From Candidatus Campbellbacteria bacterium GW2011_OD1_34_28 (GTDB lineage: Bacteria > Patescibacteriota > Minisyncoccia > Phycocordibacterales > UBA12079), in NCBI GenBank assembly GCA_001029775.1, contig CP011215.1, forward strand, positions 123,187-187,186: a stretch of DNA of 64,000 bases, written 5' to 3'. A program made the translations under genes and the position numbers. The notes beneath the pieces are model-generated. The model was not told where the DNA came from. It made no database searches and saw only the letters and a list, made by a program, of their open reading frames with translations. Every line of letters starts with the position of its first letter. The first letter of the stretch is position 1. Below are positions 1-64,000 of the stretch, one piece after another.

Positions 1-1135
1 ATTCCATCTGTTGCAATCCCCTCAACGCCAACCCCAGAGCAACGGCAAATCCAGGACCCACTTGTTTTAACAAAGGTGCCAAAAATGCAGGAGCTTCTAC
101 CTTTGAAAAAGGGTCGGAGATCTCTACTTCTACTTCTGTATGGGATTTTGCAAATTCTGTCATGCCGTTGATTATAGATCCTCCTCCTGTGATAACCAAT
201 TTATCTACATTTTTGTTATATTTTTTCTGATACGCTAAAAAAGTTTTATTTACCTCGCCAAAAATATATTCCATACTTGAATAAACAATGTCAGAAACTT
301 CTTTTTCTGTAGGAGTATTCCCAGAAACACCTACTTTTATTTTTTGTTGTTCGGCATCGGTCGCGCTGATTCCTGTTGCTCTCGCAATATTCAATGTTAT
401 ATCTTGTGATCCCCTGCTGATAGAGTGAGAATCCTTGATCATTCCTTTTTCAATAATATATAGTTTTGTAGATCCAGACCCCATATCAAGAACAGCAAAA
501 TTTAGAATATTATGAGAAACAGCCGTTCTGATCGTACTAAAAATTTCTATTTCAAGAAAATTTAAACTTAATCCCGCTCCAGAGACAATTTCTTTTTGTT
601 TTAAAACAGTGTCTCGGTGAATTGCAGCGACCAAAACTTCTGTCTTGGGCACTTCTTCCCTTTTATTACTATTCTCTTCTCCCATAAAGCTTGTAACTGC
701 CATCTCTTCTTTCGGGATAACCTTCCAATCCAAATCCACTTCGGAAATAGGTACCGGAATATATTTTCTCGCTTCAATCGGAATCATTTGTTCCAATTGT
801 TTTTTGTCCATTGTTGGTAGTTGTATATTGAAAACAAGGGAGGATTTTAATGGTATTGAAACGCCACATTCTTTTGTTGTAACATTTGCTTCTTTTAACA
901 AATTTGTTATTGCTTCGCTCAACTGAGCAGAAGAAAGATTGGTTGCCCTACCTGCCTCAATATTTGCATAGGGGCCTAGTGACAGTTCGCCATAAGTTTC
1001 GAGAATTACAACACCATTTTTCTTTTTTAACTGAACAACTTTGATAGACGAAGAGCCAATATCAAGACCCAAAAAGCTGTCGCTTTTGTGCTTTAAAAAA
1101 CCGATATTGGATAATTTGCTAAAAGGATTGAGCAT
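1..1135 (-). CDS. pilM: Type IV pilus assembly protein PilM (actin-like ATPase fold). The N-terminus is at 1135 and the C-terminus runs off the window edge.
   Basis: Open minus-strand frame from the ATG at 1135-1133 to position 1 with no stop. The hand translation begins MLNPFSKLSNIGFLKHKSDSFLGLDIGSSSIKVVQLKK, includes ...LDMGSGSTKLYII..., and reads like PilM/FtsA over about 375 aa. It is absent from the ORF track only because the window edge leaves it without a stop. Confidence 0.8.
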   Translation of the reverse strand, partial: MLNPFSKLSNIGFLKHKSDSFLGLDIGSSSIKVVQLKKKNGVVILETYGELSLGPYANIEAGRATNLSSAQLSEAITNLLKEANVTTKECGVSIPLKSSLVFNIQLPTMDKKQLEQMIPIEARKYIPVPISEVDLDWKVIPKEEMAVTSFMGEENSNKREEVPKTEVLVAAIHRDTVLKQKEIVSGAGLSLNFLEIEIFSTIRTAVSHNILNFAVLDMGSGSTKLYIIEKGMIKDSHSISRGSQDITLNIARATGISATDAEQQKIKVGVSGNTPTEKEVSDIVYSSMEYIFGEVNKTFLAYQKKYNKNVDKLVITGGGSIINGMTEFAKSHTEVEVEISDPFSKVEAPAFLAPLLKQVGPGFAVALGLALRGLQQME

Positions 1136-1222
1136 TATTGTAGAAAATAAAAATTTATTGATTAAATTATAACATATTTTTTAAAGCTAACAGCCAACAG
1201 CTTATAGCGATTTAAAATTTAA

Positions 1223-1897
1223 TTGATAAAATTATCAACAATGAACAAATCTCTCAAAAAAATAGTTGAATATTTTTTAGACATTCTATTCCCCAGAAAT
1301 GAAATCCAAAAGAAACTAGCCACGATGACCGCAGAAGATTTTTTAAACAATATTCCTCGTACCAGACACGACGATAAAAACATCATTACAATATTTGATT
1401 ATCGTAACAAATTTATGAAAGAGGCAATTTGGTCTTTGAAATTTAGAAGAAACACTCGTTTAGCAAAAATCTTTGCTCAAATTATTTATGACGAAATATT
1501 AGAAGATCTTTCCGAGCTCGCTGTATTCCAAAATTTTAAAAACCCGATAATTATACCCATTCCTATTTCTTCAAAGAGAAAAAGGGAGCGTGGTTTTAAT
1601 CAATGCGAATTGATCGCAAACGAACTTTTAAATATCGGGGGTGATATCTTTACATTAGAAAGAAAAGTTTTGATAAAAATCAAAGACACCATTTCCCAAT
1701 CACGCACAAAAAACAAAAAAGAAAGACTGGAAAATTTGAAAGGGTGTTTCTCTGTAAATTACAAAGAAAAGATAAGGGGTAGAAATATTATTTTGTTGGA
1801 CGATGTCACCACGACAGGAACAACACTAAAAGAAGCAAGAAGAATTTTACACCGACATGGTGCAAAAAAGATTATTTGTGTGACGGTGGCGCATTAG
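1223..1897 (+). CDS. comFC: ComF family protein (phosphoribosyltransferase-domain competence protein ComFC). The start may instead be the internal ATG at 1241 (MNKSLKK).
   Basis: C-terminal PRTase signature IILLDDVTTTGTTL and an upstream RGFNQ motif; the size is typical for ComFC. Confidence 0.8.
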   Translation: MIKLSTMNKSLKKIVEYFLDILFPRNEIQKKLATMTAEDFLNNIPRTRHDDKNIITIFDYRNKFMKEAIWSLKFRRNTRLAKIFAQIIYDEILEDLSELAVFQNFKNPIIIPIPISSKRKRERGFNQCELIANELLNIGGDIFTLERKVLIKIKDTISQSRTKNKKERLENLKGCFSVNYKEKIRGRNIILLDDVTTTGTTLKEARRILHRHGAKKIICVTVAH

Positions 1898-2101
1898 ATT
1901 AGTTGGTAGTTGATAGTTTTTAGTTTTTAGGAGATGGGGTTAGTGGAGTTTTTCAGGCTGGAATTGTAATTGACCCCGCCTTGTAAGTTTGTTTTTGCTT
2001 TTTTAAAAATAGAAATCAAAGGTTCTTTGTGCACTGTTTGATATTTTCACTTACCAATTCATCTTAAGCAGTTAATTATCATAAGGACCTAATTCTTTCT
2101 T

Positions 2102-2815
2102 TTAATTCTTTGATTTTTTATTATTCAAATCAATGCCCCTTCCTGCGTAGTACTTTATAAATTCTGACACTAAAACACAATGGTCTTTTTGAGTATTTTG
2201 ACTCGCAAACCCCGACGGATTATGTAATGTTATAGTATTAGTTTTTTTATCATAGCCAGTAACTAAAACAAGATGTCCACCTCGCTGTGTAGCATCAGCA
2301 GTCTTATACCCTCTTATATTTGGGCTTACAGAAACAATTACAATATCACCATTTGATAATAATTTTTGTAATCCTCTAATTCCAAGTCTAGTATAAATCT
2401 TTGCCGACAAACCATAATTTTCTATCCAATCAACAAACTCCTTATAATGCATGCCGGAAATCTCTTGACCCTCTTTTTTATATACTCCATGATTTTTTGC
2501 ATCTTTTGCAAGAGTTACAATTCCTATTTGTTGTTTTTTAAAATGTTGCAAAGCCATTGAAGTACAAGCCATACCACATATAATTAGCACCCATTCCGCA
2601 TATTCTTCCGGAGATTGTGCTCCTGTATTTTTCCAATTTGGATCATTTGTTTTTTCAACCCCATCTTTAAGAATTTTTTCTGCGTATTCTGAGTGTGCAA
2701 ACTGACTTACATACGGAATTTTATTTTCAACAAATTCTTTTTGTTTAAAGAACAACACACTAATAGCAAGTTGCATATTTTGGATCTCATTTTTTATCTT
2801 TGTTAAAAATTTCAT
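2102..2815 (-). CDS. Peptidase C39-like (papain-fold cysteine peptidase) domain protein.
   Basis: Cys in LIICGMACTSMAL and His in GGHLVLVTGYD at the spacing of a C39-like domain. The start is trimmed to MKFLTK at 2815; the track ORF's first 19 codons read through an AT-rich promoter region. Confidence 0.6.
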   Translation of the reverse strand: MKFLTKIKNEIQNMQLAISVLFFKQKEFVENKIPYVSQFAHSEYAEKILKDGVEKTNDPNWKNTGAQSPEEYAEWVLIICGMACTSMALQHFKKQQIGIVTLAKDAKNHGVYKKEGQEISGMHYKEFVDWIENYGLSAKIYTRLGIRGLQKLLSNGDIVIVSVSPNIRGYKTADATQRGGHLVLVTGYDKKTNTITLHNPSGFASQNTQKDHCVLVSEFIKYYAGRGIDLNNKKSKN

Positions 2816-2865
2816 ATTATCTGATATTATAAGATAGTATATAAGAATAAATTGAAAATGATAAG

Positions 2866-2913
2866 AAAACAAAAATACCGCTTGGGCGGTATTTTTGTTT
2901 TGGTCGTGTGGGC
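2866..2913. repeat. Conserved hairpin block, copy 1 of 2: aaaaataccgc-ttgg-gcggtattttt followed by gttttggtcgtgtggg.
   Basis: Perfect 11-bp stem. Copy 2 at 5613-5660 has two substitutions inside the stem (t>c on one arm and a>g on the other) that are complementary to each other, so the hairpin stays perfect, plus the conserved downstream cttttggtcgtg. Confidence 0.7.
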
Positions 2914-3027
2914 TACCTCGGGCTAAGTAATGGTAGGATTAAGCAAAATAAGGTACAGTTGGTGAAAAAGAGAATTGATGGGGGTGCTTTAAATCTAAGA
3001 TTAGAATAAGCAAAAAGGTTGTGACGA

Positions 3028-3525
3028 TTAATTGATAGCTTCTGGTTCGAGGTTCTCTTTAAGGTCTTCGTATAATTTGAGAGCTCCTTTCTTTAAACCC
3101 TCTATAGCAGGTATGTCCTCACCATCTTCCAAAATTTTTATGTAAACAAACCCTAAGTTTTGTGGTACCTCATCTATATTTACCATTTTAGTCACAAGTA
3201 ATGTTCTCACCTGACTATCATTTTCGTAAAATTTATTTTGTTGCAATATATCTAATATAGTTTTTGCCATATTATCAACATCACGGGTCTTATAATCTTT
3301 TTTTGTAGAAGTAAAAAATTGAATTATTGCTACAAAAACTACTTTTGTTGTAGGAAATAATGAAGGGGGTTTATTTTCTGATAAACCAGCGGTTACTACT
3401 TTTTTAAATGTTTTAAGGCTACTGGATTCTTTTTTTCTAACATATATATCAACACCAGATTTTTTATAAGCTTCCTGTGTAGCTGGAATAATCCCATTAA
3501 TAACAAATTCATGATAATTTTTCAT
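3028..3525 (-). CDS. rusA: RusA-like Holliday junction resolvase (crossover junction endodeoxyribonuclease), typically phage-associated.
   Basis: KTRDVDNMAKTILDIL matches the RusA catalytic Asp motif (RxDxDN...K..LDaL); length 165 aa. Confidence 0.6.
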   Translation of the reverse strand: MKNYHEFVINGIIPATQEAYKKSGVDIYVRKKESSSLKTFKKVVTAGLSENKPPSLFPTTKVVFVAIIQFFTSTKKDYKTRDVDNMAKTILDILQQNKFYENDSQVRTLLVTKMVNIDEVPQNLGFVYIKILEDGEDIPAIEGLKKGALKLYEDLKENLEPEAIN

Positions 3526-3836
3526 TTCTTTTTCTTTTTTTCAAAATAAATAGGAGAATTTTCAACAACTGTTGTTTTAGGTCTTTTTTTGGCATCCCTA
3601 ACAGATATAAACTGCCCTGTTTTAGAATCTCTGCCGACAGTATAGTTTCTTGTACGATTATCCTTGCTAGAGTAATGTTCGGTAACAAAACGTCCAGTGT
3701 TTGGGTTTCTATATTTAATATTAAGTTCATCTTTTGATACTGATTTACCTTTTTTATCATAAAAATTAACCCGGGTCTTTTCCCCTTCTGTTTTAGAAAC
3801 AATAAAAAATACTTCCTCTTTTTTCTTTTTTGTCAT
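3522..3836 (-). CDS. Hypothetical small basic protein with an internal duplicated motif (NPNTGRFVT / RDSKTGQFISVRDAKKRPKTTVVE).
   Basis: ORF of 104 aa. Its stop lies within the next (rusA) start codon, suggesting an operon. The motif recurs in the 46-aa paralog at 3977-4117. Confidence 0.45.
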   Translation of the reverse strand: MTKKKKEEVFFIVSKTEGEKTRVNFYDKKGKSVSKDELNIKYRNPNTGRFVTEHYSSKDNRTRNYTVGRDSKTGQFISVRDAKKRPKTTVVENSPIYFEKKKKK

Positions 3837-3976
3837 ACTTATATTTTACACTTTTTGAGTTTGGTTTAAAACTAAAAACACCCGTCTTTCCTGCGGATGC
3901 TTTTAGTTATCTTAAAAATTATTTAAGATAGGCTTCAAAATAATAATTAACTATAAGTTAGTAAATTATTTCTGAA

Positions 3977-4117
3977 TTATTTCTTCGTATCACCATATCC
4001 TGGTTTAGGAACCCTTTCAACTACTGTTGTGTTAGGTCTCCTTTTAGCATCTTTAACAGGTATGAATTGACCTGTTTTAGAATCTCTACCAAGAGTGAAT
4101 GTTTTAGATTTACTCAT
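3977..4117 (-). CDS. Hypothetical 46-aa protein, a paralog of the C-terminus of the 3522-3836 product. Not in the ORF track.
   Basis: Hand translation: MSKSKTFTLGRDSKTGQFIPVKDAKRRPNTTVVERVPKPGYGDTKK. It shares GRDSKTGQFI.V.DAK.RP.TTVVE with the neighbouring gene. Confidence 0.4.
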   Translation of the reverse strand: MSKSKTFTLGRDSKTGQFIPVKDAKRRPNTTVVERVPKPGYGDTKK

Positions 4118-4293
4118 AAAATGAATTTATCTAGGGTTGATAAAAGGGCGTCAGTTGTGATAGAGTAAAAGTGTTAAGGTTTTACATGAACTCGCAACTA
4201 TCGAATAACCGACACGGGACGTTATAGGAAAGAAATCCCTATTCGTTTAAACGCCCAGAAAAGCTACCAAAAATTGGTGGCTTTTCTTGATTT

Positions 4294-4965
4294 TTAAACT
4301 ATCTTATATTTGGAACCCTTGAAAGGTATCTTTAAATGTTCAAGTCTGATTTCAAGGGCCTGTCTCGAAAGACCAAATCTTTCTTCAAATTTTGAAAAGT
4401 AATCATCCAAATTAAATTCAATAAGTATAATTCCATCAACTAGACCAATTTCTTGTAGAAAAGATTCGACCTCAATTTTTGGTGCTAATAAAGTTCCTGC
4501 GTATACATTAGCCTGCCACTCTCTTCTAATATTTGCTGTATCAAGCTTCTTTTTATTTTTACAAGGACTAGAATCTTCCCATCCAGTGATTAGTCCGTCT
4601 TCAGTAGAAAAAAGTGGACCGTGCAAAGATATGTGACCAGATTCATGAGCAATAGTAAATGAGATACGTTTTTGATTAGTACAACCCTCACCGACAATAA
4701 TTTGGCGTGATTCTGGACGTAGATATCCAAGAGTTTCTTCTGTTTCTAGTTCTTGCTGAATAATTTCAAAGCTAACATCAAAATCCCAAAGTTCCTTAAC
4801 AAAATTATCTACATCAATTGGAGTTGGAACGGATTTATTATATTTTTCTTGATATTTTTGGCGATATTTTGCGAGATCACTTAAAACTTGAGATTCAATC
4901 TCTTGTTTTGTTAGTTGATATGTATCAGCTAACGGATTCCATTTTTTAGTTACTCGTATTTTCAT
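4294..4965 (-). CDS. ImmA/IrrE family metallopeptidase (DUF955-type, HEXXH).
   Basis: Contains FTIAHESGHISLH (HExxH). Its start overlaps (ATGA) the stop of the upstream XRE-HTH gene, the classic ImmR/ImmA arrangement. Confidence 0.65.
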   Translation of the reverse strand: MKIRVTKKWNPLADTYQLTKQEIESQVLSDLAKYRQKYQEKYNKSVPTPIDVDNFVKELWDFDVSFEIIQQELETEETLGYLRPESRQIIVGEGCTNQKRISFTIAHESGHISLHGPLFSTEDGLITGWEDSSPCKNKKKLDTANIRREWQANVYAGTLLAPKIEVESFLQEIGLVDGIILIEFNLDDYFSKFEERFGLSRQALEIRLEHLKIPFKGSKYKIV

Positions 4966-5303
4966 TATTTTTTCTTTTTATTAACTTTTCTAAAAAGTAG
5001 TGGTTCTGGTTGCAACTCAATAGAAGATCCTGTTCTCTGAACATCAGCAACATGGTCCTCAAACTTCTCTATTAAATATGCTTGGACAAGATCATCATAC
5101 TCATTTTCGGAAAGATTATATGCATTCTTAATTTTTTTTATAGAATCTATAGGAGGAAGAACTCCAGATTCAAATTTACTAATATACGCATAATAATGCT
5201 CGCCAAAATATGGCTCAAGTTCTTTACTAAGACTTCGGATACTTTTTCCGGGGAAGCGAGCTTCCCTCAAAGATTTTATTTTATTTTTGAATTTATTAAT
5301 CAT
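4965..5303 (-). CDS. XRE-family helix-turn-helix transcriptional regulator (ImmR-like partner of ImmA).
   Basis: 112 aa; HTH-like SIRSLSKELEPYFGEHYYAYISKFESG; translationally coupled to the ImmA gene. Confidence 0.55.
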   Translation of the reverse strand: MINKFKNKIKSLREARFPGKSIRSLSKELEPYFGEHYYAYISKFESGVLPPIDSIKKIKNAYNLSENEYDDLVQAYLIEKFEDHVADVQRTGSSIELQPEPLLFRKVNKKKK

Positions 5304-5440
5304 GTAATTATTGTAACAAATAATAGTTACAGATGCAACACTTATAAAGTAAATAAAAAACCTTGTATTGTTAACAAACCAAGGGTTTTTCTTTATTTAT
5401 TATTTTAGGACTATGGGTCTACCGATAACAAGTATCTCCT

Positions 5441-5600
5441 GCGGAGAGGGAGGGATTCGGTCACAAGTCACTAAGTCTTTTGTTCGCCCTTCGCTATCGC
5501 TACGGGCTCCAAAAGCCAAAGTGTTCGCGACCCCGACTCAGAAAGTTGAAAAATTTAATAAATTTTTCCTTTCTTCCGTCTTTCGAATCCCTCCATCGCA
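5441..5600. repeat. 19-bp direct copy of the tRNA-Ser 3' end (gcggagagggagggattcg, compare 6579-6597), followed by a member of the composite repeat family (gtcacaagtcactaagtcttttgttcg...cgaccccgactc...) that ends in an inverted T-arm fragment (cgaatccctccatcgc).
   Basis: Sequence identity to the tRNA-Ser end; family members also at 6667-7080, 16745-17260 and 58205-58929. Confidence 0.7.
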
Positions 5601-5612
5601 GTTAGCGACACA

Positions 5613-5660
5613 AAAGAAAAACACCGCTTGGGCGGTGTTTTTCTTTTGGTCGTGCGGTGG
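5613..5660. repeat. Conserved hairpin block, copy 2 of 2: aaaaacaccgc-ttgg-gcggtgttttt followed by cttttggtcgtgcgg.
   Basis: See 2866-2913; the stem differences are compensatory. Likely terminator of the 5889-6479 gene. Confidence 0.7.
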
Positions 5661-5888
5661 CGATGTCCGGAAGTTTGAACCATTAAAACGCTTAAATATC
5701 AGGAATCTTGACTTGATTATACGAAAATTGAGACTAATTTACAAAGAAAAACCAGAATATTTCGAGGTGCCAAGTTTTGCAGTTAAAGTTTATTGATGTA
5801 TGCAGTATCCTATACTGTTTTGATAAGGATAATGTATATATCTATTTATCGCTATAATCCGCTACAATCGGCTATATAGTTAACATTA

Positions 5889-6479
5889 TTAATCCCGCTC
5901 AAAATCACTAGAAACTTTAACAGGATATTTGAAATCATCTTTTTCTGTCTCGATAACAGTATGAAAGCCAACTTCCCCGTCTTCTTTAACAAACTGCCAG
6001 GAGCCTTCCGGATCGTTTTTGAAACCAGCCGCATCTACAATATAAATAAAACCCTTTTCGACACTAACAAATTTACCATCGGGTAGAGTGTGAATTTCTA
6101 ATTCAAGAGGACTATCTTCACGAATAAAATATGGGTACCCTAGATTAACATTAATATTAGAATAAATTGACCGCATTATTGCAATTGCTGATTTATTCGC
6201 CGCAAAAATTTTCTTGTGATGAGATTTTAATTTGTCATCCTGTATTTCATGAATTGAGCCATGGAGTAAGAAGCCGTGATTTTGGCAAAGATAATCCAGA
6301 AAATGTTCTGTAGTAATACCTTCTTCTTTCAGCTCCTTTAAATTATCAAGTGAAATTTTTCTGACGCCCTCTGTTTGCGTTTCAAAATACTTTTTATAGA
6401 AGCCCTCCATTAATTTTTGCACCTCGATATTTTCGGGAGTCTGTGTCGGCTGTTCTATCTTTGGTTTTATATTTTCCAT
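5889..6479 (-). CDS. Hypothetical protein of 196 aa, lying between the tRNA-Ser att-like duplication and tRNA-Ser.
   Basis: Clean ORF; no recognisable motif. Confidence 0.5.
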   Translation of the reverse strand: MENIKPKIEQPTQTPENIEVQKLMEGFYKKYFETQTEGVRKISLDNLKELKEEGITTEHFLDYLCQNHGFLLHGSIHEIQDDKLKSHHKKIFAANKSAIAIMRSIYSNINVNLGYPYFIREDSPLELEIHTLPDGKFVSVEKGFIYIVDAAGFKNDPEGSWQFVKEDGEVGFHTVIETEKDDFKYPVKVSSDFERD

Positions 6480-6576
6480 AAGTTCGAATCCCTTGTGGGT
6501 TTATTCATTTTATCAAAATTCGGTTTCAAAATCTATTGAAAAATAAGGGTTAAATTATCTCATTTTTCAAAACTAC

Positions 6577-6666
6577 TGGCGGAGAGGGAGGGATTCGAAC
6601 CCTCGAAGGATATTACTCCTTGCCACGTTAGCAGTGTGGTGGTTTCAGCCTCTCACCCACCTCTCC
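6577..6666 (-). tRNA. tRNA-Ser (anticodon GCU), with long variable arm and encoded CCA.
   Basis: Reverse complement reads GGAGAGGTGGGTGAGAGGCTGAAACCACCACACTGCTAACGTGG...GAGGGTTCGAATCCCTCCCTCTCCGCCA. Acceptor 7-bp GGAGAGG/CCTCTCC, T-arm GAGGG-TTCGAAT-CCCTC, anticodon loop CTGCTAA. Confidence 0.85.
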
Positions 6667-7080
6667 ATGTTTTTTATTCAATTTTTGTCGAAGGATTTTA
6701 GTCACGAGTTACTAATCTTTTTGTTCGTTCTTCGCTACGCTACAAACTCCAAAAATATAAGTACTCTCGACCCCGACTCGACTGTCTCGCTTTGCTCGAC
6801 ATGTCTCCGTCTCTTGATTTCAGACAGAAAGCAAAGAAATTTGCTTTCCTTTCTGCTAAATATTTTTTATAAAAGATAAAAGATATTTAGCAGAACTTAA
6901 ATCAAGCCTTGCCACGTTAGCAGTGTGGTGGTTTCACCCACCTATTTCCTATTCGCCTATCGGCTCATAACGGAAATTTCTTCGCTTCGCTCAGAATCGG
7001 ATTAAAAACAAAGCAGTTTGTTTTTAGTCCTCTCACCCACCCCTGCCTGCCGGCAGGCAGGTCTCCAAAATTCAGTTTTT
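6667..7080. repeat. Non-coding region next to tRNA-Ser. It holds a tRNA-Ser fragment copy (ccttgccacgttagcagtgtggtggtttcac at about 6908-6940), a composite repeat family member (gtcacgagttactaatctttttgttcg...cgaccccgactcg), and the GC palindrome at 7041-7060.
   Basis: Direct sequence comparison with the tRNA gene at 6577-6666 and with 5460-5545. Confidence 0.65.
7041..7060. repeat. GC-rich 20-bp perfect palindrome CCTGCCTGCCGGCAGGCAGG, copy 1. Other copies: 11992-12011, 17026-17045, 56503-56522 and 58306-58325 (all perfect); 61210-61225 (degenerate); and the split variants 8102-8146 and 58789-58831.
   Basis: Exact 20-mer read at each listed position. Confidence 0.8.
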
Positions 7081-7258
7081 AGTTATTAGGTTTTAGTCTA
7101 TAGAAAACAAAAACCGTAATAAAGTGTACAAGAGTACACATACAAGAAGATATCATATTTTAACTTCAAAATCTATCTTTTTTAAAATTGCTTAAATTGC
7201 CCCAATCAAAAAGAGCGATTATATCGCTCTTTTTTGTTTTCTATATCTTTCTTGTTAA

Positions 7259-7942
7259 TTACTCTTGGTTCAAGATTTCTATTTCAGCATCTGCTTTTAA
7301 CTCTTGGAGGTATGTTGCAAATAATTCTTGTTGTTTCTGTTGTGTTATAAAAGCTTTAATTTGTTCAGAAATTTCTGAAAGCTCTGCAAGGTTTTCGTTA
7401 ACAGCAGATTCCTGATCATATGCTGTCTGAATTTCTTCTTCAGTTACTGTGATTGATTCAAGATCAAGAACTTTTTCTAGATATTTTTGAGTAACAAGGT
7501 CTCTTTCTATTTCTGTACGCAAAATATCTTCTGTTGTCCCTTGTGTAGAAAGAGCACTTTGATAAGCTGCTTCATCTTCAAATTGTCCCTTTATTGTTTC
7601 AATCTGTTCATCGATATCACTCTTTGAAACTTTTGTACCATCTTTTTTAACTGCTTGTTCCAACAAAGATTGAGAAATTAGACTATCAAGCGCTTGTGCT
7701 TTCAGTTGTCCAAGAGCTTCTTCATCAAGAGAAGCTTTATCTATCTGTTGTTCAGCAAGCATTTTCAATTCATAAGCGTCAAGATCGTTTTGGGTAATCT
7801 CTATACCATTTACACGAGCAACCACTGCTGAAGAATCTGAATCATCTTTAGGTAAGTTTGTATCTTTAATAAAATAAAAGTAAGCTCCAGCAAGAACAAC
7901 TAGAACTCCTATAACTATTGCGATTAATGTTTTTTGTTGCAT
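7259..7942 (-). CDS. SurA N-terminal-domain-like periplasmic chaperone, membrane-anchored.
   Basis: N-terminal TM (LIAIVIGVLVVLAGAYFYF) and an acidic coiled region resembling SurA_N/PpiD-type chaperones. The assignment rests on composition and architecture only. Confidence 0.4.
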   Translation of the reverse strand: MQQKTLIAIVIGVLVVLAGAYFYFIKDTNLPKDDSDSSAVVARVNGIEITQNDLDAYELKMLAEQQIDKASLDEEALGQLKAQALDSLISQSLLEQAVKKDGTKVSKSDIDEQIETIKGQFEDEAAYQSALSTQGTTEDILRTEIERDLVTQKYLEKVLDLESITVTEEEIQTAYDQESAVNENLAELSEISEQIKAFITQQKQQELFATYLQELKADAEIEILNQE

Positions 7943-8101
7943 ATTTAAAATATTAATTAAATCATGGAAGAACTTCCACCACGAATACTTTTTCTTTAAT
8001 AATATACTTATAGATTAACACGACAACAGCCTGCAACACAAATAAAGCTACTAACATCAAAGAAGCTTATGACCGATAGCGACAACGACGAATGACGTGG
8101 A

Positions 8102-8146
8102 CCTGCCTCTTTTCTGGAAGAAAAGCAACGACACGGCAGGCAGGTC
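8102..8146. repeat. Split variant of the GC palindrome: cctgcct-[cttttctggaagaaaagcaacgacacg]-gcaggcagg. An identical insert (one R difference) occurs at 58789-58831.
   Basis: Direct sequence comparison of the two loci; the insert itself contains a small hairpin cttttc-tggaa-gaaaag. Confidence 0.7.
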
Positions 8147-8214
8147 GCGTCGTTTCACTCGCGAAGACGAAGATTCCATAACGAAGCAGTCCCCATTTCG
8201 TAATTCAAAATACT

Positions 8215-10356
8215 TTATTCAAAATGCACCTCTATTTTCTTTAACCTTTCTTTTATCAAAAGATACTTTTTCAATTCTGGATCTTTCTCAATTATTTCTT
8301 TTGCTTCATTGCGAGCCGATTCTACCATTTTAATATTTTTTATTGCCTCCATTCCTATATCAGAAATACCCCATTGTTTTTTGCCCGACAATTCTCCCGA
8401 TCCTCTCAATTCCAAATCAGCTTCGGCCAATTTAAAACCGTTTTCTGCTGTTTTCAAAGCATTTAATCTGTTCAATGTTTGTTCCGATTTTGTATCACTA
8501 AAAATAAAACAATAGGCTTGGGTGTTACTTCGCAATACTCTTCCTCTTAGTTGATGTAGTTGTGCCAATCCAAATCTTTCTGCTCCTTCAATCACTATCA
8601 TTGTTGCATTTGGAACATTTACTCCCACTTCAACAACAGAAGTAGAGACGAGAATATCTATCTCCTTTTCTTCAAATTGTCGCATTGTCTCTTCTTTTTC
8701 TTTTGGCTTCATCTTGCTGTGCAAAATATCAATTTCATATTCTGGGAAAATTTCTTCTTTCAATCTTTTTGCTTCTGTTTTGACAGACTTAACATTGAGA
8801 GTGTTTGCTTTGTCTGGATCTGGTTCGTCTATACGGGGACAAATTACATACAATTGTCTACCTGCTTGCAGTTCTTTTCGCATTTCTTCATAGGCAGTTT
8901 TTCTTCTCTCTGGTGTAACTATTTCTGTTATCACAGGCTTTCTCCCTTTTGGCATTTCGTCCAACAAAGTTAAATCTAGATCGCCATAAATTGTTAAGGC
9001 GAGCGTGCGGGGAATAGGTGTCGCAGTCATGCTCAACAAGTGTGGGATTCTTTCGTCCTTTTTTGTTATGTCTCTTCTTTGCTTTGTGCCAAATCTATGC
9101 TGTTCGTCAATAATCACATACGCCAAATTTTTAAACTCAACACTTTTTTGAATAAGCGAGTGCGTTCCTATTAAAATAGGAATTTCTCCGTTTGCCGTCC
9201 ATTTCAAAAGTTGGGAACGAGAAATATCTGTCCATGTCTCAGGATTTGTTTTTGAAGGAAATTTTTTACAGCCACTAGAAGTGATCAAACCAATCTGAAC
9301 ATTCAAATGATAAAAATATTGAATAAAAGATTCAAAAAGTTGTTTCGCCAAAATTTCTGTTGGCGCCATATACGCTGTTTGCAAAGCTCCAGCATTTGAT
9401 CCGTTTGGTTTTGTTGTGGTTACTGCATAGACGGTCGTGGCAGCAACAGCTGTTTTTCCCGACCCGACATCCCCCTCCAGCAATCTAGACATGGCGTTGC
9501 CTTTTTCAAAATCAGACAATATTTGATCAATAGATTTTTCTTGAGATTTTGTAAGTTTGAAAGGAAACTTTTCTGTAAATTTTTTTGCAGAATCTTTTTT
9601 ATTTTCTATTTTAAAAGACGGTTTTTCTAAAGATTCTCTTTTTTGTTTTTGACGAAGTAGCTGAATAAAGAAAATTTCCTCAAAAGCAAATCTTTTTCTC
9701 GCCGACAAGGCATCGGATTGTTTCTTCGGAGAGTGAATCCAGATGAGAGAGGTTTTTAATTTTGGTAAACTATATTTTTTTAAAATATCTTCCGGAATAG
9801 CATCTTCAATATTATCCAAAAGGCCAGATGTAAAAACCTTTTGAATACTGTGATAGATCCATTGCGATGTGACCCCTTTGCTTTCGGGATAGACGGGAAT
9901 AAAAAAATGATTGTCTGTTTCTTTGTTAAAAATTCCCGATGTTATACTTTCGGTTATCTCATATTCTGGATTAGCCAAATAAGGTTTTCCTTTTCTTTCA
10001 CTAATGGTTCCTGAAAATTTTGCGTATGTCCCCTCGGGCAACATCTTTGCAATGTATGGTTGGCGAAACCAAACTGCTTGAATAGATCCTTCACTGTCTT
10101 CCAACACAGCTTCTGTCATTGTAATCTTTTTGTAATATGCTTTGGTTGGTTTTATTTTTTTTACTCTGGCATAGATAATTATTTTGTCGCCTTTTTGAAC
10201 ATTTTTTGTATTTTTTATCTCTTCGGTATCACCATAACGAGCAGGAAAATAATAGAGTAAATCCTCTACCGTGTTTAGACCGATTTTTTTCAACGCTTTT
10301 TTTCTACTGTCTGGCAAACGAGGAAAAATATCTTCAATTTTTGAGTTTAGATTCAT
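8215..10356 (-). CDS. recG: ATP-dependent DNA helicase RecG.
   Basis: Walker A GDVGSGKT, DEQHRFG, and helicase C-terminal motifs (QLHQLRGRV); 713 aa. Confidence 0.9.
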   Translation of the reverse strand: MNLNSKIEDIFPRLPDSRKKALKKIGLNTVEDLLYYFPARYGDTEEIKNTKNVQKGDKIIIYARVKKIKPTKAYYKKITMTEAVLEDSEGSIQAVWFRQPYIAKMLPEGTYAKFSGTISERKGKPYLANPEYEITESITSGIFNKETDNHFFIPVYPESKGVTSQWIYHSIQKVFTSGLLDNIEDAIPEDILKKYSLPKLKTSLIWIHSPKKQSDALSARKRFAFEEIFFIQLLRQKQKRESLEKPSFKIENKKDSAKKFTEKFPFKLTKSQEKSIDQILSDFEKGNAMSRLLEGDVGSGKTAVAATTVYAVTTTKPNGSNAGALQTAYMAPTEILAKQLFESFIQYFYHLNVQIGLITSSGCKKFPSKTNPETWTDISRSQLLKWTANGEIPILIGTHSLIQKSVEFKNLAYVIIDEQHRFGTKQRRDITKKDERIPHLLSMTATPIPRTLALTIYGDLDLTLLDEMPKGRKPVITEIVTPERRKTAYEEMRKELQAGRQLYVICPRIDEPDPDKANTLNVKSVKTEAKRLKEEIFPEYEIDILHSKMKPKEKEETMRQFEEKEIDILVSTSVVEVGVNVPNATMIVIEGAERFGLAQLHQLRGRVLRSNTQAYCFIFSDTKSEQTLNRLNALKTAENGFKLAEADLELRGSGELSGKKQWGISDIGMEAIKNIKMVESARNEAKEIIEKDPELKKYLLIKERLKKIEVHFE

Positions 10357-10366
10357 TTGTTATTTT

Positions 10367-10708
10367 TTATTCATTAAAAAACTGCTTTGGCTCTCCTGAT
10401 ACAAGATGAAAGTGTAGATGCTGTGATTCTTGAAAACTTCCACCGTTAGTTATTATTTTATAGTTACTCTCAGAAAGATTCTTTTCTTTAATAATATCTA
10501 TTACCACCTCAAAAATTTCTTTAATTAAATTTGTATTTTCTAAATCTGTAAGTCTAGTTATGTGTTGTTTTGGAATAATAACAATATGAAGTGTCCAATT
10601 TGGTTTTGTATGATAAAAAGCTAAAACATTGTTTGTTTCTCTAACTTTTTCTATTTTTATTTTATTGTTTAAAACAAAATTACAATAAAAATCTTCATTA
10701 ATATTCAT
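10367..10708 (-). CDS. HIT family (histidine triad) protein.
   Basis: HLHFHL triad near the C-terminus. The start is trimmed to MNINEDF; it sits 10 bp downstream of recG. Confidence 0.7.
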   Translation of the reverse strand: MNINEDFYCNFVLNNKIKIEKVRETNNVLAFYHTKPNWTLHIVIIPKQHITRLTDLENTNLIKEIFEVVIDIIKEKNLSESNYKIITNGGSFQESQHLHFHLVSGEPKQFFNE

Positions 10709-10744
10709 AAAGACAGTATACAATATTTATGATTTAACTTGTAA

Positions 10745-10848
10745 CCAAAACCTATACCAGTATTTTGCAAAATACTGGTATAGGTTTTGATAATTATTTA
10801 TTTTGAATAAAACAAAAACAGCAGATACCCTAGGGTATCTGCTGTTAA
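10745..10848. terminator. Two tandem perfect hairpins (aaaacctataccagtattttgcaaaatactggtataggtttt and aacagcagataccctagggtatctgctgtt).
   Basis: Perfect inverted repeats with flanking A/T runs, downstream of the 10845 minus-strand gene. Confidence 0.6.
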
Positions 10849-11111
10849 TTCCAGTCAGAGAGACTTTCTTCTGATGATTGAAAATCGGTCTCCTCTACAA
10901 AAGCGAGAAAATCATTAAGGTCGGAAAGTATAATAACATCATCATCTCCGTTCGTCATTTTTTCAAAAACACGAGATGCTTTCTCGTACACAGTAAGAGT
11001 TGGGTCCCCAAAGATAGGCACCGTAAAAGAAAAAGTTCTGCCTCTCGGACCACACACGAGGGTGATAAAGTTAATACTTTTTAAACGTCTCAAAGGTTTT
11101 TTCGGCATCAT
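10845..11111 (-). CDS. Hypothetical acidic 88-aa protein, second gene of a two-gene operon.
   Basis: Start ATGATG at 11111 is preceded by GAGGTG that overlaps the TGA stop of the upstream gene. The N-terminal extension shown in the ORF track is rejected. Confidence 0.5.
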   Translation of the reverse strand: MMPKKPLRRLKSINFITLVCGPRGRTFSFTVPIFGDPTLTVYEKASRVFEKMTNGDDDVIILSDLNDFLAFVEETDFQSSEESLSDWN

Positions 11112-11119
11112 ACGACACC

Positions 11120-11395
11120 TCATTGTTTGTTGATTTGAGCAGCACAATCTGCCTCTATGGAATTTAAAATATTAAACAAAGCGGAAGTACTCTTTTCATC
11201 AAAACTGTTCGAGTTTAAAATAGCTTGGATCAGACGATGAGCTGTCACAGACAAAGTAGGACTAACATGAATAAATGTTCCGTTCATTACATCGTGAAAT
11301 ACAGAAACTCTATTTTCTAATTTTTCTCCAATAGAGAAATGTTTGCCGATAACCCTTGAACCGTCATTAAAGTCAATTAAAACGAAATCTGGCAC
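11120..11395 (-). CDS. Hypothetical 91-aa protein, first gene of a two-gene operon.
   Basis: Strong SD (GAGGAGG) upstream of the ATG at 11395. Confidence 0.5.
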   Translation of the reverse strand: MPDFVLIDFNDGSRVIGKHFSIGEKLENRVSVFHDVMNGTFIHVSPTLSVTAHRLIQAILNSNSFDEKSTSALFNILNSIEADCAAQINKQ

Positions 11396-11535
11396 ATTTA
11401 CCTCCTCTCACATATATTAAAGTATCAATTTCTAATATCAGTAAATCACAAATACATAAACAAAACAACAAAAATTCAAATTTGCGAAAAGATCATTTTT
11501 GATATAAAGTTTGTGTATAAATTGAGTTTGAATAT

Positions 11536-11608
11536 GCGCACGTAGCTCAGTTGGTAGAGCGCCGAGCTTATACCTCGGTGGTCCCAGGTTCGAGTCCTGG
11601 CGTGCGCA
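11536..11608 (+). tRNA. tRNA-Ile with anticodon UAU (TAT); no encoded CCA.
   Basis: GCGCACG-TA-GCTC-AGTTGGTA-GAGC-G-CCGAG-CTTATAC-CTCGG-TGGTC-CCAGG-TTCGAGT-CCTGG-CGTGCGC-A. All stems are Watson-Crick; the 7-nt anticodon loop is CTTATAC. Confidence 0.8.
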
Positions 11609-11646
11609 CAAAATTAAAAATACTTTTGCTAAAAACCAAAAGTATT

Positions 11647-11973
11647 TTATTTAATCAACTCGAATTTAATAACTTTTACAGGGCTATTTTCATCAACTGG
11701 CCTGTGATAATAACCAGAGTATGTTTCATACATTTCCTTTTCCGATTCAAATTTTTCATGACCGTTCCAATCTTCATCAGTTAATTTTCCAAAAGTAGTT
11801 TCATTTACATCTAGTATCTTTGCTCTTTTGAATTCTTCTCCGGTCTCCCAAACCAAAAAAGAAATTTCGTCCCCCGCTGATAAATCTTTGTCGTCAAATA
11901 AACGCCAAGTAGTATCTTTCGTGTTCGACAAAATCATATCGGCTAATTTTTTTCTAAATTTTAATGTTTTCAT
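11647..11973 (-). CDS. ASCH (PUA-like) domain protein.
   Basis: 108-aa core with an ASCH-like pattern (RLFDDKDLSAGDEISFLVWETGEEF...VKVIKFELI). The start is trimmed because the ORF-track N-terminus MQTCLPAGRAIEFLI is just the translation of the GC palindrome at 11992-12011. Confidence 0.5.
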   Translation of the reverse strand: MKTLKFRKKLADMILSNTKDTTWRLFDDKDLSAGDEISFLVWETGEEFKRAKILDVNETTFGKLTDEDWNGHEKFESEKEMYETYSGYYHRPVDENSPVKVIKFELIK

Positions 11974-12256
11974 AATTAAAAATTCAATCGCCCTGCCTGC
12001 CGGCAGGCAGGTTTGCAAGAACCGGATAAAAAACTTAAACGCTTTTTATCCAACTGAGCTACATGTGCATACACAAAACTTTATCTCAAAACGTCTATTT
12101 AATCAACTCGAATATTTTTACCTTTCTTACTTTTGATTACCGACATGGATTACTTCGTTTCACTCGCAAGGATGGGCGAGCTGTCGGCTTCGTTTTCGTC
12201 CTTACTACTTAATACTTACTACTTATACCTAGTTGGGAAAACAAAAAATAGTTTTG

Positions 12257-12667
12257 CTATTTTTTGTTTTCCCAACCCCACGAAAAAGGTATCAAACTTT
12301 TTCCGCCCAGACGAACTCCCAAATAAACAATATCACCCATTCCTGGAAAAACCTTGTTTATATTGTCACGCAATTCCTCATCTGCTTTTTGTCGCTCTTC
12401 ATCCGTTCCTCCCAGCCAATATTTTATATCGTGTTCAACACAATATCCTTCCCAGGAAACACCTAGAAATCCTTCTGGCCACAAAGAACATCCGTCACTT
12501 CGAAAATCACTGATCGGGACAGACCTCTCTCCTGCCACTCCTTTAATGTAATCGTTATATTGATTCAAATTTTCAGGGGAATATGTTCTGTCCAAAAAAA
12601 TCATAAAAGCAAAAAAAATAAGAAAGGTTATTTGAAAAATTTCTTTTTTAAATTTTTTTATTTTCAT
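12257..12667 (-). CDS. Secreted hypothetical protein with a CxxHD..Y motif, possibly prokaryotic phospholipase A2-like.
   Basis: N-terminal signal/TM (ITFLIFFAFMIFL). CVEHDIKYW resembles the His-Asp dyad context of the PLA2 family. This is a weak call. Confidence 0.35.
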   Translation of the reverse strand: MKIKKFKKEIFQITFLIFFAFMIFLDRTYSPENLNQYNDYIKGVAGERSVPISDFRSDGCSLWPEGFLGVSWEGYCVEHDIKYWLGGTDEERQKADEELRDNINKVFPGMGDIVYLGVRLGGKSLIPFSWGWENKK

Positions 12668-12781
12668 CCCGTTAGAGATAGGACGCGGACTTTGTTAAAT
12701 CTCGCACATTATATCTTTAAATTAAATTTAATAAATTGTTTTTGTTAAATATCTCATTCCGTGTCCGCTATCTCTAACGGG
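12668..12781. mobile_element. MITE-like element with CCCGTTAGAGATAGG terminal inverted repeats, copy 1.
   Basis: Left end cccgttagagataggacgcggac and right end gtccgctatctctaacggg flank an AT-rich core. It abuts the start codon of the 12257-12667 gene (ttt-cat-cccgttagag). Confidence 0.6.
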
Positions 12782-12795
12782 ATTCATCATGTTTT

Positions 12796-13710
12796 TTAGA
12801 CTATCTGTTTTTTAGATTTCCAAAAGAAATATCCTACTACTCCAAAAGTTACAATCGGAGATACCCAAGCAGGAATATGAAAACCAAAACTATCCAAAAG
12901 CATAATAGTACCCAAAAACAAAATAGAATACATTGCCCCATTTTTCAAATAGATATATTTTTTAATTCTATCCATATTGCTTACTGTCATCTGACGCAAA
13001 ACCAAAGCGCCAATTCCGTTTCCTAAAACAATCAAAGGCACAGAAAGCGTAAAGGCAAACGCTCCTAAAACGCCATCCACAGAAAATGTTGTATCCAAAA
13101 CTTCAAGATAAAAAATCTTGCTCAAATCAGACATATTTCCTTTTCCTGCCACCAATCTTTTTTCTTCCAATTCTGCATTTTGTTTAAATCCATGAGTGAT
13201 AAAAAACGCGGTTGAACCGATGACTGCTCCAAATGCGAGCATCGGACTAATTTGCAAAGCAAACCAAACCACCACAGACAAAATAATAGAGACGACAGCA
13301 AAAAACCAAACTCCCTGAGCATGGAAAAACTTTTCTCCTTTCAAGCCATATTCTTTTGGTTCCAAAAACAACCAGTGAAAAAACAAAAAGATAAGAAATA
13401 TTCCGCCACCGATAAGTAAAATCGGTGCAGATTTTTCTACCGCTTCCAAAACAGCAGGGTCGCTACTAAATGTTGCCATCAATGCACCAATCGGTCCCAA
13501 CTCTGGCATCACCGCCCAAACAATAAGCCACGGCAACAAGCCTCTCACAACAACAACAGCAAACAAAAGCCCCCACAACAAAAACCATTTGCGGGCTCTT
13601 TGTGACATCGTAGAAAGAACCTCAGCATTAACAATAGCATTATCAACACTACTGATAATTTCAAACAAACAAAGTCCTGCGACTGTTAAAAGTATCGAGA
13701 AAAGAACCAT
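12796..13710 (-). CDS. DUF475 / TerC-family integral membrane protein.
   Basis: Multiple TM segments plus SSVDNAIVNA and SVDGVLGAF motifs characteristic of DUF475. Confidence 0.6.
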   Translation of the reverse strand: MVLFSILLTVAGLCLFEIISSVDNAIVNAEVLSTMSQRARKWFLLWGLLFAVVVVRGLLPWLIVWAVMPELGPIGALMATFSSDPAVLEAVEKSAPILLIGGGIFLIFLFFHWLFLEPKEYGLKGEKFFHAQGVWFFAVVSIILSVVVWFALQISPMLAFGAVIGSTAFFITHGFKQNAELEEKRLVAGKGNMSDLSKIFYLEVLDTTFSVDGVLGAFAFTLSVPLIVLGNGIGALVLRQMTVSNMDRIKKYIYLKNGAMYSILFLGTIMLLDSFGFHIPAWVSPIVTFGVVGYFFWKSKKQIV

Positions 13711-13713
13711 AAA

Positions 13714-15666
13714 CTATTTTTTAGGAGTAATGCCGTTAGCGATTAAAAGATTTTCAAACTCTGCTCTTTCAAGAGTCTCTACTTCTACCAATTTAGCAGT
13801 GATATTGTCTAGTGCTTTTCTGTGTTCGTTGATAACAACGACAGCTCTCTCCAAACCTTGTTGAACAATTCTTGATACTTCCCCATCAACAGCAAAAGCT
13901 GTCTTTTCTGAATGTTCTTTGTTAGACAAATCTGCACCACCAATCATTACTTTTCCGCCATCATCTAGTGCGACAGGTCCAATCAAATCTGACATTCCAT
14001 ATTTTGTAACCATATTTCTCGCCATTGCTGTTGCCACCTGCAAATCGTTTGATGGCCCAGTTGTAATATCACCAAAAACAATTTTTTCCGCCGCATATCC
14101 TCCCAATGTCATTGCTATGTCGTCCAAAAATTCTTTACTGTTGTGAAGTTTTTTCTCTATTAACGGCAATTTCAAAGTATATCCAGCAGCTCTTCCACGA
14201 GAGATAATAGATATTTTATGAACAGGATCGGAATGTTCGAGAACAGAAGAAACCAAAGCGTGACCCACTTCGTGATAAGCGGTTATTTCTTTTTCTTTTA
14301 CAGAAAGAATATGACTTTTCCTTTCTGGGCCCAACATTACTTTTTCAATTGCTCTGATTAAATCGTATTGAGATACTTTGTTTCTCTCTTCTCTCGCAGC
14401 TAAAATCGCTCCTTCGTTCATCAAAGAATACAAATCTGCTCCAGAAAATCCAGGAGTTCTCTCTGCAATCACTATCAGATTTACATCTTCGGCAAAAGGT
14501 TTTTTTCGTGAGTGAATTTTCAAAATTTCCTCTCTGTCTTTTCTATCTGGCAAATCAACCACTACTCGTCTGTCAAAACGACCTGTCCTCAAAAGAGCAG
14601 GGTCCAAAACATCTGGTCTATTTGTCGCCGCAATAACAATCACTTTTTCGTTTGGTTCAAAACCATCCATCTCTACCAAAATTTGATTAAGTGTTTGTTC
14701 TCTTTCATCGTTTCCTCCACCCACACCCGATCCTCTCACTCTACCCACAGCGTCTATTTCGTCTATGAAAATAATAGAAGGAGCAGCCTGTTTTGCCAAT
14801 TTAAAAAGGTCTCTTACACGACTTGCTCCTACTCCGACAAACATCTCTACGAATTCAGAACCAGAAATTGAAAAAAATGGCACGCCTGCTTCTCCTGCGA
14901 CTGCTTTTGCAAGCAATGTTTTTCCTGTTCCTGGGGCTCCCATCAAAATAAGTCCTTTTGGAATCTGTGCTCCAATATCCAAAAACTTTTTAGGATTTTT
15001 CAAAAAATCTACTATTTCCACCAATTCTTCTTTGGCTTCTTTCACACCAGCAACATCATCAAAAGTAATTCTTTGTTTTTTGTCTTTTGGATCAATAATT
15101 CTTGCTTTTGACTGACCAAAAGAAAATGCTTGCATCCCTGCTCCTTTTACCTGTCTTGTCATAAACCAAATAAAAAAAACAATGAAAAATATCGGAATCA
15201 AAAATGGAGCAAGCGCAACAGCCCAAAATCCAAGTCCTGTTGGATTGCTTACCTCTATATTCACTTTGGTCAATTGTTCTGGAGTAACACCGTAATTGTT
15301 TAGTGTTTCGGTCAAAGAAGACCCTTCTTCTTTTTTAGAAATCTGCTCTTTACCATCTTTCAATATAATACTTAGCTGTTCTCCTTTTATTTCTATTGTT
15401 TCAACTTTTTCTGTCTTGATACTCTCAACCAAGTTTGAAATCGTCACTTCATCAATATTTTTATTTTTTTCTGAAAAATATGAATAAATAGACAAGATTA
15501 AAAATAAAATAATAAGACCTGTTAAAATATTGTTAAAAAATTGAAAAGAAATCATCTTTCCGGTTATCTTTTTTTCCGATTTTTTATCCTTTGTCTTTTT
15601 GGTTTTATTTGGGGTTTTTATGATTTTCATAGAGATAAGTATAGAATATTGGATAGCTAGTATCAA
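13714..15666 (-). CDS. ftsH: ATP-dependent zinc metalloprotease FtsH.
   Basis: GAPGTGKT Walker A, AAA second region of homology, HEVGHAL zinc site, N-terminal TMs. The start may be an internal Met (MKIIKTP). Confidence 0.9.
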
Positions 15667-15721
15667 GCAAAAAATTTTTATAATACTAGATACTAAATAC
15701 TAAATACTATATACTTTTTCT

Positions 15722-16171
15722 ATGGCTACTTTTATTAGAAACAAAAAAGTTTCATTTGATTATGAAATCTTGGAGAAATTCGATGCTGGCATTGAGCTTT
15801 TTGGTTTTGAAGTAAAATCTATAAAAAGCAATCACGGAAATATAGAAGGATCACATATAACGGTCAGAGGCGGAGAAGCATTTCTTTTAAATGCAAACAT
15901 TCCCCCTTATCAAACAGCCAATACCCCAAAAGACTATAATCCTGAAAGAAATCGCAGACTTCTCTTAACCAAAAAAGAGTTGTCTGAATTGTCTGGATTG
16001 GAAGAAAAGAAAGGATTGACGATAGTGCCTATTTCGATGTATAATAAGGGGAAGAAAATAAAGATAGAAATTGCGGTTGTTCGTGGAAAAAAGAAATTTG
16101 ATAAGAGAGAATCGATAAAAAAGAAAGATACGGAGCGTGATTTAAGACGAGAAATCAAATCACGATTATAA
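15722..16171 (+). CDS. smpB: SsrA-binding protein SmpB.
   Basis: 149 aa with the SmpB-like pattern (KVSFDYEILEKFDAGIELFGFEVKSIK...NPERNRRLLL) and a basic C-terminal tail; a tmRNA candidate lies immediately downstream. Confidence 0.85.
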   Translation: MATFIRNKKVSFDYEILEKFDAGIELFGFEVKSIKSNHGNIEGSHITVRGGEAFLLNANIPPYQTANTPKDYNPERNRRLLLTKKELSELSGLEEKKGLTIVPISMYNKGKKIKIEIAVVRGKKKFDKRESIKKKDTERDLRREIKSRL

Positions 16172-16328
16172 ATTTTAGATTTTAAATTATAAATTAAAGT
16201 TCATTGAAAAATAAAAAAGAGAAATCGGTCATTCGCTTGCCGTATCCAATCACACTCGTATTGCTTGCAATTCGGGACAAACATTTCGTTTGAGCTTCGG
16301 TTCATCCTGAATGGAATGGATATGGCAA

Positions 16329-16713
16329 GGGGGTGATCGGCATAGACATTTAGTCTACTCTTATATGTGCAAAGTCGAAATGAGTAATTCGTAAAAAGGC
16401 TTGTAAAGATAAGTGCAAACTTGTCACAAAAAGCAAAAGCTATGGTTTCACCATATTTCGCTTTTGCTCCAGCATTAGCTTAAGTCTAGGCTGGCGGTCA
16501 ATCTGTTGATTGTTTGGTAAACAGAATGATTGTCATATCACCAAACTAGAAAATAAATCCGCTTCGCTTTATTTTCAAAATCAAGAAGATCGAGATTTTA
16601 AGGTTTTGTTTATTTATTACTTAACTTCTTTAAAAACCAAAAAATATCCTACACTTTGTAGACTCATATAAGAACGCTATTTGCACGCGAGTTCGATTCT
16701 CGCCACTTCCACA
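16329..16713 (+). ncRNA. ssrA: tmRNA (ssrA), candidate. The 5' end is GGGGGTGATCGGCATAGAC. The 3' tRNA-like end is GCGAG-TTCGATT-CTCGC-CACTTCC-A. A possible tag frame is ...GCAAAAGCTATGGTTTCACCATATTTCGCTTTTGCTCCAGCATTAGCTTAA (ends ...FAFAPALA*).
   Basis: Position directly downstream of smpB. The acceptor pairs GGGGGTG/CACTTCC when G-U pairs are allowed. T-arm TTCGATT. Length about 385 nt. The 5' boundary and the tag frame are inferred, not verified. Confidence 0.55.
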
Positions 16714-17340
16714 ATTTAAAAACACTGCCTTTAAAGGCAGTGTTTTTAAATTGTGGAAGTGAGCAAGGCAACTGCTTGCCTTGCGTGCGAGAATCGAAAG
16801 TCGGAACATGTTGAGCGAAGTGAAACAGTGAGACGGGGTCGCGAGCACTTAGGCTTTTGGAGTTCGCAGCGAAGCGGAGAACGAACAAAAGACTTAGTGA
16901 CTTGTGACCGATTCTCGCCTACTCTCTTAAGTCCCAAAGCACCTAGCTTTGGGGCTTTTGATTTTGTAAGAAGTGGCGAGAATCGAAACGAGCGAAGTAT
17001 GGAGGAGCGAAACGACGAACACGAGCCTGCCTGCCGGCAGGCAGGCGAGCGGGGATAAAAAACGTTTAAGTTTTTTATCTGTTTTTTGCGAAGCAAAAAA
17101 TTTTCTTAATTGAGTGAAACGAAATAGAAAATAGGAGGAACAGAGTTCTTAGTGAAGACGAGTTCCGAGCTTGTCGAGGGACGAAGTCTGAACTTAGAAC
17201 TGGAGACCGATTCTCGCCCAAAAGACTTAGTGACTTGTGGCCGATACAGACCACCTCCGCCAGAACATAAAGCAAATTAAAACCGTCTGAACTGTACCCC
17301 AAAAAGTGGGCACTTTCGTGCCCACTTTTTGAGGTACAGT
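16714..17340. repeat. Repeat-rich non-coding block downstream of the tmRNA. It holds a 58-bp perfect palindrome across the tmRNA 3' end (cacttccacaattt...aaattgtggaagtg), inverted members of the composite repeat family, the GC palindrome at 17026-17045, and a terminal terminator (aaaaagtgggcactttcgtgcccacttttt).
   Basis: The reverse complement of 16840-16925 matches gtcacaagtcactaagtcttttgttcg...cgaccccg seen at 5460 and 58475. ggcgagaatcg copies the tmRNA T-arm. Confidence 0.65.
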
Positions 17341-17359
17341 CAACAGAGCGGTTTTTTAA

Positions 17360-18163
17360 CTAATATTCAATACATGTTTCTTTTTTTTCTCCTTCACAAA
17401 ATGAACAATTTCTTTTGATTCTGACATAATTGTCCTCTAGATTGTAATTATAATAAGAAGTTCCTCTACATCCACCATCACTTATTTTTCCTTCCATTTT
17501 CATTAAACCCTCTGAAACTCCAACAACATTGCGAGGCGGGGTACTCCACAAATAAATTTCTTTTGCTTGTTCAGGGGCATTTTTAAGATAAGATTCGTTC
17601 GTAACTAAATACCACGGTGTATTTTTACCTCCATTTACATCTTCTCTTACAACAAATTCTAAAACATCATTATATACATCGTATCTTAACAATTTATGCT
17701 GATAACCCATATATACTCCACCAATAACAACAATTATATAATTATCAGATTCACATATAGTGCTGACATCCTCAACATCGACCTTACCAAACTCAACAAT
17801 AAGATCTTGGTAAGAATTATATCGAGATGAATTTTTTAAATACAAATCTTTTGCTTCTTCAACCTCCAAAACATTCAAGTCAGAAATCCTGTCAGAAAGA
17901 TTTTTATACCAAGAAAACTTTTTGTAGTTATCCAAACTTTGACACTTACTTAAACTAAAATTAGCCTCGGAGATATTTAAAAAAGGCTCTCTCGCTTCTT
18001 CAGCCTTAATTTCACCATTCAACACGCCTTCAACATTTGTGTTTTCTTCAATAATCTCCGCATTATCCAAATTTGAATAATAATAATAACCACCCCCAAC
18101 CAAAACAGCCAGTACACCAACAGCTATCAACACACTTATTAAACCAAAACCTTCTTTATTCAT
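17360..18163 (-). CDS. Hypothetical membrane-anchored protein.
   Basis: 267 aa with N-terminal TM GFGLISVLIAVGVLAVLVGGG, loosely prepilin-like but lacking the Glu at +5. Confidence 0.45.
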   Translation of the reverse strand: MNKEGFGLISVLIAVGVLAVLVGGGYYYYSNLDNAEIIEENTNVEGVLNGEIKAEEAREPFLNISEANFSLSKCQSLDNYKKFSWYKNLSDRISDLNVLEVEEAKDLYLKNSSRYNSYQDLIVEFGKVDVEDVSTICESDNYIIVVIGGVYMGYQHKLLRYDVYNDVLEFVVREDVNGGKNTPWYLVTNESYLKNAPEQAKEIYLWSTPPRNVVGVSEGLMKMEGKISDGGCRGTSYYNYNLEDNYVRIKRNCSFCEGEKKETCIEY

Positions 18164-18369
18164 ATACTTTAGTTAACAATATGTAATAAATATATAATAA
18201 CCAATATTACTGAATTAAACCACAAACTCTATCCCCTTTTTATATTCCTGTTTTGATATTAATGTAACTCACCCCTAATTGACCATTTACCTCTATCGTG
18301 TTAAATTAAAATTTAGAAATCTGTTCCTATTTTAAATAATCCTATTTTTTTAAAAAGGAGTGTGTTGCG

Positions 18370-18633
18370 ATGAACAATGTCCTCGTCTTTCCCGTAACAG
18401 TCGAAAAAAAAATAATTGAAGCAGAAACCATTTACAATTTTTTAAATGAGGAAAAGACCCTCGAAGTAAAAATAACTGGAATATTTTTCTTTGAATTTCA
18501 TGTGTTAGATGTCATAGAATTTCTTGCGACAAATTTAATAATTGATAAAGAAAAATGGATCGCCAAACCAAATATTCCATTTTTTTCAAACAAGACCCTG
18601 ACATCAACAATTATCCTTGAAAAGATTGCCTAA
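18370..18633 (+). CDS. Hypothetical small protein.
   Basis: 87-aa ORF; a terminator hairpin follows (aaaccccaaagaaaactctgcggggtttt). Confidence 0.35.
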   Translation: MNNVLVFPVTVEKKIIEAETIYNFLNEEKTLEVKITGIFFFEFHVLDVIEFLATNLIIDKEKWIAKPNIPFFSNKTLTSTIILEKIA

Positions 18634-18695
18634 ACCCCAAAGAAAACTCTGCGGGGTTTTCTTTTTTTTACTATCAGCTATTAGCTTGTGTATAT

Positions 18696-20018
18696 TTGCT
18701 TTTTGCTTATTTCAATGACACAATGATTTTGATGAAAAAACTACAAGATAATCCCAAATACGACCTAATCGTAATCGGTGGTGGTCCGAGCGGTATGATG
18801 ATGGCTGGTAGAGCTTGCGAATTGGGTGCAAGGGTTTTAATCTTGGAAAAAAATAAGCACCTCGGAAAAAAACTACAGATAACCGGCGGAGGTCGTTGCA
18901 ACATCACCAACGCCGAATTTGATGTGAGAAAATTTTTAAGCAACTTTCCTGAATCAAAAGAATTTCTTTTTTCTCCGTTTTCAAAATTCTCCGCAAAAGA
19001 CACTTTTACTTTTTTTGAAAAGAAAAAACTTCCCCTTGTTATAGAGGCAAGAAAAAGAGCATTCCCCCAATCACAAAAAGCAGATGACGTTTTTAAGGTG
19101 TTAGAAAAATATATAAAAAAAGGAGAAGGAGAAATAAAGACAGACGTCCAAGTAGTAAAAATGAGTAAAGAAGGAGATAAAATAATTTCCGTTGAAACAA
19201 AATCGGGAGAAAAATATTTTGCAAAGAATTTTGCAATCGCCACGGGCGGAGCTTCTGCTTCGTGGACAGGTTCAACAGGAGACGGATTTAGATGGTTAAA
19301 AAAACTGGGACACGCAATTAAAGAACCAAATGCAAACTTGGTTCCTCTTACGACAAACGACAAATGGATTCACCGAATTTCTGGACTAACCCTTTCTTTT
19401 ATGACAATTCGTTTTATCCAGAACAACAAAACAAAACTAAAAAAGACAGGAAAAATTCTTTTTACTCATTTTGGTATCTCGGGACCTTTGATTTTGAATT
19501 CGGCATACGAAGTAAAAAAACTTTTAGAAAAAGGCCCTGTGACTGCCTCTATAGATATGTTTCCTGACACAGAAGAAAACGATCTAGATAAAAGAGTATT
19601 GAAACTATTTGAAAAAAATAAAAACAAAGTTCTAAAAAATATTTTTCCAGAACTTGTTCAAAAAAATCTAGCGATTGAAATATTGAATTTACCAGACATC
19701 AACCTGTCAGAAAGAGAGGCAAACTCTATTACCAAACTTGAGAGAAAAAATCTGGTAAGGAAACTTAAAAATCTGAGCTTTGAAATCACTGGTACGCTGG
19801 GACTTGATAAAGCAATCATCAGCGATGGCGGGATTGTTTTGGAAGAAGTAAATTTTAAAAACATGAGTTCAAAAATTTATTCAAATCTATATTTACTAGG
19901 AGATGTCTTAAACATCAATCGTCCCTCAGGAGGATTTTCTCTTCAACTGTGCTGGACGACTGGGTGGACAGCAGGAACAGATGTTGGAGAAAAGGTGGCA
20001 CAAAAAAAGAAAAATTGA
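18696..20018 (+). CDS. NAD(P)/FAD-dependent oxidoreductase, HI0933/BaiN-like flavoprotein.
   Basis: N-terminal dinucleotide fold DLIVIGGGPSGMMMAG, then ITGGGRCN; length is typical. The start may be the internal Met at 18723. Confidence 0.7.
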   Translation: MLFAYFNDTMILMKKLQDNPKYDLIVIGGGPSGMMMAGRACELGARVLILEKNKHLGKKLQITGGGRCNITNAEFDVRKFLSNFPESKEFLFSPFSKFSAKDTFTFFEKKKLPLVIEARKRAFPQSQKADDVFKVLEKYIKKGEGEIKTDVQVVKMSKEGDKIISVETKSGEKYFAKNFAIATGGASASWTGSTGDGFRWLKKLGHAIKEPNANLVPLTTNDKWIHRISGLTLSFMTIRFIQNNKTKLKKTGKILFTHFGISGPLILNSAYEVKKLLEKGPVTASIDMFPDTEENDLDKRVLKLFEKNKNKVLKNIFPELVQKNLAIEILNLPDINLSEREANSITKLERKNLVRKLKNLSFEITGTLGLDKAIISDGGIVLEEVNFKNMSSKIYSNLYLLGDVLNINRPSGGFSLQLCWTTGWTAGTDVGEKVAQKKKN

Positions 20019-20066
20019 TATATTGTTTAATAGAAAATATCTTATCAATTTTGAAAGGAGGTTCTT

Positions 20067-20543
20067 GTGAAACCAAAAAGAGAGTTTGGACTTGTCCCTG
20101 TTTTGGTACAAATTGAAAGAACAGATTCTTTTATAAGAAATTACAAAGGTATGATTGTTCTTGGAGAAAAAATTATTTTCCATTTTGATGTATTAACAAC
20201 ACAAGACATCAGAGACTGCTCGGTAAAATTAAAAAATAATCTCAATATAGACAACAGACTCCTTTGTATGTCGATAGAAATTAAAAATTCTTCTGGAGAA
20301 AAGATTTTTCTCGACAAAATCAAGTATGATTTTTTTTACAACATTCTTGTTGATCACATTGGCCGACTTGAATATGATATTGAATCAGGTAATTTAAACA
20401 GACGACGCCCTTTAACAAGGCTGACAACCGACGGGTGGTTTAGCATCTATCCCTCCCGAGAGACAGACTGTTATACTTTGGCCATCTCTTCTAGAAAAAT
20501 TCCCCAGGATATTAAAGAGTGCGAGACACTTTTACTTACCTAA
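20067..20543 (+). CDS. Hypothetical protein with a GTG start.
   Basis: GGAGG lies 6 nt upstream of the GTG; no recognisable motif. Confidence 0.4.
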   Translation: MKPKREFGLVPVLVQIERTDSFIRNYKGMIVLGEKIIFHFDVLTTQDIRDCSVKLKNNLNIDNRLLCMSIEIKNSSGEKIFLDKIKYDFFYNILVDHIGRLEYDIESGNLNRRRPLTRLTTDGWFSIYPSRETDCYTLAISSRKIPQDIKECETLLLT

Positions 20544-22026
20544 CCCCTTCGGGGGTTTTTATTTTGGAAAAAAACAGAAAAACAAATAAATACGCAACCA
20601 CCATAAACCAAACAGAGAATGTTGGTATGTGAATTGAGGCAAAAGGCAAAGAAGAGAAAAAATCTACAATTTTTAATTCATAAGACAATAAAACATAAGC
20701 AATATAAGAAAAAGGCGCAGCGAGAACAGAAGAAAATAATCCCACTACAATACTCAAAAAACCAAATAACATTGTAAAAGGAATAAAAGTTAAAACAAGC
20801 AAATTGACAGGAACAGACACAACAGAAAAATCTCCCATCATATACAAAAGAAGCGGTAAAACAAAAATCTGAGTAGAAATGACGGAAACAAGGGATTCCT
20901 TTATTTTAAATTTTTCAGGAACAAGACTAAAATAATTTTCTATTTTAGGTGACAAAAAAATCAAACCAAATGTCGCCATAAAAGACAGCTGAAACGAAGC
21001 ATCAAAAACAAGTATTGTCGGGTTATGCAAAACCATCAAAAAACCCGCCAAGAAAAGTGTTCTTGTTATTTCATTTACCCTACCAGTTGCTCTCGCCAAC
21101 AAAACCAACAAAGCCATAACAGACGCTCTGACTATTGTGGCGGACGCTCCTGTCATTATTGCAAAAAATATAATACTTATGGCTCCGACAAAAACAGAAA
21201 GTAGCCCAGGCAAAAAAGAAAATAATCCCATTATGAAATCGGCGATAATAGTAATATTGTAGCCAGATAAAACCACGATATGTATCAAACCAACTTTACG
21301 GAAATCATCTTGCAGATCTTTTCCCAAAGATTCTTTCGCTCCAATAATCAGACCACTCAACAAAGATGAGTGCGGTTCGGGAAATATCTCTCTTGATTGT
21401 TCTATAAAAATATTTTTAACTCGAAACAATTTTTCTTTTATAAAGTTTCCATTACCCGAAGAAACAAATTTTGTTTTTGGATAAAAAATTTGATAATTTA
21501 TATTGTCTTTCGCCAGATAAGAAACATAATCAAATTGACGCTCTCCATCAGCATTAAAATTTTTTGGTTTATTTAAAATTCCACCAACTTGAATCAAGTC
21601 GCCATAATTGTATTGCGGGTACTGATCAACAATCGCAAGAATATTACTTTTTGTTTCTATTTCCTCTCCATTTAATTTATGTATTTTCAACTTTAATTGT
21701 GTATTGCTTTCTCTTGTGTCTGGTTCATCTATGACAAATGCATCAATAGAAACACTTTGATTTAAAAAATTGTTTAAGAAAGGTTCTGTTTTTTTAAAAT
21801 CTGTCAGATCAAACCTCCAGACGCCTATTCCTGCTGACAAAAATAAAAGACTTACAAAAATTATTTTTTCTTTTTCTTTCGGATTGCCCAAAAGAAAAAA
21901 CATAAAAATCGCCCAACTTATCAAAATCAAAAATAAATAAAATGTTTGCCCCAAATTAAAAAAGGAACAAAATGCTACACCAGAGATGAAACCAACTAAC
22001 ACTGAATATAAATAATTATCATTCAT
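20536..22026 (-). CDS. comEC: ComEC/Rec2 family DNA internalisation competence protein, channel domain only.
   Basis: Polytopic membrane protein containing VVLSGYNITIIADFIMGLF and other ComEC core signatures; 496 aa with no beta-lactamase-like domain. Confidence 0.8.
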   Translation of the reverse strand: MNDNYLYSVLVGFISGVAFCSFFNLGQTFYLFLILISWAIFMFFLLGNPKEKEKIIFVSLLFLSAGIGVWRFDLTDFKKTEPFLNNFLNQSVSIDAFVIDEPDTRESNTQLKLKIHKLNGEEIETKSNILAIVDQYPQYNYGDLIQVGGILNKPKNFNADGERQFDYVSYLAKDNINYQIFYPKTKFVSSGNGNFIKEKLFRVKNIFIEQSREIFPEPHSSLLSGLIIGAKESLGKDLQDDFRKVGLIHIVVLSGYNITIIADFIMGLFSFLPGLLSVFVGAISIIFFAIMTGASATIVRASVMALLVLLARATGRVNEITRTLFLAGFLMVLHNPTILVFDASFQLSFMATFGLIFLSPKIENYFSLVPEKFKIKESLVSVISTQIFVLPLLLYMMGDFSVVSVPVNLLVLTFIPFTMLFGFLSIVVGLFSSVLAAPFSYIAYVLLSYELKIVDFFSSLPFASIHIPTFSVWFMVVAYLFVFLFFSKIKTPEGVR

Positions 22027-22062
22027 AAATCAGAATTAAATCTTAAGAATTAGGAAGGAGTA

Positions 22063-22434
22063 TTAGGTAATATTACGAGACGATCTAACTATCCCAGACA
22101 ACAATCTAGTCACATCCATTATGTCTTTTTCTAATCTATAAAAATCTTCTTTGTTTATATAATCTAGGTCTCTAGATAAAATAAGTTGAGTTTTTAATTC
22201 TAAAACCGACCCTTTTGATATAGCATAAAAATGAGCCTTATCTTTTGCTGTGCTTCTACCAAAACCTTCTGCTATATTTGAGACTATGGAGACAGAGCAT
22301 CTTCTCATCTGGTTTGTTAGACAAAATTTTTCGTCATCAGGAAATTTTTTAGTCAATTTATAAATATTTAAAGTAATTTCGTGAGCTTTTTTCCAAACTA
22401 TTAAATCTGTAAAATCTTTAATTTTATTTGTCAT
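22063..22434 (-). CDS. Four-helix-bundle protein (the 23S rRNA intervening-sequence protein family).
   Basis: 123 aa with a helical pattern typical of that family (WKKAHEITLNIYKLTKKFP..EKF.LTNQMRRCSVSIVSNIAEGFGR). Confidence 0.6.
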   Translation of the reverse strand: MTNKIKDFTDLIVWKKAHEITLNIYKLTKKFPDDEKFCLTNQMRRCSVSIVSNIAEGFGRSTAKDKAHFYAISKGSVLELKTQLILSRDLDYINKEDFYRLEKDIMDVTRLLSGIVRSSRNIT

Positions 22435-22478
22435 TTATTTAAAATAATAAATCCTAATTCTAATACTATTCCTAAATT

Positions 22479-22895
22479 CTAATTTTTTTCGTCCATTGCC
22501 TCATTTGCCAATTTGTCGGCTTCGCCATTTTTTGCACGAGGAATGTGAACAAATTTAATATTTGAAAAATCTACTTTCAAATTGTTTACCCTTACGAATT
22601 GCTCAAAAAGAGCCGGTTGCTTTACACGATACTCGCCTTTCATTTGTTTCACTATCAATTCACTATCCATCCTAACTTCAATTTCGGTACTTTTAGAATT
22701 TTTACCCAATATTTTTTTTACACCCTCCAACCCTAAAATAAGTGCTTCATACTCCGCCCAATTATTTGTTTGGATCCCTAAAAATTTTTTAATTTTTTTA
22801 ATTTCGTTTCCTTCTGCATCGGTAATATAAACACCCGCCCCAGCAATGCCTGGATTATTTCGAGAGCCTCCGTCTGTATAAATAATTATTTTCAT
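22479..22895 (-). CDS. rnhA: Ribonuclease HI.
   Basis: TDGGSRNNPG, AEYEALILGL and DSELIVKQM...HIPRAKNGEADKLAN RNase H motifs. Confidence 0.85.
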   Translation of the reverse strand: MKIIIYTDGGSRNNPGIAGAGVYITDAEGNEIKKIKKFLGIQTNNWAEYEALILGLEGVKKILGKNSKSTEIEVRMDSELIVKQMKGEYRVKQPALFEQFVRVNNLKVDFSNIKFVHIPRAKNGEADKLANEAMDEKN

Positions 22896-22973
22896 AAAAA
22901 AATTATATCATACTATTAATTACAAAAATCCTCTGTGCTATCAAAAACACAGAGGATTTAAAGTCTCTAAAAA

Positions 22974-23336
22974 TTATTTTCCAATATAAACGAATCTTCT
23001 TACACCGCTTTTATGAAGTCCGATAAAATCATCCTCCAATCTACCCCAAAGAGTACCTTTTGGATAATCTCTAGAATCATACAAAGACCTATAAACAACG
23101 ATCCACTCTTGGGTTTTTTCTCTAAAACCCAAACCAACTGTTTCGTACTCACCCCCCTTAAAATGTCGATAGTGTCCGTCCAATAAAATATCTTTTTTTA
23201 CTTGTTGATGAAGTAATATTATTGCCCCAAAAATATCTTCAGGGTTTTCGGTATTGTGAATATTGTCAACAAGAAGATGACTTAAAGCTATAAAAATATT
23301 AGATATTGGTTTTCCTACTATTTCTAATTTTTGCAC
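22974..23336 (-). CDS. DUF1653 domain protein.
   Basis: HYRHFKGGEYETVGLGF...VVYRSLY is the DUF1653 signature. Confidence 0.6.
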   Translation of the reverse strand: MQKLEIVGKPISNIFIALSHLLVDNIHNTENPEDIFGAIILLHQQVKKDILLDGHYRHFKGGEYETVGLGFREKTQEWIVVYRSLYDSRDYPKGTLWGRLEDDFIGLHKSGVRRFVYIGK

Positions 23337-23466
23337 AATAATCTCCTTTAATTCTTGTTAAGGTTTATTTTTCTAAATTAAGTTAATCAAAAAAATAAGT
23401 GGTTTGCAAGGTTTTTGCTTATAATAATATTGCCCGACACTGTGCTGGCACAGTGTCGGGCAAATT

Positions 23467-23736
23467 TTAATCTTCAATTTGAGAGAGAATCTCCAAAAGT
23501 TTCTCTCGTGCTTCCAAGCTAAGAGGAATCTCCAGATGAGCGATTTTTGCAAAAGCCAGCAATTCCATATTGGAGGCGTTGGATATACTTACAGTTCTTG
23601 CGTTACCATTCCTTGAAAAAACCAGTTCACTCAAACCAAGTTCATCCCTAAAAAAATCACACAGGGGGCTAAATTTTTGCACCGTCAAAAATACTTTGTG
23701 GATAAACCTTGCGTCAGTTGGTTTTGCATAATTCAT
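23467..23736 (-). CDS. Hypothetical small protein.
   Basis: 89-aa ORF with a terminator hairpin downstream (cccgacactgtgccagcacagtgtcggg). Confidence 0.4.
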   Translation of the reverse strand: MNYAKPTDARFIHKVFLTVQKFSPLCDFFRDELGLSELVFSRNGNARTVSISNASNMELLAFAKIAHLEIPLSLEAREKLLEILSQIED

Positions 23737-23791
23737 ATATACCTCTCAAATATTAAAGGATTCTTTTCTATTTCCAATTAGAGCAAAATGG

Positions 23792-25498
23792 TTAAACAAA
23801 GTCAACAATTCTCAATCTTAATTCATTTACATTCCTAAAAGTGCTTTTCTCCAAATTAACAACCAAACTGATTTTGTTTCCCCTTTTGAAATCTATTTTA
23901 CCCTCGCCATTTTCATCAGCAAAAAATTGTATTGCAGAAATATTTTGCCCCCGACTATTTTTAAAATCCAACCCTAAATGATTTTTTTGTTTTCCAAAAA
24001 TTTTTACATTAAAGATTTCAATATTTTCAATCAAAAATGTTGGTTTTGGATTGTCTACACCAAAAGGAGCCAGCTGTTCAATTATTTTATAAGTATCCCA
24101 ATTTACATCGTCCAGTGATATTTTTTTATCAATAAAAAATTCTATCTTCTCTGTTGTTTTTGAAACATTTTTATGAGCTTCGTTTAATTTTTCTTCTAAC
24201 AAATGAATATTATCATTTAAAACAGAAAACCCTCCTGCCATTTTGTGGCCCCCCACATTAACAAAAATATTATTCTCCACAAGATTCATCAATTCAACCA
24301 CATCAACAGTTCCACAAGAACGACACGAGCCTTTTATTTCACCGTCGCCACCTCTACCCCAAACAAAACAAGTTCTTCGATGTTTTTCTACCAAAGAGCT
24401 GGCAACCAAACCAGAAACCCCCGGATTCCATTTTGGACTACCGATGACAATAACATCTTTGATATCTCTTTCTTTCAATTTTTTATTTGCCTCTCTAACC
24501 ATAGACGCTACTAGTGTCTTTCTCTCCTTGTTTATTTCATCCAAATGTTTTGCCAAACTGCCGGCAGTGATTTCATTATCGGCTGACAAAAGTTCAAATG
24601 CTTTTATTGGATCTCCCATTCTGGACGCTGCATTAATTCTCGGAGTAACCATAAAAACCAAATCATCTTCATTCAGATTTTTTTGGTCAACTTTTGTTTC
24701 TCGGAGCAGATGAATCAATCCGTGGCGAGGAGACTTTCTCAAAACTTGCATACCAAAATAAGAATAAACTCTGTTTTCTCCTTTTAGAGAAACCATGTCA
24801 GAAATTGTTGCAAGACCAACCATATCAACGAGCCACTTTTCCCAACCCTCTTTGATTTCAAATTCTCCTTTTTTTATCAGTGCTTGAACAAGTTTAAAAA
24901 CCACCCCGCTACCAGCCAAATTTTTATCGGGATAATCACAATCAATTTGCTTTGGATTTAAAATGGCATGTGCTTCTGGCAATTTTTCACCAACAATATG
25001 ATGATCGGTAATGATCACATCTATTCCAAAATCTTTGGCTTTTTTTGTTTCTTCAATGTCTTTGATTCCACAATCAATAGTAATAATCAAATCAAATTTT
25101 TGCGAAGCAAATTTTTCCACAGCTTCCAGATTTAAGCTGTATCCTTCATCGTGTCTGTGCGGAATATAATTTTTAAAATTTTGAAAACCAATCTTTTTAA
25201 AAAAATCAAATAGCACGACAGCCCCAGGAATACCGTCTGCATCATAATCACTGTAAATTAAAATTTTTTGATTTTTTTCTATTGCATTCAAAATTCTATC
25301 TACTGCCTTGCCCATATCTTTCATTAAAAAGGGATCGTGAATATCACGATAATAATCTGGCTTTAAAAATTTTTCCGCAACTTCCCTAGCTTCTATTCCT
25401 CTATAAAAAAGAAGAAGCCCCAATAGCTCTGGATATACGGCAAATTCCTTTTTAACCTTTTCTGGTAACTCAATGTTTCTAATGGAGTATTCTTTCAT
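23792..25498 (-). CDS. recJ: Single-stranded-DNA-specific exonuclease RecJ.
   Basis: DHH motifs (YSDYDADGIPG, ITDHH), a DHHA1 region (GGHKMAGG), and an OB-like C-terminus. Confidence 0.85.
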   Translation of the reverse strand: MKEYSIRNIELPEKVKKEFAVYPELLGLLLFYRGIEAREVAEKFLKPDYYRDIHDPFLMKDMGKAVDRILNAIEKNQKILIYSDYDADGIPGAVVLFDFFKKIGFQNFKNYIPHRHDEGYSLNLEAVEKFASQKFDLIITIDCGIKDIEETKKAKDFGIDVIITDHHIVGEKLPEAHAILNPKQIDCDYPDKNLAGSGVVFKLVQALIKKGEFEIKEGWEKWLVDMVGLATISDMVSLKGENRVYSYFGMQVLRKSPRHGLIHLLRETKVDQKNLNEDDLVFMVTPRINAASRMGDPIKAFELLSADNEITAGSLAKHLDEINKERKTLVASMVREANKKLKERDIKDVIVIGSPKWNPGVSGLVASSLVEKHRRTCFVWGRGGDGEIKGSCRSCGTVDVVELMNLVENNIFVNVGGHKMAGGFSVLNDNIHLLEEKLNEAHKNVSKTTEKIEFFIDKKISLDDVNWDTYKIIEQLAPFGVDNPKPTFLIENIEIFNVKIFGKQKNHLGLDFKNSRGQNISAIQFFADENGEGKIDFKRGNKISLVVNLEKSTFRNVNELRLRIVDFV

Positions 25499-25553
25499 TT
25501 GAGTATTTTAACATAAACAAGTTTACAGTAGACAGTTTACAGTAGACAGAAAA

Positions 25554-25994
25554 ATGAGTACGAATTTTATGGTAAAATATAAAGATATGGAAAACTGTTT
25601 GTTCTGCAAAATAATAAATGGAGAAATCCCATCACTAAAAATTTGTGAAAATGATAGAGCGGTTGCCTTCATGGATATTTCATATGTAAACAAAGGTCAC
25701 AGTTTGGTAATACCCAAAAAACATTCAGAGAATATTTTTGACATAGAACAAGAAGACCTTAACACAACAATGGAAATCGTCAGAAAAATATCAAAGATTG
25801 TTAAAAAAGCGACAAAAGCAGATGGAGTAAACATACATATAAATAACGGAGCTGCGGCGGGCCAAGTTATTCATCACACCCATATCCATATAATTCCTCG
25901 TTTCAAAGAAGATGGTTTAAAAATGTGGAAATCTAATGAATACAAAGAGGGAGAGCGAGAAAAAATTTTTAAAAAAATTAGAGAACAAATTTAA
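25554..25994 (+). CDS. HIT family protein.
   Basis: HHTHIHIIPR histidine triad; the likely start is the internal MENCLFCKII. Confidence 0.75.
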   Translation: MSTNFMVKYKDMENCLFCKIINGEIPSLKICENDRAVAFMDISYVNKGHSLVIPKKHSENIFDIEQEDLNTTMEIVRKISKIVKKATKADGVNIHINNGAAAGQVIHHTHIHIIPRFKEDGLKMWKSNEYKEGEREKIFKKIREQI

Positions 25995-26030
25995 AAAAAT
26001 CCACATTGAGTGGATTTTTTTAAATTTGTT

Positions 26031-27149
26031 CTATTTCAGTGCTTCTATACCCGGAAGTGTTTCATTCAACAAAAAAGCCAACATTGCACCCCCTCCAGTA
26101 GAAACAAAGGTAAATTTATTTTCTATTCCCAATTCTGAGATAACAGCAGTCGTATCCCCTCCACCCACAATAGATTTTGCGTCTGAATTTGCAATCGCTC
26201 TTATCAAATCGGCAGTTGGTTTTCCAAAACCTTTTTCATAATCACCGAGCGGTCCATTTAACAAAACAAATTTTGCATCGTTCACATACTTTATCAAGTG
26301 TGAAACCGTTTCATCTCCAGCATCCAATATTTTTTCATCATTTAAAACTTCGTTTGGTTTTTTCATCTTTATACATCCCCCGTCATTTCTTACCACAACA
26401 TCTGTTGGCAAAATTATTTTTTTATTATTAACCAAACTACTCAAATTTATCTTTTCTTCCGATATGAAGGATTTCCCAACATTCATTCCTTTTTCTTTGA
26501 AGAAATCATTTGCCAAAGCACCTCCAACAAAAACATTGTCGGCAATCTTTAACATCTTTTCTATCAAAGACAACTTTGTTTTTAATTTGTTACCGCCAAT
26601 AATAAACAAGAATGGATTTTCTGGCTGAAAACTTTCTGATAACATTTTTATTTCTTCTTGAAACAAAATGCCTGAATAACTTGGTAAAAACTTTGGGACA
26701 CCAACAATGGAGGCATGTTCTCTGTGAGAATTTGCGAAAGCTTCGTTTACATAAATATCTCCCAATCGAGCAATCTGTTTTGAAAAACTCTCATCGTTAT
26801 TTTTTTCTTGGGGGTGCTGTCGTAGATTTTCCACCAAAACAACATCTCCTTCTTTCATATTGTTTACAAAAGAATCTGCATCATTACTCAAAACATCTTT
26901 TATAAATCCAATCTCCATTGTTTTTTGGAAATAATTTAAAACAGGTAAAAGTGTTTCTGTTGTTTCTCTTCCAATGTGACTAATGATAATTATTTTTGCC
27001 CCTTCTTCTTTCAAGAAATTAATCGTCGGCAAAATTTTCTTTATACGAAAATCGTTAAAAACAACCCCGCCTTTAATCGGGATATTTAGATCAAGCCTCA
27101 ACAAAACTCTCTTTCCCCTCAAATCTTTTACTTCTCTAATATTTTTCAT
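26031..27149 (-). CDS. pgk: Phosphoglycerate kinase.
   Basis: N-terminal RVLLRLDLNIP, a substrate-binding region, and a C-terminal GGGDT..A...G nucleotide-binding region; 372 aa. Confidence 0.85.
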   Translation of the reverse strand: MKNIREVKDLRGKRVLLRLDLNIPIKGGVVFNDFRIKKILPTINFLKEEGAKIIIISHIGRETTETLLPVLNYFQKTMEIGFIKDVLSNDADSFVNNMKEGDVVLVENLRQHPQEKNNDESFSKQIARLGDIYVNEAFANSHREHASIVGVPKFLPSYSGILFQEEIKMLSESFQPENPFLFIIGGNKLKTKLSLIEKMLKIADNVFVGGALANDFFKEKGMNVGKSFISEEKINLSSLVNNKKIILPTDVVVRNDGGCIKMKKPNEVLNDEKILDAGDETVSHLIKYVNDAKFVLLNGPLGDYEKGFGKPTADLIRAIANSDAKSIVGGGDTTAVISELGIENKFTFVSTGGGAMLAFLLNETLPGIEALK

Positions 27150-27332
27150 CCCGTTAGAGATAGGAAGTCATCTTTAACAAAAAGTGACTTCTCTATTTTT
27201 TAAATAATTACTAATAAATTCGTATTGTTATATATCTCCGTGACTTCCGTATATTTCTTATAAATTTGTCTAAACAATTTACTGTTCCAATATATCACAT
27301 ACCCGAAAGAATCAATTTAACATCTCTAACGG
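27150..27332. mobile_element. MITE-like element with CCCGTTAGAGATAGG terminal inverted repeats, copy 2.
   Basis: cccgttagagataggaagtcatc ... catctctaacggg. It abuts the pgk start codon exactly as copy 1 abuts its gene (ttttcat-cccgttagagatagg is identical in both). Confidence 0.6.
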
Positions 27333-27453
27333 GATTCATTGGATTAATTATAACCTCTTATGCAAAAGAGCTAAACTGTTGACAAATATATCAAAAAGTA
27401 TATAAATAATTTAGAATTTTTTGTTTTCAACTATTTCATTATAAGGAGACAGT

Positions 27454-27840
27454 ATGATCAGGCACCCAGAGGATAGACTATTACTAATCCAATTTCTTTG
27501 TGTTATTGGACTTGTATCAGGATTGATAGCATTTGTATTATTTCTTACTCCGAATAATATCCCTAATCAAAAAAGTGAAGAAGAAAAACTGAGTATTCTT
27601 CGTCAAGTTGATGAGGATCCGTATTATCCAAAAGAAAAATATATCGTCTTGGAAATTGTAAAAAAAGAATTTATCTCAAAGGTAATAGCGAGAAGGGTAA
27701 GCGATGGATTTATGATATCGCCACTCTCTTTCATAGAAGATTTAAAAGCTGGCGACAAAGTATATGTCGGAGCAATTCAAACTAAAACCAGTGAGGTCGG
27801 CAACACGCAGGTCGTGAGTGTCGTCATCAAAAAATTATAG
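27454..27840 (+). CDS. Hypothetical membrane-anchored protein.
   Basis: 128 aa with an N-terminal TM; a terminator hairpin follows at 27858-27882 (agaccgcacatcagtgcggtct). Confidence 0.45.
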   Translation: MIRHPEDRLLLIQFLCVIGLVSGLIAFVLFLTPNNIPNQKSEEEKLSILRQVDEDPYYPKEKYIVLEIVKKEFISKVIARRVSDGFMISPLSFIEDLKAGDKVYVGAIQTKTSEVGNTQVVSVVIKKL

Positions 27841-27892
27841 GGCTTTTCAATTTCAAAAGACCGCACATCAGTGCGGTCTTTATATTTTTTAT

Positions 27893-27988
27893 CCCGTTAG
27901 AAATTTTAATATTAATAATTAAATAACTTCTTCAAAACAAATATTTGATATTAGATAAAATCCCGAGTAATTAAAAATTTCTAACGGG
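27893..27988. mobile_element. MITE-like element with CCCGTTAGA terminal inverted repeats, copy 3.
   Basis: Perfect 15-bp TIR (cccgttagaaatttt / aaaatttctaacggg) flanking a 66-bp AT-rich core. Confidence 0.6.
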
Positions 27989-27996
27989 ACAAGTTA

Positions 27997-28767
27997 TTAT
28001 ATCTTGTTAGCGATTTTTAGTATCAGACCAAAGTCTTCTATATCCAAACTTGCCTTTCCGACAAGCAGTCCGTCAATCTGTCCATTCACAAAAATATCTT
28101 CTGCATTTTTTGGATTAACCGATCCTCCGTACAAAATTTTTGGCAAACTTGTATTTATTCCATATTTGTCAGACAAAACTTTTTTTATAAAAATTGTCAT
28201 CTCATGCACCTCTGCCGAAGACATTGACTGCCCTCCGCTATTTCCACTAATTGCCCAAACAGGTTCATAAACAATCAAAATATTTTTTAAATCACTTTTA
28301 CCTACCTTTTCTAAACCACTCAACAATTGATCTTTGATAAAAGGAAAATACCAACCGTGTTCATCTCTTTCTTTTTCTCCTACACACAAAACAACATTTA
28401 ATCCTGTCTTCAAAGACATCCTAACTTTGTTATTGATAAATTCATCTGTTTCTCCAAGAGCGCGTCTTTCCGAGTGTCCTAAAATAACAAACGTCACTCC
28501 GTTTTTCTTTAACATTTCTGGTGAAATCATTCCTGTGAAAGACCCTTTGTTTTTGCTGAAAGCATCTTGTGCACCGACTGAGATTTTATTTTCTTTACAC
28601 AGGGGTGCAAAGTCGTCCAAATAAATAAAAGGAGGGCACACAACTGTTTTTACATTGGAAAGTTTTATCGCGGTTCTTTTTATTCCAGTAAAAACTTTTT
28701 TTGCCTCTTTCAAATTTGTTGGATTCATTTTCCAATTGGCAATAATAATTTTTTTTATTTTTGACAT
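27997..28767 (-). CDS. tpiA: Triosephosphate isomerase.
   Basis: IANWKMN, GAQDAF, ILGHSERR, YEPVWAIS and GGSVNPKNA motifs. The start is trimmed to MSKIKK; the 5' extension in the ORF track is rejected. Confidence 0.85.
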   Translation of the reverse strand: MSKIKKIIIANWKMNPTNLKEAKKVFTGIKRTAIKLSNVKTVVCPPFIYLDDFAPLCKENKISVGAQDAFSKNKGSFTGMISPEMLKKNGVTFVILGHSERRALGETDEFINNKVRMSLKTGLNVVLCVGEKERDEHGWYFPFIKDQLLSGLEKVGKSDLKNILIVYEPVWAISGNSGGQSMSSAEVHEMTIFIKKVLSDKYGINTSLPKILYGGSVNPKNAEDIFVNGQIDGLLVGKASLDIEDFGLILKIANKI

Positions 28768-28916
28768 ACTATAAGTATATAGGATTAAGGAATAAGGAGT
28801 AAGTGTGCGATGTTGAAAAAACAAGGATAAATTACGGTCTCTACTTATCCCTTACTCCTTACCCCTTGAGAAATTGAATAAAACAAAAAAGGGCTTTTTA
28901 AAAGCCCTTTTTTGTT

Positions 28917-30818
28917 TTATTCAATTTCTCGCCATGATTCTATCCCCCAACTACCACTCGGTCCCGAAGAAAAATTCATATTAGTTAGTCCCTGTTCGTA
29001 ATTTAAAATAATATTGTTTTTCAAATTCAATTGATCTCCAACCAAAGCCGTAATTGAAACATTGTTTGTCATTTCAATAATTCCGTAAGGAGCAACGAGA
29101 ATATCTGCATGAACATTATTACTTACATTAATTGCCGACACATCACTATTGCAGGTAGTAAATCCGTAATACTTGTCGCACCTTGCCAAGGACATCAACA
29201 TCAAATGCCCCGATCCTGATCTGGGATAATTCAAATCAACATTGTTATACAAATCAATCCAACCATCAGACAAAATTAAACCCGAACCGTTTGCTCCATA
29301 TCCAGCACCCAATTCAATGTTCGCGTCTCCATTTATTATTATATTTCCCAGCACATACAATGTCCCTCCTAAACTTACTGTTGTGTTTGATTCTATTATC
29401 AAATCCCCTCCAATTACTCCAGGACCGATTGTATCACCATCGTCCGCGGTTAAATCACCAGCTGTAATTGTTCCAAAACTAATCGCCTCATTTTTCCACG
29501 CTTCTATATTTGCTTCTGAAATAGGAGTTGGCAAATATGGAGGATCAACAGGAGGAGTGGTCGGAGAGTGGCTCGAACCACCAACATTACAATTTGTTTC
29601 AACATTATAATCCGCATCTCCATTTATAGTACAATTTGAGATACTGTTTGCGATTATATTTCCACCCACTGTCCCCCCAGAAAGAGAGTAAGTAAAAGCA
29701 TCTCCGCTAATTTGAGAATCTATTATGTTGTGTGCATAAGCATTAAATACTCCGCCCACACCATCTCCGACAATAACGGTATCTAATGTGCCAAGACCTT
29801 CTTCGTCAGTCGTCCACACTTTGAAATCAAGATCGCCTGCGACATTCACAAAAGCACTCTTTGTCCAATCGCTACTATACTTTGCTGAACCCAAAGAATA
29901 TCCCGCAGAAGTATCTATCCCCCACACATAGTAATTTGCGTCGTCTCTTGCCATATCAGCAACAATCCAATACAACTGATTTGCGTTAATTTCTGGATTG
30001 TTATTAAAACCAACATCAACATACGCATAATTTTCACTAATAAAACTTGAGAGGATTTCTCCTGTTGCTAAAATATTGTTTTTGTCGGGATTTCCACTTT
30101 TATCTTTTACTATTTTAATATTTAAATTTGCAGGCGAGCCAACCTTTTTTACATACAAAGAAATCTTTGACACTTGCAATTCACTTGTGGATGTTGCAAA
30201 ACTTTGTACGGCGTCTACTCGTTGCTGACCTCCCACATATCTACCAAAAGCAAAATCGTTATTTTGAACAATCCATTTCAAATTTGTCGTCGTTGCAGAA
30301 CGAGGTGCCACATAGACATCTCCTGCGATCATCACATTGCCAGCTCCTTCAATTGATCCATTTGAGTAAACTGATCCATTAATTCTGGTATTGTTTTCCA
30401 TTTCGATACCTCCTTGTCCTGTAAACAAACCGTAATTAAAGCTTACCCCACTTGTCACCTGAATCCTGCTTTTTATTTTTCTAATTTTATTATTTACATT
30501 TGCGGTCGTAACAACTTCTTTAACACCATTTCCCAAATCCGTCACGATTGTTCCTGCAGAACCATCATTCAGTAATATATTTTTTTGCCCAACAATATTT
30601 TCTCCGTTTTTTGTTCTATAGACGATATCTTCATTTCCACTTTCAGAAAGATAATAACTTTTTTTTGCCTCAAAAAGAATTCTGTTTGTTTTAAGTTGAC
30701 TAACAACAGGAGAAGAAATGATCATAATTAAAGAAGAGGAAACAAAGATAGCAAATAAAGCCACTAGTATAACAACTTGCCCCTCATTCTTTTTTCTCTT
30801 CAAGATTTTAGTAGTCAT
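28917..30818 (-). CDS. Large membrane-anchored, beta-helix-like (Gly/Asn/Thr-rich) protein co-oriented with the pilin genes; a putative pilus-associated adhesin or minor component.
   Basis: N-terminal TM (VVILVALFAIFVSSSLIMII), then 590 aa rich in G/N/T/S/D with repetitive GD..I.G.L stretches typical of parallel beta-helices. It lies immediately downstream of three prepilin genes. Confidence 0.5.
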   Translation of the reverse strand: MTTKILKRKKNEGQVVILVALFAIFVSSSLIMIISSPVVSQLKTNRILFEAKKSYYLSESGNEDIVYRTKNGENIVGQKNILLNDGSAGTIVTDLGNGVKEVVTTANVNNKIRKIKSRIQVTSGVSFNYGLFTGQGGIEMENNTRINGSVYSNGSIEGAGNVMIAGDVYVAPRSATTTNLKWIVQNNDFAFGRYVGGQQRVDAVQSFATSTSELQVSKISLYVKKVGSPANLNIKIVKDKSGNPDKNNILATGEILSSFISENYAYVDVGFNNNPEINANQLYWIVADMARDDANYYVWGIDTSAGYSLGSAKYSSDWTKSAFVNVAGDLDFKVWTTDEEGLGTLDTVIVGDGVGGVFNAYAHNIIDSQISGDAFTYSLSGGTVGGNIIANSISNCTINGDADYNVETNCNVGGSSHSPTTPPVDPPYLPTPISEANIEAWKNEAISFGTITAGDLTADDGDTIGPGVIGGDLIIESNTTVSLGGTLYVLGNIIINGDANIELGAGYGANGSGLILSDGWIDLYNNVDLNYPRSGSGHLMLMSLARCDKYYGFTTCNSDVSAINVSNNVHADILVAPYGIIEMTNNVSITALVGDQLNLKNNIILNYEQGLTNMNFSSGPSGSWGIESWREIE

Positions 30819-30841
30819 TATTTAAAATTTAAAATTCGTTT

Positions 30842-31384
30842 CTAATATATTTCTCTCATTACAACTGAATTATAAAAAGTCTCATTTCTTACGACGTCCT
30901 TTCTTTGAGAGGATAAATCTATTTCTATTTTAATCAATTTTGAAACACCCGTATCAACAAGATTTAAATAAAATTTGTCTACAGAAACACCTGGCAAATT
31001 GAGAGTGACTATATCAGCACCTTCCATCATTTTTAAATTGCCATCTTCCAAGAAAAATTTTTTCTCAGAAAAATTACCTGCGTCATCAACAACACTCAAA
31101 ACCAATGCCCCTAAGTCGCTATTAAAAACATTTCCAGAAACAGCCAACCCTCTGGACCATTTTGTTTCAACAACAACTCTTTCTAAAATACCAGAAGCAG
31201 TCTGATTAATTCTCTGCGACATTTTTATGTTGGAATAAGAATCAAACATCATCAGAGTTGTGTTTATCACAATGAACAAAACCAAAACTAAAACACCAAT
31301 GTAAATAAGAGTCTCTAAAAGAGAGAAGCCTTTCATTAATTTATTGTTCTTGATCAAATTTCTCTTAAACATAAATTTACTCAA
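30842..31384 (-). CDS. Prepilin-type N-terminal cleavage/methylation domain protein (pseudopilin or minor pilin).
   Basis: KGFSLLETLIYIGVLVLVLFIV matches G-F-[ST]-L-[IL]-E with a downstream hydrophobic helix. The start may be the internal MKGFSLLE. Confidence 0.7.
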   Translation of the reverse strand: MSKFMFKRNLIKNNKLMKGFSLLETLIYIGVLVLVLFIVINTTLMMFDSYSNIKMSQRINQTASGILERVVVETKWSRGLAVSGNVFNSDLGALVLSVVDDAGNFSEKKFFLEDGNLKMMEGADIVTLNLPGVSVDKFYLNLVDTGVSKLIKIEIDLSSQRKDVVRNETFYNSVVMREIY

Positions 31385-31853
31385 ACAAATTCGTCAAATA
31401 AAAATCAACGGTCTGTGTGGTTGTCGCTCCTGCTACAAATGTAGAGACAAAAGCACTCACTTTTCTTGTCCCATCATCCAAAGTTCCAGAGACGGCAATA
31501 TCTCCTCCCGCATCACGATAGACATCATCCAAAATAAAATACCTTTCAAATCTATTATCAATATAAATATTTGTTGTAGTGGCTTTCCAAATACCCCCCT
31601 CAAAAATTATTGAGTAATTAGTACTGGTTGCTAAATCATAAAAATTTGTCCAACTGGCATCCCTCAGAGATCTGACAACCTCTACCTCTTCTTCTAGTAA
31701 ATAATTTATTTTTGTAACATCCATATTTTTAACTGCCACTCTAATGAAAAAATTATAGGCAGTAACAACAGAAAAAAAAGAAACAGAAATAATTGACAAG
31801 CCAACCACAATTTCTATAAGACCAGCCCCTTTTTTGTTTTTAAAATTTATCAT
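31377..31853 (-). CDS. Prepilin-type N-terminal cleavage/methylation domain protein.
   Basis: KGAGLIEIVVGLSIISVSFF prepilin leader and helix. Confidence 0.65.
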   Translation of the reverse strand: MINFKNKKGAGLIEIVVGLSIISVSFFSVVTAYNFFIRVAVKNMDVTKINYLLEEEVEVVRSLRDASWTNFYDLATSTNYSIIFEGGIWKATTTNIYIDNRFERYFILDDVYRDAGGDIAVSGTLDDGTRKVSAFVSTFVAGATTTQTVDFYLTNLFE

Positions 31854-31857
31854 CTAA

Positions 31858-32328
31858 TTAATAGTTAGAAAAAATTGTTCCAATAGGAAAAACTGTTATT
31901 ATTTTGAATCTAACAGGATTATCAACCAAAGAAAATTTTAATGTTCCGCTTGTAACAGTATCGCCTGTAATTCTGTTAAAAACAACATCATTTCCACCTC
32001 CTACTAAAAATAATTCTGTTATTCTAACACCGTCACCAAACACAATTGTTTTATTATCGGGATCTGATTCAGAATAAAAACTTCCCACAAAAAAAGTTGC
32101 ACTATCTGTCTCAAAATGAACACCATAATTAGAAGCATCAGTGGAAGCTTGTGAATTTGTTCTTGCTAACTGAAGCATCTTTTCTACATCTTCAACGACA
32201 CGATTAAGGGCTTGTCTGTCTCTAACTGCTTCAAAAGGCTTTATTCCGAAAATAAAAAGCAATAAAATTATACCGATAGCAAAAAGGGTTTCTAATAAAG
32301 TTATTCCTCTTTTATCTTTTTTAAACAT
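31858..32328 (-). CDS. Type IV pilin / pseudopilin.
   Basis: KRGITLLETLFAIGIILLLFIFG is a canonical G-[FI]-T-L-L-E prepilin signature. Confidence 0.75.
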   Translation of the reverse strand: MFKKDKRGITLLETLFAIGIILLLFIFGIKPFEAVRDRQALNRVVEDVEKMLQLARTNSQASTDASNYGVHFETDSATFFVGSFYSESDPDNKTIVFGDGVRITELFLVGGGNDVVFNRITGDTVTSGTLKFSLVDNPVRFKIITVFPIGTIFSNY

Positions 32329-32375
32329 AATATATTCCTTATCACCTCTTACTACTTACACCTTATCCCTTAATC

Positions 32376-33590
32376 CTATATATTTCCCATTATAGAATAC
32401 ATCGGAGTAATCATTGATACCGCAAAAAATCCAACAGCCGCTCCAATAAATACCATCAGTATTGGCTCAATGATTGTAGAAAGATTTTTTGTTTTTTGAT
32501 CTACTTCTTCTTCATAAAAATCGGCAAGGCTTGATAACATATCTGGCAACTTTCCTGTTTCTTCCCCCACTTCAATCATGGCACTAACTACGGGCGGATA
32601 AAGTTTTTCATTTTTTGTAAACAATTCAGCCAAAGGATCTCCTTTTTGAATATTTATTTTTGCTTGATCCATAATTTTTTTATAATGACTATTTTGCAAA
32701 ACATCTTTTGTAATATCAAAAGATGAAAGAACATCTACTCCAGAAGAAAGAAGCGAAGAAAGAGTTCTCGCTGTTCTGGCAGAGTTAACCTCGACTGCGA
32801 TTGTCGACACAAAAGGTATTTTCAAAACAAGAGTGTCAATAAGTTTTCTTCCCCTTTCTGTTTTAAAACCTAAAACTATTCCGACAATAGCGATTATGCC
32901 CATTAAGACAAACAGTAATGGGTTGCCTCTTATAAAATCACTGGCGCCAATAATAATTCTCGTACTCATTGGAAGTTCAGTATTTAAATCCGCGAATGTC
33001 TCTTGTAGCCCCGGAACAATAAATACCAACATCAGTACTCCGACAGAAATCATAACAAATGTAATTATTGCGGGGTAAATCAATGCCCCTCTCACTTTCT
33101 TTGCCAGTTTATTACTGTTTTCCATCTGTTTCGAAACAATATGCAAAGAATCAGAAATCCTTCCACTTTCTTCCCCTGCCCTAACCATAGCGATAAACAA
33201 CGGTGAAAAAATATTTGGATATTTTTTTAATGATTCATTGATCGCATTTCCTTTTTTTATCTCTTCATTGATATCTATGATTGCATTTTTAAATTTTCGA
33301 TTTTTAAACTGCTTTTCCAAAGTACTCAATGCTTTTGAGATAGAAAGTCCTGCACCTATCATCGCACCCAAGTTTTTCGCAAACATTATTTTATCTTCAG
33401 CTTTTACTGTGCTAATAAGGGACATTTTTCTAAGCAAAAACATTATTGATTTTCCTTGTTGTTCAAAATCGACAACAACACCCCCTTGAGAGCGAACTTT
33501 TTTTGCCAAATCCTGTTCATCCTTTGCAAAAACAACCCCCTTATAGGTTTCTCCTGTTTCTCTTATTGCTTTGTAATTATAATCAGGCAC
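32376..33590 (-). CDS. pilC: Type IV pilus assembly platform protein PilC (GspF family).
   Basis: Two GspF repeats with conserved EESG..S and EVGEETGKL motifs and three TM regions; 404 aa. Confidence 0.85.
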   Translation of the reverse strand: MPDYNYKAIRETGETYKGVVFAKDEQDLAKKVRSQGGVVVDFEQQGKSIMFLLRKMSLISTVKAEDKIMFAKNLGAMIGAGLSISKALSTLEKQFKNRKFKNAIIDINEEIKKGNAINESLKKYPNIFSPLFIAMVRAGEESGRISDSLHIVSKQMENSNKLAKKVRGALIYPAIITFVMISVGVLMLVFIVPGLQETFADLNTELPMSTRIIIGASDFIRGNPLLFVLMGIIAIVGIVLGFKTERGRKLIDTLVLKIPFVSTIAVEVNSARTARTLSSLLSSGVDVLSSFDITKDVLQNSHYKKIMDQAKINIQKGDPLAELFTKNEKLYPPVVSAMIEVGEETGKLPDMLSSLADFYEEEVDQKTKNLSTIIEPILMVFIGAAVGFFAVSMITPMYSIMGNI

Positions 33591-33655
33591 GGTGGGAAAT
33601 TATAAATTTTAAATTATAAATTGTATTTTTGACTTTTGATTTTTAACTTTTGAAT

Positions 33656-35404
33656 TTACTCTGAAACCACCCTCAACACCTCTTCAATCGTCGTTACCCC
33701 CTGAACCGCTTTAAAAATTCCATCTTCAATCATTGTCATCATTCCCTCGTTTTTTGCTTGTTCTTCAATCTGGTCAGATGTTGCATTTTTCATAATCAAA
33801 TCTTTCAGAGGGGTACTCATATTCAAAATCTCATGGATACCAATTCTTCCACTATATCCGTCAGAGTCAGCATTTTTATTGTTTTTATAAAAAGCAATTT
33901 TTGCCCAATCATCTTTTGCATCGACGATACTTTCTTTTTTCAAAAAATAAAGTACTCTATCCAAATCAACAACTTTATTTAAAGAGACAATCTCTGATTT
34001 TGATAGGTAATATTTTTGACTATCTTGTGACAGACGACGCACAAGTCTTTGTGCAATAATAACATCAATTGTAGAAACTAAAAGAAACGGGTCAATTTTC
34101 ATATCAACCAATCTGGGAATTGCGCCAGCTGCCGAATTGGTGTGCAAAGTAGAAAGCACCAAGTGACCCGTCAAAGAAGCATTCACCGCAAGAGACGCAG
34201 TTTCGGTATCTCTAATTTCCCCCACCATTATAATATCTGGGTCCTGACGAACAAGAGCACGAAGTCCATTTGAAAATGTAAAACCAATATCAGGCTTTAC
34301 TTGTGTTTGGTTAACTCTCGGCATTTGATATTCTATTGGATCTTCAATCGTAGAAATATTAACACCAGGTACATTTAAATTGTCCAACAATGTATAAAGA
34401 GTTGTGGTTTTTCCAGAACCTGTCGGACCTGTTGTAAGAAGCATTCCTGTTTTACGTTTCATGGCATTGTATATTCTTTCCAACCCTTCTCCGTGGAAGC
34501 CAAGACTTTCCAAGGTAAAGCCCGAAGCTCCTTCTTTCAGCAACCTCATAACTGTTTTTTCTCCGTAATAAACAGGTAAAACGGAAACTCTAAAAGAAAC
34601 TTTTTGCTCGTCAACTTCTACTTTAAATCTACCATCTTGTGGCAATCTTTTTTCATCCAGTTTTAAATTGGAAAGCACTTTTATTCTAGCGGTGATACTG
34701 GCTGTTGCGTTTTTTGGCAAAATCATTGCGTCATGCAAAATACCATCTATTCTGTAACGAATAAGTAATTTGTCTTCCATCGGTTCTATATGAATATCTG
34801 ATGCGTCTTGAATAATCGCGTGTTTCAAAAGAGTATCGACGATACGAATAACTGGCAAATCTTCGGCGATCTTTTTCAAATCTTCTTTTGAAATATTTTC
34901 TGTTTCAACTTCTGAAATTTGTTTCAGAGACTGAGATTGTTTTTGGATCAAATCTCCAAATTCTGCTTTTAAAGATTTTTGATATTGTAACAGAGCACTT
35001 TTTATTGATGCCGTACCGGTCAAACGAGGAGAAATTTTTAAATTTACTTTCTTTTTTATAAAGTTGATAGCTTCAAGATCGTCAACATCAAGCATCGCAA
35101 CCTCCAAATCTTTATCACTTTTTTTGAAAGCAATAATATTGTGCTTTCTGGCAATCGGTTCCGGTATAATAGACAAAACATCAAAATCAATTTTTTGATC
35201 TGACAAATCAACAAAAGGAATACCAATAATATGGGCCTGAATTCTGCGCATTTCATCCTCTGTCAATTTTCCTTCGTTAAGCAAAATTTCACCAAGACTG
35301 ACATTTTCTTTTTCTGCTTTTGACAAAGCCTTTTCCAAATCTGTTTTAGAAATAAGTCCGGAGTCTTTTATAAATTCACCTAATTGTTTTGAATCAATTC
35401 TCAT
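33656..35404 (-). CDS. pilB: Type IV pilus assembly ATPase PilB (GspE family) with an N-terminal GSPII_E_N domain.
   Basis: Walker A TGPTGSGKTTT, Asp box, His box (LVLSTLHTN), and a tetracysteine-less CPR-style C-terminus; 582 aa. Confidence 0.9.
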   Translation of the reverse strand: MRIDSKQLGEFIKDSGLISKTDLEKALSKAEKENVSLGEILLNEGKLTEDEMRRIQAHIIGIPFVDLSDQKIDFDVLSIIPEPIARKHNIIAFKKSDKDLEVAMLDVDDLEAINFIKKKVNLKISPRLTGTASIKSALLQYQKSLKAEFGDLIQKQSQSLKQISEVETENISKEDLKKIAEDLPVIRIVDTLLKHAIIQDASDIHIEPMEDKLLIRYRIDGILHDAMILPKNATASITARIKVLSNLKLDEKRLPQDGRFKVEVDEQKVSFRVSVLPVYYGEKTVMRLLKEGASGFTLESLGFHGEGLERIYNAMKRKTGMLLTTGPTGSGKTTTLYTLLDNLNVPGVNISTIEDPIEYQMPRVNQTQVKPDIGFTFSNGLRALVRQDPDIIMVGEIRDTETASLAVNASLTGHLVLSTLHTNSAAGAIPRLVDMKIDPFLLVSTIDVIIAQRLVRRLSQDSQKYYLSKSEIVSLNKVVDLDRVLYFLKKESIVDAKDDWAKIAFYKNNKNADSDGYSGRIGIHEILNMSTPLKDLIMKNATSDQIEEQAKNEGMMTMIEDGIFKAVQGVTTIEEVLRVVSE

Positions 35405-35504
35405 TACCTCTATTTTATCACACAGAAAAAAAAGTTTATGAACATATACACAAAAAGAGCCAAATTTCTTTAAAAAGAAATTTGGCTCTTTTATCTTAAC
35501 TTTT

Positions 35505-38500
35505 CTAAAACTCTATTACCCGTGAATCACAATCTGCCGGACAGCTCAAAAAGTTTTCGTTTGCATCGCAAGTTGTGTTTCCACAACAATCCGCAAAACA
35601 ACTTCCTATCTCACCTGGAGAACAAATATCGTCTCCACAACCACTAGTCAAATGTTCGGCCGTACAAGTGTCAGTAGACAAAGTCCCCTGACAATTCCAA
35701 GTAGCACTATTTCCGGCAGTAGGGAAAGCGGGAGTAAGATTTTTTATTCCTCCCAAACACCAACCATTGGATGGGTCTTGCCAATTTGTTTCTTCCAACA
35801 AATAATCTCTTTCATTTACTCCGCAATCCCCGTCTCCGGTTGGAATAGCTGAACGAGTTGCTGAACAACTTGCAGATCCTAGGCCCATTTGACACGCCCA
35901 ATTTGAAACACCACCTCTAGCTGGGAAAGACACGGGGTTTGGATTTGGATTAAATGCTGTAGTCTCTATTAAACACCAATTTCCAGCAGGCCATGACAAA
36001 GTCTCGTAAGAAAATGCTCTTGCCAAAGTTCCACAGTCAACATCACAGGTTCCTGGCATACATCCGCCCGGACCTTGGCGGTTAGCTGTACAAGTAACAG
36101 AGTCTCCTCCGTTCACACAAGACCACGAAGCTGTAGAATTCATTACAGGGAAACTTGTCGGCGTACCACTTCCGGTTCCAAACTGACACCAAGTGCTTCC
36201 TGTTGGCCATGCGGTTTCTGTTGAAAGATAAGTTCCTGCTCGATAAGTGTCTCTAGTTCCGCAACCAACAGTTGGAGGAGTATCTCTATAAGCAGAACAA
36301 TTTGCTATTGATTCATAAAAATTACATTTCCACGTTACCATCTCTCCCTGATCGGGGAATTTCGCTGATGGAGAAAAAGTTTCTTCCGTTCCGTTGTCAC
36401 ACCATGTGCTTCCAACGGGATAATCTGTTGTTGAATAAGTATATGTTCCGTCTTTAGTTCCACACTCACCTTCTCCAACAGGAAGTGCCGCACGAGAAGC
36501 CGAACAACTTGCGTTCGTTGCTCCGGTACCAGAACCATTACAACTCCAAGAAACAGTTTGTCCATAATTAGGAAATAACGGAGAAGCAGAATTTGTTCCC
36601 GTCGTACAATAAGCAGATCCTGCTGGCCATGCTGTTGTCGTTATAGGATAAGGAGGAGCAACAGTCGTCGAATAATTGTCTGATCTATTTCCGCAAGATC
36701 CATTTAAAGGAAGTCTGGAAGCAGAACAACTTGCATTTGTTCCGCCGTTTATTCCAACACATGTCCAGGAAACACTGGCCCCCAAACCTGGAAAAGCGGG
36801 GCTAGTGCTGTTTGTTCCAAGTGAACAATATGCAGTAGATGCTGGCCAAGCGGTTGTCGTCGCAGGATAAGGGGGAGCAACAGTCGTCGAATAATTGTCT
36901 GATCTGTTTCCGCAAGTAGCATTTGTTGTTTGTAATACTTTTAAATATTTGACCAGAGAACTATTTGTAGCTGCCATTTGATAACAAGGACAAAGAGTTC
37001 CGTTTGAAGCAGCTACTTGTTTTGCAAAATCATTAGGTATTGCTACAAAAGAAGTGGTATGAGTACACGCCAGACAAACATATGATCCAGAAGAGAGTGT
37101 CTGAAAATCATAGCTGTCGCCGTAATACCTTGCAAACAAACCAGAATAAGTCACAGTATGATTTCCGACAGTCCTTGGTCCGAAATTTTTAGTTGTATAA
37201 GCGGTTGACCTCAAAACCCACAAGTGAATAGCAACAGCGGCATTTGGGTTTTGGGTATTTATAATAATATATTGCCAATTATTTGCATCTATCTTTACCG
37301 CACCCTGCATATAACTGATGCTGTTATTACAGACATTCCATGTCAGTTTCATAGAGGCTTGTACATCATCTATAGAATAATAAACATAACGACTGTCAGC
37401 ACTATCATAAGAACGATATCCTGTCATATCATAGACAATCGTAACTGTATCAGTAAGAAAAGAACCCCCAGGATTCCACGAAACTGTAGTTGCTTCTACG
37501 CTATTTCCGCCAAAAAAGATTCCGAACCCTAATAAAAAAACTGCCATAAAAAATTTTACGCCAATTTTTTTTAAATAAATAGCAATTCCAGCAAGGACAA
37601 TAACACCAATTAAAACATAGATTGCCCAGCCAAAAGATTTGTCTTCTTTTGTCTCAACATAAAAAATATTTTCATCCAAAACATTTCCTTCTGCATTCTT
37701 AACCTGAGCCTTGATTACAGGATTTTTACAATCCCTCAAAGAAACAATTTCCATATTTAACACACCACTATCGGCTTTGATTTCTTTTTCTCCACACAAT
37801 CTATCAAAAACACCTGTTGTGATAGAAACAAAAGCAAACAACTCTTGTTGTTGTTGATCTCGGACTCTGGCATCCAAAAAGTTTTGGGCACTTCCTGACA
37901 GAACAAAAGTAATATTTATTTTTTCGTCTTCTTTGTATGAATCCTTGTCCAAACTTACATTCTGAACAGTTGCTGATTCTCCTCTTATAACAAAGTGCAG
38001 CGGAATCATATTAGATAAATTATTACCTAATTTATTTTGCAAAATTAAATCACCGTCGTATGCCTGAGGTTTTTCGGGCAAAGGAACATCCAATTCCAAT
38101 GTTTTTGTTTCTCCTGCAAGTAATTCAACTTCTGGAAACTTTTTTTCTTCAACTGACTGTCCAAAAGAACTCCTTTCTCTAATATTTATAACAGGAATAA
38201 AAGAAATTTTATTTTGAGAACTATTAACAATATCACATTCCATAACAGGACTTTCTGTCGATCTATCTATATCAATTCCCTGATTTACAGCGAACAATTC
38301 TTCTCCGATCTTCAATTTACAACTAAAAGGATTAATCAAAAGTCCTCCATCTCCATCAATATTTACCATGCCAAAAGAAACAAATCCATAATCAAGACCT
38401 TTTTCGTTTCCAGAGGATACAATTATTTCAAACTCTCCTTTCAAATTTGAAGGTGCTGTATATTTAATCTCTTTTACAATATCTTCCCCCGTATTTAGGC

Positions 38501-38831
38501 TAAATACATCCTCATAATATTGTTTATGAACTGGAAATCCATTTTTATCAACCAATTCAACAACATATTTTATCTGAGGCTGAACATCACCATGATTTAC
38601 AATATTAAAAGACAGGCCAAAATCATTTTTGTCTTGTCTTAAAATTTTTCCATCATACAAACTAATGTCAGCCAAAATGACAAATTGTCCACTTGAAACA
38701 TCTATTCCACTCTCTATCATCTGGTCAAGAACAAAGTCCGGAATTTCTACTGGTAATTCTTCTGCGTTAGTGACGAAAACAGAGGAAAAAAACATTAACA
38801 CGAACAAACAAAAAGAGACTATTTTTTTCAT
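35505..38831 (-). CDS. Giant surface protein P1 (1108 aa). Layout: signal peptide, an N-terminal domain of about 400 aa, a tight pair of TM helices (WAIYVLIGVIVLAGIAIYL-KKIGVK-FFMAVFLLGFGIFFGG), at least six copies of a roughly 60-aa four-Cys repeat, and a conserved C-terminal module CG.TTCDANENFLSCPADCDSRVIEF.
   Basis: Read from the ORF translation. The repeat consensus is CG.R...Y...ET.WP.GS.WC..GT....FP..G....W.C......C.A.R. Confidence 0.7.
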   Translation of the reverse strand: MKKIVSFCLFVLMFFSSVFVTNAEELPVEIPDFVLDQMIESGIDVSSGQFVILADISLYDGKILRQDKNDFGLSFNIVNHGDVQPQIKYVVELVDKNGFPVHKQYYEDVFSLNTGEDIVKEIKYTAPSNLKGEFEIIVSSGNEKGLDYGFVSFGMVNIDGDGGLLINPFSCKLKIGEELFAVNQGIDIDRSTESPVMECDIVNSSQNKISFIPVINIRERSSFGQSVEEKKFPEVELLAGETKTLELDVPLPEKPQAYDGDLILQNKLGNNLSNMIPLHFVIRGESATVQNVSLDKDSYKEDEKINITFVLSGSAQNFLDARVRDQQQQELFAFVSITTGVFDRLCGEKEIKADSGVLNMEIVSLRDCKNPVIKAQVKNAEGNVLDENIFYVETKEDKSFGWAIYVLIGVIVLAGIAIYLKKIGVKFFMAVFLLGFGIFFGGNSVEATTVSWNPGGSFLTDTVTIVYDMTGYRSYDSADSRYVYYSIDDVQASMKLTWNVCNNSISYMQGAVKIDANNWQYIIINTQNPNAAVAIHLWVLRSTAYTTKNFGPRTVGNHTVTYSGLFARYYGDSYDFQTLSSGSYVCLACTHTTSFVAIPNDFAKQVAASNGTLCPCYQMAATNSSLVKYLKVLQTTNATCGNRSDNYSTTVAPPYPATTTAWPASTAYCSLGTNSTSPAFPGLGASVSWTCVGINGGTNASCSASRLPLNGSCGNRSDNYSTTVAPPYPITTTAWPAGSAYCTTGTNSASPLFPNYGQTVSWSCNGSGTGATNASCSASRAALPVGEGECGTKDGTYTYSTTDYPVGSTWCDNGTEETFSPSAKFPDQGEMVTWKCNFYESIANCSAYRDTPPTVGCGTRDTYRAGTYLSTETAWPTGSTWCQFGTGSGTPTSFPVMNSTASWSCVNGGDSVTCTANRQGPGGCMPGTCDVDCGTLARAFSYETLSWPAGNWCLIETTAFNPNPNPVSFPARGGVSNWACQMGLGSASCSATRSAIPTGDGDCGVNERDYLLEETNWQDPSNGWCLGGIKNLTPAFPTAGNSATWNCQGTLSTDTCTAEHLTSGCGDDICSPGEIGSCFADCCGNTTCDANENFLSCPADCDSRVIEF

Positions 38832-38962
38832 AATATTATTAATATTCAGTTTATCTTTATAATAATTAATACTAACACCTCGTAAATAAAAAAAATATAA
38901 GCACTGTGAACAACTAAAAAGAGCGGGTTTCCTTACGGAAACCCGCTCTTTTTTAAAACTTG

Positions 38963-41791
38963 TTAAAATTCAATAATTTTTGATCCACAATCCAAAGGAC
39001 AATTCAAGAAATTCTCGTTTGAATTACATGCATTGTCTCCACAGAAAGAATTTTCATTATCTATTGGTTCTCCACAATCTTGAGGACAAAGACTACCCTC
39101 TCCTTGTTCACAAACATTGTTTTCACATTCTGGCTCACAATCTTGCGGACAATTATTAGCATTTTCCCCAGATCCACAAATATAATCTGTTCCACATCCT
39201 TCTGGACAATTTTCAGAACATCCAAGACGACAATCTGTTCCACAATCTCCAGCATTTTCAGTCATACAATTATTACTACATCCATCTCCACTGTTTGTGT
39301 TTCCGTCATCACACTGTTCTTGTCCTTCCTTTACCCCATTTCCACAGACAGCATTTCCTGCTCCTCCTTCAATAGCACAAACACTGCTACATCCGTCCCC
39401 ACTATTTGTGTTTCCATCATCACATTCTTCACCTGTATTTAATGTTCCGTTTCCACAATTTACGCTGACATTTGTCCTAATTGCCGAACAACTCGCGATT
39501 GTTCCCCCATTTCCCGCACATCTCCAATTTGCTGTTTGGCCGGGCAAAGGAAAGGCTGGTGCTGTAAATACCGTTTCCAAAGAATTAGATCCTGTTGAAT
39601 TTATAGGAGTTCCAACCTTACACCACGCACTGCCTGAAGGCCAAGTAGTTTCTGTTGCCAAATAAGTTCCTTTTCTCTGAGCATTTCTTATTCCACAGTC
39701 GCCGTTGGTTACGATAGGTACACTAGGTACATTAGCTCTAGTTGCAGAACAAGTATCTCCCAATCCGGTTCCCTGAGGAATTGGCAAACAACTCCACCAA
39801 ACTGTCTGTCCTGGGTTTGGGAAACTTGTCGGAGTTCCTGAAGGAGTCCCCAATTTACACCAAGCACTGCCAGATGGCCAAGCGGTTTCTGTTGCCAAAT
39901 AATTTCCTTCTCTCTGAGCATTTCTTGCTCCGCAATCCCCGGGCAAGTTACAACTTACTGAACGACTAAGTGTTCCTATCAAAACGTCTATTAGACACAT
40001 CGATCCATTTGCGACAGGTAATCCCTGACACATATCTCCGATTCCAGGTCTTGGACAACAGTGACATCCGTTTTGGGTAAATTTTGCTGTTGCAGAAATA
40101 ACAGTCGGACTAGTTGAGATTGTTTTTACAACTCTGTGTACTCTGGTTGGATTTGCTTCATGTCCATAATCAATAATACTGATACCACCAGCATTGTCAG
40201 TTATCTTTGCTTGCAAACCATTTACACAAGCCCCACAAACCACTCTTAGCGTAACATCCATTATTGCAGTTCCTCCACAAGTCGGAGTAACAGGTTCTCT
40301 AGACACCCAAAATGTTGTTGTGGGAATACCTCCTCCACACATACAAAGAGCTTCTGTCTTTTGATAATCACCAAAGAACAAAATTCCAGGAAGAAATACG
40401 ATCATAATCATCACTGCTAAATCAATTTTCCCTTTTCTTTTTAAATAAACAAAAATTCCTATCAAGACAATTAACAATCCAATCAATATATACATGTCAT
40501 AACTTTTTACTCCATACTTTTTGAAATATTTGATATCCATACTGTAACTATCCAAAACATCCCCTGTCTTTGTATCTTTGATCACCAGATTCATTTCTTT
40601 TAATTTTGTTCTTTGAGAAACAGCGTCATCAAAAATAATTTTTCCTCCATATTCATCCAAAGAAACTTCTTTTGAAAAAGTTTGATCAAATCCCCAACTT
40701 CCAGTCAAATGCAATTCTGCCGTAACAGAATTTCCCTTTCCGTTGATTGAAACAACCTCAGCAGAAATTTCTAGCTTTTCACCATTCTTGTAATAATTTC
40801 TTCCTGAATCAACACTCATAATACGAGCAATCAACTGACCATATTCAACCAACCATCTCAAATTTCTTGTAAACAAATATTCATCTTCATCATTAATCAA
40901 AGAAAATTTTATTTCAAAAGGACCTCCTTTTTTCAAAACCTCATTGCCAGCAGTATCAATTTCTACAAAAAGAGAATCTTGCCCATCAACAACCTTTCTT
41001 GAAAGATCACCTTTTGAAGAAACAATCAGTTTCTTTTCCCCCAAAGTGTCATATATATCCATTTCGTATTTCATCACCTTTGAAGATTTTACATAAGCAT
41101 CCACTCCAGCATTTTCACCTAATGGAATCAAAATAAGAGGTTTGTCTTCTGGTGTAGTAGAAAGTCCCACCATAGGTGCTGTTTTTCCATAAGTGGTTGT
41201 ATAGAAATACATTTTTATTCCGGAAAGTCTTCCTCCTGTTCCGTCTAGTAGAATAGGTTCTTCTATGAAATCAACATTTTGAAATTTTAAATTTTTGTCA
41301 TTAACAAAAACTTGAACAAAATAATTTCCTGTCTCAATATTTTTAGGAACATCAATAGACAAGATTTTTGTTTGAACGGCATTAGGAGCAAGTTTTCCCA
41401 AGTTTTTTACTTCTTGATATGTGTGTTCTGTCGTTGAAAAAATATATCCTTCTGTAGCCAATGCTTCTCCTCTTCTTATTTCAACTACATATTCCAGATC
41501 ATCCAAAAAATTGGCTGTATTATTTTTGATATCTGTTTGAACACTCAATTTTCTGTTCGCTTGATCAAAAGAAATATCTTTTATTTTCAATTCTACTTCG
41601 GGAATATAAGGAACTGTTTCCCCTGCATAGTTTACAGTAATACCTTCTACATCATCGCCAAAACTATTTTCTTCGGCGACTGCATCCACAACGGGAGAAT
41701 CTCCTTCCACAGCAAAAAGCTGTGTCCCAAAACTGACCATTCCTGAAAGGAAAATGGCCAACATCAAAAACTTAACAAATGTTGATTTCAT
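38963..41791 (-). CDS. Giant surface protein P2 (942 aa), a paralog of P1 with the same layout: signal peptide, N-terminal domain, TM pair (YILIGLLIVLIGIFVYL-KRKGKIDL-AVMIMIVFLPGILFFG), four-Cys repeats, Myxococcus-type cysteine-rich repeats (CGNG...GEECDDGNTNSGDGCS..C, twice), and the C-terminal module CGDNACNSNENFLNCPLDCGSKIIEF.
   Basis: Read from the ORF translation. The C-terminal 25 aa are nearly identical to those of P1. Confidence 0.7.
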   Translation of the reverse strand: MKSTFVKFLMLAIFLSGMVSFGTQLFAVEGDSPVVDAVAEENSFGDDVEGITVNYAGETVPYIPEVELKIKDISFDQANRKLSVQTDIKNNTANFLDDLEYVVEIRRGEALATEGYIFSTTEHTYQEVKNLGKLAPNAVQTKILSIDVPKNIETGNYFVQVFVNDKNLKFQNVDFIEEPILLDGTGGRLSGIKMYFYTTTYGKTAPMVGLSTTPEDKPLILIPLGENAGVDAYVKSSKVMKYEMDIYDTLGEKKLIVSSKGDLSRKVVDGQDSLFVEIDTAGNEVLKKGGPFEIKFSLINDEDEYLFTRNLRWLVEYGQLIARIMSVDSGRNYYKNGEKLEISAEVVSINGKGNSVTAELHLTGSWGFDQTFSKEVSLDEYGGKIIFDDAVSQRTKLKEMNLVIKDTKTGDVLDSYSMDIKYFKKYGVKSYDMYILIGLLIVLIGIFVYLKRKGKIDLAVMIMIVFLPGILFFGDYQKTEALCMCGGGIPTTTFWVSREPVTPTCGGTAIMDVTLRVVCGACVNGLQAKITDNAGGISIIDYGHEANPTRVHRVVKTISTSPTVISATAKFTQNGCHCCPRPGIGDMCQGLPVANGSMCLIDVLIGTLSRSVSCNLPGDCGARNAQREGNYLATETAWPSGSAWCKLGTPSGTPTSFPNPGQTVWWSCLPIPQGTGLGDTCSATRANVPSVPIVTNGDCGIRNAQRKGTYLATETTWPSGSAWCKVGTPINSTGSNSLETVFTAPAFPLPGQTANWRCAGNGGTIASCSAIRTNVSVNCGNGTLNTGEECDDGNTNSGDGCSSVCAIEGGAGNAVCGNGVKEGQEQCDDGNTNSGDGCSNNCMTENAGDCGTDCRLGCSENCPEGCGTDYICGSGENANNCPQDCEPECENNVCEQGEGSLCPQDCGEPIDNENSFCGDNACNSNENFLNCPLDCGSKIIEF

Positions 41792-42021
41792 AATTTTTAC
41801 TTATAAATAAAATAAACCTAATAATATATCTTTAATTGTATACCACTGACCACATAAATAAAGGTACAATGTGGATATCGCTATCAAAAAAGACTTGTCG
41901 TTTCAAGAAATAATCAAATAGACCTATACCTTGCTTTAAAATAAATACCGTGATATTATTTTTTATGTTAGAGATAAGTTCGCCGAATAGGCGGACTCGT
42001 TTTTTTAAAAAATTAATAATA

Positions 42022-42120
42022 GCGTATAGGGTTTAGCGTTTAGGGTTTAGTAAAGACAAATTTTGCCGAAGGCAAAATTTGTTCTCCTATACGCTGTACC
42101 CTATACCCTATACCCTAAAC
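42022..42120. repeat. Long palindromic element directly upstream of nusA, with central hairpin caaattttgcc-gaa-ggcaaaatttg (42057-42081).
   Basis: Outer arms gcgtatagggtttagcgtttagggtttag / ctataccctataccctaaac are inverted. Related copies at 46707-46812 and 51190-51290. Confidence 0.65.
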
Positions 42121-42122
42121 AT

Positions 42123-43379
42123 ATGTTAGACCTAAAAACAATAAACGCTGTTCTAGACGAACTGGAACAAGAAAAAGGAATTCCTAGAGAAAAAATCATC
42201 GAAGCAATCGAGATGGCTTTGGCGAGCGCCTACAAAAAAGAATATGGCAAAAAAGGCCAAATAATCCGCGCAAAATCTGATCTAAACTCTGGAAAGACAG
42301 AATTTTCACAAGTAAAAATCGTTGTGGACGAATCAATGCTTAAACCAGAAATTGAAGAAGGCGAAGAAGAGGAAATAGTAGAAGAAACAGAAGGAGAAGA
42401 CACAAAAGTAAGATTTAATCCTGAACAGCACATAATGATAGAAGATGCCCAAAGAATCAAAAAAGGTGTTGCTTTGAATGACGAAATCATTTTCCCATTG
42501 GAAGAAAAAGATGATTTTGGAAGAATTGCCGCTCAAACAGCAAAGCAAACAATCATCCAAAAGATCAGAGAAGCTGAAAAATCTTCTGTTTTCAAAGAAT
42601 TTGGTTCAAAAGAAGGTGATATCATCAGCGGAACAGTACAAAGAATTGAAAGAGGTAATATTTTCGTTGATTTGGGTAGAGCAACAGGCATATTGCCTTA
42701 TGAAGAACAAATCAGAAGCGAAAGATACAAACAAGGTGAAAGAGTTCGTGCTTACCTATATTCAGTAGAAGAAAGTCCAAAAGGCGTATTCTTGAAACTG
42801 TCTCGTACTCATCCTCAATTTCTTTACAAATTGTTTGAAGTAGAAGCTCCAGAAATTGCTAGCGGAATTGTAGAAATCAAAGGAATTGTAAGAGAATCGG
42901 GATCTCGTTCAAAAGTGGCTGCTTATTCAAACGATGAACACATTGATCCAATTGGTTCTCTTGTAGGACAAAGAGGTGTCAGAGTTTCTACGATTATGAG
43001 CGAACTAGGAGGAGAAAAAATAGATATCATAGAGTGGTCAGAAGATCCTCAAAAATACATAGAAGACGCTTTGTCTCCTGCAAAAATAATGAGTATCATA
43101 CTAAACGAAGACGAAAAAACTGCGACAGTTGAAGTATCCGAAGATCAACAATCATTGGCAATCGGAAAAGGTGGACAAAATGTAAGATTGGCTGCCAAAT
43201 TGACTGGTTGGAAAATTGACATCAAAGGTGTTGGTGGAGTAGATTTGGAAAAAAGAGAAAGAAAACAACCAGAAGAAACAAAAAAGGTTGAAGAAACTCC
43301 AAAATCAGAAGACATCGAAACAACAAACACAGAAAAAGTTGCGGAAACAACACAAGAAATAGAAAAAACTGAAGAATAA
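42123..43379 (+). CDS. nusA: Transcription termination/antitermination factor NusA.
   Basis: N-terminal domain (LDELEQEKGIPREKIIEAIEMALASAYKK), S1 (GDIISGTVQRIERGNIFVDLG), KH domains (GSLVGQRGVRVS; LAIGKGGQNVRLAAKLTGWKIDI), and an acidic tail. The start is trimmed to MLDLK; the ORF-track extension reads through the palindromic element. Confidence 0.85.
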   Translation: MLDLKTINAVLDELEQEKGIPREKIIEAIEMALASAYKKEYGKKGQIIRAKSDLNSGKTEFSQVKIVVDESMLKPEIEEGEEEEIVEETEGEDTKVRFNPEQHIMIEDAQRIKKGVALNDEIIFPLEEKDDFGRIAAQTAKQTIIQKIREAEKSSVFKEFGSKEGDIISGTVQRIERGNIFVDLGRATGILPYEEQIRSERYKQGERVRAYLYSVEESPKGVFLKLSRTHPQFLYKLFEVEAPEIASGIVEIKGIVRESGSRSKVAAYSNDEHIDPIGSLVGQRGVRVSTIMSELGGEKIDIIEWSEDPQKYIEDALSPAKIMSIILNEDEKTATVEVSEDQQSLAIGKGGQNVRLAAKLTGWKIDIKGVGGVDLEKRERKQPEETKKVEETPKSEDIETTNTEKVAETTQEIEKTEE

Positions 43380-43382
43380 ACA

Positions 43383-43418
43383 AAAACCACGCAAGCCTCA
43401 AACTTGCGTGGTTTTTGT
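43383..43418 (+). terminator. Rho-independent terminator of nusA (aaaaaccacgcaagc-ctcaaa-cttgcgtggttttt).
   Basis: GC-rich 10-bp stem followed by a T-run. Confidence 0.6.
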
Positions 43419-43711
43419 TTATCTACCTCTTCTGAAACTACTTTTTTAAATAATCTCGGAAGAAGTTCGGTTGGTTTCCATTTACCAACCGAACAAATTT
43501 TTTATTTTTTGAAATTTCTTCACGACCATCTGCCGTTGAGACAGGGGGCAGTTGACCAAACGAGGGCGGAACGAGTGTTCCAATGTTCGATCAGATAGGG
43601 GCCGTTTCAATTTCTATCCTTTTACAAGGATACCATAATATAACACTCCTGTCAAGCCTTAAAACTCCATTTAAAAAAGGCGGAACCGCAGTTCCGCCTT
43701 TTTCTCTCGTA

Positions 43712-44593
43712 TTATTTTCTATTTTTGCCAGCCGAGAGTATCACCGGCATATAGTAACTTATGTTTTTTCGTGCATCCTTGGTGGCTGCACACTGGGCTG
43801 TTGTTCCGTCGCTTTGAATGCAAACCCAGGAGACACTTTTCCCTGGTTCGGGAAACGGTGGTGTTTCTTCGGACGAACCGAATTTGCACCAAACACTGTC
43901 CGACGACCACTCCGTCTCGTGTGTGGCATAGGAAGTCGCCCGATCCCCACATTCAGCGGGTGGAGTGTAAATTTTAACAGTCGGATCTCCTCCAAGCTGT
44001 GCACATCCCGTGTCAACACACTCGGGAAACATCAGCCCAGCATTGTTGAATGCATCCCCCACCATATTCCCATTACCAAGTCCGTTAAGAATCTCGGTTA
44101 TAAAAGGAAGTGAGTGATTCAAACAATCAAGACATGTCGGAGATGCCAAATCGACAAAACCGACTATCGCCTTTGCTGTAGAAGCAAATGTCCCCGGACC
44201 TTCGGCGTTCATGGTAGTACAACCATAAGCAATAAGAAGGTCAGACGGAGGAAGAGCCGTTGCCGGAATCCATGTCGTATCGCAGGTCGTCTTGAAATCA
44301 TCAGGCCCAGCACTATGCCCAGCGTTAAAAACAAACGACGCACCGCCCTCAGGGACGGAAGACAAAATGGTCTGCTCATCCGGACCGACAAGGACCGTCT
44401 TGGGCGAACCAATTTTGTCTGCAAAAAGTTCCGCTTCCTGTTTGAAAGGCCACCACAACTCCGAACATTCGGATGTGTTGGGATCAAGAGCAACTGCAGA
44501 TATGATATAGCTGTTTCCAACTACTTCCCCAGACACTGCGACCCCATAAGAGAGGGTCAGAAAAATGAAAAACAACAATCCTATTTTTTTCAC
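43712..44593 (-). CDS. Secreted protein P3 (293 aa) with an N-terminal domain containing NAGHSAG and YGCTT motifs and one C-terminal copy of the four-Cys repeat (ECGDRATSYATHETEWSSDSVWCKFGSSEETPPFPEPGKSVSWVC...C); noticeably GC-rich.
   Basis: Signal peptide MKKIGLLFFIFLTLSYGVAVSG. Repeat identity to P1/P2. Several shadow ORFs in other frames over this region are by-products of the high GC. Confidence 0.6.
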   Translation of the reverse strand: MKKIGLLFFIFLTLSYGVAVSGEVVGNSYIISAVALDPNTSECSELWWPFKQEAELFADKIGSPKTVLVGPDEQTILSSVPEGGASFVFNAGHSAGPDDFKTTCDTTWIPATALPPSDLLIAYGCTTMNAEGPGTFASTAKAIVGFVDLASPTCLDCLNHSLPFITEILNGLGNGNMVGDAFNNAGLMFPECVDTGCAQLGGDPTVKIYTPPAECGDRATSYATHETEWSSDSVWCKFGSSEETPPFPEPGKSVSWVCIQSDGTTAQCAATKDARKNISYYMPVILSAGKNRK

Positions 44594-44849
44594 GAGACAC
44601 CTCCCTTTCTTTTTGTTTTTTGTGTATATTTCGTGTAGAAAGACTTAAACCTATAAGTCCTTACAAACCTATAAATAATAGTGTCACAAATTCTTAAAAA
44701 AATCAAGGTGTGTGGATAAATTGCTTGTATTTATATTTTTATCAACAAATAATACTTTGTACAATATTCCTGTTTCCTTGTATAATTAAAGTAATGCGAA
44801 AAAATCGTTATCTTTTCGTGTTAATTTATTTAACTTATATAAAAATATT

Positions 44850-45578
44850 ATGAAAAAAATTATTACTTCCCTATTGGTTATGGCATTTGTTATGTCACTA
44901 GGGATTACAGCCTCAGCAGATGAAAATGCAACATCAACAGCAACCTCAACTATCAAAAACCAAGTAAGAAAAGAGGTTGAAAAAAGAAATACAATCAGAG
45001 AAACTTATCAACAAAAATTAAACGAACTGAAAGACAGGTATAAAGAAAACAAAGATCAACTGAAATCTACAACAACAAACGCCTCAACAACAGCAAGAGA
45101 TCTTAACAAACAAAAACAAGAAGAAAAGAGAAATCTTATTCAACAAAGACTGACTGCCCAAATAAAAGAAAGAGTGCAAGCTCAAAACGAAAAAATAGTG
45201 GCTCGTTTTGAAAATGTTATTGAAAAACTTGGTGAAATAAAAACAAAAATTGCTGAAAGAATTACAGCAATGGAAGCAAGAGGAATCGATATGACAAATT
45301 CAAAAGAGCTTTTGAATTTAGTTCAACCAAAGATCGATGCAGCTAAAACAGCCATTCAAAATATGACAACCGAACTAACAACAATCTTGAATTCTGAAAA
45401 TCCGAAAGAATCTTATGAAAAAGCAAGAGAATTAGCAAATTCAGCAAAGACAGCAATTCAAGAAGCACACAAGAGTTTGGTTGATGTTATTACATCAATA
45501 AAAGCGTCTGTTAAGATAGTTCCTTCAGCAGAAACGGCGACAACGACCCCAACAGCAACAACAACAGACACTCAGTAA
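44850..45578 (+). CDS. Secreted alpha-helical (coiled-coil-like) protein, Thr/Ala-rich at both ends.
   Basis: Signal peptide MKKIITSLLVMAFVMSLGITASA followed by long heptad-like helices. Confidence 0.5.
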   Translation: MKKIITSLLVMAFVMSLGITASADENATSTATSTIKNQVRKEVEKRNTIRETYQQKLNELKDRYKENKDQLKSTTTNASTTARDLNKQKQEEKRNLIQQRLTAQIKERVQAQNEKIVARFENVIEKLGEIKTKIAERITAMEARGIDMTNSKELLNLVQPKIDAAKTAIQNMTTELTTILNSENPKESYEKARELANSAKTAIQEAHKSLVDVITSIKASVKIVPSAETATTTPTATTTDTQ

Positions 45579-45664
45579 GAAAGACCATTTAAAACTAAAT
45601 ATTTGAATAAAATCAAATAGTAGTATAAAATGCATTATTAATTAACAATTTAATTTAAAATAGT

Positions 45665-45949
45665 ATGGAAGATACAATGAATCAAGGATCAAATCCTGAA
45701 TCAAATATGGGTGACAACCAAAAGTCAACAGGTTCAATCGTAGGGATAATAATCGTTGTTATTATTCTTGTGTTAGGAGGTTTTTACTTCTGGGGAGAAA
45801 AGTTGGATAAAAACGGAGACGACACAACAAACACAGAAGAAACAGCTACAACAACAGAAGAAACAGCTGATATAGAAGCTGATCTAGGCGCAGTAGATAC
45901 AAATCTAGATGCTGATCTAGAAGGTGTTGCAGACGCATTGACTCAATAA
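45665..45949 (+). CDS. Small membrane protein with an acidic Thr/Asp/Glu-rich tail.
   Basis: 94 aa with a single TM (IVGIIIVVIILVLGGFYFW); terminator downstream (aaaaagccgtctgtttcccgcgaggggtagacggctttt). Confidence 0.45.
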   Translation: MEDTMNQGSNPESNMGDNQKSTGSIVGIIIVVIILVLGGFYFWGEKLDKNGDDTTNTEETATTTEETADIEADLGAVDTNLDADLEGVADALTQ

Positions 45950-46052
45950 TAATTTTGAGAAATCAATAAACAAAAAATTGCCCGTTCGGGCAATTTTTTT
46001 GTTTTAAAAAAGCCGTCTGTTTCCCGCGAGGGGTAGACGGCTTTTAACATTT

Positions 46053-46535
46053 TCAAACAGCAGGCTTGTGGTCCTGAACCCAAAGGACAGTCGCCAAGCC
46101 GGCGATGTTGATGTCGTATTCACCAGCAAAATAACGAAACCGCTGATTAATACTGATATGAAATCCTGCAAAAACAATAATAAAAGAACTTGCAAAAATA
46201 AAAAGCTGATCAAATCCATACAAGATCCCCGAAACAGCCAAGAGAAAAAACAGAGTATAAGCTGGTTCTAAAAAACCCAATTTCCAGAATTTCCAATCCG
46301 AGACGGAAACCAGAAAGAAGAGAAAAACAGAAACAAAAACCGAAGATATTATAACGACAGAAGCAAGTGAATTAATTAAAAATCCTTCTCCTATCATTTG
46401 GAATCCACACCAGGTGTTACTGACACTGACAAAAAGAACCAGTGCAAACATCATACCCATCCACAGAGAAGACCCCGCTTCAAAAAAACTTTTCTGCTCA
46501 ATTGTTCTCTTCATCAAATTCTCCTTTTTAGTCAA
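46053..46535 (-). CDS. Hypothetical polytopic membrane protein.
   Basis: 4-5 TM segments; the start may be the internal MKRTIEQ. Confidence 0.45.
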   Translation of the reverse strand: MTKKENLMKRTIEQKSFFEAGSSLWMGMMFALVLFVSVSNTWCGFQMIGEGFLINSLASVVIISSVFVSVFLFFLVSVSDWKFWKLGFLEPAYTLFFLLAVSGILYGFDQLFIFASSFIIVFAGFHISINQRFRYFAGEYDINIAGLATVLWVQDHKPAV

Positions 46536-46706
46536 TGGTTTATTTCAAGTAAAAATCTAAATTGAATATAACAAAACAAAATACATTCCGTCAAGCAAGT
46601 ATGCTAAAACACGACTTACTCCTTACTCCTTACTACTAGTTACTCGTGTGTTGGACTTTTCCTCATATTTTTTATAGTATTAGAATCTAATTAAAAAAAT
46701 AACAAA

Positions 46707-46812
46707 GCGTATAGCGATTAGCGTTTAGGGGATAGGTTATGAACGAATTTTGGCTCTGCCAAAATTCGTTTGTCGCATATCTACACCCTACACCCTATAC
46801 CCTATACCCTAC
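46707..46812. repeat. Long palindromic element directly upstream of tig, with central hairpin cgaattttggc-tct-gccaaaattcg (46744-46768).
   Basis: The stem differs from the nusA and ppaC copies by a gcc/ggc to ggc/gcc swap (compensatory). Outer arms gcgtatagcgattagcgtttagggg / caccctacaccctataccctataccctac. Confidence 0.65.
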
Positions 46813-46818
46813 AAAAAG

Positions 46819-47865
46819 ATGATTAAATTTGATGTAAAAGTTGAAAAACTAAAAAATTCCGAGGTTGAAATAACAGGATCTATTCCTTTTGAAGAATTGG
46901 AAAAATTTAGAAAAGAAGCGGTAGAAAAGGCAGGAGCAGGAATAAAGATAGACGGCTTTAGAGAAGGAAAAATCCCTGAGAAAATTTTGATTGAAAAAAT
47001 TGGTGAAATGGCAATCTTAAATGAAATGGCAGAAATAACATTTGGTTATGCTTATGTGGATATTTTATTGATGAACAAAATTGATGCAATCACATCCCCT
47101 CAGGTAACAATAACAAAATTGGCAAAAGATAATCCTTTTGAATTTAAAGTAAAAGTAGCCGTAATGCCAAAATTTGAATTGGCAGATTACAAAAAAATCG
47201 CCAAAAAAGAAATGGAAAAAAAGACCGATTCAACCGACGCGACAGAAGAAGAGCTGGATAAAACTATCGAGCAAATTCAAAAATCTCAAAAACATATCAA
47301 AGAAGACGGAGCAGAAGTAACCGAGAAAGATTTGGAAAAAGATTTGCCTGAATTAAATGACGAATTTGTAAAAAAACTTGGCGATTTTAAAGACGTGGAG
47401 GATTTCAAAAACAAACTCAAAGAAAATATTAAGCACGAAAAAGAACACAAACAAAAAGAAAGTAGAAGATTGGCTATTTTGGAAAATATTATAAAAGAAA
47501 CCGAGATAGACTTGCCAGAAATATTGGTTGATTCAGAGTTGCGAAAAATGATTGCAGAAATGAGAGACAGCATCGGCAGAATGGGACTCAATTTTGAAAA
47601 ATATTTGGAACAAATAAAAAAGACAGAGGATGATTTGAGAAAAGAATGGCGAGCTGACGCAGAAAACAGAGTAAAGGGCCAATTGGTTCTAAACCAAATT
47701 TCATTGGATGAAAAAATTCTGCCAGACGAAACACAAGTAAAGAAAAATGTAGATATGCTGATGTCTCAATATAAAAATGCAAAAAGAGAAAATGTGGAAG
47801 TTTATGTAAGTATGATGATTACGAATGACGAGGTGTTTAAACTTCTTGAATCTCAAAAAGTTTAA
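46819..47865 (+). CDS. tig: Trigger factor (short form).
   Basis: N-terminal ribosome-binding domain (MIKFDVKVEKLKNSEVEITGSIP...GFREGKIP) and a C-terminal helical arm domain; 348 aa. The start is trimmed out of the palindromic element. Confidence 0.75.
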   Translation: MIKFDVKVEKLKNSEVEITGSIPFEELEKFRKEAVEKAGAGIKIDGFREGKIPEKILIEKIGEMAILNEMAEITFGYAYVDILLMNKIDAITSPQVTITKLAKDNPFEFKVKVAVMPKFELADYKKIAKKEMEKKTDSTDATEEELDKTIEQIQKSQKHIKEDGAEVTEKDLEKDLPELNDEFVKKLGDFKDVEDFKNKLKENIKHEKEHKQKESRRLAILENIIKETEIDLPEILVDSELRKMIAEMRDSIGRMGLNFEKYLEQIKKTEDDLRKEWRADAENRVKGQLVLNQISLDEKILPDETQVKKNVDMLMSQYKNAKRENVEVYVSMMITNDEVFKLLESQKV

Positions 47866-47990
47866 ACACGGAGAAAGGAGAGAGGGGTAAGGAGTAAGAA
47901 AATAAAAATTTAAAAAAGCTGATAGCCGATAGCAAAAAAGAAAACCCGCAAAAAACTTGCGGGTTTTTGCGGGTTGCCGGACTGCTATTG

Positions 47991-48308
47991 TTATTGTTCG
48001 GGTTTATCGCCGATACCCGACATCCTCAAAATAATGTGAGCAGCAACAACACAGATAGCAGCGAGTATTGTTAAAGAAATCGCAAGTATCATGGGATAAA
48101 GGGGATAAAAAATCCCAAGCTTTTCCAAAATCTCAACCTGATTCAATCCTGAATCAAATGTTTCTTTTAGATAAATGAAAACGAATATAAATTTGAAAAT
48201 GAAAATTATTATTTCGACATCTTCTTTCAAAAATTCTCGGGTTCTTGCAAGCATTATTTCCTCCGTCAGAAAAAAATTATATAGATTACTCTGAATTACG
48301 AAACTCAT
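47991..48308 (-). CDS. Hypothetical small membrane protein.
   Basis: 105 aa with two TM segments. Confidence 0.4.
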   Translation of the reverse strand: MSFVIQSNLYNFFLTEEIMLARTREFLKEDVEIIIFIFKFIFVFIYLKETFDSGLNQVEILEKLGIFYPLYPMILAISLTILAAICVVAAHIILRMSGIGDKPEQ

Positions 48309-48356
48309 GGATTGTAATACTGCTTCAAATTTTTTCTCAAAAGATTTGAAGTGCCA

Positions 48357-48445
48357 AGGCTCGCAAAGACGACAGCTTTGCTGTCGTCGACGGACGAAAA
48401 AGCAAAGCTTTTTCGTCCGTCTTCACGAGCGAAGCGAAGTGATCC
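48357..48445. repeat. GC-rich twin-hairpin element (gacgacagc-tttg-ctgtcgtc; gacggacgaaaaagc-aaag-ctttttcgtccgtc) bracketed by ctcgcaaagacg / cgtcttcacgag; a diverged relative of the palindromic element family.
   Basis: Shares ctcgcaaagacga...ttcgtccgtc with the ppaC-upstream copy at 51205-51250. Confidence 0.55.
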
Positions 48446-48480
48446 ATAAAATAATAGCGAGTTTCGTAACTCAGAATAGA

Positions 48481-48972
48481 TTAGTAACTCGTCGTCTTAA
48501 ATTCTACTCGGCCTTTTGAGACCTCTATCACCACACCCTGCGGGGAAAGTGATTTCGGACGATACCGAAAAACGACGGCGCGACAAGTGGGGAGAAGAAC
48601 AAAATAACGATAATGTTCGGCAATCACCTGCAATAAGCCTTTTTCATTTCCACTCCTTAAATCACTTGTGCTGTAAAGTTCGTCAGGAAAAAAATAACAG
48701 GAATCGACAAAATCATTCCATAGGTTTTTGGGACAATTATCCGCGTTTGAAACCAAATCATCTAATTTTGTTACCTGAAGAATTTCAGAGTTTCTCGGCA
48801 ATCCGCCAAAAAGAACAAATCCGTCAAACACGACAAGGGTTCTTGTTTCACGATAGTCTATCGGCAAAACAACCTTATCCCACGGCAAATGAACAATGAC
48901 ATCAGTTTCTTTAGCTCGCTCAACCAAAGCTTTTCCGTGCGCTTGTTCGTACAACAAATGATGTGCATACAT
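48481..48972 (-). CDS. Hypothetical protein.
   Basis: The start is trimmed to MYAHHLLYEQ; the ORF-track N-terminus MTCCGCCIIVLGG looks like read-through of the upstream region. No motif recognised. Confidence 0.4.
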   Translation of the reverse strand: MYAHHLLYEQAHGKALVERAKETDVIVHLPWDKVVLPIDYRETRTLVVFDGFVLFGGLPRNSEILQVTKLDDLVSNADNCPKNLWNDFVDSCYFFPDELYSTSDLRSGNEKGLLQVIAEHYRYFVLLPTCRAVVFRYRPKSLSPQGVVIEVSKGRVEFKTTSY

Positions 48973-49141
48973 TTTGTTATTATCCACTATTCTCTCCTTT
49001 TCAAAGATTGAGTAAAAACAATTATTTCCTCCCAAAACAATAATACAACAACCACAGCAAGTCAAGACTTTATACTTCCCCCCAAAACTGTTATATTTTT
49101 AACATCGTTTACTTTACAAACTTTATAAACTTTTAACTACC

Positions 49142-49726
49142 ATGCTTATTCCCACCGTTATAGAAAAATCACAATTTGGCGAAAGAGCCTACGACATCTA
49201 TTCTCGTCTTCTTCGAGAAAGAATTATTTTTATTGGAGGAGCAATAGATGATCACATGGCAAATATTATTATTGCCCAACTACTTTTCCTTGAATCAGAA
49301 GATCCTAAAAAAGACATCACTATTTATGTAAATACTCCCGGAGGACAAATCCAAGCAGGTTTGGCAATCGTGGATACGATGAATCATGTTAAACCAGATG
49401 TTTCTACTGTTTGTATGGGAATGTCAGCATCAATGGGAGCAGTTATTCTTTCACAAGGAACAAAAGGAAAGAGATACGCATTACCCAATTCCGAAGTAAT
49501 GATCCACCAACCACTAACAGGAGTAGAGGGACAAGCGTCAGATATTGAAATCACCGCAAAACATATTATTTCACTTAAAGACAAACTTTACGAAATGCTC
49601 GCAAAGGCAACAGGAAAAACAAAAACTCAAATTGAAAAAGATGGTGATAGAGATTATTGGATGTCAGCCGAAGAAGCAAAGAAATATGGAATCGTTGATT
49701 CTGTATTAAAACCAAAAAATAAATAA
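49142..49726 (+). CDS. clpP: ATP-dependent Clp protease proteolytic subunit ClpP.
   Basis: Catalytic Ser in GMSASMGAV, His in MIHQPL, Asp in DRDYWMSA; 194 aa. Confidence 0.9.
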
Positions 49727-49796
49727 AAAAAATGAGACGTCGGACGTCTCAATTTTTTTATTTATTTTAGAATTAGGTAAAAGTATTAGGATTTAA

Positions 49797-49830
49797 AAAA
49801 AACCGTCGCTGTGAACCAGCGGCGGTTTTA
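49797..49830. terminator. Terminator hairpin aaaaccgtcgctgtgaaccagcggcggtttt; a near-identical copy occurs at 54129-54163.
   Basis: Same 23-nt stem-loop sequence in both copies. It sits between the convergent clpP and 49836-50192 genes. Confidence 0.6.
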
Positions 49831-49835
49831 AATTT

Positions 49836-50192
49836 TTAGTGACTTATATAAACCAAACTAAATTTGTGATTTTCAAAAAAAGAAGATTTGCTAATCGGCC
49901 ACCAAAAGATACTGCCGATATTTGTCCAAACCATTCCGCCAGTAGAATACTTGCGACCACACTTAACGGGAATAATTTTCATCTCTTCGCCGTCTTTGTC
50001 TGGGCCAACAGCCACTTCACAGCAAAGACCATTTTCTCCTAAATCAGCCCCGTCATAAACATCTGCGGGTCCGATGACAACACAGTACCCTTTTCCGAAA
50101 AATCCTTTTGCTCTTCCAAAAAACAATACTTGTTTACCTTTGGGGACTCCCTCAACAGTGGGATGCCCCGACATTTGCTCGCCGATTTTCAT
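49836..50192 (-). CDS. Hypothetical protein, possibly a small beta-barrel (MOSC-like GENG...C pattern; weak).
   Basis: 118-aa ORF containing DGADLGENGLCCEVAVGPD. Confidence 0.35.
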   Translation of the reverse strand: MKIGEQMSGHPTVEGVPKGKQVLFFGRAKGFFGKGYCVVIGPADVYDGADLGENGLCCEVAVGPDKDGEEMKIIPVKCGRKYSTGGMVWTNIGSIFWWPISKSSFFENHKFSLVYISH

Positions 50193-50383
50193 TTGTCTCT
50201 TTCTCCATAAAAAAGATTATTAGAAATTCCATTTGCAACATTATCACAGCTGTGTTTATAATACAATAAATTATTAATAATAAGTTTTTTACTGAAATCT
50301 TAAACCATTTAAAAAACCACCCCCGCAACTTGCGTTGGGAGGTGGGTAATATAGATTAGCGGTAACAAATGAGCCTGGGATAT

Positions 50384-51034
50384 TTAATAAGGAAACGGCT
50401 CAGGTTTTGGTGGAGGAGGAGGGGGATAATAAGTATGTTTTTCTAAATATTTTATAGCCCCTGACAACAACACTTTGTTGTCACCCCCATCCCATTCATT
50501 TATTATCAAGCAATGACGACTCTTGTCGACGACTTTTTTTTGAGGGAAACAAATAACATAGTTTTCTATTTCCATCCATCCTAAAAGACCTTGTTTCTCT
50601 GTTTTCCATGGCTCTTTTATCCATGTTACAAAAATAGCCACGGGCTTTTGTTTATTTTTTTCAGCAAAATTCATGGCCCTATTTTTTAAATCATCTACAA
50701 AATAACAACCAACCTCTTTTTCTTCTAAGAATTGACGAAGTCGGTAGTCTCCATTCAAAGTCCAATCAATCCCTTCTGAACCGGGAAACTTAGGAGGATA
50801 ATATGTTCTTTCATCTGGATTATGCATGTGATATATCGTCATTTCCTGAATAACGCCCTTGGGACTTTGTCTACGAAGTCCTCCTTGGAAAACCGCAAAA
50901 AATCCTTCGTAAAAAACTCTCACTCCCCCCTTTTTTGGTCCCTTGTGCCTAAATAATCGCCTAGCATAAAACTCATCCAAGTGGCTGTCTTGATCGAGAT
51001 CCATTGAACTAACTAGTTTTATTGCGAAATGCAT
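50384..51034 (-). CDS. Hypothetical protein with a poly-proline C-terminus (YYPPPPPPKPEPFPY).
   Basis: 216-aa ORF; no recognisable motif. Confidence 0.45.
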   Translation of the reverse strand: MHFAIKLVSSMDLDQDSHLDEFYARRLFRHKGPKKGGVRVFYEGFFAVFQGGLRRQSPKGVIQEMTIYHMHNPDERTYYPPKFPGSEGIDWTLNGDYRLRQFLEEKEVGCYFVDDLKNRAMNFAEKNKQKPVAIFVTWIKEPWKTEKQGLLGWMEIENYVICFPQKKVVDKSRHCLIINEWDGGDNKVLLSGAIKYLEKHTYYPPPPPPKPEPFPY

Positions 51035-51189
51035 GACAATACCTCCCTGTCCTGTTAATTTTTTTCAAACTAATATTGTTGAATTTACTAGGTACTTTTC
51101 TGACAAAAATATATAATAAATATATTATCAAGTCAATCCTTTCTGTTTTTCATCAAAATTGTTAAGATTTTTGTATTCATTATTAACTG

Positions 51190-51290
51190 GATTGCTTCGC
51201 CTAACGACTCGCAAAGACGAATTTTGCCTTTGGCAAAATTCGTCCGTCGTTGCTATAGGCTATAAGCTATCCGCTATCAACTATAAATTT
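51190..51290. repeat. Long palindromic element directly upstream of ppaC, with central hairpin cgaattttgcc-ttt-ggcaaaattcg (51217-51241).
   Basis: Third copy of the family. Outer arms cgcctaacgactcgcaaagacg / cgtccgtcgttgctataggc. Confidence 0.65.
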
Positions 51291-52211
51291 ATGCGTCACA
51301 TAATAGGTCACAAAAACCCCGACACCGACACAATCTGTTCAGCATTAGTCTACGCAGATTTTCTTAATCAAAAAGGCATCTCTGCCAAAGCATTTGCATT
51401 GGGTCCGTTAAACAAAGAAACAAAATTTGTTTTTGAAAAATTTGGAGAAAAAGATCCAGAGCATATTACAGAACTACCAAAAGGAACAGAAATTATTTTG
51501 TTGGATCATAACGAAGAAGGACAGAGTATTGATAATATAAAAGATTTGGATATTGTTGAAATCATTGACCACCACAAAGTAAAAATAGAAACCGACAAGC
51601 CAATTTCTATTTATATTGAACCGTTGGGATCTTCTTGTTCAATCATCGCAAAAAAATATTTTGAAACAAGAACAGAATTATCAAAAGTAAACGCGAGTTT
51701 GCTAATCGCTGGAATAATTTCCGATACTCTTTTCTTTCGCTCCCCTACTACCACTCAAATAGACAAAGATTTGGTAGAAAAATTAAACGAAATCGCCAGA
51801 ATTGAAGATTTAGAAAAATTTAGTCTTGAAATGTTTAATGCAAAAAGCGATTTAGGAAATATGCCTGTTGAGGAGATAATAAAATTGGATTATAAAATAT
51901 TTGAATTTGCTGGAAATAAATACGGAATTGGCGTAATGGAAACAACAAACAAAGGTTATGGTCTAAATAGAAAAGACGAAATAACAACCAAACTAAAAGA
52001 AATAAAAACAAAAGACGGATTAAAAGCAGTTTTCTTTTCAATTGTAGATATTTTAAATGAAGCAAGTTACACACTGACATCGGGGAATGAAGAAACAGAA
52101 ATGTTTACAAACATATTCGGAGCAGTAGAAAAAGAAGGAGCATTGTTTGTAGACAAATTGGTTTCAAGAAAAAAACAGGTTGTGCCGAGGTTTCAGGAAT
52201 ACATAAAATAA
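51291..52211 (+). CDS. ppaC: Manganese-dependent inorganic pyrophosphatase (family II; DHH + DHHA2).
   Basis: HKNPDTDTICSA, LLDHNE, DHHKV, ISDTLFFRSPTT, and GVMETTN reads as family II PPase along its whole length. The start is trimmed to MRHIIGHKNPD. Confidence 0.8.
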   Translation: MRHIIGHKNPDTDTICSALVYADFLNQKGISAKAFALGPLNKETKFVFEKFGEKDPEHITELPKGTEIILLDHNEEGQSIDNIKDLDIVEIIDHHKVKIETDKPISIYIEPLGSSCSIIAKKYFETRTELSKVNASLLIAGIISDTLFFRSPTTTQIDKDLVEKLNEIARIEDLEKFSLEMFNAKSDLGNMPVEEIIKLDYKIFEFAGNKYGIGVMETTNKGYGLNRKDEITTKLKEIKTKDGLKAVFFSIVDILNEASYTLTSGNEETEMFTNIFGAVEKEGALFVDKLVSRKKQVVPRFQEYIK

Positions 52212-52317
52212 AAAAGTGGGCTTTCGGAAAGCCCACTTTTTTATTTTAGAATTAGAAAATAGTATTAGAATTTAAAAAAACCCCACAGACATAATCTGTG
52301 GGGTTTAAACTTTATGG

Positions 52318-52839
52318 TCATCTACGGACAGCCGCAAAGTGATGACTTCGCCAACAACAATCTCTTCCGTGATACTCGTCATAATCTTCCACCAAATTGA
52401 CGCAGGAGAACCCTCCTTCAGCAAGCACTGACAAAACATATTTCCTTCCACAAAAAACTTTTATCGTTCCCAGAGCCATAATCGATATTGTTCCCATTTT
52501 TTTTACATTTAAACAGAGAACTTCATAAGCTGTTGCTGGACGATAACCAGCCAAATGCATTTCGAGAATAGCCTGCTGAGAGACTATCTCCTTGCTGAAA
52601 CGAAATAATGCTATTTTTTTTACTTCTGCTTTGTGAATTTCCTCTTGTTGTAACAAACCAACTATATGAGGATTGAAATGAGAGTGACCCCCTTTCTTAA
52701 TAAGATCTTCAATACTTTTTTTCTTAACAATCACAGAAAAAATACTCGTAATCATAACCTTCTCCCTATTTAAATTTAAAGAACTTTTCTGTTTTCGTCT
52801 TTTTAGACTCATCAGGTAGGACACACATCCTACTAACAA
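52318..52839 (-). CDS. Hypothetical protein.
   Basis: ORF of 173 aa; the start may be the internal MITSIF. GC-rich 3' end. Confidence 0.35.
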   Translation of the reverse strand: MLVGCVSYLMSLKRRKQKSSLNLNREKVMITSIFSVIVKKKSIEDLIKKGGHSHFNPHIVGLLQQEEIHKAEVKKIALFRFSKEIVSQQAILEMHLAGYRPATAYEVLCLNVKKMGTISIMALGTIKVFCGRKYVLSVLAEGGFSCVNLVEDYDEYHGRDCCWRSHHFAAVRR

Positions 52840-52878
52840 GGGAGATTTTTAAGAGATCTCCCGAACTCTTTTTAGGAA

Positions 52879-53139
52879 CTAGTCCTTTAGAACTTTTTTC
52901 AGAAGAGAAATTATTTTCTCTAAATTGACGCATTCACCAAGAGAGAACAAATGACCTTTTTCATATTTGAAATGGTATTTACCAAACTGGCAAAACTTTT
53001 CTACATCTACACCCTCTTCTTCAAGGATAACTTGAAGATAGACAATCCAGTTAGGATTTTTTTCATAACAAGTAAGACAATTGCAATCAGAAATGTTATT
53101 TCTTAATTTTTCTTCCAATCTTTCTATTTTGGTTGTCAT
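52879..53139 (-). CDS. Hypothetical small Cys-containing protein.
   Basis: 86-aa ORF containing DCNCLTCYEKNPNW. Confidence 0.35.
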   Translation of the reverse strand: MTTKIERLEEKLRNNISDCNCLTCYEKNPNWIVYLQVILEEEGVDVEKFCQFGKYHFKYEKGHLFSLGECVNLEKIISLLKKVLKD

Positions 53140-53347
53140 GGCTAGCTCCTTTTTTTATTTTTAATTTGAGAGTTAATCTCCCTTAACTTATCTGACAATA
53201 GTTTAGCATAGTTTGTCAACCCTGTGTTAAATATGTCAACTTTTTTAGAATTAAAAAATTTATGTAAAAATAAATGGCTTTAATATTGACTTTTTTAATC
53301 AATTTGGTATGATATATTTGTTGACATAATTAGCGACAAAATAAAAT

Positions 53348-54088
53348 ATGTCTTTACTAAATGAATTAAAAGAAGCCGGTTTAAGCATTAACGAAGCCAA
53401 AGTATATTTGGCATCTTTAGAATTGGGTGAATCCACAATTGTCAGAATCTCACAAAAATCAAAGGTTAAAAGAGCCACTGTATATCTAGCAATTGATTCC
53501 CTAAAAGAGCAGGGTTTGATAAGTTTTACTAAAAGAAAAAATAAAACCTTGTTTTTTGCAGAAGATCCAAGAAAACTTCAAGAAAAAATAGAAGAAAAAA
53601 AAGAAAAGATAGCAAAAATAATGCCGGAATTGTTATCCTTTAGTAACCTGATTGATAAAAAACCAAAAATTAAATATTTTGAAGGGAGAGAACCTGTTAA
53701 AGAAATTTTTAGAGATCTTTTAAATTATCCAAATCAAGAACTTATCGGATGGTTTCCAGACCAATCTTATTGGCTGGGTGATGATTTTTTTAGCGATTAT
53801 TTTATTCCAAAAAGAATGGCGAAAAAAATTTGGATTAGAAGTATCGCCCCAATAACCGATTACAACAAAAAATTTGCAGAGCTTGGCAAAAAACAACTCA
53901 AAAAAACCAGATTTGTTGATAACGACAAATACAACATTCATATTCAAATCCTTGTTTATGGAAAAAACAAAATTGCAATCATATCCTATACCGAAGAAAT
54001 TGGATTGATTATAGAAAGTAAAAATATTTATGAAGCACTAGAAAGTATCTTTAATGTTATGTGGGAGAGCCTACCAGAAGGAAAATGA
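53348..54088 (+). CDS. TrmB family transcriptional regulator.
   Basis: N-terminal winged HTH (LSINEAKVYLASLELGESTIVRISQKSKVKRATVYLAIDSLKEQGLI), coiled linker, C-terminal domain; 246 aa. Confidence 0.65.
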   Translation: MSLLNELKEAGLSINEAKVYLASLELGESTIVRISQKSKVKRATVYLAIDSLKEQGLISFTKRKNKTLFFAEDPRKLQEKIEEKKEKIAKIMPELLSFSNLIDKKPKIKYFEGREPVKEIFRDLLNYPNQELIGWFPDQSYWLGDDFFSDYFIPKRMAKKIWIRSIAPITDYNKKFAELGKKQLKKTRFVDNDKYNIHIQILVYGKNKIAIISYTEEIGLIIESKNIYEALESIFNVMWESLPEGK

Positions 54089-54128
54089 GGATAGTTTTTA
54101 GTAATTAGTTTTTAGTTTTTAGAATTTA

Positions 54129-54163
54129 AAAAAACCGTCGCTGTGAACCAGCGACGGTTTTTG
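54129..54163. terminator. Terminator hairpin aaaaccgtcgctgtgaaccagcgacggttttt; second copy of the 49797-49830 module.
   Basis: Near-identical stem-loop to the first copy; downstream of the trmB-like gene. Confidence 0.6.
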
Positions 54164-54166
54164 TTT

Positions 54167-54469
54167 TTAAACTCTCTTACACCAATCCTTAAGTTTTTCC
54201 AAACGAAAGTTAGACGGTGTACCAAGATAAATATGAAAAGGTGGTATGTTTTTTTTAACGACCGATCCCGCACCAATGACGGAACAAGGACCAATTGTAA
54301 CACCAGGCAAGATTATACAACCAGCACCTATCCAAACACCGTGCTGAATAGTAATTTCATTAAATACATCTATATTTGAAACACCTTGTTGAGAAAACTC
54401 GTGTGTTACTCCCACAATACTACAATTAGGAGCAATCATAACACCCGAGGAAATATTGCATTTTTCCAA
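54167..54469 (-). pseudogene. Truncated hexapeptide-repeat acetyltransferase (left-handed beta-helix); only about 100 aa of the C-terminal part, with a TTG pseudo-start. Probable gene fragment.
   Basis: VWIGAGCIILPGVTIGPCSVIGAGSVVKKNIP hexapeptide repeats. The ORF-track start is TTG. Upstream, the frame reads through a perfect hairpin (cttacagggaccgagtccctgtaag, 54519-54548) rather than into an N-terminal domain. Confidence 0.45.
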
Positions 54470-54750
54470 ATAAGAACCAGCATTTACCTCAACCCGATCC
54501 TCTAAATAACTTTTTTTTAAAAACTTACAGGGACCGAGTCCCTGTAAGTTTTATAAAAAATAGACTTTTTCCGAAAAATTGTATAATATTGAATTATTAT
54601 TGAATTTAATTTGAAAAAACCCCGAAAGATAGAATCTACGGCTAAAGAGAACAAATAATATGATAAAAACTTTGAAAAATAACGGTCAAAATCTTCATAT
54701 AACAAGCCATATTTCTGGCACAATTCTAGCTTAAGCGGGTTTAATCGCTT

Positions 54751-56283
54751 ATGTCATCATTAACAATATTAATTCTTTTCACAGGACTGGCGGGTCTTGC
54801 GGGAATGGCTTTGGGATATTTCATCCGTTGGGCCATTACCTTTGGACAAAAAGGTTCTGCTGAATTGAAAATCCAACAAATGATGTTGGATGCCCAAAAA
54901 GAGGCAAAGAAAATAACTACCGAGGCGGAGGGAAAAGCTCACGAAATGGAAGAAAAGGTAAAAAAAGAGGCAAAAGAGAAAGAAACTCAATTGTCTAAAA
55001 CAGAAGAAAGATTAATCAAAAAAGAAGAATTGTTAGACAAAAGACAAACCGATTTGAAGAAAGAGGAAGAAGAAGCAAAGAGAAAACTGGAGAAAATAGT
55101 TCAAAACCAAGAAGATGTTGAGAAACTAAAAAAGGAAGAAGAGGAAAAATTGGCAAAGATCGCTGGAATGACAAAAGAAGATGCCAAGAAAATATTGATA
55201 GAGACATTGGAAAAGAATAGCGAAGAAGATATTCAGGTTAGAATGCAAAAATTGGAAATCGCTGGTGAAGAAAAACTTGAAAGAAAAGCTAAAGAAATCC
55301 TAACATCTGCAATTCACAGATTGGGAAATTCTGTTGCATCAGACGTTCTATCTACAACAATATCTATTCCGTCAGACGATATCAAAGGCAAGATTATCGG
55401 AAAAGAAGGAAAAAATATTCGTGCCTTTGAAAAAGTAACCGGTGTTGAATTGATCGTAGATGATACCCCAGGAGCAATTACAATCTCTTCTTTCAATCCA
55501 ATCAGAAGACAGGTGGCGAGAGTAGCATTGGAAGATTTGATCATAGACGGCAGAATTCAACCAGCAAGAATAGAGGAATTTGTAGAAAAAGCAAAAGAAA
55601 AGATAAACAAAATAATAAAAGAGAAAGGAGAGCAGGCAGTATACGAATGTGGTATTTACAATCTGGACCCAAGAGTAATCTCTATTTTGGGAAGACTACA
55701 TTTTAGAACCAGTTATGGTCAAAATGTTTTGCAACACTCGGTTGAAATGTCACATATCGCAGGAATGTTGGCAGAAGAATTGGGAGCAAATGTAGAAGTA
55801 GCAAAAACAGCCGCTCTTGTTCACGATATTGGAAAGGCGGTTGATCACGAAGTACAAGGAACACACACAGAAATCGGAAAGAGAATCCTTCAAAAATTCA
55901 ATTCAAACGAAGCGGTTATCAGAGCGATGGAATCTCATCACGAAGAAACGCCGTTTACAAGTATTGAATCTGTTATCGTCCAAGTGTCTGACGCCATCTC
56001 TGGCGGTCGCCCAGGAGCAAGAAGAGACACGGTAGAAAATTACCTGAAGAGATTGGAAGAATTGGAATCAATTGCAAATTCATTTCCAGGCATTGATAAA
56101 TCATACGCTTTGCAGGCAGGAAGAGAAATCAGAATATTTGTAAAACCAGAAGAAATCTCTGACATAGAAGCAAAGAAGTTGGCTAGAGAAATAGCATTAA
56201 AGATTGAAAAAGATTTGAAATATCCAGGAGAAATAAAGGTTAATGTGATAAGAGAATCAAAGGTGATAGAATACGCACGCTAA
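54751..56283 (+). CDS. rny: Ribonuclease Y.
   Basis: N-terminal TM, Lys/Glu coiled coil, KH domain (IIGKEGKNIRAFEKVTG), HD domain (HDIGK...H...D); 510 aa. Confidence 0.9.
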   Translation: MSSLTILILFTGLAGLAGMALGYFIRWAITFGQKGSAELKIQQMMLDAQKEAKKITTEAEGKAHEMEEKVKKEAKEKETQLSKTEERLIKKEELLDKRQTDLKKEEEEAKRKLEKIVQNQEDVEKLKKEEEEKLAKIAGMTKEDAKKILIETLEKNSEEDIQVRMQKLEIAGEEKLERKAKEILTSAIHRLGNSVASDVLSTTISIPSDDIKGKIIGKEGKNIRAFEKVTGVELIVDDTPGAITISSFNPIRRQVARVALEDLIIDGRIQPARIEEFVEKAKEKINKIIKEKGEQAVYECGIYNLDPRVISILGRLHFRTSYGQNVLQHSVEMSHIAGMLAEELGANVEVAKTAALVHDIGKAVDHEVQGTHTEIGKRILQKFNSNEAVIRAMESHHEETPFTSIESVIVQVSDAISGGRPGARRDTVENYLKRLEELESIANSFPGIDKSYALQAGREIRIFVKPEEISDIEAKKLAREIALKIEKDLKYPGEIKVNVIRESKVIEYAR

Positions 56284-56639
56284 TAAATAAAGAAAAGAGC
56301 GACCTGCCAAGCAGGTCGCTCTTTTCTTTATTTATTAGCGAATTATTAATTTTAAATTATAAATTATAAATTACTTTAAATTACACCCAGATGACGAAAA
56401 AGTTCTTTAAATTTCTAATTATTTCAAAATTAGATACAGAACGAGGAGCAAGAACAAAATGGAAGAAGGCATATTTTTAATACGACGACTGATGTTTTGT
56501 GACCTGCCTGCCGGCAGGCAGGATTGCGACAAAGTTATGTGCTAATTTTGAGATAATTATCACCTATTGCACAAAAAATGGCTTAATATATAATAGTTAG
56601 TATAAATGGTTTTATTAGTAATTAATAAAAAATAAAAAA

Positions 56640-56912
56640 ATGAATAAACAAGCAATAGCAGAAGCTGTACAAGGAGTTCTTGGAGGAACAAAAGCTGATG
56701 CAGAAAGAGCAGTTGAAACAGTTTTTGATTCAATCGCCGAAGCTCTTAAAAGAGGAGACGATGTATCAGTAGCAGGATTTGGTATCTTCTCTGCAAAGAT
56801 GAGAGCAGCCAGAACAGCTAGAAATCCTAGAACAGGAGAATCAATTCAAGTTCAAGCAATGAGAGTGCCTAAATTCAAGGCAGGAAAAGGTCTAAAAGAC
56901 GCTGTTAAATAA
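56640..56912 (+). CDS. hup: DNA-binding protein HU.
   Basis: GFGIFSAKMRAARTARNPRTGESIQVQAMRVPKFKAGKGLKDAV is the canonical HU arm; 90 aa. Confidence 0.9.
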   Translation: MNKQAIAEAVQGVLGGTKADAERAVETVFDSIAEALKRGDDVSVAGFGIFSAKMRAARTARNPRTGESIQVQAMRVPKFKAGKGLKDAVK

Positions 56913-57049
56913 CAGAGCTTTCCACTTAAAGAAAAAACCCAACATCCCGTTGGGTTTTTTCTTTTCTAAAATTAATTGACTTCATATATTAAAAAATGCT
57001 TGAATAGAATCCGGATACATATATAGAAAATTTAACATGGAGAAAGACA

Positions 57050-57256
57050 GTGCTGAAACTACAAAAAGGAGATGTAATAACATACGAGTCAGGAAGAATT
57101 GTAATCAGAAACAAAACAAAGACCGTGAGTTGGAATGACATATTCGACATTGGAGTCAATATAGATAAATTAAGGCAACTCTCAGAAATGATGGGATTTG
57201 CGGCAGGATACAACATAAAATTCTGCGAAAAAGACAGAGCCTTCATTGTTATATAG
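57050..57256 (+). CDS. Hypothetical 68-aa protein with a GTG start.
   Basis: GGAGA lies 7 nt upstream of the GTG; a clean terminator follows (aaaccccgcatctcacggggttttt, 57270-57294). Confidence 0.45.
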   Translation: MLKLQKGDVITYESGRIVIRNKTKTVSWNDIFDIGVNIDKLRQLSEMMGFAAGYNIKFCEKDRAFIVI

Positions 57257-57386
57257 ACAAACCATCAAACCCCGCATCTCACGGGGTTTTTCTTTTTTAT
57301 AAATTTATATTTCATAAAAAAGCCCGTCGACAGTAAATCTGCTTTGACGGGCTTTTGTTTTTTCAATAATTTATTTATATGACAAC

Positions 57387-58076
57387 TTATTTGATCAGAG
57401 ATTCCTTGATCTGCAAAAGTTTAGACAGTTTATATGGGCAGTCATCAATTATGTATCCTAGAGGACTCATTCCACACGGCAAGGTAATCAAATCTCCATC
57501 CTGAAAATCTGAAACATCTTCCCTCTTTTCAATCCCCCATGAAATTCTTTTTCCGTTTCGATAAAATGGATATTTGGAGATATCAAATTGTGAAGCATCA
57601 AAGCTTATAACATCAATTGCGGATTTGAAAAGAATGTCCCAATCCATGTTTCCGCAACAATATACACCACGAACGACTGGAAAACTTGAAAATATAGCTT
57701 CCCACGCGTCCTCGAAATTGAATCCTGCCTGCCCCAAAGCTGGTTCGTCCAAAAAAAGAATAATTTCTTTGGCGTTTAAGCCATCCAAAATGGTTGAGAT
57801 GTGACGATAAATTATTTCCACCGCCTCATCTTCACTGCGCCCAATCATGATCAATGTTGCCGGCCCGATGCACTGCACTTTTACAGTAGAAAAATTATGA
57901 CGCTTGAACTCAGCCAAACAACTCATTTTTCCCGGCCGATTAATGTAATTCATAAAATCGTCTCCTAACCTAGGAAGCTCTGGGAAAAAGGGGATATCGT
58001 GGAACAAACTGTATGACACGGCCATACCAACGTCAATAAATGGCAAAGAACCAATCTGAGTGATGATCTTACGCAT
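57387..58076 (-). CDS. MetE/UroD-superfamily TIM-barrel protein; a short cobalamin-independent methionine synthase catalytic-domain-like protein.
   Basis: CIGPATL, FLDEPAL, VYCCGNMD and TLPCGMSP resemble the MetE C-terminal zinc/homocysteine-site motifs (IGPxT, DEPA, HxCxG, PDCG). Only 229 aa. Confidence 0.4.
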   Translation of the reverse strand: MRKIITQIGSLPFIDVGMAVSYSLFHDIPFFPELPRLGDDFMNYINRPGKMSCLAEFKRHNFSTVKVQCIGPATLIMIGRSEDEAVEIIYRHISTILDGLNAKEIILFLDEPALGQAGFNFEDAWEAIFSSFPVVRGVYCCGNMDWDILFKSAIDVISFDASQFDISKYPFYRNGKRISWGIEKREDVSDFQDGDLITLPCGMSPLGYIIDDCPYKLSKLLQIKESLIK

Positions 58077-58204
58077 TGTTGAAATCTCCTCGTTTTATTG
58101 TCAAAAAATATTATTGTACAAACAAACTGAATGTTGTGTTTGATAATAAAAGATACTACAAAACAAACTTGGTGTCAAAAACAAAAAAATAATTTGGTAA
58201 ATAT

Positions 58205-58929
58205 TTTTCTTTGTGCGGATAGGACAGAAGAGAATCGGCGCCAGTTCTAAATATTTTGTTCGTCACTCGACAAGCTCGTGACTTCAAAATATTAAGAACT
58301 CGCTGCCTCGCTCGCCTGCCTGCCGGCAGGCAGGCTCGTGTTCGTCGGGCAAAGCCCTCCTCCATACTTCACTCGTTTCGATTCTCCCTATTCGCTACAA
58401 AAACCAAAGACCCAAAAGCTGCCGCTTTTGGGTCTAGGTTTTTGTGCGGATAGAATAGATGAGAATCGGTCACGAATCACTAAGTCTTTTGTTCACCCTT
58501 CACTTCGTTACGGGTTCCAAAAGTCTAAGTGTTCTCGACCCCGGCTCGCCTTCTCGCTTCGCTCGATATGGCTCCGCCTTTCGATTCTCCACGAAAAGCA
58601 AGCAGTTGCTTTTCTCTATCCGAACAGCACAAAGTGAAAACCACCCTATTCGGGTGGTTCACTTTGGCTGTGCGGATAGGATAGATGAGAATCGGTCTCC
58701 AGTTCTAAGTAAAAATTTCGTTTTCGCTTCGCTTCAACTCATTTTTACTAAGAACTCGCGACCCCGCTCGCTCAGATTTTTTCTCCACCCTGCCTCTTTT
58801 CTGAAAGAAAAGCAACGACACGGTAGGCAGGTTCGTTACGAAAAAATATACTTCGCTCGTTTCGATTCTCCCTATTCGCTACAAAAATATATTACGAAAA
58901 AGCTAGTCGCTTTTTCTCCATTATTTTTG
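58205..58929. repeat. Three tandem units of about 230-260 bp of the composite repeat family. Each begins with a copy of the tRNA-Gly 3' end (ttgtgcggatagga.agaRgagaatcgg at 58211, 58443, 58669) and ends with an inverted copy (cgattctcc...ctatccg...caca). Units carry the GC palindrome (58306-58325) or its split variant (58789-58831).
   Basis: Direct comparison with the tRNA-Gly gene at 58930-59000 (tgtgcggatagggagaatcgaac). Unit interiors match 5460-5545 and 16840-16925 (gtcacgaatcactaagtcttttgttc...cgaccccg) and 17195-17255 (gagaatcggtctccagttctaagt). Confidence 0.75.
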
Positions 58930-59000
58930 TGCGGATAGGGAGAATCGAACTCCCGACTCATCCTTGGCAAGGACGTATTTTACCACTAAACCATATCCGC
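58930..59000 (-). tRNA. tRNA-Gly (anticodon GCC); no encoded CCA.
   Basis: Reverse complement reads GCGGATATGGTTTAGTGGTAAAATACGTCCTTGCCAAGGATGAGTCGGGAGTTCGATTCTCCCTATCCGCA. Acceptor GCGGATA/TATCCGC, anticodon loop TTGCCAA, T-arm GGGAG-TTCGATT-CTCCC. Confidence 0.8.
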
Positions 59001-59158
59001 GATTATTCAGTTTTTAGTCATTAGTTTTTAGTGTTTAGAGATAGTAAATAAAAAAACAAAAACTAACATCAACCAGTATAAGATATTTTGGGCTTTTTTT
59101 CAAATTTAAAAACCCCCGGATATGCTTTACGCATACAACCGAAGGGTTTGTTTGTGCC

Positions 59159-59362
59159 CTATTTTTCAAGGGCTTTTTTCTTTATGTGGTCGCCGAGACC
59201 ATGCGAGAGATTCCTCGCACAAATCGCGGAAACCGCACTTTTTGTGGCTACGGCACGAAGATCATCGTCCCGTTCGGCCAATTCGACTTGGGCCTGTGCA
59301 GATTCCTCTGCACTTCCATTTCGAATGACAGAGTACAACTCCTCGCGTGTCTTCTTTTTCAT
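59159..59362 (-). CDS. Hypothetical 67-aa helical protein, second gene of a GC-rich two-gene island.
   Basis: Lies 10 bp downstream of the 59373-60128 gene in a local GC spike (about 50% against about 33% for the window). Confidence 0.45.
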   Translation of the reverse strand: MKKKTREELYSVIRNGSAEESAQAQVELAERDDDLRAVATKSAVSAICARNLSHGLGDHIKKKALEK

Positions 59363-59372
59363 ACAAACCTCC

Positions 59373-60128
59373 TTAAAAAAAATCGGTGATTTTTGAAGTA
59401 TATTTACGATCCAACTGCTCGTAATATTTCTCTTCGCCAGTCAGTACTGCGAGTACAAACAATGTTCTCGCACACGGTCGTCGCCGGAGACATTCGTCCA
59501 CAACCCCAACCGTATCAAGACCAAGCTCTGCCATCGGGCCACAGATGTTTTCCTGCACCAACGACATGCTAGGACACATTTCCTCTGCTTCCCACAGGAG
59601 GTCCAACTTTTTCCGCGGGTTGGTTTCCGTGTGTGACTCTGATACCGTCACCGCAGAGGCAACTCCTTCCCAAATCGGGAATGTTGCTACTTCTGGATGA
59701 AAAATATCACAACCCAGTTGAATACTCAACGGTTCAAATTGCTGTCCGTCTATCACAACCACAAGATGTGGTTCTTCATACATGAGCAATTCACTCATGA
59801 ATGAAGGATCCAAACTCTTGGATCGATTCTCGAACAGCATCTGAACCATCATTTCCGCTAAATAGTTTCTGCGAACCTCCCCCAACTCCACACGAGCTGA
59901 AGGGAAATGTTTTTCAACAACCGCTGCCGCCTGAGCTGCACGCCCGAGACAGCTTCGCTTGTCAACTGAAAGATTCAGTTTAACAAACTCCTCTTGGCTA
60001 TATTGCAGACTAACCGCAGATACGCCAAAATTGATTGTTTTCAGAGTTTCCGTTGGAGTATCTCTCTCGACATACTCCAACGACTCTATCCCAACATATG
60101 CCAGCCTTTTCGCCGTTAAAGCATCCAT
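59373..60128 (-). CDS. Hypothetical 251-aa protein, first gene of the GC-rich island next to the tRNA-Gly repeat array.
   Basis: Start MDALTAKR has GGAGG 7 nt upstream; the ORF-track extra MWRFF merely translates that SD. No motif recognised. Confidence 0.5.
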   Translation of the reverse strand: MDALTAKRLAYVGIESLEYVERDTPTETLKTINFGVSAVSLQYSQEEFVKLNLSVDKRSCLGRAAQAAAVVEKHFPSARVELGEVRRNYLAEMMVQMLFENRSKSLDPSFMSELLMYEEPHLVVVIDGQQFEPLSIQLGCDIFHPEVATFPIWEGVASAVTVSESHTETNPRKKLDLLWEAEEMCPSMSLVQENICGPMAELGLDTVGVVDECLRRRPCARTLFVLAVLTGEEKYYEQLDRKYTSKITDFF

Positions 60129-60381
60129 AAAAAACCTCCACAAAGAAAATTATGTATGTAAATGTTCTGTTATTACCCTTTTACAATTATATAACAAATT
60201 CAATCTAGTGTCAATCTATGTGGCTGAATTCTAACTTGAATGTAAACTGGCATAAACCGCCCGAATAGAGTGGTTTTCACTTTATAAACTTTAAAAACTT
60301 TTACTTATTGACACAAACAGTCAAAAAAAGTAGTCTCTATGATAGAAACCGCCTGTTTAAATATATTTAACAACCGAGGAG

Positions 60382-60735
60382 ATGTTTATGGGCAACCAGA
60401 TCAAAGTCACCTATGTCTTGTGGGTGGGGGTCGTTTTAAGTATAGACGAACCCCCTTTTCCAAATACACCCGGTTTATTAGGATTAGGTGGAAGCGAATT
60501 TCTTGATGAAATTAAAAGAAAGAAACTTGATTTTTCAATCATAGACTCCGGCTCTCTTGGAGTCATAATAGAAAAAACTGAGTGGGAAAATAAGATTGGA
60601 AAGAAAAACAGATTCAACCTCAGCAATCTTTCCAAAGCAGAAAGGGTCTGCAAAAGAATAAACAAAATCTTCGCAGAATTTAATATTTCATTAGATGCTA
60701 AAATTTATCATCATACAGAAATAAAATTGATATAA
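60382..60735 (+). CDS. Hypothetical protein.
   Basis: 117-aa ORF; terminator downstream (aaaagggcttcgcaagaagcccgttttttt). Confidence 0.4.
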   Translation: MFMGNQIKVTYVLWVGVVLSIDEPPFPNTPGLLGLGGSEFLDEIKRKKLDFSIIDSGSLGVIIEKTEWENKIGKKNRFNLSNLSKAERVCKRINKIFAEFNISLDAKIYHHTEIKLI

Positions 60736-61037
60736 ATAAGCACAACAAATAATAAAAGGGCTTCGCAAGAAGCCCGTTTTTTTATTTGCTATCTTCCTTC
60801 AAAATTACAAAATCTACGCGACCGCGTAAATTTTGTAATTTATTTTAAGATTCCTTTTATTCGTATTTTTAAATTATAAAATTTATTTCTAAAACCTTGT
60901 CACAAATCTGAAAATTATAATTTCTCCATTTAATCTTTCACATATTTCATATCCTTGATAAAAATATATTTATAGATATAATTAAATTAGGTTAGATCTT
61001 GAAGTTTCCAAAAATATGTAAACATGCGGAGGTGCAA

Positions 61038-61160
61038 ATGGGATCGATGGCCGGAAGCAAAGGGGGCATAAGGGGAAAGTTTAAAGAAGATCTGAAAAAA
61101 TTGAGGAAACAAAAAAATGAACCGGCGACAAAAAGCGCCAAAGGGGGAGCCAAAAAATAG
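61038..61160 (+). CDS. Small basic Lys/Gly-rich protein (40 aa), possibly a KGG-repeat stress-protein-like peptide. Not in the ORF track.
   Basis: Hand translation: MGSMAGSKGGIRGKFKEDLKKLRKQKNEPATKSAKGGAKK. Strong SD GCGGAGGTG 5 nt upstream; clean terminator immediately after (aatagggggcttgcccctatttttttatttt). Confidence 0.45.
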   Translation: MGSMAGSKGGIRGKFKEDLKKLRKQKNEPATKSAKGGAKK

Positions 61161-61229
61161 GGGCTTGCCCCTATTTTTTTATTTTAGTTTTTCTACTCAC
61201 TACCCACTACCTGCCAGCAGGCAGGCCCA

Positions 61230-61961
61230 CTAATTAATATTTTTTCCCATAAAAACTTTTTCCAAAATATCACTATTCGTAATATTTTTTGCTGTATCTT
61301 TCGCCACAACCTTTCCTTTATCCAAAACATAAGCACGGTCAGCAACACTTAGAAGAGATTTGATGTTGTGTTCAACTATCATAATTGCTGTTTTGTGTTT
61401 CAAATTTATTTCTTTTATCTTTTCAAAAACTTCTTTAACAACCTTTGGAGCCAGCCCCAAAGAAGGCTCGTCCAAAAGTAAAATTTTTGGATCGGTCATC
61501 AAGCCTCTGGCCAGTGCTAACATTTGTTGTTGCCCACCAGACAAAGTGCCAGACTTTTGTTTTCTTTTTTGTCTTAAAATAGGAAACATCTCCATCATCT
61601 CGTTTATTCTTCTTTTCAATTCTTCTTTATCATTCACGGTAAAACCACCGATCTCCAAATTTTCTTCGACTGTTAAGTGAGAAAAAACCCTCCTTCCTTG
61701 TGGAACAAAAGAAATTCCCTTTTGAATTATTTTGTGCGGAATAGGAATTATTTCATCTTCGTGCCACAAAATTTTTCCAGATTCTATCGGAGCAAGTCCA
61801 AAAAGTGCTTTTAAAACGGTTGATTTGCCTGCGCCGTTTGGACCCATCAAAGCGACGATTTCCCCCTCATCCAGGGCAATATCAACACCATCAAGAGCCT
61901 TCACTCCTCCATAGTGAACTGCAATATTTTTAAGTTGTAATAGTGTTTCGCTATCGTTCAT
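61230..61961 (-). CDS. livF: ABC transporter ATP-binding protein, branched-chain amino acid (LivF-type).
   Basis: Walker A GPNGAGKST, signature LSGGQQQML, Walker B LLLDEPSLGLAP, and a LivF-like H-loop; 243 aa. Confidence 0.8.
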   Translation of the reverse strand: MNDSETLLQLKNIAVHYGGVKALDGVDIALDEGEIVALMGPNGAGKSTVLKALFGLAPIESGKILWHEDEIIPIPHKIIQKGISFVPQGRRVFSHLTVEENLEIGGFTVNDKEELKRRINEMMEMFPILRQKRKQKSGTLSGGQQQMLALARGLMTDPKILLLDEPSLGLAPKVVKEVFEKIKEINLKHKTAIMIVEHNIKSLLSVADRAYVLDKGKVVAKDTAKNITNSDILEKVFMGKNIN

Positions 61962-62052
61962 GATTTATGGTTTAAGAATATCCTATTTTTATTCATAAAT
62001 CAAAAACCACCAATACTGGTGGTTTTTGATTTTAAATCCTAAATCTTGTTTA

Positions 62053-63129
62053 CTATTTGATATCTACAAGTTTTCCTCCTTTCCATTCTTGAATCAATGT
62101 TTCAAATTCTGCAATATGGTTATTAAAACCGACAAATCCGATTAAGCTTTCTGCTTTGGTCTTGTCCATTTTTTTAACGACACAACTCATATCATTTTCA
62201 CAATCATCCAATGCATTAACCATTTGTTTTGTGTGGAAATAAGCTTGTGCTATTGCCTGATAACTACCTACTGTCTTTCCTGGAAACTCAGCATTTATTT
62301 TTTCAACAAACTCAGCACTTACTGTTGGCAATCCAAACATAACAGAGTTTTCAAGTAGTTCAGAATAATCTTCAATGATATCTGGTGAAATAATTTCAGA
62401 CAAACCAACAAAAGTAGAATCTATACCCATTTCTCTCATATTTTTCAAAGAAGCCAATGTTTCTGGTTGAAATGAAATATTAAACACAGCGCCAATATCG
62501 TCAGATTTTATTTTCAACAAGTGTGTCTTGAAATCTGTTTCTCCTGCATTATATTCCTCAACCAAAACATTATTTTCTCCAAAAACATTTTTTATACCGC
62601 TTAAACACAAATCTCCAAATTCAAGATTCATTTTTAATACACCTACTTTACTTATCCCTCTATTTTTAATCAGACTAGCGGTTTCGCCACAACTCTTTTC
62701 ATAATCAAGATAAGTTTTGTAAATATTTTGTCCCTCTTGAAGAGGAGAAACTGGAGCAGCGTTATACAAGTGCAGAACATTTTTGTCTTTCAAAAAAGAA
62801 CTTACTGCAATAGCTGCTGGATTAAATTCGCTATAAATAGCATTTACACCATTTATATTAACCAACTTCTGGGCCGAACTTAATGCTACCTTTGGATCAA
62901 GTTGTCCGTCTTCAATCACAAACTCTACATTTATTCCTTCTTCTGCAAGATCTTTTTGGGCCAACTCAATTCCCATTTTAGTTGATTCACCCCAATAAGC
63001 GACTCCGCCTGTTAGAGGTGTAATAACACCTACTTTTATTAAACTATCGTCAGATTTGAAATTGTTAAATGCAAATATCAATATCAAAACAATAATAACC
63101 AACACAACCAAACTTTTTAAATAACTCAT
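62053..63129 (-). CDS. ABC transporter substrate-binding protein, Leu/Ile/Val-binding (Peripla_BP_6) family, membrane-anchored.
   Basis: N-terminal TM/signal anchor, then IKVGVITPLTGGVAYWGESTKMGIELA, typical of LivJ/LivK-type SBPs. Confidence 0.7.
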   Translation of the reverse strand: MSYLKSLVVLVIIVLILIFAFNNFKSDDSLIKVGVITPLTGGVAYWGESTKMGIELAQKDLAEEGINVEFVIEDGQLDPKVALSSAQKLVNINGVNAIYSEFNPAAIAVSSFLKDKNVLHLYNAAPVSPLQEGQNIYKTYLDYEKSCGETASLIKNRGISKVGVLKMNLEFGDLCLSGIKNVFGENNVLVEEYNAGETDFKTHLLKIKSDDIGAVFNISFQPETLASLKNMREMGIDSTFVGLSEIISPDIIEDYSELLENSVMFGLPTVSAEFVEKINAEFPGKTVGSYQAIAQAYFHTKQMVNALDDCENDMSCVVKKMDKTKAESLIGFVGFNNHIAEFETLIQEWKGGKLVDIK

Positions 63130-63217
63130 AAATTTATACTAATAATTAATAATCTTTTAATAATCATATATTTTTGTAAAAAACATAATATTGATTTTGA
63201 TATTAGTATAATCTATA

Positions 63218-64000
63218 ATGAGTGAGTGGCAAACACCACCACTGAAACAAGCTGTGTATAACGAAATATTTGAACAATTAGGCCTATCAAAGAATGAGGC
63301 AAAAATATATGAAACCCTTTTAAGAGAGGGTGTTTCTCCTGTTAGTCATATATCTTTAAAAGCGAATATTCACAGAAGAAATGTGTATGATTCAATCAAC
63401 AGACTGATAGAAAAAGGGTTTGTCTTTGAAATTGTCCAAAAAAATGAGAACAACTACAAAGCGGTCAATCCTGATAAGTTGATGGAGTTGATCAAAGAAA
63501 AAGAAGAGATGCTCTCAAAAATAATGCCCGATATAAAAAAATTATATAAGAACAAACCACACCACGAAGATGTCTGTATTTATAAAGGAATTGAGGGTTG
63601 GAAAAACTACATGAAAGATGTTTTGACAACAGGAGAAGATTTGTACACTTTGGGAGGAAAAGGAGCATGGTCAGACAAAAGATTGGATAAATTTTCCGAA
63701 CATATCATTTCAGAATTTAAGAAAAAAGGTATAAAGACGATGGCTTTGTTTGATTATGAAGTGAAAGAGAAAAATTCAGAAATAACAAAAAAAATGAAAG
63801 GTAATTATAAAATATTACCAAAACAATACTCAACATCATCAGCAATAGATATTTTCGGAGATCATATTGTAATTGTATCCGACATTAGCTTGGAAAAAAT
63901 TGATGAAAATTCTTCTTTTACTGTAATAATAAATAAAGATATTGCAGATGCTCTCAGGATCTGGTTTAAATTGATCTGGAATTCTATACCAGAACAAAAA
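63218..64000 (+). CDS. Second TrmB family transcriptional regulator; its C-terminus runs off the window.
   Basis: Hand translation from the ATG at 63218: MSEWQTPPLKQAVYNEIFEQLGLSKNEAKIYETLLREGVSPVSHISLKANIHRRNVYDSINRLIEKGFV..., with the same wHTH-plus-coiled-linker layout as 53348-54088. Absent from the ORF track only because of the window edge. Confidence 0.6.
   Translation, partial: MSEWQTPPLKQAVYNEIFEQLGLSKNEAKIYETLLREGVSPVSHISLKANIHRRNVYDSINRLIEKGFVFEIVQKNENNYKAVNPDKLMELIKEKEEMLSKIMPDIKKLYKNKPHHEDVCIYKGIEGWKNYMKDVLTTGEDLYTLGGKGAWSDKRLDKFSEHIISEFKKKGIKTMALFDYEVKEKNSEITKKMKGNYKILPKQYSTSSAIDIFGDHIVIVSDISLEKIDENSSFTVIINKDIADALRIWFKLIWNSIPEQK

Follow-up and report, generated by a model that had tools for sequence, protein, structure and literature searches.

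The three long palindromic elements that precede nusA, tig, and a ppaC-like gene in the analyzed window (the whole 64-kb stretch of Candidatus Campbellbacteria DNA) are probably, at a likelihood of about 60%, members of a multi-copy family of palindromic DNA repeats, modular in build and restricted to a lineage, that is REP/BIME- or MITE-like in character and is carried by Campbellbacteria-type CPR bacteria. The unit that would be conserved and spreading is a perfect hairpin of ~13 bp with a 3-nt loop, GACGAATTTTGSC-NNN-GSCAAAATTCGTC, placed at the center of exchangeable outer arms, which are made either of period-7 TAG/TAA arrays (nusA and tig copies) or of the widespread motif GGATTGCTTCGC..TCGCAAAGACG (ppaC copy and a twin-hairpin relative). 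Copies would spread between loci via some copying process and would turn over fast through insertion, replacement, or gene conversion, and the three found in the window happen to occupy short 5' leaders. Since they lie in such leaders, they are almost certainly co-transcribed with nusA, tig, and ppaC, and in mRNA each would form an interrupted stem of 33–41 bp with its end 8–17 nt ahead of the start codon; if this influenced translation, RNA processing, or stability, the influence would be a side effect or a generic role rather than a control common to the three genes. CPR bacteria possess tiny, gene-dense genomes, and little is known of their non-coding DNA. That a Campbellbacteria-type lineage tolerates and quickly reshuffles palindromes of ~100 nt before essential genes, even within a ribosomal-protein operon, is surprising for streamlined genomes, and one may ask how such elements spread without a recognizable transposase.

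An earlier note on this DNA had described three palindromes directly upstream of nusA, tig, and ppaC, and all three were recovered here (Table 1), with the central stems exactly as it had quoted them. They are imperfect palindromes of 85–105 nt with a common core hairpin of 12–13 bp, the consensus of which is (A)CRAATTTTGSC-NNN-GSCAAAATTYG(T). A degenerate pattern of this core, RAATTTTGSCNNNGSCAAAATTY, has three exact matches in the 64-kb window; with up to three mismatches, 0.21 matches were expected in the window, and a count of three was reached in none of 100 shuffles. The replacement of GCC/GGC by GGC/GCC between copies, which had been interpreted as compensatory, is real. The outer arms, likewise noticed before as inverted, fold together with the core into long interrupted hairpins: RNA folds of the whole elements gave −37 to −45 kcal/mol on either strand (z −4.9 to −7.6), and the two copies folded as single-stranded DNA gave z −7.6 (nusA) and −6.3 (ppaC). 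The paired spans are 42019–42111 (nusA), 46706–46810 (tig), and 51188–51273 (ppaC), which leaves 11, 8, and 17 unpaired nucleotides, respectively, between the last paired base and the ATG, and in none of the three copies is the stem followed by a T-run. In the nusA copy, the left arm reads (TAG-N4)x4-5 and the right arm (CTA-N4)x5 (arrays at 42020–42050 and 42086–42117), whereas in the ppaC copy the left arm is GGATTGCTTCGC...TCGCAAAGACG and the right arm continues into a CTATnnn x5 array. In a three-way alignment, the nusA and tig copies were about three-quarters identical as judged by eye, and they also had sequence in common to the left of the palindrome (ttaaaaaaWtaaYaa).

Table 1. Coordinates of the palindromic elements, their core hairpins, and the associated genes in the window.
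Feature	Coordinates	Strand	Location or sequence	Basis or remark
Conserved nusA leader hairpin with T-run (terminator/attenuator type)	41977..42005	+	nusA leader	Terminator scan; outside the repeat family
Palindromic element copy 1, subfamily A	42019..42117		nusA leader	Sequence, folds, period-7 arrays
Core hairpin, copy 1	42056..42082		ACAAATTTTGCC gaa GGCAAAATTTGT	Perfect 12-bp stem, 3-nt loop; pattern match
nusA	42123..43379	+	Downstream of copy 1	Pfam NusA_N, S1, KH; public gene call
Palindromic element copy 2, subfamily A	46706..46813		tig leader	Sequence, folds, alignment
Core hairpin, copy 2	46742..46770		AACGAATTTTGGC tct GCCAAAATTCGTT	13 bp, 3-nt loop; GGC/GCC variant
tig (trigger factor)	46819..47865	+	Downstream of copy 2	Pfam Trigger_N, Trigger_C
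Twin-hairpin relative, subfamily B	48352..48436		Between two minus-strand genes	Layout A-B-B'-C-C'-A'
Palindromic element copy 3, subfamily B	51188..51287		Leader of the ppaC-like gene	Sequence, folds, arrays
Core hairpin, copy 3	51216..51244		GACGAATTTTGCC ttt GGCAAAATTCGTC	13 bp, 3-nt loop
DHH/DHHA2 protein (PpaC-like)	51291..52211	+	Downstream of copy 3	Pfam DHH, DHHA2

The mechanical list of open reading frames extends all three proteins into the elements, as had been pointed out before, from TTG codons at 42063, 46750, and 51159. The ATG starts given in Table 1 are backed by a public gene call (418 aa) and by alignments in which orthologues match from residue 1 onward, and the window NusA is identical to AKM83871.1 (Candidatus Campbellbacteria), of a species found in at least 24 assemblies; annotations in which nusA, tig, or ppaC are pushed into such elements by ORF callers should be read with caution. 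The trigger factor of the window matched Pfam only in its N- and C-terminal domains, with no match to a PPIase domain. All three copies are located in divergent spacers, with upstream genes that run on the minus strand from start codons at 41791, 46514, and 51034. The G+C content of the window is ~35%, and most of its genes are not preceded by a Shine-Dalgarno sequence. Ordinary terminators of the source genome consist of an A-run, a G+C stem, and a T-run, and form a class distinct from the palindromic elements.

When one representative genome per species was scanned with the core pattern, at least 118 stretches were matched. Among the matches listed, three CPR assemblies held multiple core copies (JAHIOZ01 at least 18, CAZSPC01 at least 8, and CAYUZR01 3), and nearly all core copies were intergenic. 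JAHIOZ01 is related to the source genome, as seen at a locus (L017) syntenic with 18.7–27 kb of the window at 43–82% amino-acid identity. Copies in CAZSPC01 and CAYUZR01 (L084, L086 twice, L030, and L112) are built like those of the window, a central core being flanked by TAG/TAA heptads to its left and complementary heptads to its right, and at L084, L086, and L030 the right arm stops a few nucleotides before the next ATG. No core match, even with two mismatches, was present in 889 kb from 80 other Parcubacteria, a set gathered through NusA and hence unbiased for the hairpin, which marks the family as restricted to a lineage.

The neighbors of the CPR copies are diverse. They include, downstream, genes for RecJ, HIT, PilB, ParB, L17 (in two genomes), L25, MurB, AlaRS, cyclophilin, L23, L2, CysRS, LigA, PheS, RelA/SpoT, and GreA, and in a ribosomal-protein cluster (L086) two copies lie between consecutive genes, flanking rplW on either side. 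Co-directional, divergent, and convergent spacers are all represented, and the CPR copies among the matches listed have 21 gene starts and 23 gene stops within 200 nt. The position exactly upstream of housekeeping starts, emphasized in the earlier note, is therefore a property of the three window copies and not of the family; once more copies and their downstream genes were tabulated, the locations proved unrelated to gene starts, an outcome which that note had itself regarded as contrary to its proposal. Outside CPR bacteria, many core matches were single and came from unrelated phyla, some of them directly 3' of tRNA genes. We considered and rejected a cross-phylum "universal hairpin", as singletons in unrelated phyla fit chance among very many terminator-like hairpins; multi-copy families in Saprospiraceae and Pullichristensenella are likewise unrelated and are read as containing the same 23-mer by chance or convergence. 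A scan of IMG/VR with the core pattern yielded only two matches and no phage link, and in the literature on CPR/Parcubacteria palindromes, REP elements, and all-frame stop codons, no described account of this palindrome family was found.

Base pairing rather than sequence is conserved in the core, as had been proposed from the three window copies, and this generalizes to the family. Among the matches listed, 106 of 128 could pair at both positions that the pattern leaves free (25% expected). Each of the four complementary versions was common (40, 26, 19, and 17), and the stem was at least 3 bp longer than the pattern in 35% of matches compared with 7.6% of controls. In 43 distinct CPR copies, 87.5% of cells were paired versus 78% in shuffles, and the covariation score was 0.301 versus 0.121, a value reached by 0 of 500 shuffles. 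Pair 15–21 of the core was GC in 24 and CG in 19 of these 43 copies and never unpaired, and three pairs outside the search pattern each showed four to five pair types. The pairing has no sense-strand bias, and thus selection at the RNA level is not indicated: over 24 elements oriented by the neighboring gene, G·U pairs numbered 55 in the sense and 61 in the antisense direction, and the two strands folded with equal stability, the energy differences being of both signs. Core loops occur in both complementary forms (among the matches listed, TTT 17 and AAA 13, GAA 11 and TTC 6), and in a close relative discussed below the loop is flipped at the ppaC site. Taken with the lack of strand preference, these forms point to a palindrome whose symmetry is maintained at the DNA level, not to an RNA selected on one strand.

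The elements are not fixed at orthologous sites. A NusA-based metagenome scan gave 80 loci with NusA 61–74% identical; most of the 73 metagenomic nusA leaders compared lack the palindromic element, as do ~45 tig leaders of orthologues. The latter show a terminator and, ~10 nt ahead of the ATG, a promoter-like box. What recurs in nusA leaders is a different structure, the attenuator hairpin situated directly upstream of copy 1, with the form (A)GTTCGCC-loop-GGCGRRC followed by a T-run, which a strict pattern detected upstream of nusA in 38 of 75 regions, that of the window included; nusA leaders of related loci also have a promoter-like region in common. U·G wobble pairs occur in this hairpin in an alignment of 32 sequences; they are a signature of RNA structure, and the putative attenuator is, on the leaders compared, the truly conserved element of the nusA leader, which can now be told apart from the adjoining lineage-specific insertion. 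In most nusA leaders the attenuator lies 16–68 nt from the ATG, and in about 9 of the 38 leaders that bear it the distance is 105–136 nt, mostly with a long palindrome of unrelated sequence. The 98-nt nusA element of the window has the appearance of an insert in what was a leader of ~20 nt, and this by itself would account for its closeness to the ATG.

The most telling comparison is with a close relative, L202, in which NusA is at least 90% identical and gene order is unchanged. The tig element there differs from the window copy by one base. In the ppaC element, the loop has changed from ttt to aaa and the outer stem has been altered on both sides, from aacGAc/gTCgtt to aacAGc/aCTgtt, a compensatory change at two positions. 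At the nusA site the flanks are conserved and the palindrome is a different one, with the core AAAATTTGC-ttt-GCAAATTTT and arms of AGCnnAT and GCTATnn heptads. The recJ-HIT spacer carries a copy in JAHIOZ01 and none in the window, so that presence/absence polymorphism at orthologous sites is seen across relatives at nusA, tig, and recJ-HIT.

The twin-hairpin relative of the ppaC copy, also recognized before, was confirmed (Table 1). Its outer stem is formed by GCTCGCAAAGACG and CGTCTTCACGAGC, its inner hairpins lie at 48368–48388 and 48389–48421, and it has "ctcgcaaagacga" and "ttcgtccgtc" in common with the ppaC copy, the arms of both members of subfamily B being made from GGATTGCTTCGC...TCGCAAAGACG. 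This motif, with one or two short variable inner hairpins, recurs in JAHIOZ01, in CAZSPC01, and in a Paceibacterota assembly (L066), and a variant, TCGCAATGACG, was found at one locus (L181) of the hairpin-unbiased Parcubacteria set. Since the same arms recur with varying inner hairpins, the AATTTTGSC hairpin is one exchangeable inner module of mosaic palindromes. The matching region of L202 yielded no twin hairpin, and its neighboring genes are different too.

Of the options that the earlier note had left standing, a structured DNA element or a MITE-like one fits these data best, although the defining features of MITEs and REPs were absent or not seen. With REP, BIME, and REPIN elements (PMC3733652; PMC3333891) the family shares short near-perfect palindromes that are extragenic, multi-copy, and lineage-specific, form mosaics with other motifs, are paired into larger hairpins and often co-transcribed, and keep pairing rather than sequence. 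It is REP-like in size and copy number too: the core measures 27–33 nt, the 64-kb window contains it three times, and two CPR assemblies, each sampled in part, contain at least 18 and at least 8 copies. It differs from them in its A+T-rich sequence and heptad-array arms. The unpaired GTAG/CGTC foot tag of REPs is not found in the window copies, which have TAGT, TAGG, or AAAG beside the stem; of 42 CPR copies, only 6 have a GTAG in the 20 nt preceding the hairpin on its 5' side, and CGTC, where present in these copies, is base-paired. The window stems, of 13 bp with 3-nt loops, also differ from those of CGTC families (8–9 bp, loops of 4–5 nt). REPs are located mainly downstream of genes (PMC3733652), whereas the window copies occupy divergent 5' regions and the other CPR copies lie near starts and stops in similar numbers. 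A tblastn search for a RAYT/Y1 transposase in ~2 Mb of DNA with IS200/IS608 TnpA queries returned nothing, which is weak evidence, and hypothetical proteins near the elements had no informative family match in Pfam or NCBIfam.

MITEs of the Correia/NEMIS and ERIC type measure 100–150 bp, insert near genes, are co-transcribed into mRNA leaders, and form long hairpins, and in Neisseria such hairpins are RNase III substrates that alter mRNA stability. MITEs keep their terminal inverted repeats and generate target-site duplications (TA for Correia elements). Our elements resemble the Correia/NEMIS/ERIC type in being ~100 nt long, near genes and in leaders, in folding into long hairpins, and in their presence/absence polymorphism at the three sites named above. 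Their conservation runs in the opposite direction to that of a MITE, as the center is conserved and the arms vary, both among copies and from one close relative to another. The three window copies show no evident direct repeat, the sites compared include no clean empty/filled pair, and no fixed ends could be defined from the three-way alignment and the L202 comparison. That neither a transposase in the ~2 Mb searched nor a target-site duplication or fixed end was detected, and that the window copies lack the GTAG tag, speaks against the repeat model that we favor. The family may work most like REP/BIME or Correia-type elements, but the GTAG tag and conserved termini are missing and neither a RAYT nor a target duplication was detected, so it is not filed here as a member of either.

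The arms bear on an account that we regard as unlikely but not negligible, namely that the palindromes are a generic RNA-level module selected as leader or intercistronic hairpins, for example as RNase III sites or exonuclease barriers. In it, the TAG/TAA heptads of the 5' arm would stop ribosomes in three frames and the G-poor 3' arm would provide an unstructured leader for initiation without a Shine-Dalgarno sequence, which most window genes lack. Period-7 arrays are very common in intergenic DNA of the source, and in the nusA and tig copies they form the outer arms. They account for 14 of 20 tandem arrays with at least three copies in the window, compared with 31 of 94 in the 889 kb from other Parcubacteria. 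Several of their properties agree with such a module. The heptad units of 13 of the 14 window arrays contain TAA or TAG, a count that none of 500 letter shuffles attained (8.3 expected), and those of 9 contain TAG (2.9 expected). Across the window as a whole, TAG is scarce, at 0.57 of expectation. Beside the core, period-7 TAR runs lie on the left in 9 cases versus 1 and YTA runs on the right in 8 versus 2, and single TAG and CTA triplets near the core show the same polarity. At the nusA site, the TAG (left) and CTA (right) triplets are kept in 4 of 4 positions between the window and L202, compared with 3 of 12 spacer bases. The stems also stop just short of the ATG, and the copies between operon genes in the ribosomal-protein cluster would be transcribed there.

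Other observations weaken this RNA-level account. TGA is not enriched in the heptad units (0 of 14 window arrays versus 3.0 expected), and the 5' arms are G-rich and C-poor on both strands (G 0.22 versus C 0.125), so that the TAG/CTA polarity belongs to a general skew; both results weaken the idea that the heptads are selected for stop codons of whatever type. Heptameric repeats are over-represented in bacterial intergenic DNA, with polymerase slippage proposed as the cause (PMC4692102), and in view of this, of the TGA result, and of the skew, all-frame stops ahead of the stem are an open minority reading. Neither stability nor G·U pairing favors the sense strand, whereas the nusA attenuator has clear U·G pairs, and the elements are not conserved at orthologous sites. 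As no same-strand gene ends upstream of the window copies, a ribosome barrier would have nothing obvious to stop there. On the other side, TAG/TAA heptad enrichment and a TAG- and G-rich polarity of the 5' side on both strands are not predicted by a purely selfish model, and with three copies all 5' of genes and palindromes in about one quarter of nusA leaders, some benefit of a leader hairpin is possible. In a more ambitious and somewhat more doubtful version, hairpin plus heptads would constitute a functional, orientation-free intergenic module of certain CPR lineages, in which TAG/TAA every 7 nt on the 5' arm of either strand halt ribosomes in all frames, the long stem insulates or processes transcripts, the G-poor 3' arm serves as an unstructured leader for Shine-Dalgarno-less or near-leaderless initiation, and cores and arms are exchanged between loci by copying that needs no transposase. 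If the heptad polarity were functional, it would represent a new kind of intergenic insulator.

Local origin de novo, in which polymerase slippage would produce the heptad arrays and fold-back or template switching would copy sequence around any stable hairpin, with no movement of an element, is improbable in our view. The abundance of heptamer arrays throughout the window, the slippage attributed to them in other bacteria (PMC4692102), the unrelated palindromes at the same nusA leader site in different lineages, and the locus-specific arms around a common center are all what it would produce. It is at odds with the recurrence of the 27–33 nt core and of the outer motif TCGCAAAGACG at many unrelated loci in several genomes, which requires copying between loci, and with the likeness of the nusA and tig copies outside the palindrome.

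No better placed, and perhaps a little less probable still, is the proposal that the 27-bp palindrome is operator DNA bound by a dimeric transcription factor. Its perfect dyad symmetry with invariant AATTTTG half-sites and the location of three copies in divergent promoter regions would suit such a site, but the dyad-adjacent and stem-base positions change only as complementary pairs, as at pair 15–21, which is the behavior of a hairpin and not of two independent half-sites. Copies between co-directional or convergent genes and inside operons, and their high number per small genome, likewise argue against an operator. A candidate regulator, on this proposal, would be the TrmB-like protein encoded at 53348–54088.

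A shared cis-regulatory leader, that is, a riboregulator or protein-binding RNA co-regulating nusA, tig, and ppaC as a regulon, which was another option of the earlier note, is highly improbable: three copies with nearly identical cores do stand directly before housekeeping start codons within 9 kb, but the element is missing from most nusA and tig orthologues and is swapped at nusA in L202, the same hairpin lies beside unrelated genes, gene ends, and (in some non-CPR matches) tRNA genes, and there is neither an Rfam match nor a strand asymmetry. At gathering thresholds, Rfam detected in the whole window only a tmRNA and three tRNAs, and a permissive search of 41800–42200 gave only sub-threshold microRNA, snoRNA, and sRNA matches.

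The preferred reading, copies of a modular palindromic repeat, leaves several more distant likenesses to be mentioned. As stable intergenic hairpins, the elements recall intrinsic terminators, as do the non-CPR core matches adjoining tRNA genes; they differ in that the three copies have no T-run and no gene end before them, and none was reported by the terminator scan. A promoter inside the element, with TATACC or TACACC of the right arm as the −10 and TTGCC of the core as the −35, was rejected by eye, as the last T of the −10 is missing and the spacings do not fit, and a promoter scan gave no promoter within any element. Binding sites of the HutP antiterminator have the form (UAG-N4)x3, and the left arms TAG-N4-TAG-N4-TAG-N4-TAG are similar in appearance only, as elsewhere in the genome the arrays have TAA or different units, and arrays are found at many loci and on either strand.

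The arms also resemble the heptanucleotide tandem repeats (STRR) of cyanobacteria in being intergenic heptamer arrays, and differ from them in phylum and sequence. Cyanobacterial small dispersed repeats (SDR) were reportedly described by Elhai and colleagues in 2008. Nostocaceae have very small repeats of 21–27 nt that insert into other repeats (PMC5861425). The small hairpin set into the center of arrays in our elements may offer a parallel to these cyanobacterial repeats, which we treat as a lead only.

The 23-nt AATTTTGSC hairpin occurs in two unrelated multi-copy repeat families of non-CPR genomes, at the repeat centre or within a multi-hairpin unit; the loci of both families (Table) are those among the matches listed. 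Composite palindromes, represented in the window by the ppaC copy and the twin hairpin, have outer arms made of GGATYGCTTCGCTTCGC-TCGCRAWGACG together with its inverse. This arrangement is found in several CPR genomes, and the motif is more widely distributed than the AATTTTGSC core.

The nusA leader carries a promoter-like TTGCTT-17-TATTAT sequence and, downstream of it, a small hairpin (AGTTCGCC-gaata-GGCGGACT), which includes U.G wobble pairs, and then a T-run. The hairpin with its T-run was identified under a strict pattern in 38 of the 75 nusA upstream regions, the window counted. This element looks like a leader terminator, possibly involved in NusA autoregulation.

Many relatives carry a -10-like box, TAnACT, ~9-12 nt before the tig ATG, and most genes of the window are devoid of a Shine-Dalgarno sequence, which together suggest that leaders in this clade are very short or absent. 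The trigger factor encoded in the window (348 aa) matches Trigger_N and Trigger_C, with no match to a PPIase domain.

Period-7 arrays are the dominant tandem repeat of the intergenic DNA in the window, frequently forming inverted pairs or immediately preceding ATGs. TAG/TAA is over-represented in the repeat units (13/14 vs 8.3 expected), and TGA shows no enrichment in the arrays of the window. Arrays with a 9-nt unit (ACTTTAYAA / ACTTTTAAC) lie upstream of clpP, just ahead of its ATG; near-identical arrays also precede genes in other CPR genomes, where AATTTTGSC hairpins adjoin some of them.

A second palindrome family, CCTGCCTGCCGGCAGGCAGG, comprises 5-6 copies, some flanked by heptad arrays. 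Members of a ~120-nt repeat family (75-88% identity, both orientations) cluster beside tRNA-Ser, tmRNA, and tRNA-Gly, and contain 'gagaatcgaa'-type segments resembling tRNA or tmRNA 3' ends; the family could mark integration-site remnants. The window also encodes a tRNA-Ile with the anticodon UAU, which is unusual among bacteria.

Table. Positions of the features in the window and at loci from other genomes (L numbers)
Feature	Window	Other genomes
Saprospiraceae repeat family		L015, L018, L031, L061, L068, L080, L097, L100, L106, L108, L114, L115
Firmicutes / Pullichristensenella repeat family		L004, L007, L036, L041, L047, L049, L051, L054, L055, L065, L067, L070, L071, L088, L098, L105
Outer-arm motif	51189-51219, 48361-48445	L181 14375-14440; L116, L072, L066, L084
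nusA leader, promoter-like sequence to T-run	41931-42005	
tig upstream regions with TAnACT		L159, L165, L169, L172, L184, L191, L194, L201
Trigger factor	46819-47865	
Period-7 arrays	1899-1930, 7074-7097, 12201-12225, 15682-15715, 16165-16196, 28781-28803, 28844-28867, 46615-46634, 54092-54122, 56341-56373, 59009-59038, 61193-61211	
9-nt arrays	49111-49133	L130, L087, L101, L133
Second palindrome family	7042, 11992, 17026, 56503, 58315; weaker 61206	
~120-nt repeats	5444-5540, 6695-6783, 16807-17007, 58357-58570	
tRNA-Ile	11536-11609

Follow-up and report, generated by a model that had tools for sequence, protein, structure and literature searches.

Mobile elements that integrate into tRNA and tmRNA genes include tyrosine-integrase islands and the tycheposon arrays of Prochlorococcus. 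Small repeats with which such elements can be compared are the MITEs, REP/BIME, Correia and RUP elements and the PATEs derived from IS200/IS605. Folded single-strand attachment sites are known as the attC sites of integrons and the attP hairpins of CTXphi/IMEX, with repeats of 6-7 nt. Among RNAs, tRNA is mimicked by the tRNA-like domain of tmRNA, the bacterial Y RNA YrlA and viral tRNA-like structures. Group I introns also occur in tmRNA T loops, and class C group II introns insert after terminators. In Patescibacteria, group I introns occur in tRNAs, and no group II intron was detected in the 95 complete genomes surveyed (PMC13011429). The units described here are non-coding, about 200 nt long, and consist of a folded core between an inverted and a direct copy of the tail of the tRNA behind which they lie. 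No matching RNA family or mobile element was present in the catalogues searched, and no description of units of such build was found in the full-text literature. To our knowledge, there is likewise no matching transposase for tRNA-tail units.

Three such units (G1, 58212-58399; G2, 58443-58631; G3, 58668-58883) are stacked on the minus strand behind tRNA-Gly(GCC) in the window, which is the whole 64,000-nt stretch of DNA that was analysed (Table 1). A sequence-only reading had described a three-unit array whose ends copy the tRNA 3' end in direct and inverted sense, and a repeat finder confirmed this with exact coordinates for the parts. Each unit consists of a left arm reverse-complementary to the tRNA 3' end, a core of 110-170 nt, and a right arm that copies the tRNA directly from T-loop C56 onwards. 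The repeat TGTGCGGATAG.ATAGATGAGAATCGG was found in three copies at 58212, 58443 and 58669 (spacing 231 and 226 nt), and a fourth, partial copy at 58928 is the tRNA-Gly 3' end itself. Inverted arms of 26 nt at 58377-58402 and 58861-58886 are 85% complementary to 58924-58949. The 230-nt period was missed by Tandem Repeats Finder because the units are too diverged. Homology to tRNA-Gly begins inside the T loop at C56, where CGATTCTC is preceded by GTT in the tRNA and by GAC in the units. All three right arms contain an 8-nt insertion without counterpart in tRNA-Gly.

Table 1. Coordinates of the genes, units, unit parts and hairpins in the window.
Feature	Positions	Strand	Evidence or remark
tRNA-Gly(GCC), intact	58929-59000	-	ARAGORN; Rfam tRNA 69 bits; part from C56 is X, copied in units
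Hairpin H0, GAAAAAGC-GACTA-GCTTTTTC	58896-58916	.	Between tRNA-Gly and G3 left arm
G3 left arm, reverse complement of tRNA 3' end (TGTAGCGAATAGGGAGAATCGAA)	58861-58883	-	Inverted repeat I2
G3 core, subtype B (...GGGGTCGCGAGTTCTTAG...ACTTAGAACTGGAGAC)	58695-58860	-	Covariance model R1, 38.9 bits
G3 right arm, tRNA from C56 with 8-nt insertion (CGATTCTC-ATCTATCC-TATCCGCACAG)	58668-58694	-	Direct repeat D1
Hairpin H1, between G3 and G2	58635-58663	.	Sequence reading
G2 left arm	58580-58631	-	Acceptor-strand and T-stem/loop complements split by hairpin 58593-58614
G2 core, subtype A	58469-58579	-	R1 131.1 bits, E 2.6e-43; fold z-score -5.2
G2 right arm (CGATTCTCATCTATTCTATCCGCACA)	58443-58468	-	D1
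Hairpin H2, between G2 and G1	58407-58436	.	12-bp stem with T runs; inverted repeat I6
G1 left arm, identical to G3 left arm	58377-58399	-	Inverted repeat I1
G1 core, subtype B, with palindrome GCCTGCCTGCCGGCAGGCAGGC (58314-58335)	58238-58376	-	R1 31.9 bits
G1 right arm (CGATTCTCTTCTGTCCTATCCGCACA), distal end of array	58212-58237	-	D1
tmRNA gene, 3' end CGATTCTCGCCACTTCCACAA (X of T1-T3)	16329-16714	+	Gene call; Rfam
Unit T1	16750-16926	+	R1 123.1 bits
T1 left arm with CUGC hairpin	16750-16796	+	
T1 core, subtype A	16797-16908	+	
T1 right arm	16909-16926	+	
Unit T2	16966-17218	+	No R1 match at E<=1
T2 left arm	16966-16985	+	
T2 core, subtype B	16986-17207	+	
T2 right arm, truncated	17208-17218	+	
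T3 remnant	17219-17263	+	5'-truncated subtype A core (CAAAAGACTTAGTGACTTGTGGC) and older tmRNA-like right arm (CGATACAGACCACCTCCGCCAG)
tRNA-Ser(GCT), intact	6577-6666	-	Gene call; Rfam
Unit S1	5440-5611	-	R1 116.5 bits; right arm matches tRNA-Ser 3' end
S1 left arm	5582-5611	-	
S1 core, subtype A	5460-5581	-	
S1 right arm	5440-5459	-	
Unit S2 core	6679-6829	-	R1 99.9 bits; upstream of tRNA-Ser

The short hairpins that had been seen between the units are all present (H0 to H2), and their three sequences are unrelated to one another. H0 is the apex of a palindrome built from the tRNA-Gly 3' end and the G3 left arm, H1 joins the right arm of G3 and the left arm of G2 into a single long palindrome, and H2 is terminator-like on both strands. 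The unit interiors, said to be non-identical members of one family, proved to be of two core subtypes, A (G2) and B (G1 and G3). The subtype A consensus of G2 comprises AGNCGGAG, helix P2, CGAGN'C, GGGGTCG.GA..ACTTAG, helix P3 and CTTAGTGAYTYGTGAC. The hairpin that splits the G2 left arm has 9 bp and a CUGC loop, and many loci have a hairpin at this same position.

The family had also been reported beside the tmRNA and tRNA-Ser, and units were found at both (16750-17263, and 5440-5611 with 6679-6829, respectively). The core motif gave four gapped-pattern matches in the window as against none in 100 shuffles, and the matches of covariance model R1 in the window scored 32-131 bits. At the tmRNA, the T2 core holds two extra inserted hairpins; it is of the same subtype as the G1 core at tRNA-Gly, and the G1 palindrome GCCTGCCTGCCGGCAGGCAGGC recurs in it at the same place. 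S1 lies 978 nt from tRNA-Ser, and a 196-aa ORF (5889-6479) intervenes. S2 is embedded in a broken duplicate of the tRNA-Ser 5' half (6905-7065), and its right arm is a copy of the variable-arm region instead of the T loop. In addition, a tRNA-Ile-like 5' fragment was seen near 12040-12075.

The module shared by all units (core I, ~110-130 nt) extends from 5'-A(A/G)NCG(G/C)AG to GTGAC-3' and forms a junction of covarying helices, of which P2 and P3 fold on the tRNA-sense strand. Altogether 93.2% of cells were paired, compared with 77.0% after shuffling (none of 500 shuffles reached 93.2%) and 32-39% in a slid alignment control. P2 and P3 were paired in 95-99%, with many double compensatory changes. 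Double changes were seen at 22 pairs in all, one G.U is invariant, and core pair variants were G.U in 29 cases versus A.C in three. Covariance-model scores were 90-130 bits in sense and 20-33 bits in antisense. The core has covarying helices and strand asymmetry, as structured non-coding RNAs generically do. In the window as well as in 8 loci, the Rfam gathering threshold was passed by tRNA, tmRNA and rRNA only. With the cut-off relaxed to E<=10 or E<=1, the array and the 8 loci gave miRNA-like and group-II matches at chance level only, such as a group-II fragment of 13.6 bits (E 4.4). Hammerhead, HDV and twister, which were suggested by the three-way junction and the boundary after GAC, were rejected since their invariant nucleotides are missing and no Rfam match was obtained. 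Large insertions and truncation are tolerated by the cores (T2, T3 and locus L082); the inserts are mini-palindromes in T2 and G1, and a frameshifted endonuclease-like gene in L082.

Beyond the window, 82 stretches, belonging to about 45 Patescibacteria MAGs of many studies, contained the core in a pattern scan, and the covariance model identified 131 units in total. Ninety-eight of these lie no more than 150 nt 3' of a tRNA or tmRNA on the same strand, none lies beside one on the opposite strand, and 13 come after another unit. Copies at many non-tRNA sites had been named as the observation that would overturn the tRNA association; instead, 110 of the 131 are directly linked to a tRNA or an array unit. 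The remainder occur at contig ends, behind undetected tRNAs or behind ~1 kb of cargo, all with tRNA-like right arms. A unit is present at 94 of 143 sampled tRNAs in genomes of only 0.4-0.6 Mb, and the tRNAs concerned span 19 amino-acid classes, plus tmRNA. Copies per tRNA vary from zero to at least three, and one third of the tRNAs have no unit. One unit (L004) is located inside an rRNA transcription unit and must therefore be transcribed there. Presence or absence differs at the orthologous clpB-tRNA-Tyr locus; among the loci compared, no insertion event and no empty/filled pair within one species was seen. A metagenome scan for an orthologous empty site, made with the neighbouring 229-aa protein, returned only three loci (60-66% identity), none with tRNA-Gly synteny. 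Viral contigs, phage records and plasmids gave no matches, and thus no evidence of a phage or plasmid origin.

Every locus has the layout tRNA(1-55) - S - rc(S) - I - S', where S comprises the tRNA tail from T-loop C56, the trailer and the leading half of the terminator hairpin. Of 62 single units, about 45 have their junction at C56, and a second class joins at the last 3 nt. The direct repeat measures 17 to ~100 nt, with its 5' limit fixed at C56 and its 3' limit variable. In young-looking cases it extends over the tail, the trailer and the terminator (57-58 nt for L034 and L050, ~75 for L047), and in L061 a ~100-nt repeat flanks two different core subtypes. As the copies include trailer and terminator, their template was not mature tRNA. 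Retrotransposition, whether tRNA-primed or target-primed, is unlikely, given also that the 95 complete Patescibacteria genomes yielded no group II intron (PMC13011429) and that no reverse transcriptase was seen in the window ORFs or loci examined. From C56 to the left-arm end the sequence forms one hairpin (median 85 nt, -59 kcal/mol, 94% of X paired), which is flush at C56 in 41 of 53 units. The inverted-tail score is 23 at tRNAs with a unit and 12 at those without, compared with 11 in the control. Unit-less tRNAs thus have no inverted tail copy, and the left arm belongs to the element.

The arms always match the local tRNA, yet near-identical cores are found at unrelated tRNAs, which indicates that the core is a mobile or homogenised module and that the arms are made from the target. 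Core identities reach 90% for Leu(caa)/Gly(gcc), 88% for Asp/Ala and 93% for tmRNA/Met-array. In 69 of 73 cases the closest relative of a core accompanies a tRNA for another amino acid (42 of these in another genome), and core similarity begins directly past the left arm and ends at GTGAC. Pairing between the two arms is seen in 81% of cells. The left arm stays in step with the tRNA whereas the right arm decays (60 versus 21 positions), with no compensation between the arms, and many right arms decay before reaching the tRNA end. L032 and L078 have a common derived right-arm start (CGCTTCTC), so that part of the arm may travel with the core. Where both cores of a pair belong to one genome, gene conversion inside that genome could give the appearance of mobility.

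The claim that no ORF of any size is present did not hold, as ORFs of 99 and 159 aa lie on the opposite strand of the array (58338-58637 and 58459-58938), the longer of which is called as a gene in the ENA assembly. Both are very probably spurious, because they have no Pfam match and cross the tRNA. The absence of an integrase, by comparison, stood for the 24 window ORFs scanned and for the precomputed Pfam matches of the 20.7-kb stretch around the array. The scan (20 of the ORFs being at least 200 aa, and 35505-38831 [1108 aa], 38963-41791 [942 aa] and most ORFs below 200 aa being excluded) detected no recombinase, transposase or reverse transcriptase, and the Pfam matches of the called genes in the 20.7-kb stretch contained no integrase, transposase or reverse transcriptase family. 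All-against-all clustering of 1106 ORFs from the loci revealed no recurrent transposase-like family. No recurrent integrase, transposase or reverse transcriptase was found in 83 sources (82 loci and the window), and no autonomous relative in ~640 kb of loci. TnpB, IscB and IS200/605 ends were absent from the window ORFs scanned and from the loci, with no Rfam omegaRNA/HEARO match, and IntI from the window ORFs scanned and the 83 sources. The ORFs between tRNAs and distal units were considered as an element-encoded enzyme and rejected, since they are unrelated (GNAT, NYN and unknowns). The sole serine recombinase encountered (L089) adjoins a tRNA-Tyr that carries no unit, and prophage-like genes (RusA and ImmA-like) occur near the tRNA-Ser unit. 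A family of LAGLIDADG-fold proteins is encoded immediately upstream of tRNA genes.

The array can be read as three copies of a non-autonomous insertional element whose insertion renews the tRNA tail and pushes the old one aside, and we give this reading an even chance of being correct. In Paceibacteria (Patescibacteria/CPR), the element family would colonise tRNA and tmRNA genes on their 3' side, with core I as its only transferable part. Insertion would begin with a break or nick in the tRNA gene between T55 and C56, or in a minority of cases at the last 3 nt. A fresh tail S would be laid down, which would keep the tRNA intact, and synthesis would then fold back at the terminator palindrome and reverse-copy S into the left arm. 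Subsequently, the core would be copied in and joined to the old tail, which would become the right arm and decay. We infer this fold-back mechanism from the layout. Stacking with the newest unit proximal to the tRNA may result from repeated events at one tRNA, or from tandem duplication and re-integration. Because the inter-unit hairpins are unrelated while the 8-nt insertion is common to all right arms, serial copying of the current tail is insufficient, and tandem duplication or gene conversion must be added. The machinery may act in trans and recognise the core by its covarying fold, in the form of single-stranded DNA or of RNA, with the LAGLIDADG-fold proteins as a candidate lead. One of two options in the sequence-only reading, a non-autonomous hairpin-ended family, comes close to this; its tRNA-mimicking ends are, however, copied from each target, and only the core is common. 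Truncated units, nested insertions, unrelated cargo ORFs and presence/absence differences are signs of junk-like turnover. A selected RNA function would account equally well for the strong covariation, the invariant nucleotides and the fact that units and tRNAs are strictly co-oriented.

Such a function is the basis of the rival explanation that the units are a host-selected structured RNA, one gene copy being partnered to each tRNA or tmRNA and transcribed with or just after it, which is possible but on balance doubtful. The 5' arm of this RNA would be complementary to the 3' strand of the tRNA and to its trailer, and the 3' arm would mimic the same strand; the arms would close an acceptor and T stem-like helix (a 'top-half' mimic), or the 5' arm would sequester the tRNA tail. 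The RNA might take part in tRNA 3'-end processing or in quality control of the tRNA, act as a decoy or be a substrate of tRNA enzymes, with spread by tRNA gene duplication and homogenisation by gene conversion. The paired P2 and P3 helices with their double compensatory changes, invariant G.U and excess of G.U over A.C, the higher sense scores and the strict co-orientation (98 versus 0) all favour it, as do the presence of units at about two thirds of sampled tRNAs despite such small genomes, the L004 unit inside an rRNA transcription unit, and a left arm that stays complementary to the tRNA. Furthermore, the conserved CUGC hairpin sits exactly at the D/anticodon-arm branch point of an acceptor/T helix. 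However, copy number per tRNA is variable down to zero, insertions and truncation of the core are tolerated, and core kinship across genomes is independent of tRNA identity. If tRNA and unit were co-transcribed, folding of the tRNA would have to contend with a perfect 85-nt hairpin that takes in the tRNA tail, and a terminator-like hairpin separates tRNA and unit. The right arm is not maintained, and its uncompensated decay weakens the P1 helix (left arm with right arm) as a selected top-half mimic. A bolder reading, which we consider unlikely, is a self-programming tRNA-directed system in which the units are RNA genes that combine a scaffold with antisense and sense guides from the insertion site. 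With the help of scaffold and guides, a nuclease acting in trans, perhaps the LAGLIDADG-fold proteins, would recognise or cleave the T loop in tRNA genes or in tRNAs themselves. The core might in this way home to any tRNA gene, or the spare tail might serve in the surveillance or repair of tRNA 3' ends.

The other option of the sequence-only reading was that the units are serial att scars, left as attR copies by an integrase-encoding island or prophage that repeatedly entered the tRNA-Gly T loop and was then deleted. What stood of this is that direct tRNA 3'-end repeats begin in the T loop and are stacked downstream of the tRNA; according to Williams in 2002, the T loop is reportedly a known integrase sublocation. 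The RusA and ImmA-like genes and the serine recombinase of L089 also speak for it. An integrase has one att core, whereas here one unit core occurs at 19 tRNA classes and the tmRNA with locally matching arms, and each scar would need to have retained the same covarying 110-nt sequence and an inverted att copy. Given also the lack of an integrase in the ORFs scanned and the 83 sources, and of matches in viral contigs, phages and plasmids, classical att scars are contradicted and were rejected as very improbable. Decayed tRNA pseudogenes, or local segmental tRNA gene duplications with insertions, would account for tRNA-derived arms and for the tRNA-Ser 5' half and tRNA-Ile-like fragment in the window. 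This is more improbable still, as the left arm corresponds to the 3' half in genuine reverse-complement form and not to a decayed 5' half, the non-palindromic T loop TTCGATT appearing as AATCGAA; the units are therefore not the ordinary pseudogenes without inverted ends that had been named as a refuting outcome. Moreover, D-arm and anticodon-arm sequence is absent from the units, the core has no similarity to tRNA and is common to unrelated tRNAs, and the Rfam tRNA calls are true genes only. Lastly, chimeric repeats could have been made by the assembler or by binning. One JGI contig (L003) stops inside unit G1, at a spot where assemblers struggle. The chance of an artefact is nonetheless negligible, as the array is 100% identical over a 1.3-kb region in the independent NCBI and ENA assemblies, and the family recurs with covariation in the MAGs of many studies.

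If the insertional-element reading or its structured-RNA rival is true, most tRNA genes in the most streamlined genomes known from bacteria would be followed by a structured element absent from the catalogues searched. It would be either a new mobile DNA whose ends are written by its target or a new tRNA-partnered RNA, both of which are open categories. The S - rc(S) - I - S layout would be a clean natural case of fold-back or template-switch insertion that spares an essential gene, which makes the mechanism testable. A strand-specific and T-loop-precise targeting principle valid for any tRNA gene would also follow, and the self-programming system, if true, would represent a new RNA-guided or RNA-templated process on tRNA genes in CPR bacteria. 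Even a merely decaying repeat family would be a useful marker of Paceibacteria genome dynamics. In practice, the units break CPR MAG assemblies beside tRNAs, spawn spurious ORF calls and confuse the annotation of tRNAs and att sites.

Compared with RNAs that mimic tRNA, the units have 5' and 3' ends that can pair as acceptor and T stem with a large insert between them; in contrast, other sequence takes the place of the T loop, decay of the 3' arm is frequent and no CCA is encoded. Mobile introns share the tRNA and tmRNA targets, including the T loop or a post-terminator position; they too have a structured RNA core, and a homing-endonuclease-like gene can be housed in one of their peripheral helices, as in L082 here. 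The core is, however, far smaller than any group I or II intron and has no Rfam intron match, and the tRNA is uninterrupted, so there is nothing to splice. As in the TnpB omega/reRNA and IscB omegaRNA, a structured scaffold abuts ~20 nt of flanking target, which serves as the homing guide in those systems. Here the flank is copied on both sides in opposite senses, and no tnpB or iscB was found in the window ORFs scanned or in the loci.

MITEs and PATEs resemble the units in being short, non-coding, multi-copy, hairpin-forming and non-autonomous, with subfamilies, decay and nested insertions. The units differ in that their inverted ends copy the target and are not encoded by the element, only the core being common among loci, and in that target class (tRNA tails) and orientation are strict. 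In place of a short target duplication of fixed length or a target tetranucleotide, they have a repeat of 17 to ~100 nt. Integrating islands likewise occupy the 3' side of tRNA and tmRNA genes, are bounded by a direct repeat from the T loop or 3' end, regenerate the tRNA and displace the old tail; they also stack in tandem and sometimes enclose small cargo genes. The direct tRNA 3' repeat that bounds an island is present in the units, whereas specificity for a single tRNA is lacking and no integrase was found in the window ORFs scanned or the 83 sources. Unlike islands, the units have a conserved covarying core of 110-130 nt, an att-like inverted copy that is always present, and two arms that both derive from the local target. 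In attC and IMEX attP sites, inverted and direct target copies fold one strand into a target-mimicking duplex in a strand-specific manner, and arrays grow at one platform with the newest insertion proximal. The units agree in having inverted sites that can fold on one strand (81% arm pairing; 85-nt hairpin), but the junction of GTT with CGAAT does not fit the core GTTRRRY. Their platform is the T loop of any tRNA and not attI or dif, their repeats are 17-100 nt long, and a conserved three-helix fold lies between the arms in place of a variable spacer.

Three tandem units lie downstream of tRNA-Gly on the tRNA strand (G3 nearest the tRNA, then G2 and G1), as proposed in the sequence-only reading. 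A repeat finder recovered TGTGCGGATAG.ATAGATGAGAATCGG three times in register, at spacings of 231 and 226 nt, with the 3' end of tRNA-Gly itself as a fourth copy, and inverted arms of 26 nt that are 85% complementary. In the sense of the tRNA, a unit consists of a left arm (the tRNA 3' end in reverse complement), a central core, and a right arm, which is a direct copy of the tRNA from T-loop C56 (GTT followed by CGATTCTC in the tRNA, GAC followed by CGATTCTC in the unit). An 8-nt insertion absent from the tRNA is common to the three right arms, and the cores are of two subtypes (A in G2, B in G1 and G3). The fold of G2 has an energy of -73.3 kcal/mol (z = -5.2) and is 9 kcal/mol more stable than that of its complement. 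ARAGORN and Rfam identified four RNA genes in the window, and the relatives previously suspected at two of them are borne out: the same architecture occurs downstream of the tmRNA (two units and a truncated third, with arms matching the tmRNA tail CGATTCTCGCC) and around tRNA-Ser (arms CGAATCCCTCCCTCTCCGC). The array had been described as free of ORFs, which does not hold, given that two mechanical ORFs (99 and 159 aa) run across it on the opposite strand. The longer ORF, which covers G2, G3 and the beginning of tRNA-Gly, is annotated as a gene in an ENA assembly (L001 9139-9618); it is almost certainly a spurious call that the repeats brought about. Across the array region, identity is 100% both to NCBI GCA_003489565.1 (DNLU01000002.1) and to an ENA assembly; a JGI contig breaks within G1.

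Coordinates of features in the window and at other loci (L-numbers)
Feature	Position	Strand	Remark
tRNA-Ser(GCT)	6577-6666	-	ARAGORN, Rfam
tRNA-Ile(TAT)	11536-11609	+	ARAGORN, Rfam
tmRNA	16329-16714	+	ARAGORN, Rfam
tRNA-Gly(GCC)	58929-59000	-	ARAGORN, Rfam
Hairpins separating tRNA-Gly and the three units	58896-58916, 58635-58663, 58407-58436		
159-aa ORF	58459-58938	+	
CCTGCCTGCCGGCAGGCAGG copies	7041-7062, 11991-12012, 17025-17046, 56502-56523, 58314-58335		
AACUGCUU-apex hairpins	58593-58614, 16762-16784		
Broken tRNA-Ser 5' half	6905-7065	-	
tRNA-Ile-like 5' fragment	12040-12075	-	
GGATAAAAAAC..TTTTTATCC hairpin in tmRNA unit T2	17060-17085		
ASCH-domain ORF	11647-12018	-	123 aa
ATTTAATCAACTCGAAT copies	near 11650 and 12100		
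Mobile-element-like segment	2102-5303		just beyond S1 right arm
C39-like peptidase	2102-2872		beyond S1 right arm
RusA resolvase	3028-3525		beyond S1 right arm
ImmA/IrrE-like M78 peptidase	4294-4965		beyond S1 right arm
16S rRNA, tRNA-Ile(GAT), unit	L004 69-2166		
Frameshifted LAGLIDADG-fold gene	L082 4702-5400		
Split tRNA-Met-like gene	L082 5390-5800		
Nested tRNA-Thr(GGT)	L092/L093 2700-2960		
Large serine recombinase	L089/L090 2528-4162	-	544 aa

A gapped core pattern, matched four times in the window and never in shuffles, retrieved 82 stretches from GTDB representative genomes. Their labels are nearly all Patescibacteria, Paceibacteria or Parcubacteria lineages (e.g., Vogel-, Wolfe- and Nomurabacteria); many MAGs with the generic label 'Saccharibacteria' are also present, and one is labelled Gammaproteobacteria. 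No match was found in IMG/VR, phage records or plasmids, and a full-text literature search found no account of such units, the nearest paper being PMC13011429. Across these 82 loci and the window (83 sources, about 640 kb), a covariance model of the unit (R1) finds 131 units.

The 5'-3' order is invariable in the 62 single units: tRNA, A-rich trailer, GC hairpin, U-rich stretch and left arm, then a core consisting of A(A/G)NCG(G/C)AG, the variable hairpin P2, CGAGN'C, GGGGTCG(C/A)GA(G/A)(C/T)ACTTAG, hairpin P3 and CTTAGT(G/A)A(C/T)T(C/T)GTGAC, and lastly the right arm. The right arm starts at C56, 19 nt before the ARAGORN end, in about 45 of the 62; in a second class (several tRNA-Glu units and single Val, Arg-tct, Leu-taa and Ala-tgc units) it begins at the last 3 nt (GTGAC, then CACA), and the left arm is correspondingly short. 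As DNA or RNA, the segment from C56 to the left-arm end forms a single hairpin (median 85 nt, -59 kcal/mol), with a median of 94% of the tail base-paired; in 41 of 53 units the partner of C56 is the final base of the left arm. The arrangement as a whole reads S - rc(S) - I - S, where S is the tRNA tail from C56 plus the trailer and the first half of the terminator hairpin, rc(S) its reverse complement and I the core. Many left arms also carry a 9-bp CUGC-loop hairpin at the exact point where the complements of the acceptor strand and the T stem meet. This hairpin, with a conserved AACUGCUU apex and covarying stems, was seen at many loci, among them the window, L010, L011, L016, L035 and L043, either at that boundary or directly 3' of a tRNA.

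The tRNA-sense strand of the core has a conserved fold whose paired positions covary. RNAalifold predicted P2 and P3 from an alignment of 73 units (A1), with double compensatory changes at 15 of 25 pairs. With the arm helix P1 added, 93.2% of cells are paired, compared with 77.0% after shuffling (0/500 shuffles reach 93.2%) and 32-39% with partners slid; pairing in P2 and P3 reaches 95-99%. The N and N' positions of GNC and GN'C covary, using four types of pair; one G.U is unchanged in 73/73 units, and G.U variants (29) far outnumber A.C. At the same loci, R1 hits score 90-131 bits in the sense orientation and only 20-33 bits in reverse. Rfam has no family matching the core, whether in the window or in eight other loci.

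Units are tightly linked to tRNA genes. A same-strand tRNA or tmRNA lies within 150 nt on the 5' side of 98 of the 131 units, a further 13 sit behind another unit, and an opposite-strand tRNA was beside none of the 131 on either side. The remainder are at contig ends, behind subtype B units, behind tRNAs missed by ARAGORN, or separated from the tRNA by 690-1600 nt containing small, unrelated ORFs (GNAT, NYN, unknowns). All units of this remainder have a tRNA-like right arm. Among tRNAs and tmRNAs with enough downstream sequence, 94 of 143 carry a unit, representing 19 amino-acid classes; many unit-less tRNAs are internal members of tRNA clusters without a terminator hairpin. The median score of the inverted tail copy is 23 at tRNAs with a unit, 12 at those without and 11 in the control. 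Because unit-less tRNAs have no inverted tail copy, the left arm is part of the element rather than a general tRNA-terminator feature. The unit at L004 is within an rRNA transcription unit: it comes after 16S rRNA and tRNA-Ile(GAT), and the 3 kb that remain contain no 23S.

For 69 of 73 units, the closest core relative in A1 belongs to a tRNA with another amino-acid identity; in 42 of those 69 it comes from a different genome. Examples are tRNA-Leu(caa)/tRNA-Gly(gcc) (90%), Asp/Ala (88%), Leu/Glu in one genome (90%) and tmRNA/Met-array (93%), and G1 and T2 have a common subtype B core including the CCTGCCTGCCGGCAGGCAGG palindrome. Pairwise core similarity begins directly after the left arm and stops at GTGAC(C/T), both arms following the local tRNA. 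The left arm tracks the tRNA far better than the right (right-only divergence at 60 positions, left-only at 21), and this position-by-position comparison revealed no compensation between the arms. In young-looking loci, direct repeats including trailer and terminator measure 57-58 nt (L034, L050) or ~75 nt (L047); L061 has a near-identical ~100-nt repeat (tail, hairpin, left arm) ahead of two different core subtypes.

The units are real, far more general than one locus and unexplained by any family tested. Serial att-site scars, as earlier suggested, are excluded: classical scars would need one integrase and one tRNA, whereas the units occur at many tRNAs and no integrase was found in the scanned window ORFs or loci. 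On this last point the sequence-only reading holds for the scanned ORFs of the window, which are mostly housekeeping (RecG, FtsH, ComEC, RecJ, PGK, TIM, pilus genes, NusA, trigger factor). Pseudogenes of tRNAs are excluded because the left arm is the reverse complement of the 3' half, TTCGATT appearing as AATCGAA. Judged from comparative anatomy, there is an even chance that the units are a non-autonomous insertional element, in which the core alone would be transferable and the arms would be written from the target. A break between T55 and C56 (near the 3' end in the minority class) would be followed by copying that regenerates the tail, leaving the tRNA intact. Synthesis would turn back at the terminator palindrome to give the left arm, and the core would be copied next and rejoined to the old tail, which would become the right arm and decay. 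Arrays could arise by repetition at one tRNA, or by tandem duplication or re-integration; one of the latter two would be needed at tRNA-Gly because of the insertion common to the right arms and the identity of the left arms of G1 and G3. Group II introns were undetected in 95 complete Patescibacteria genomes (PMC13011429), and therefore a retroelement mechanism is disfavoured.

The main rival, a host-selected RNA partnered with each tRNA, is less likely. Core covariation, strand asymmetry, strict co-orientation with the tRNA, high prevalence in tiny genomes and the position of the L004 unit all support such an RNA, but the right arm decays, copy number is variable, insertions and truncations are tolerated, and core relatedness ignores tRNA identity. 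The element and host-RNA readings are compatible: a mobile element may have been domesticated.

Several other features were observed. CCTGCCTGCCGGCAGGCAGG, a 20-22 nt perfect palindrome with five window copies (0 expected by chance), is a separate mini-palindrome repeat family; two copies are in unit cores, one is in a broken tRNA-Ser copy and two are elsewhere, and a variant occurs in L072 and L039. The broken copy is an extra tRNA-Ser 5' half upstream of the intact gene, split by the palindrome and by inserted hairpins. A GGATAAAAAAC..TTTTTATCC hairpin, of a family also found inside T2, disrupts a tRNA-Ile-like 5' fragment. Directly downstream of tRNA-Ile(TAT), an ASCH-domain ORF is flanked by two copies of ATTTAATCAACTCGAAT, which contains ACTCGAA, the complement of the T loop of that tRNA; this segment may represent a cargo-like insertion that has no recognisable core. 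Genes typical of prophage or mobile-element remnants are located just past the right arm of the tRNA-Ser unit S1. In L082, a ~330-nt insert splits the anticodon loop of a tRNA-Met-like gene and is probably a group I intron of the kind described at position 35/36 of Patescibacteria tRNAs (PMC13011429). A tRNA-Thr(GGT) is apparently nested between two halves of another tRNA-like sequence in L092/L093. Immediately downstream of tRNA-Tyr in L089/L090, on the opposite strand, is a large serine recombinase (Resolvase, Recombinase and Zn_ribbon_recom domains), called in one of two identical assemblies.

ORF clustering across loci revealed no transposase-like family. It did identify a ~205-aa protein family that has an HTH at its N terminus and an invariant YWGEG; this family is a lead on the putative machinery of the units and might cut tRNA genes. 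In every case seen, the gene ends 0-12 nt from a tRNA gene (tRNA-Tyr after clpB at six loci, tRNA-Ile, tRNA-Gly, tRNA-Trp); the window has no copy. The HTH is the sole part recognised by Pfam, NCBIfam and PDB sequence searches, and among 577 relatives all those with a source-named organism are from Patescibacteria. The orthologous clpB-tRNA-Tyr locus has no unit in L047, L089 and L091; in L094 a degenerate unit, below the reach of R1, is visible by eye. A frameshifted copy of this LAGLIDADG-fold gene lies in helix P2 of a third unit behind tRNA-Asp in L082, an arrangement reminiscent of mobile introns, which have endonuclease genes lodged within them.
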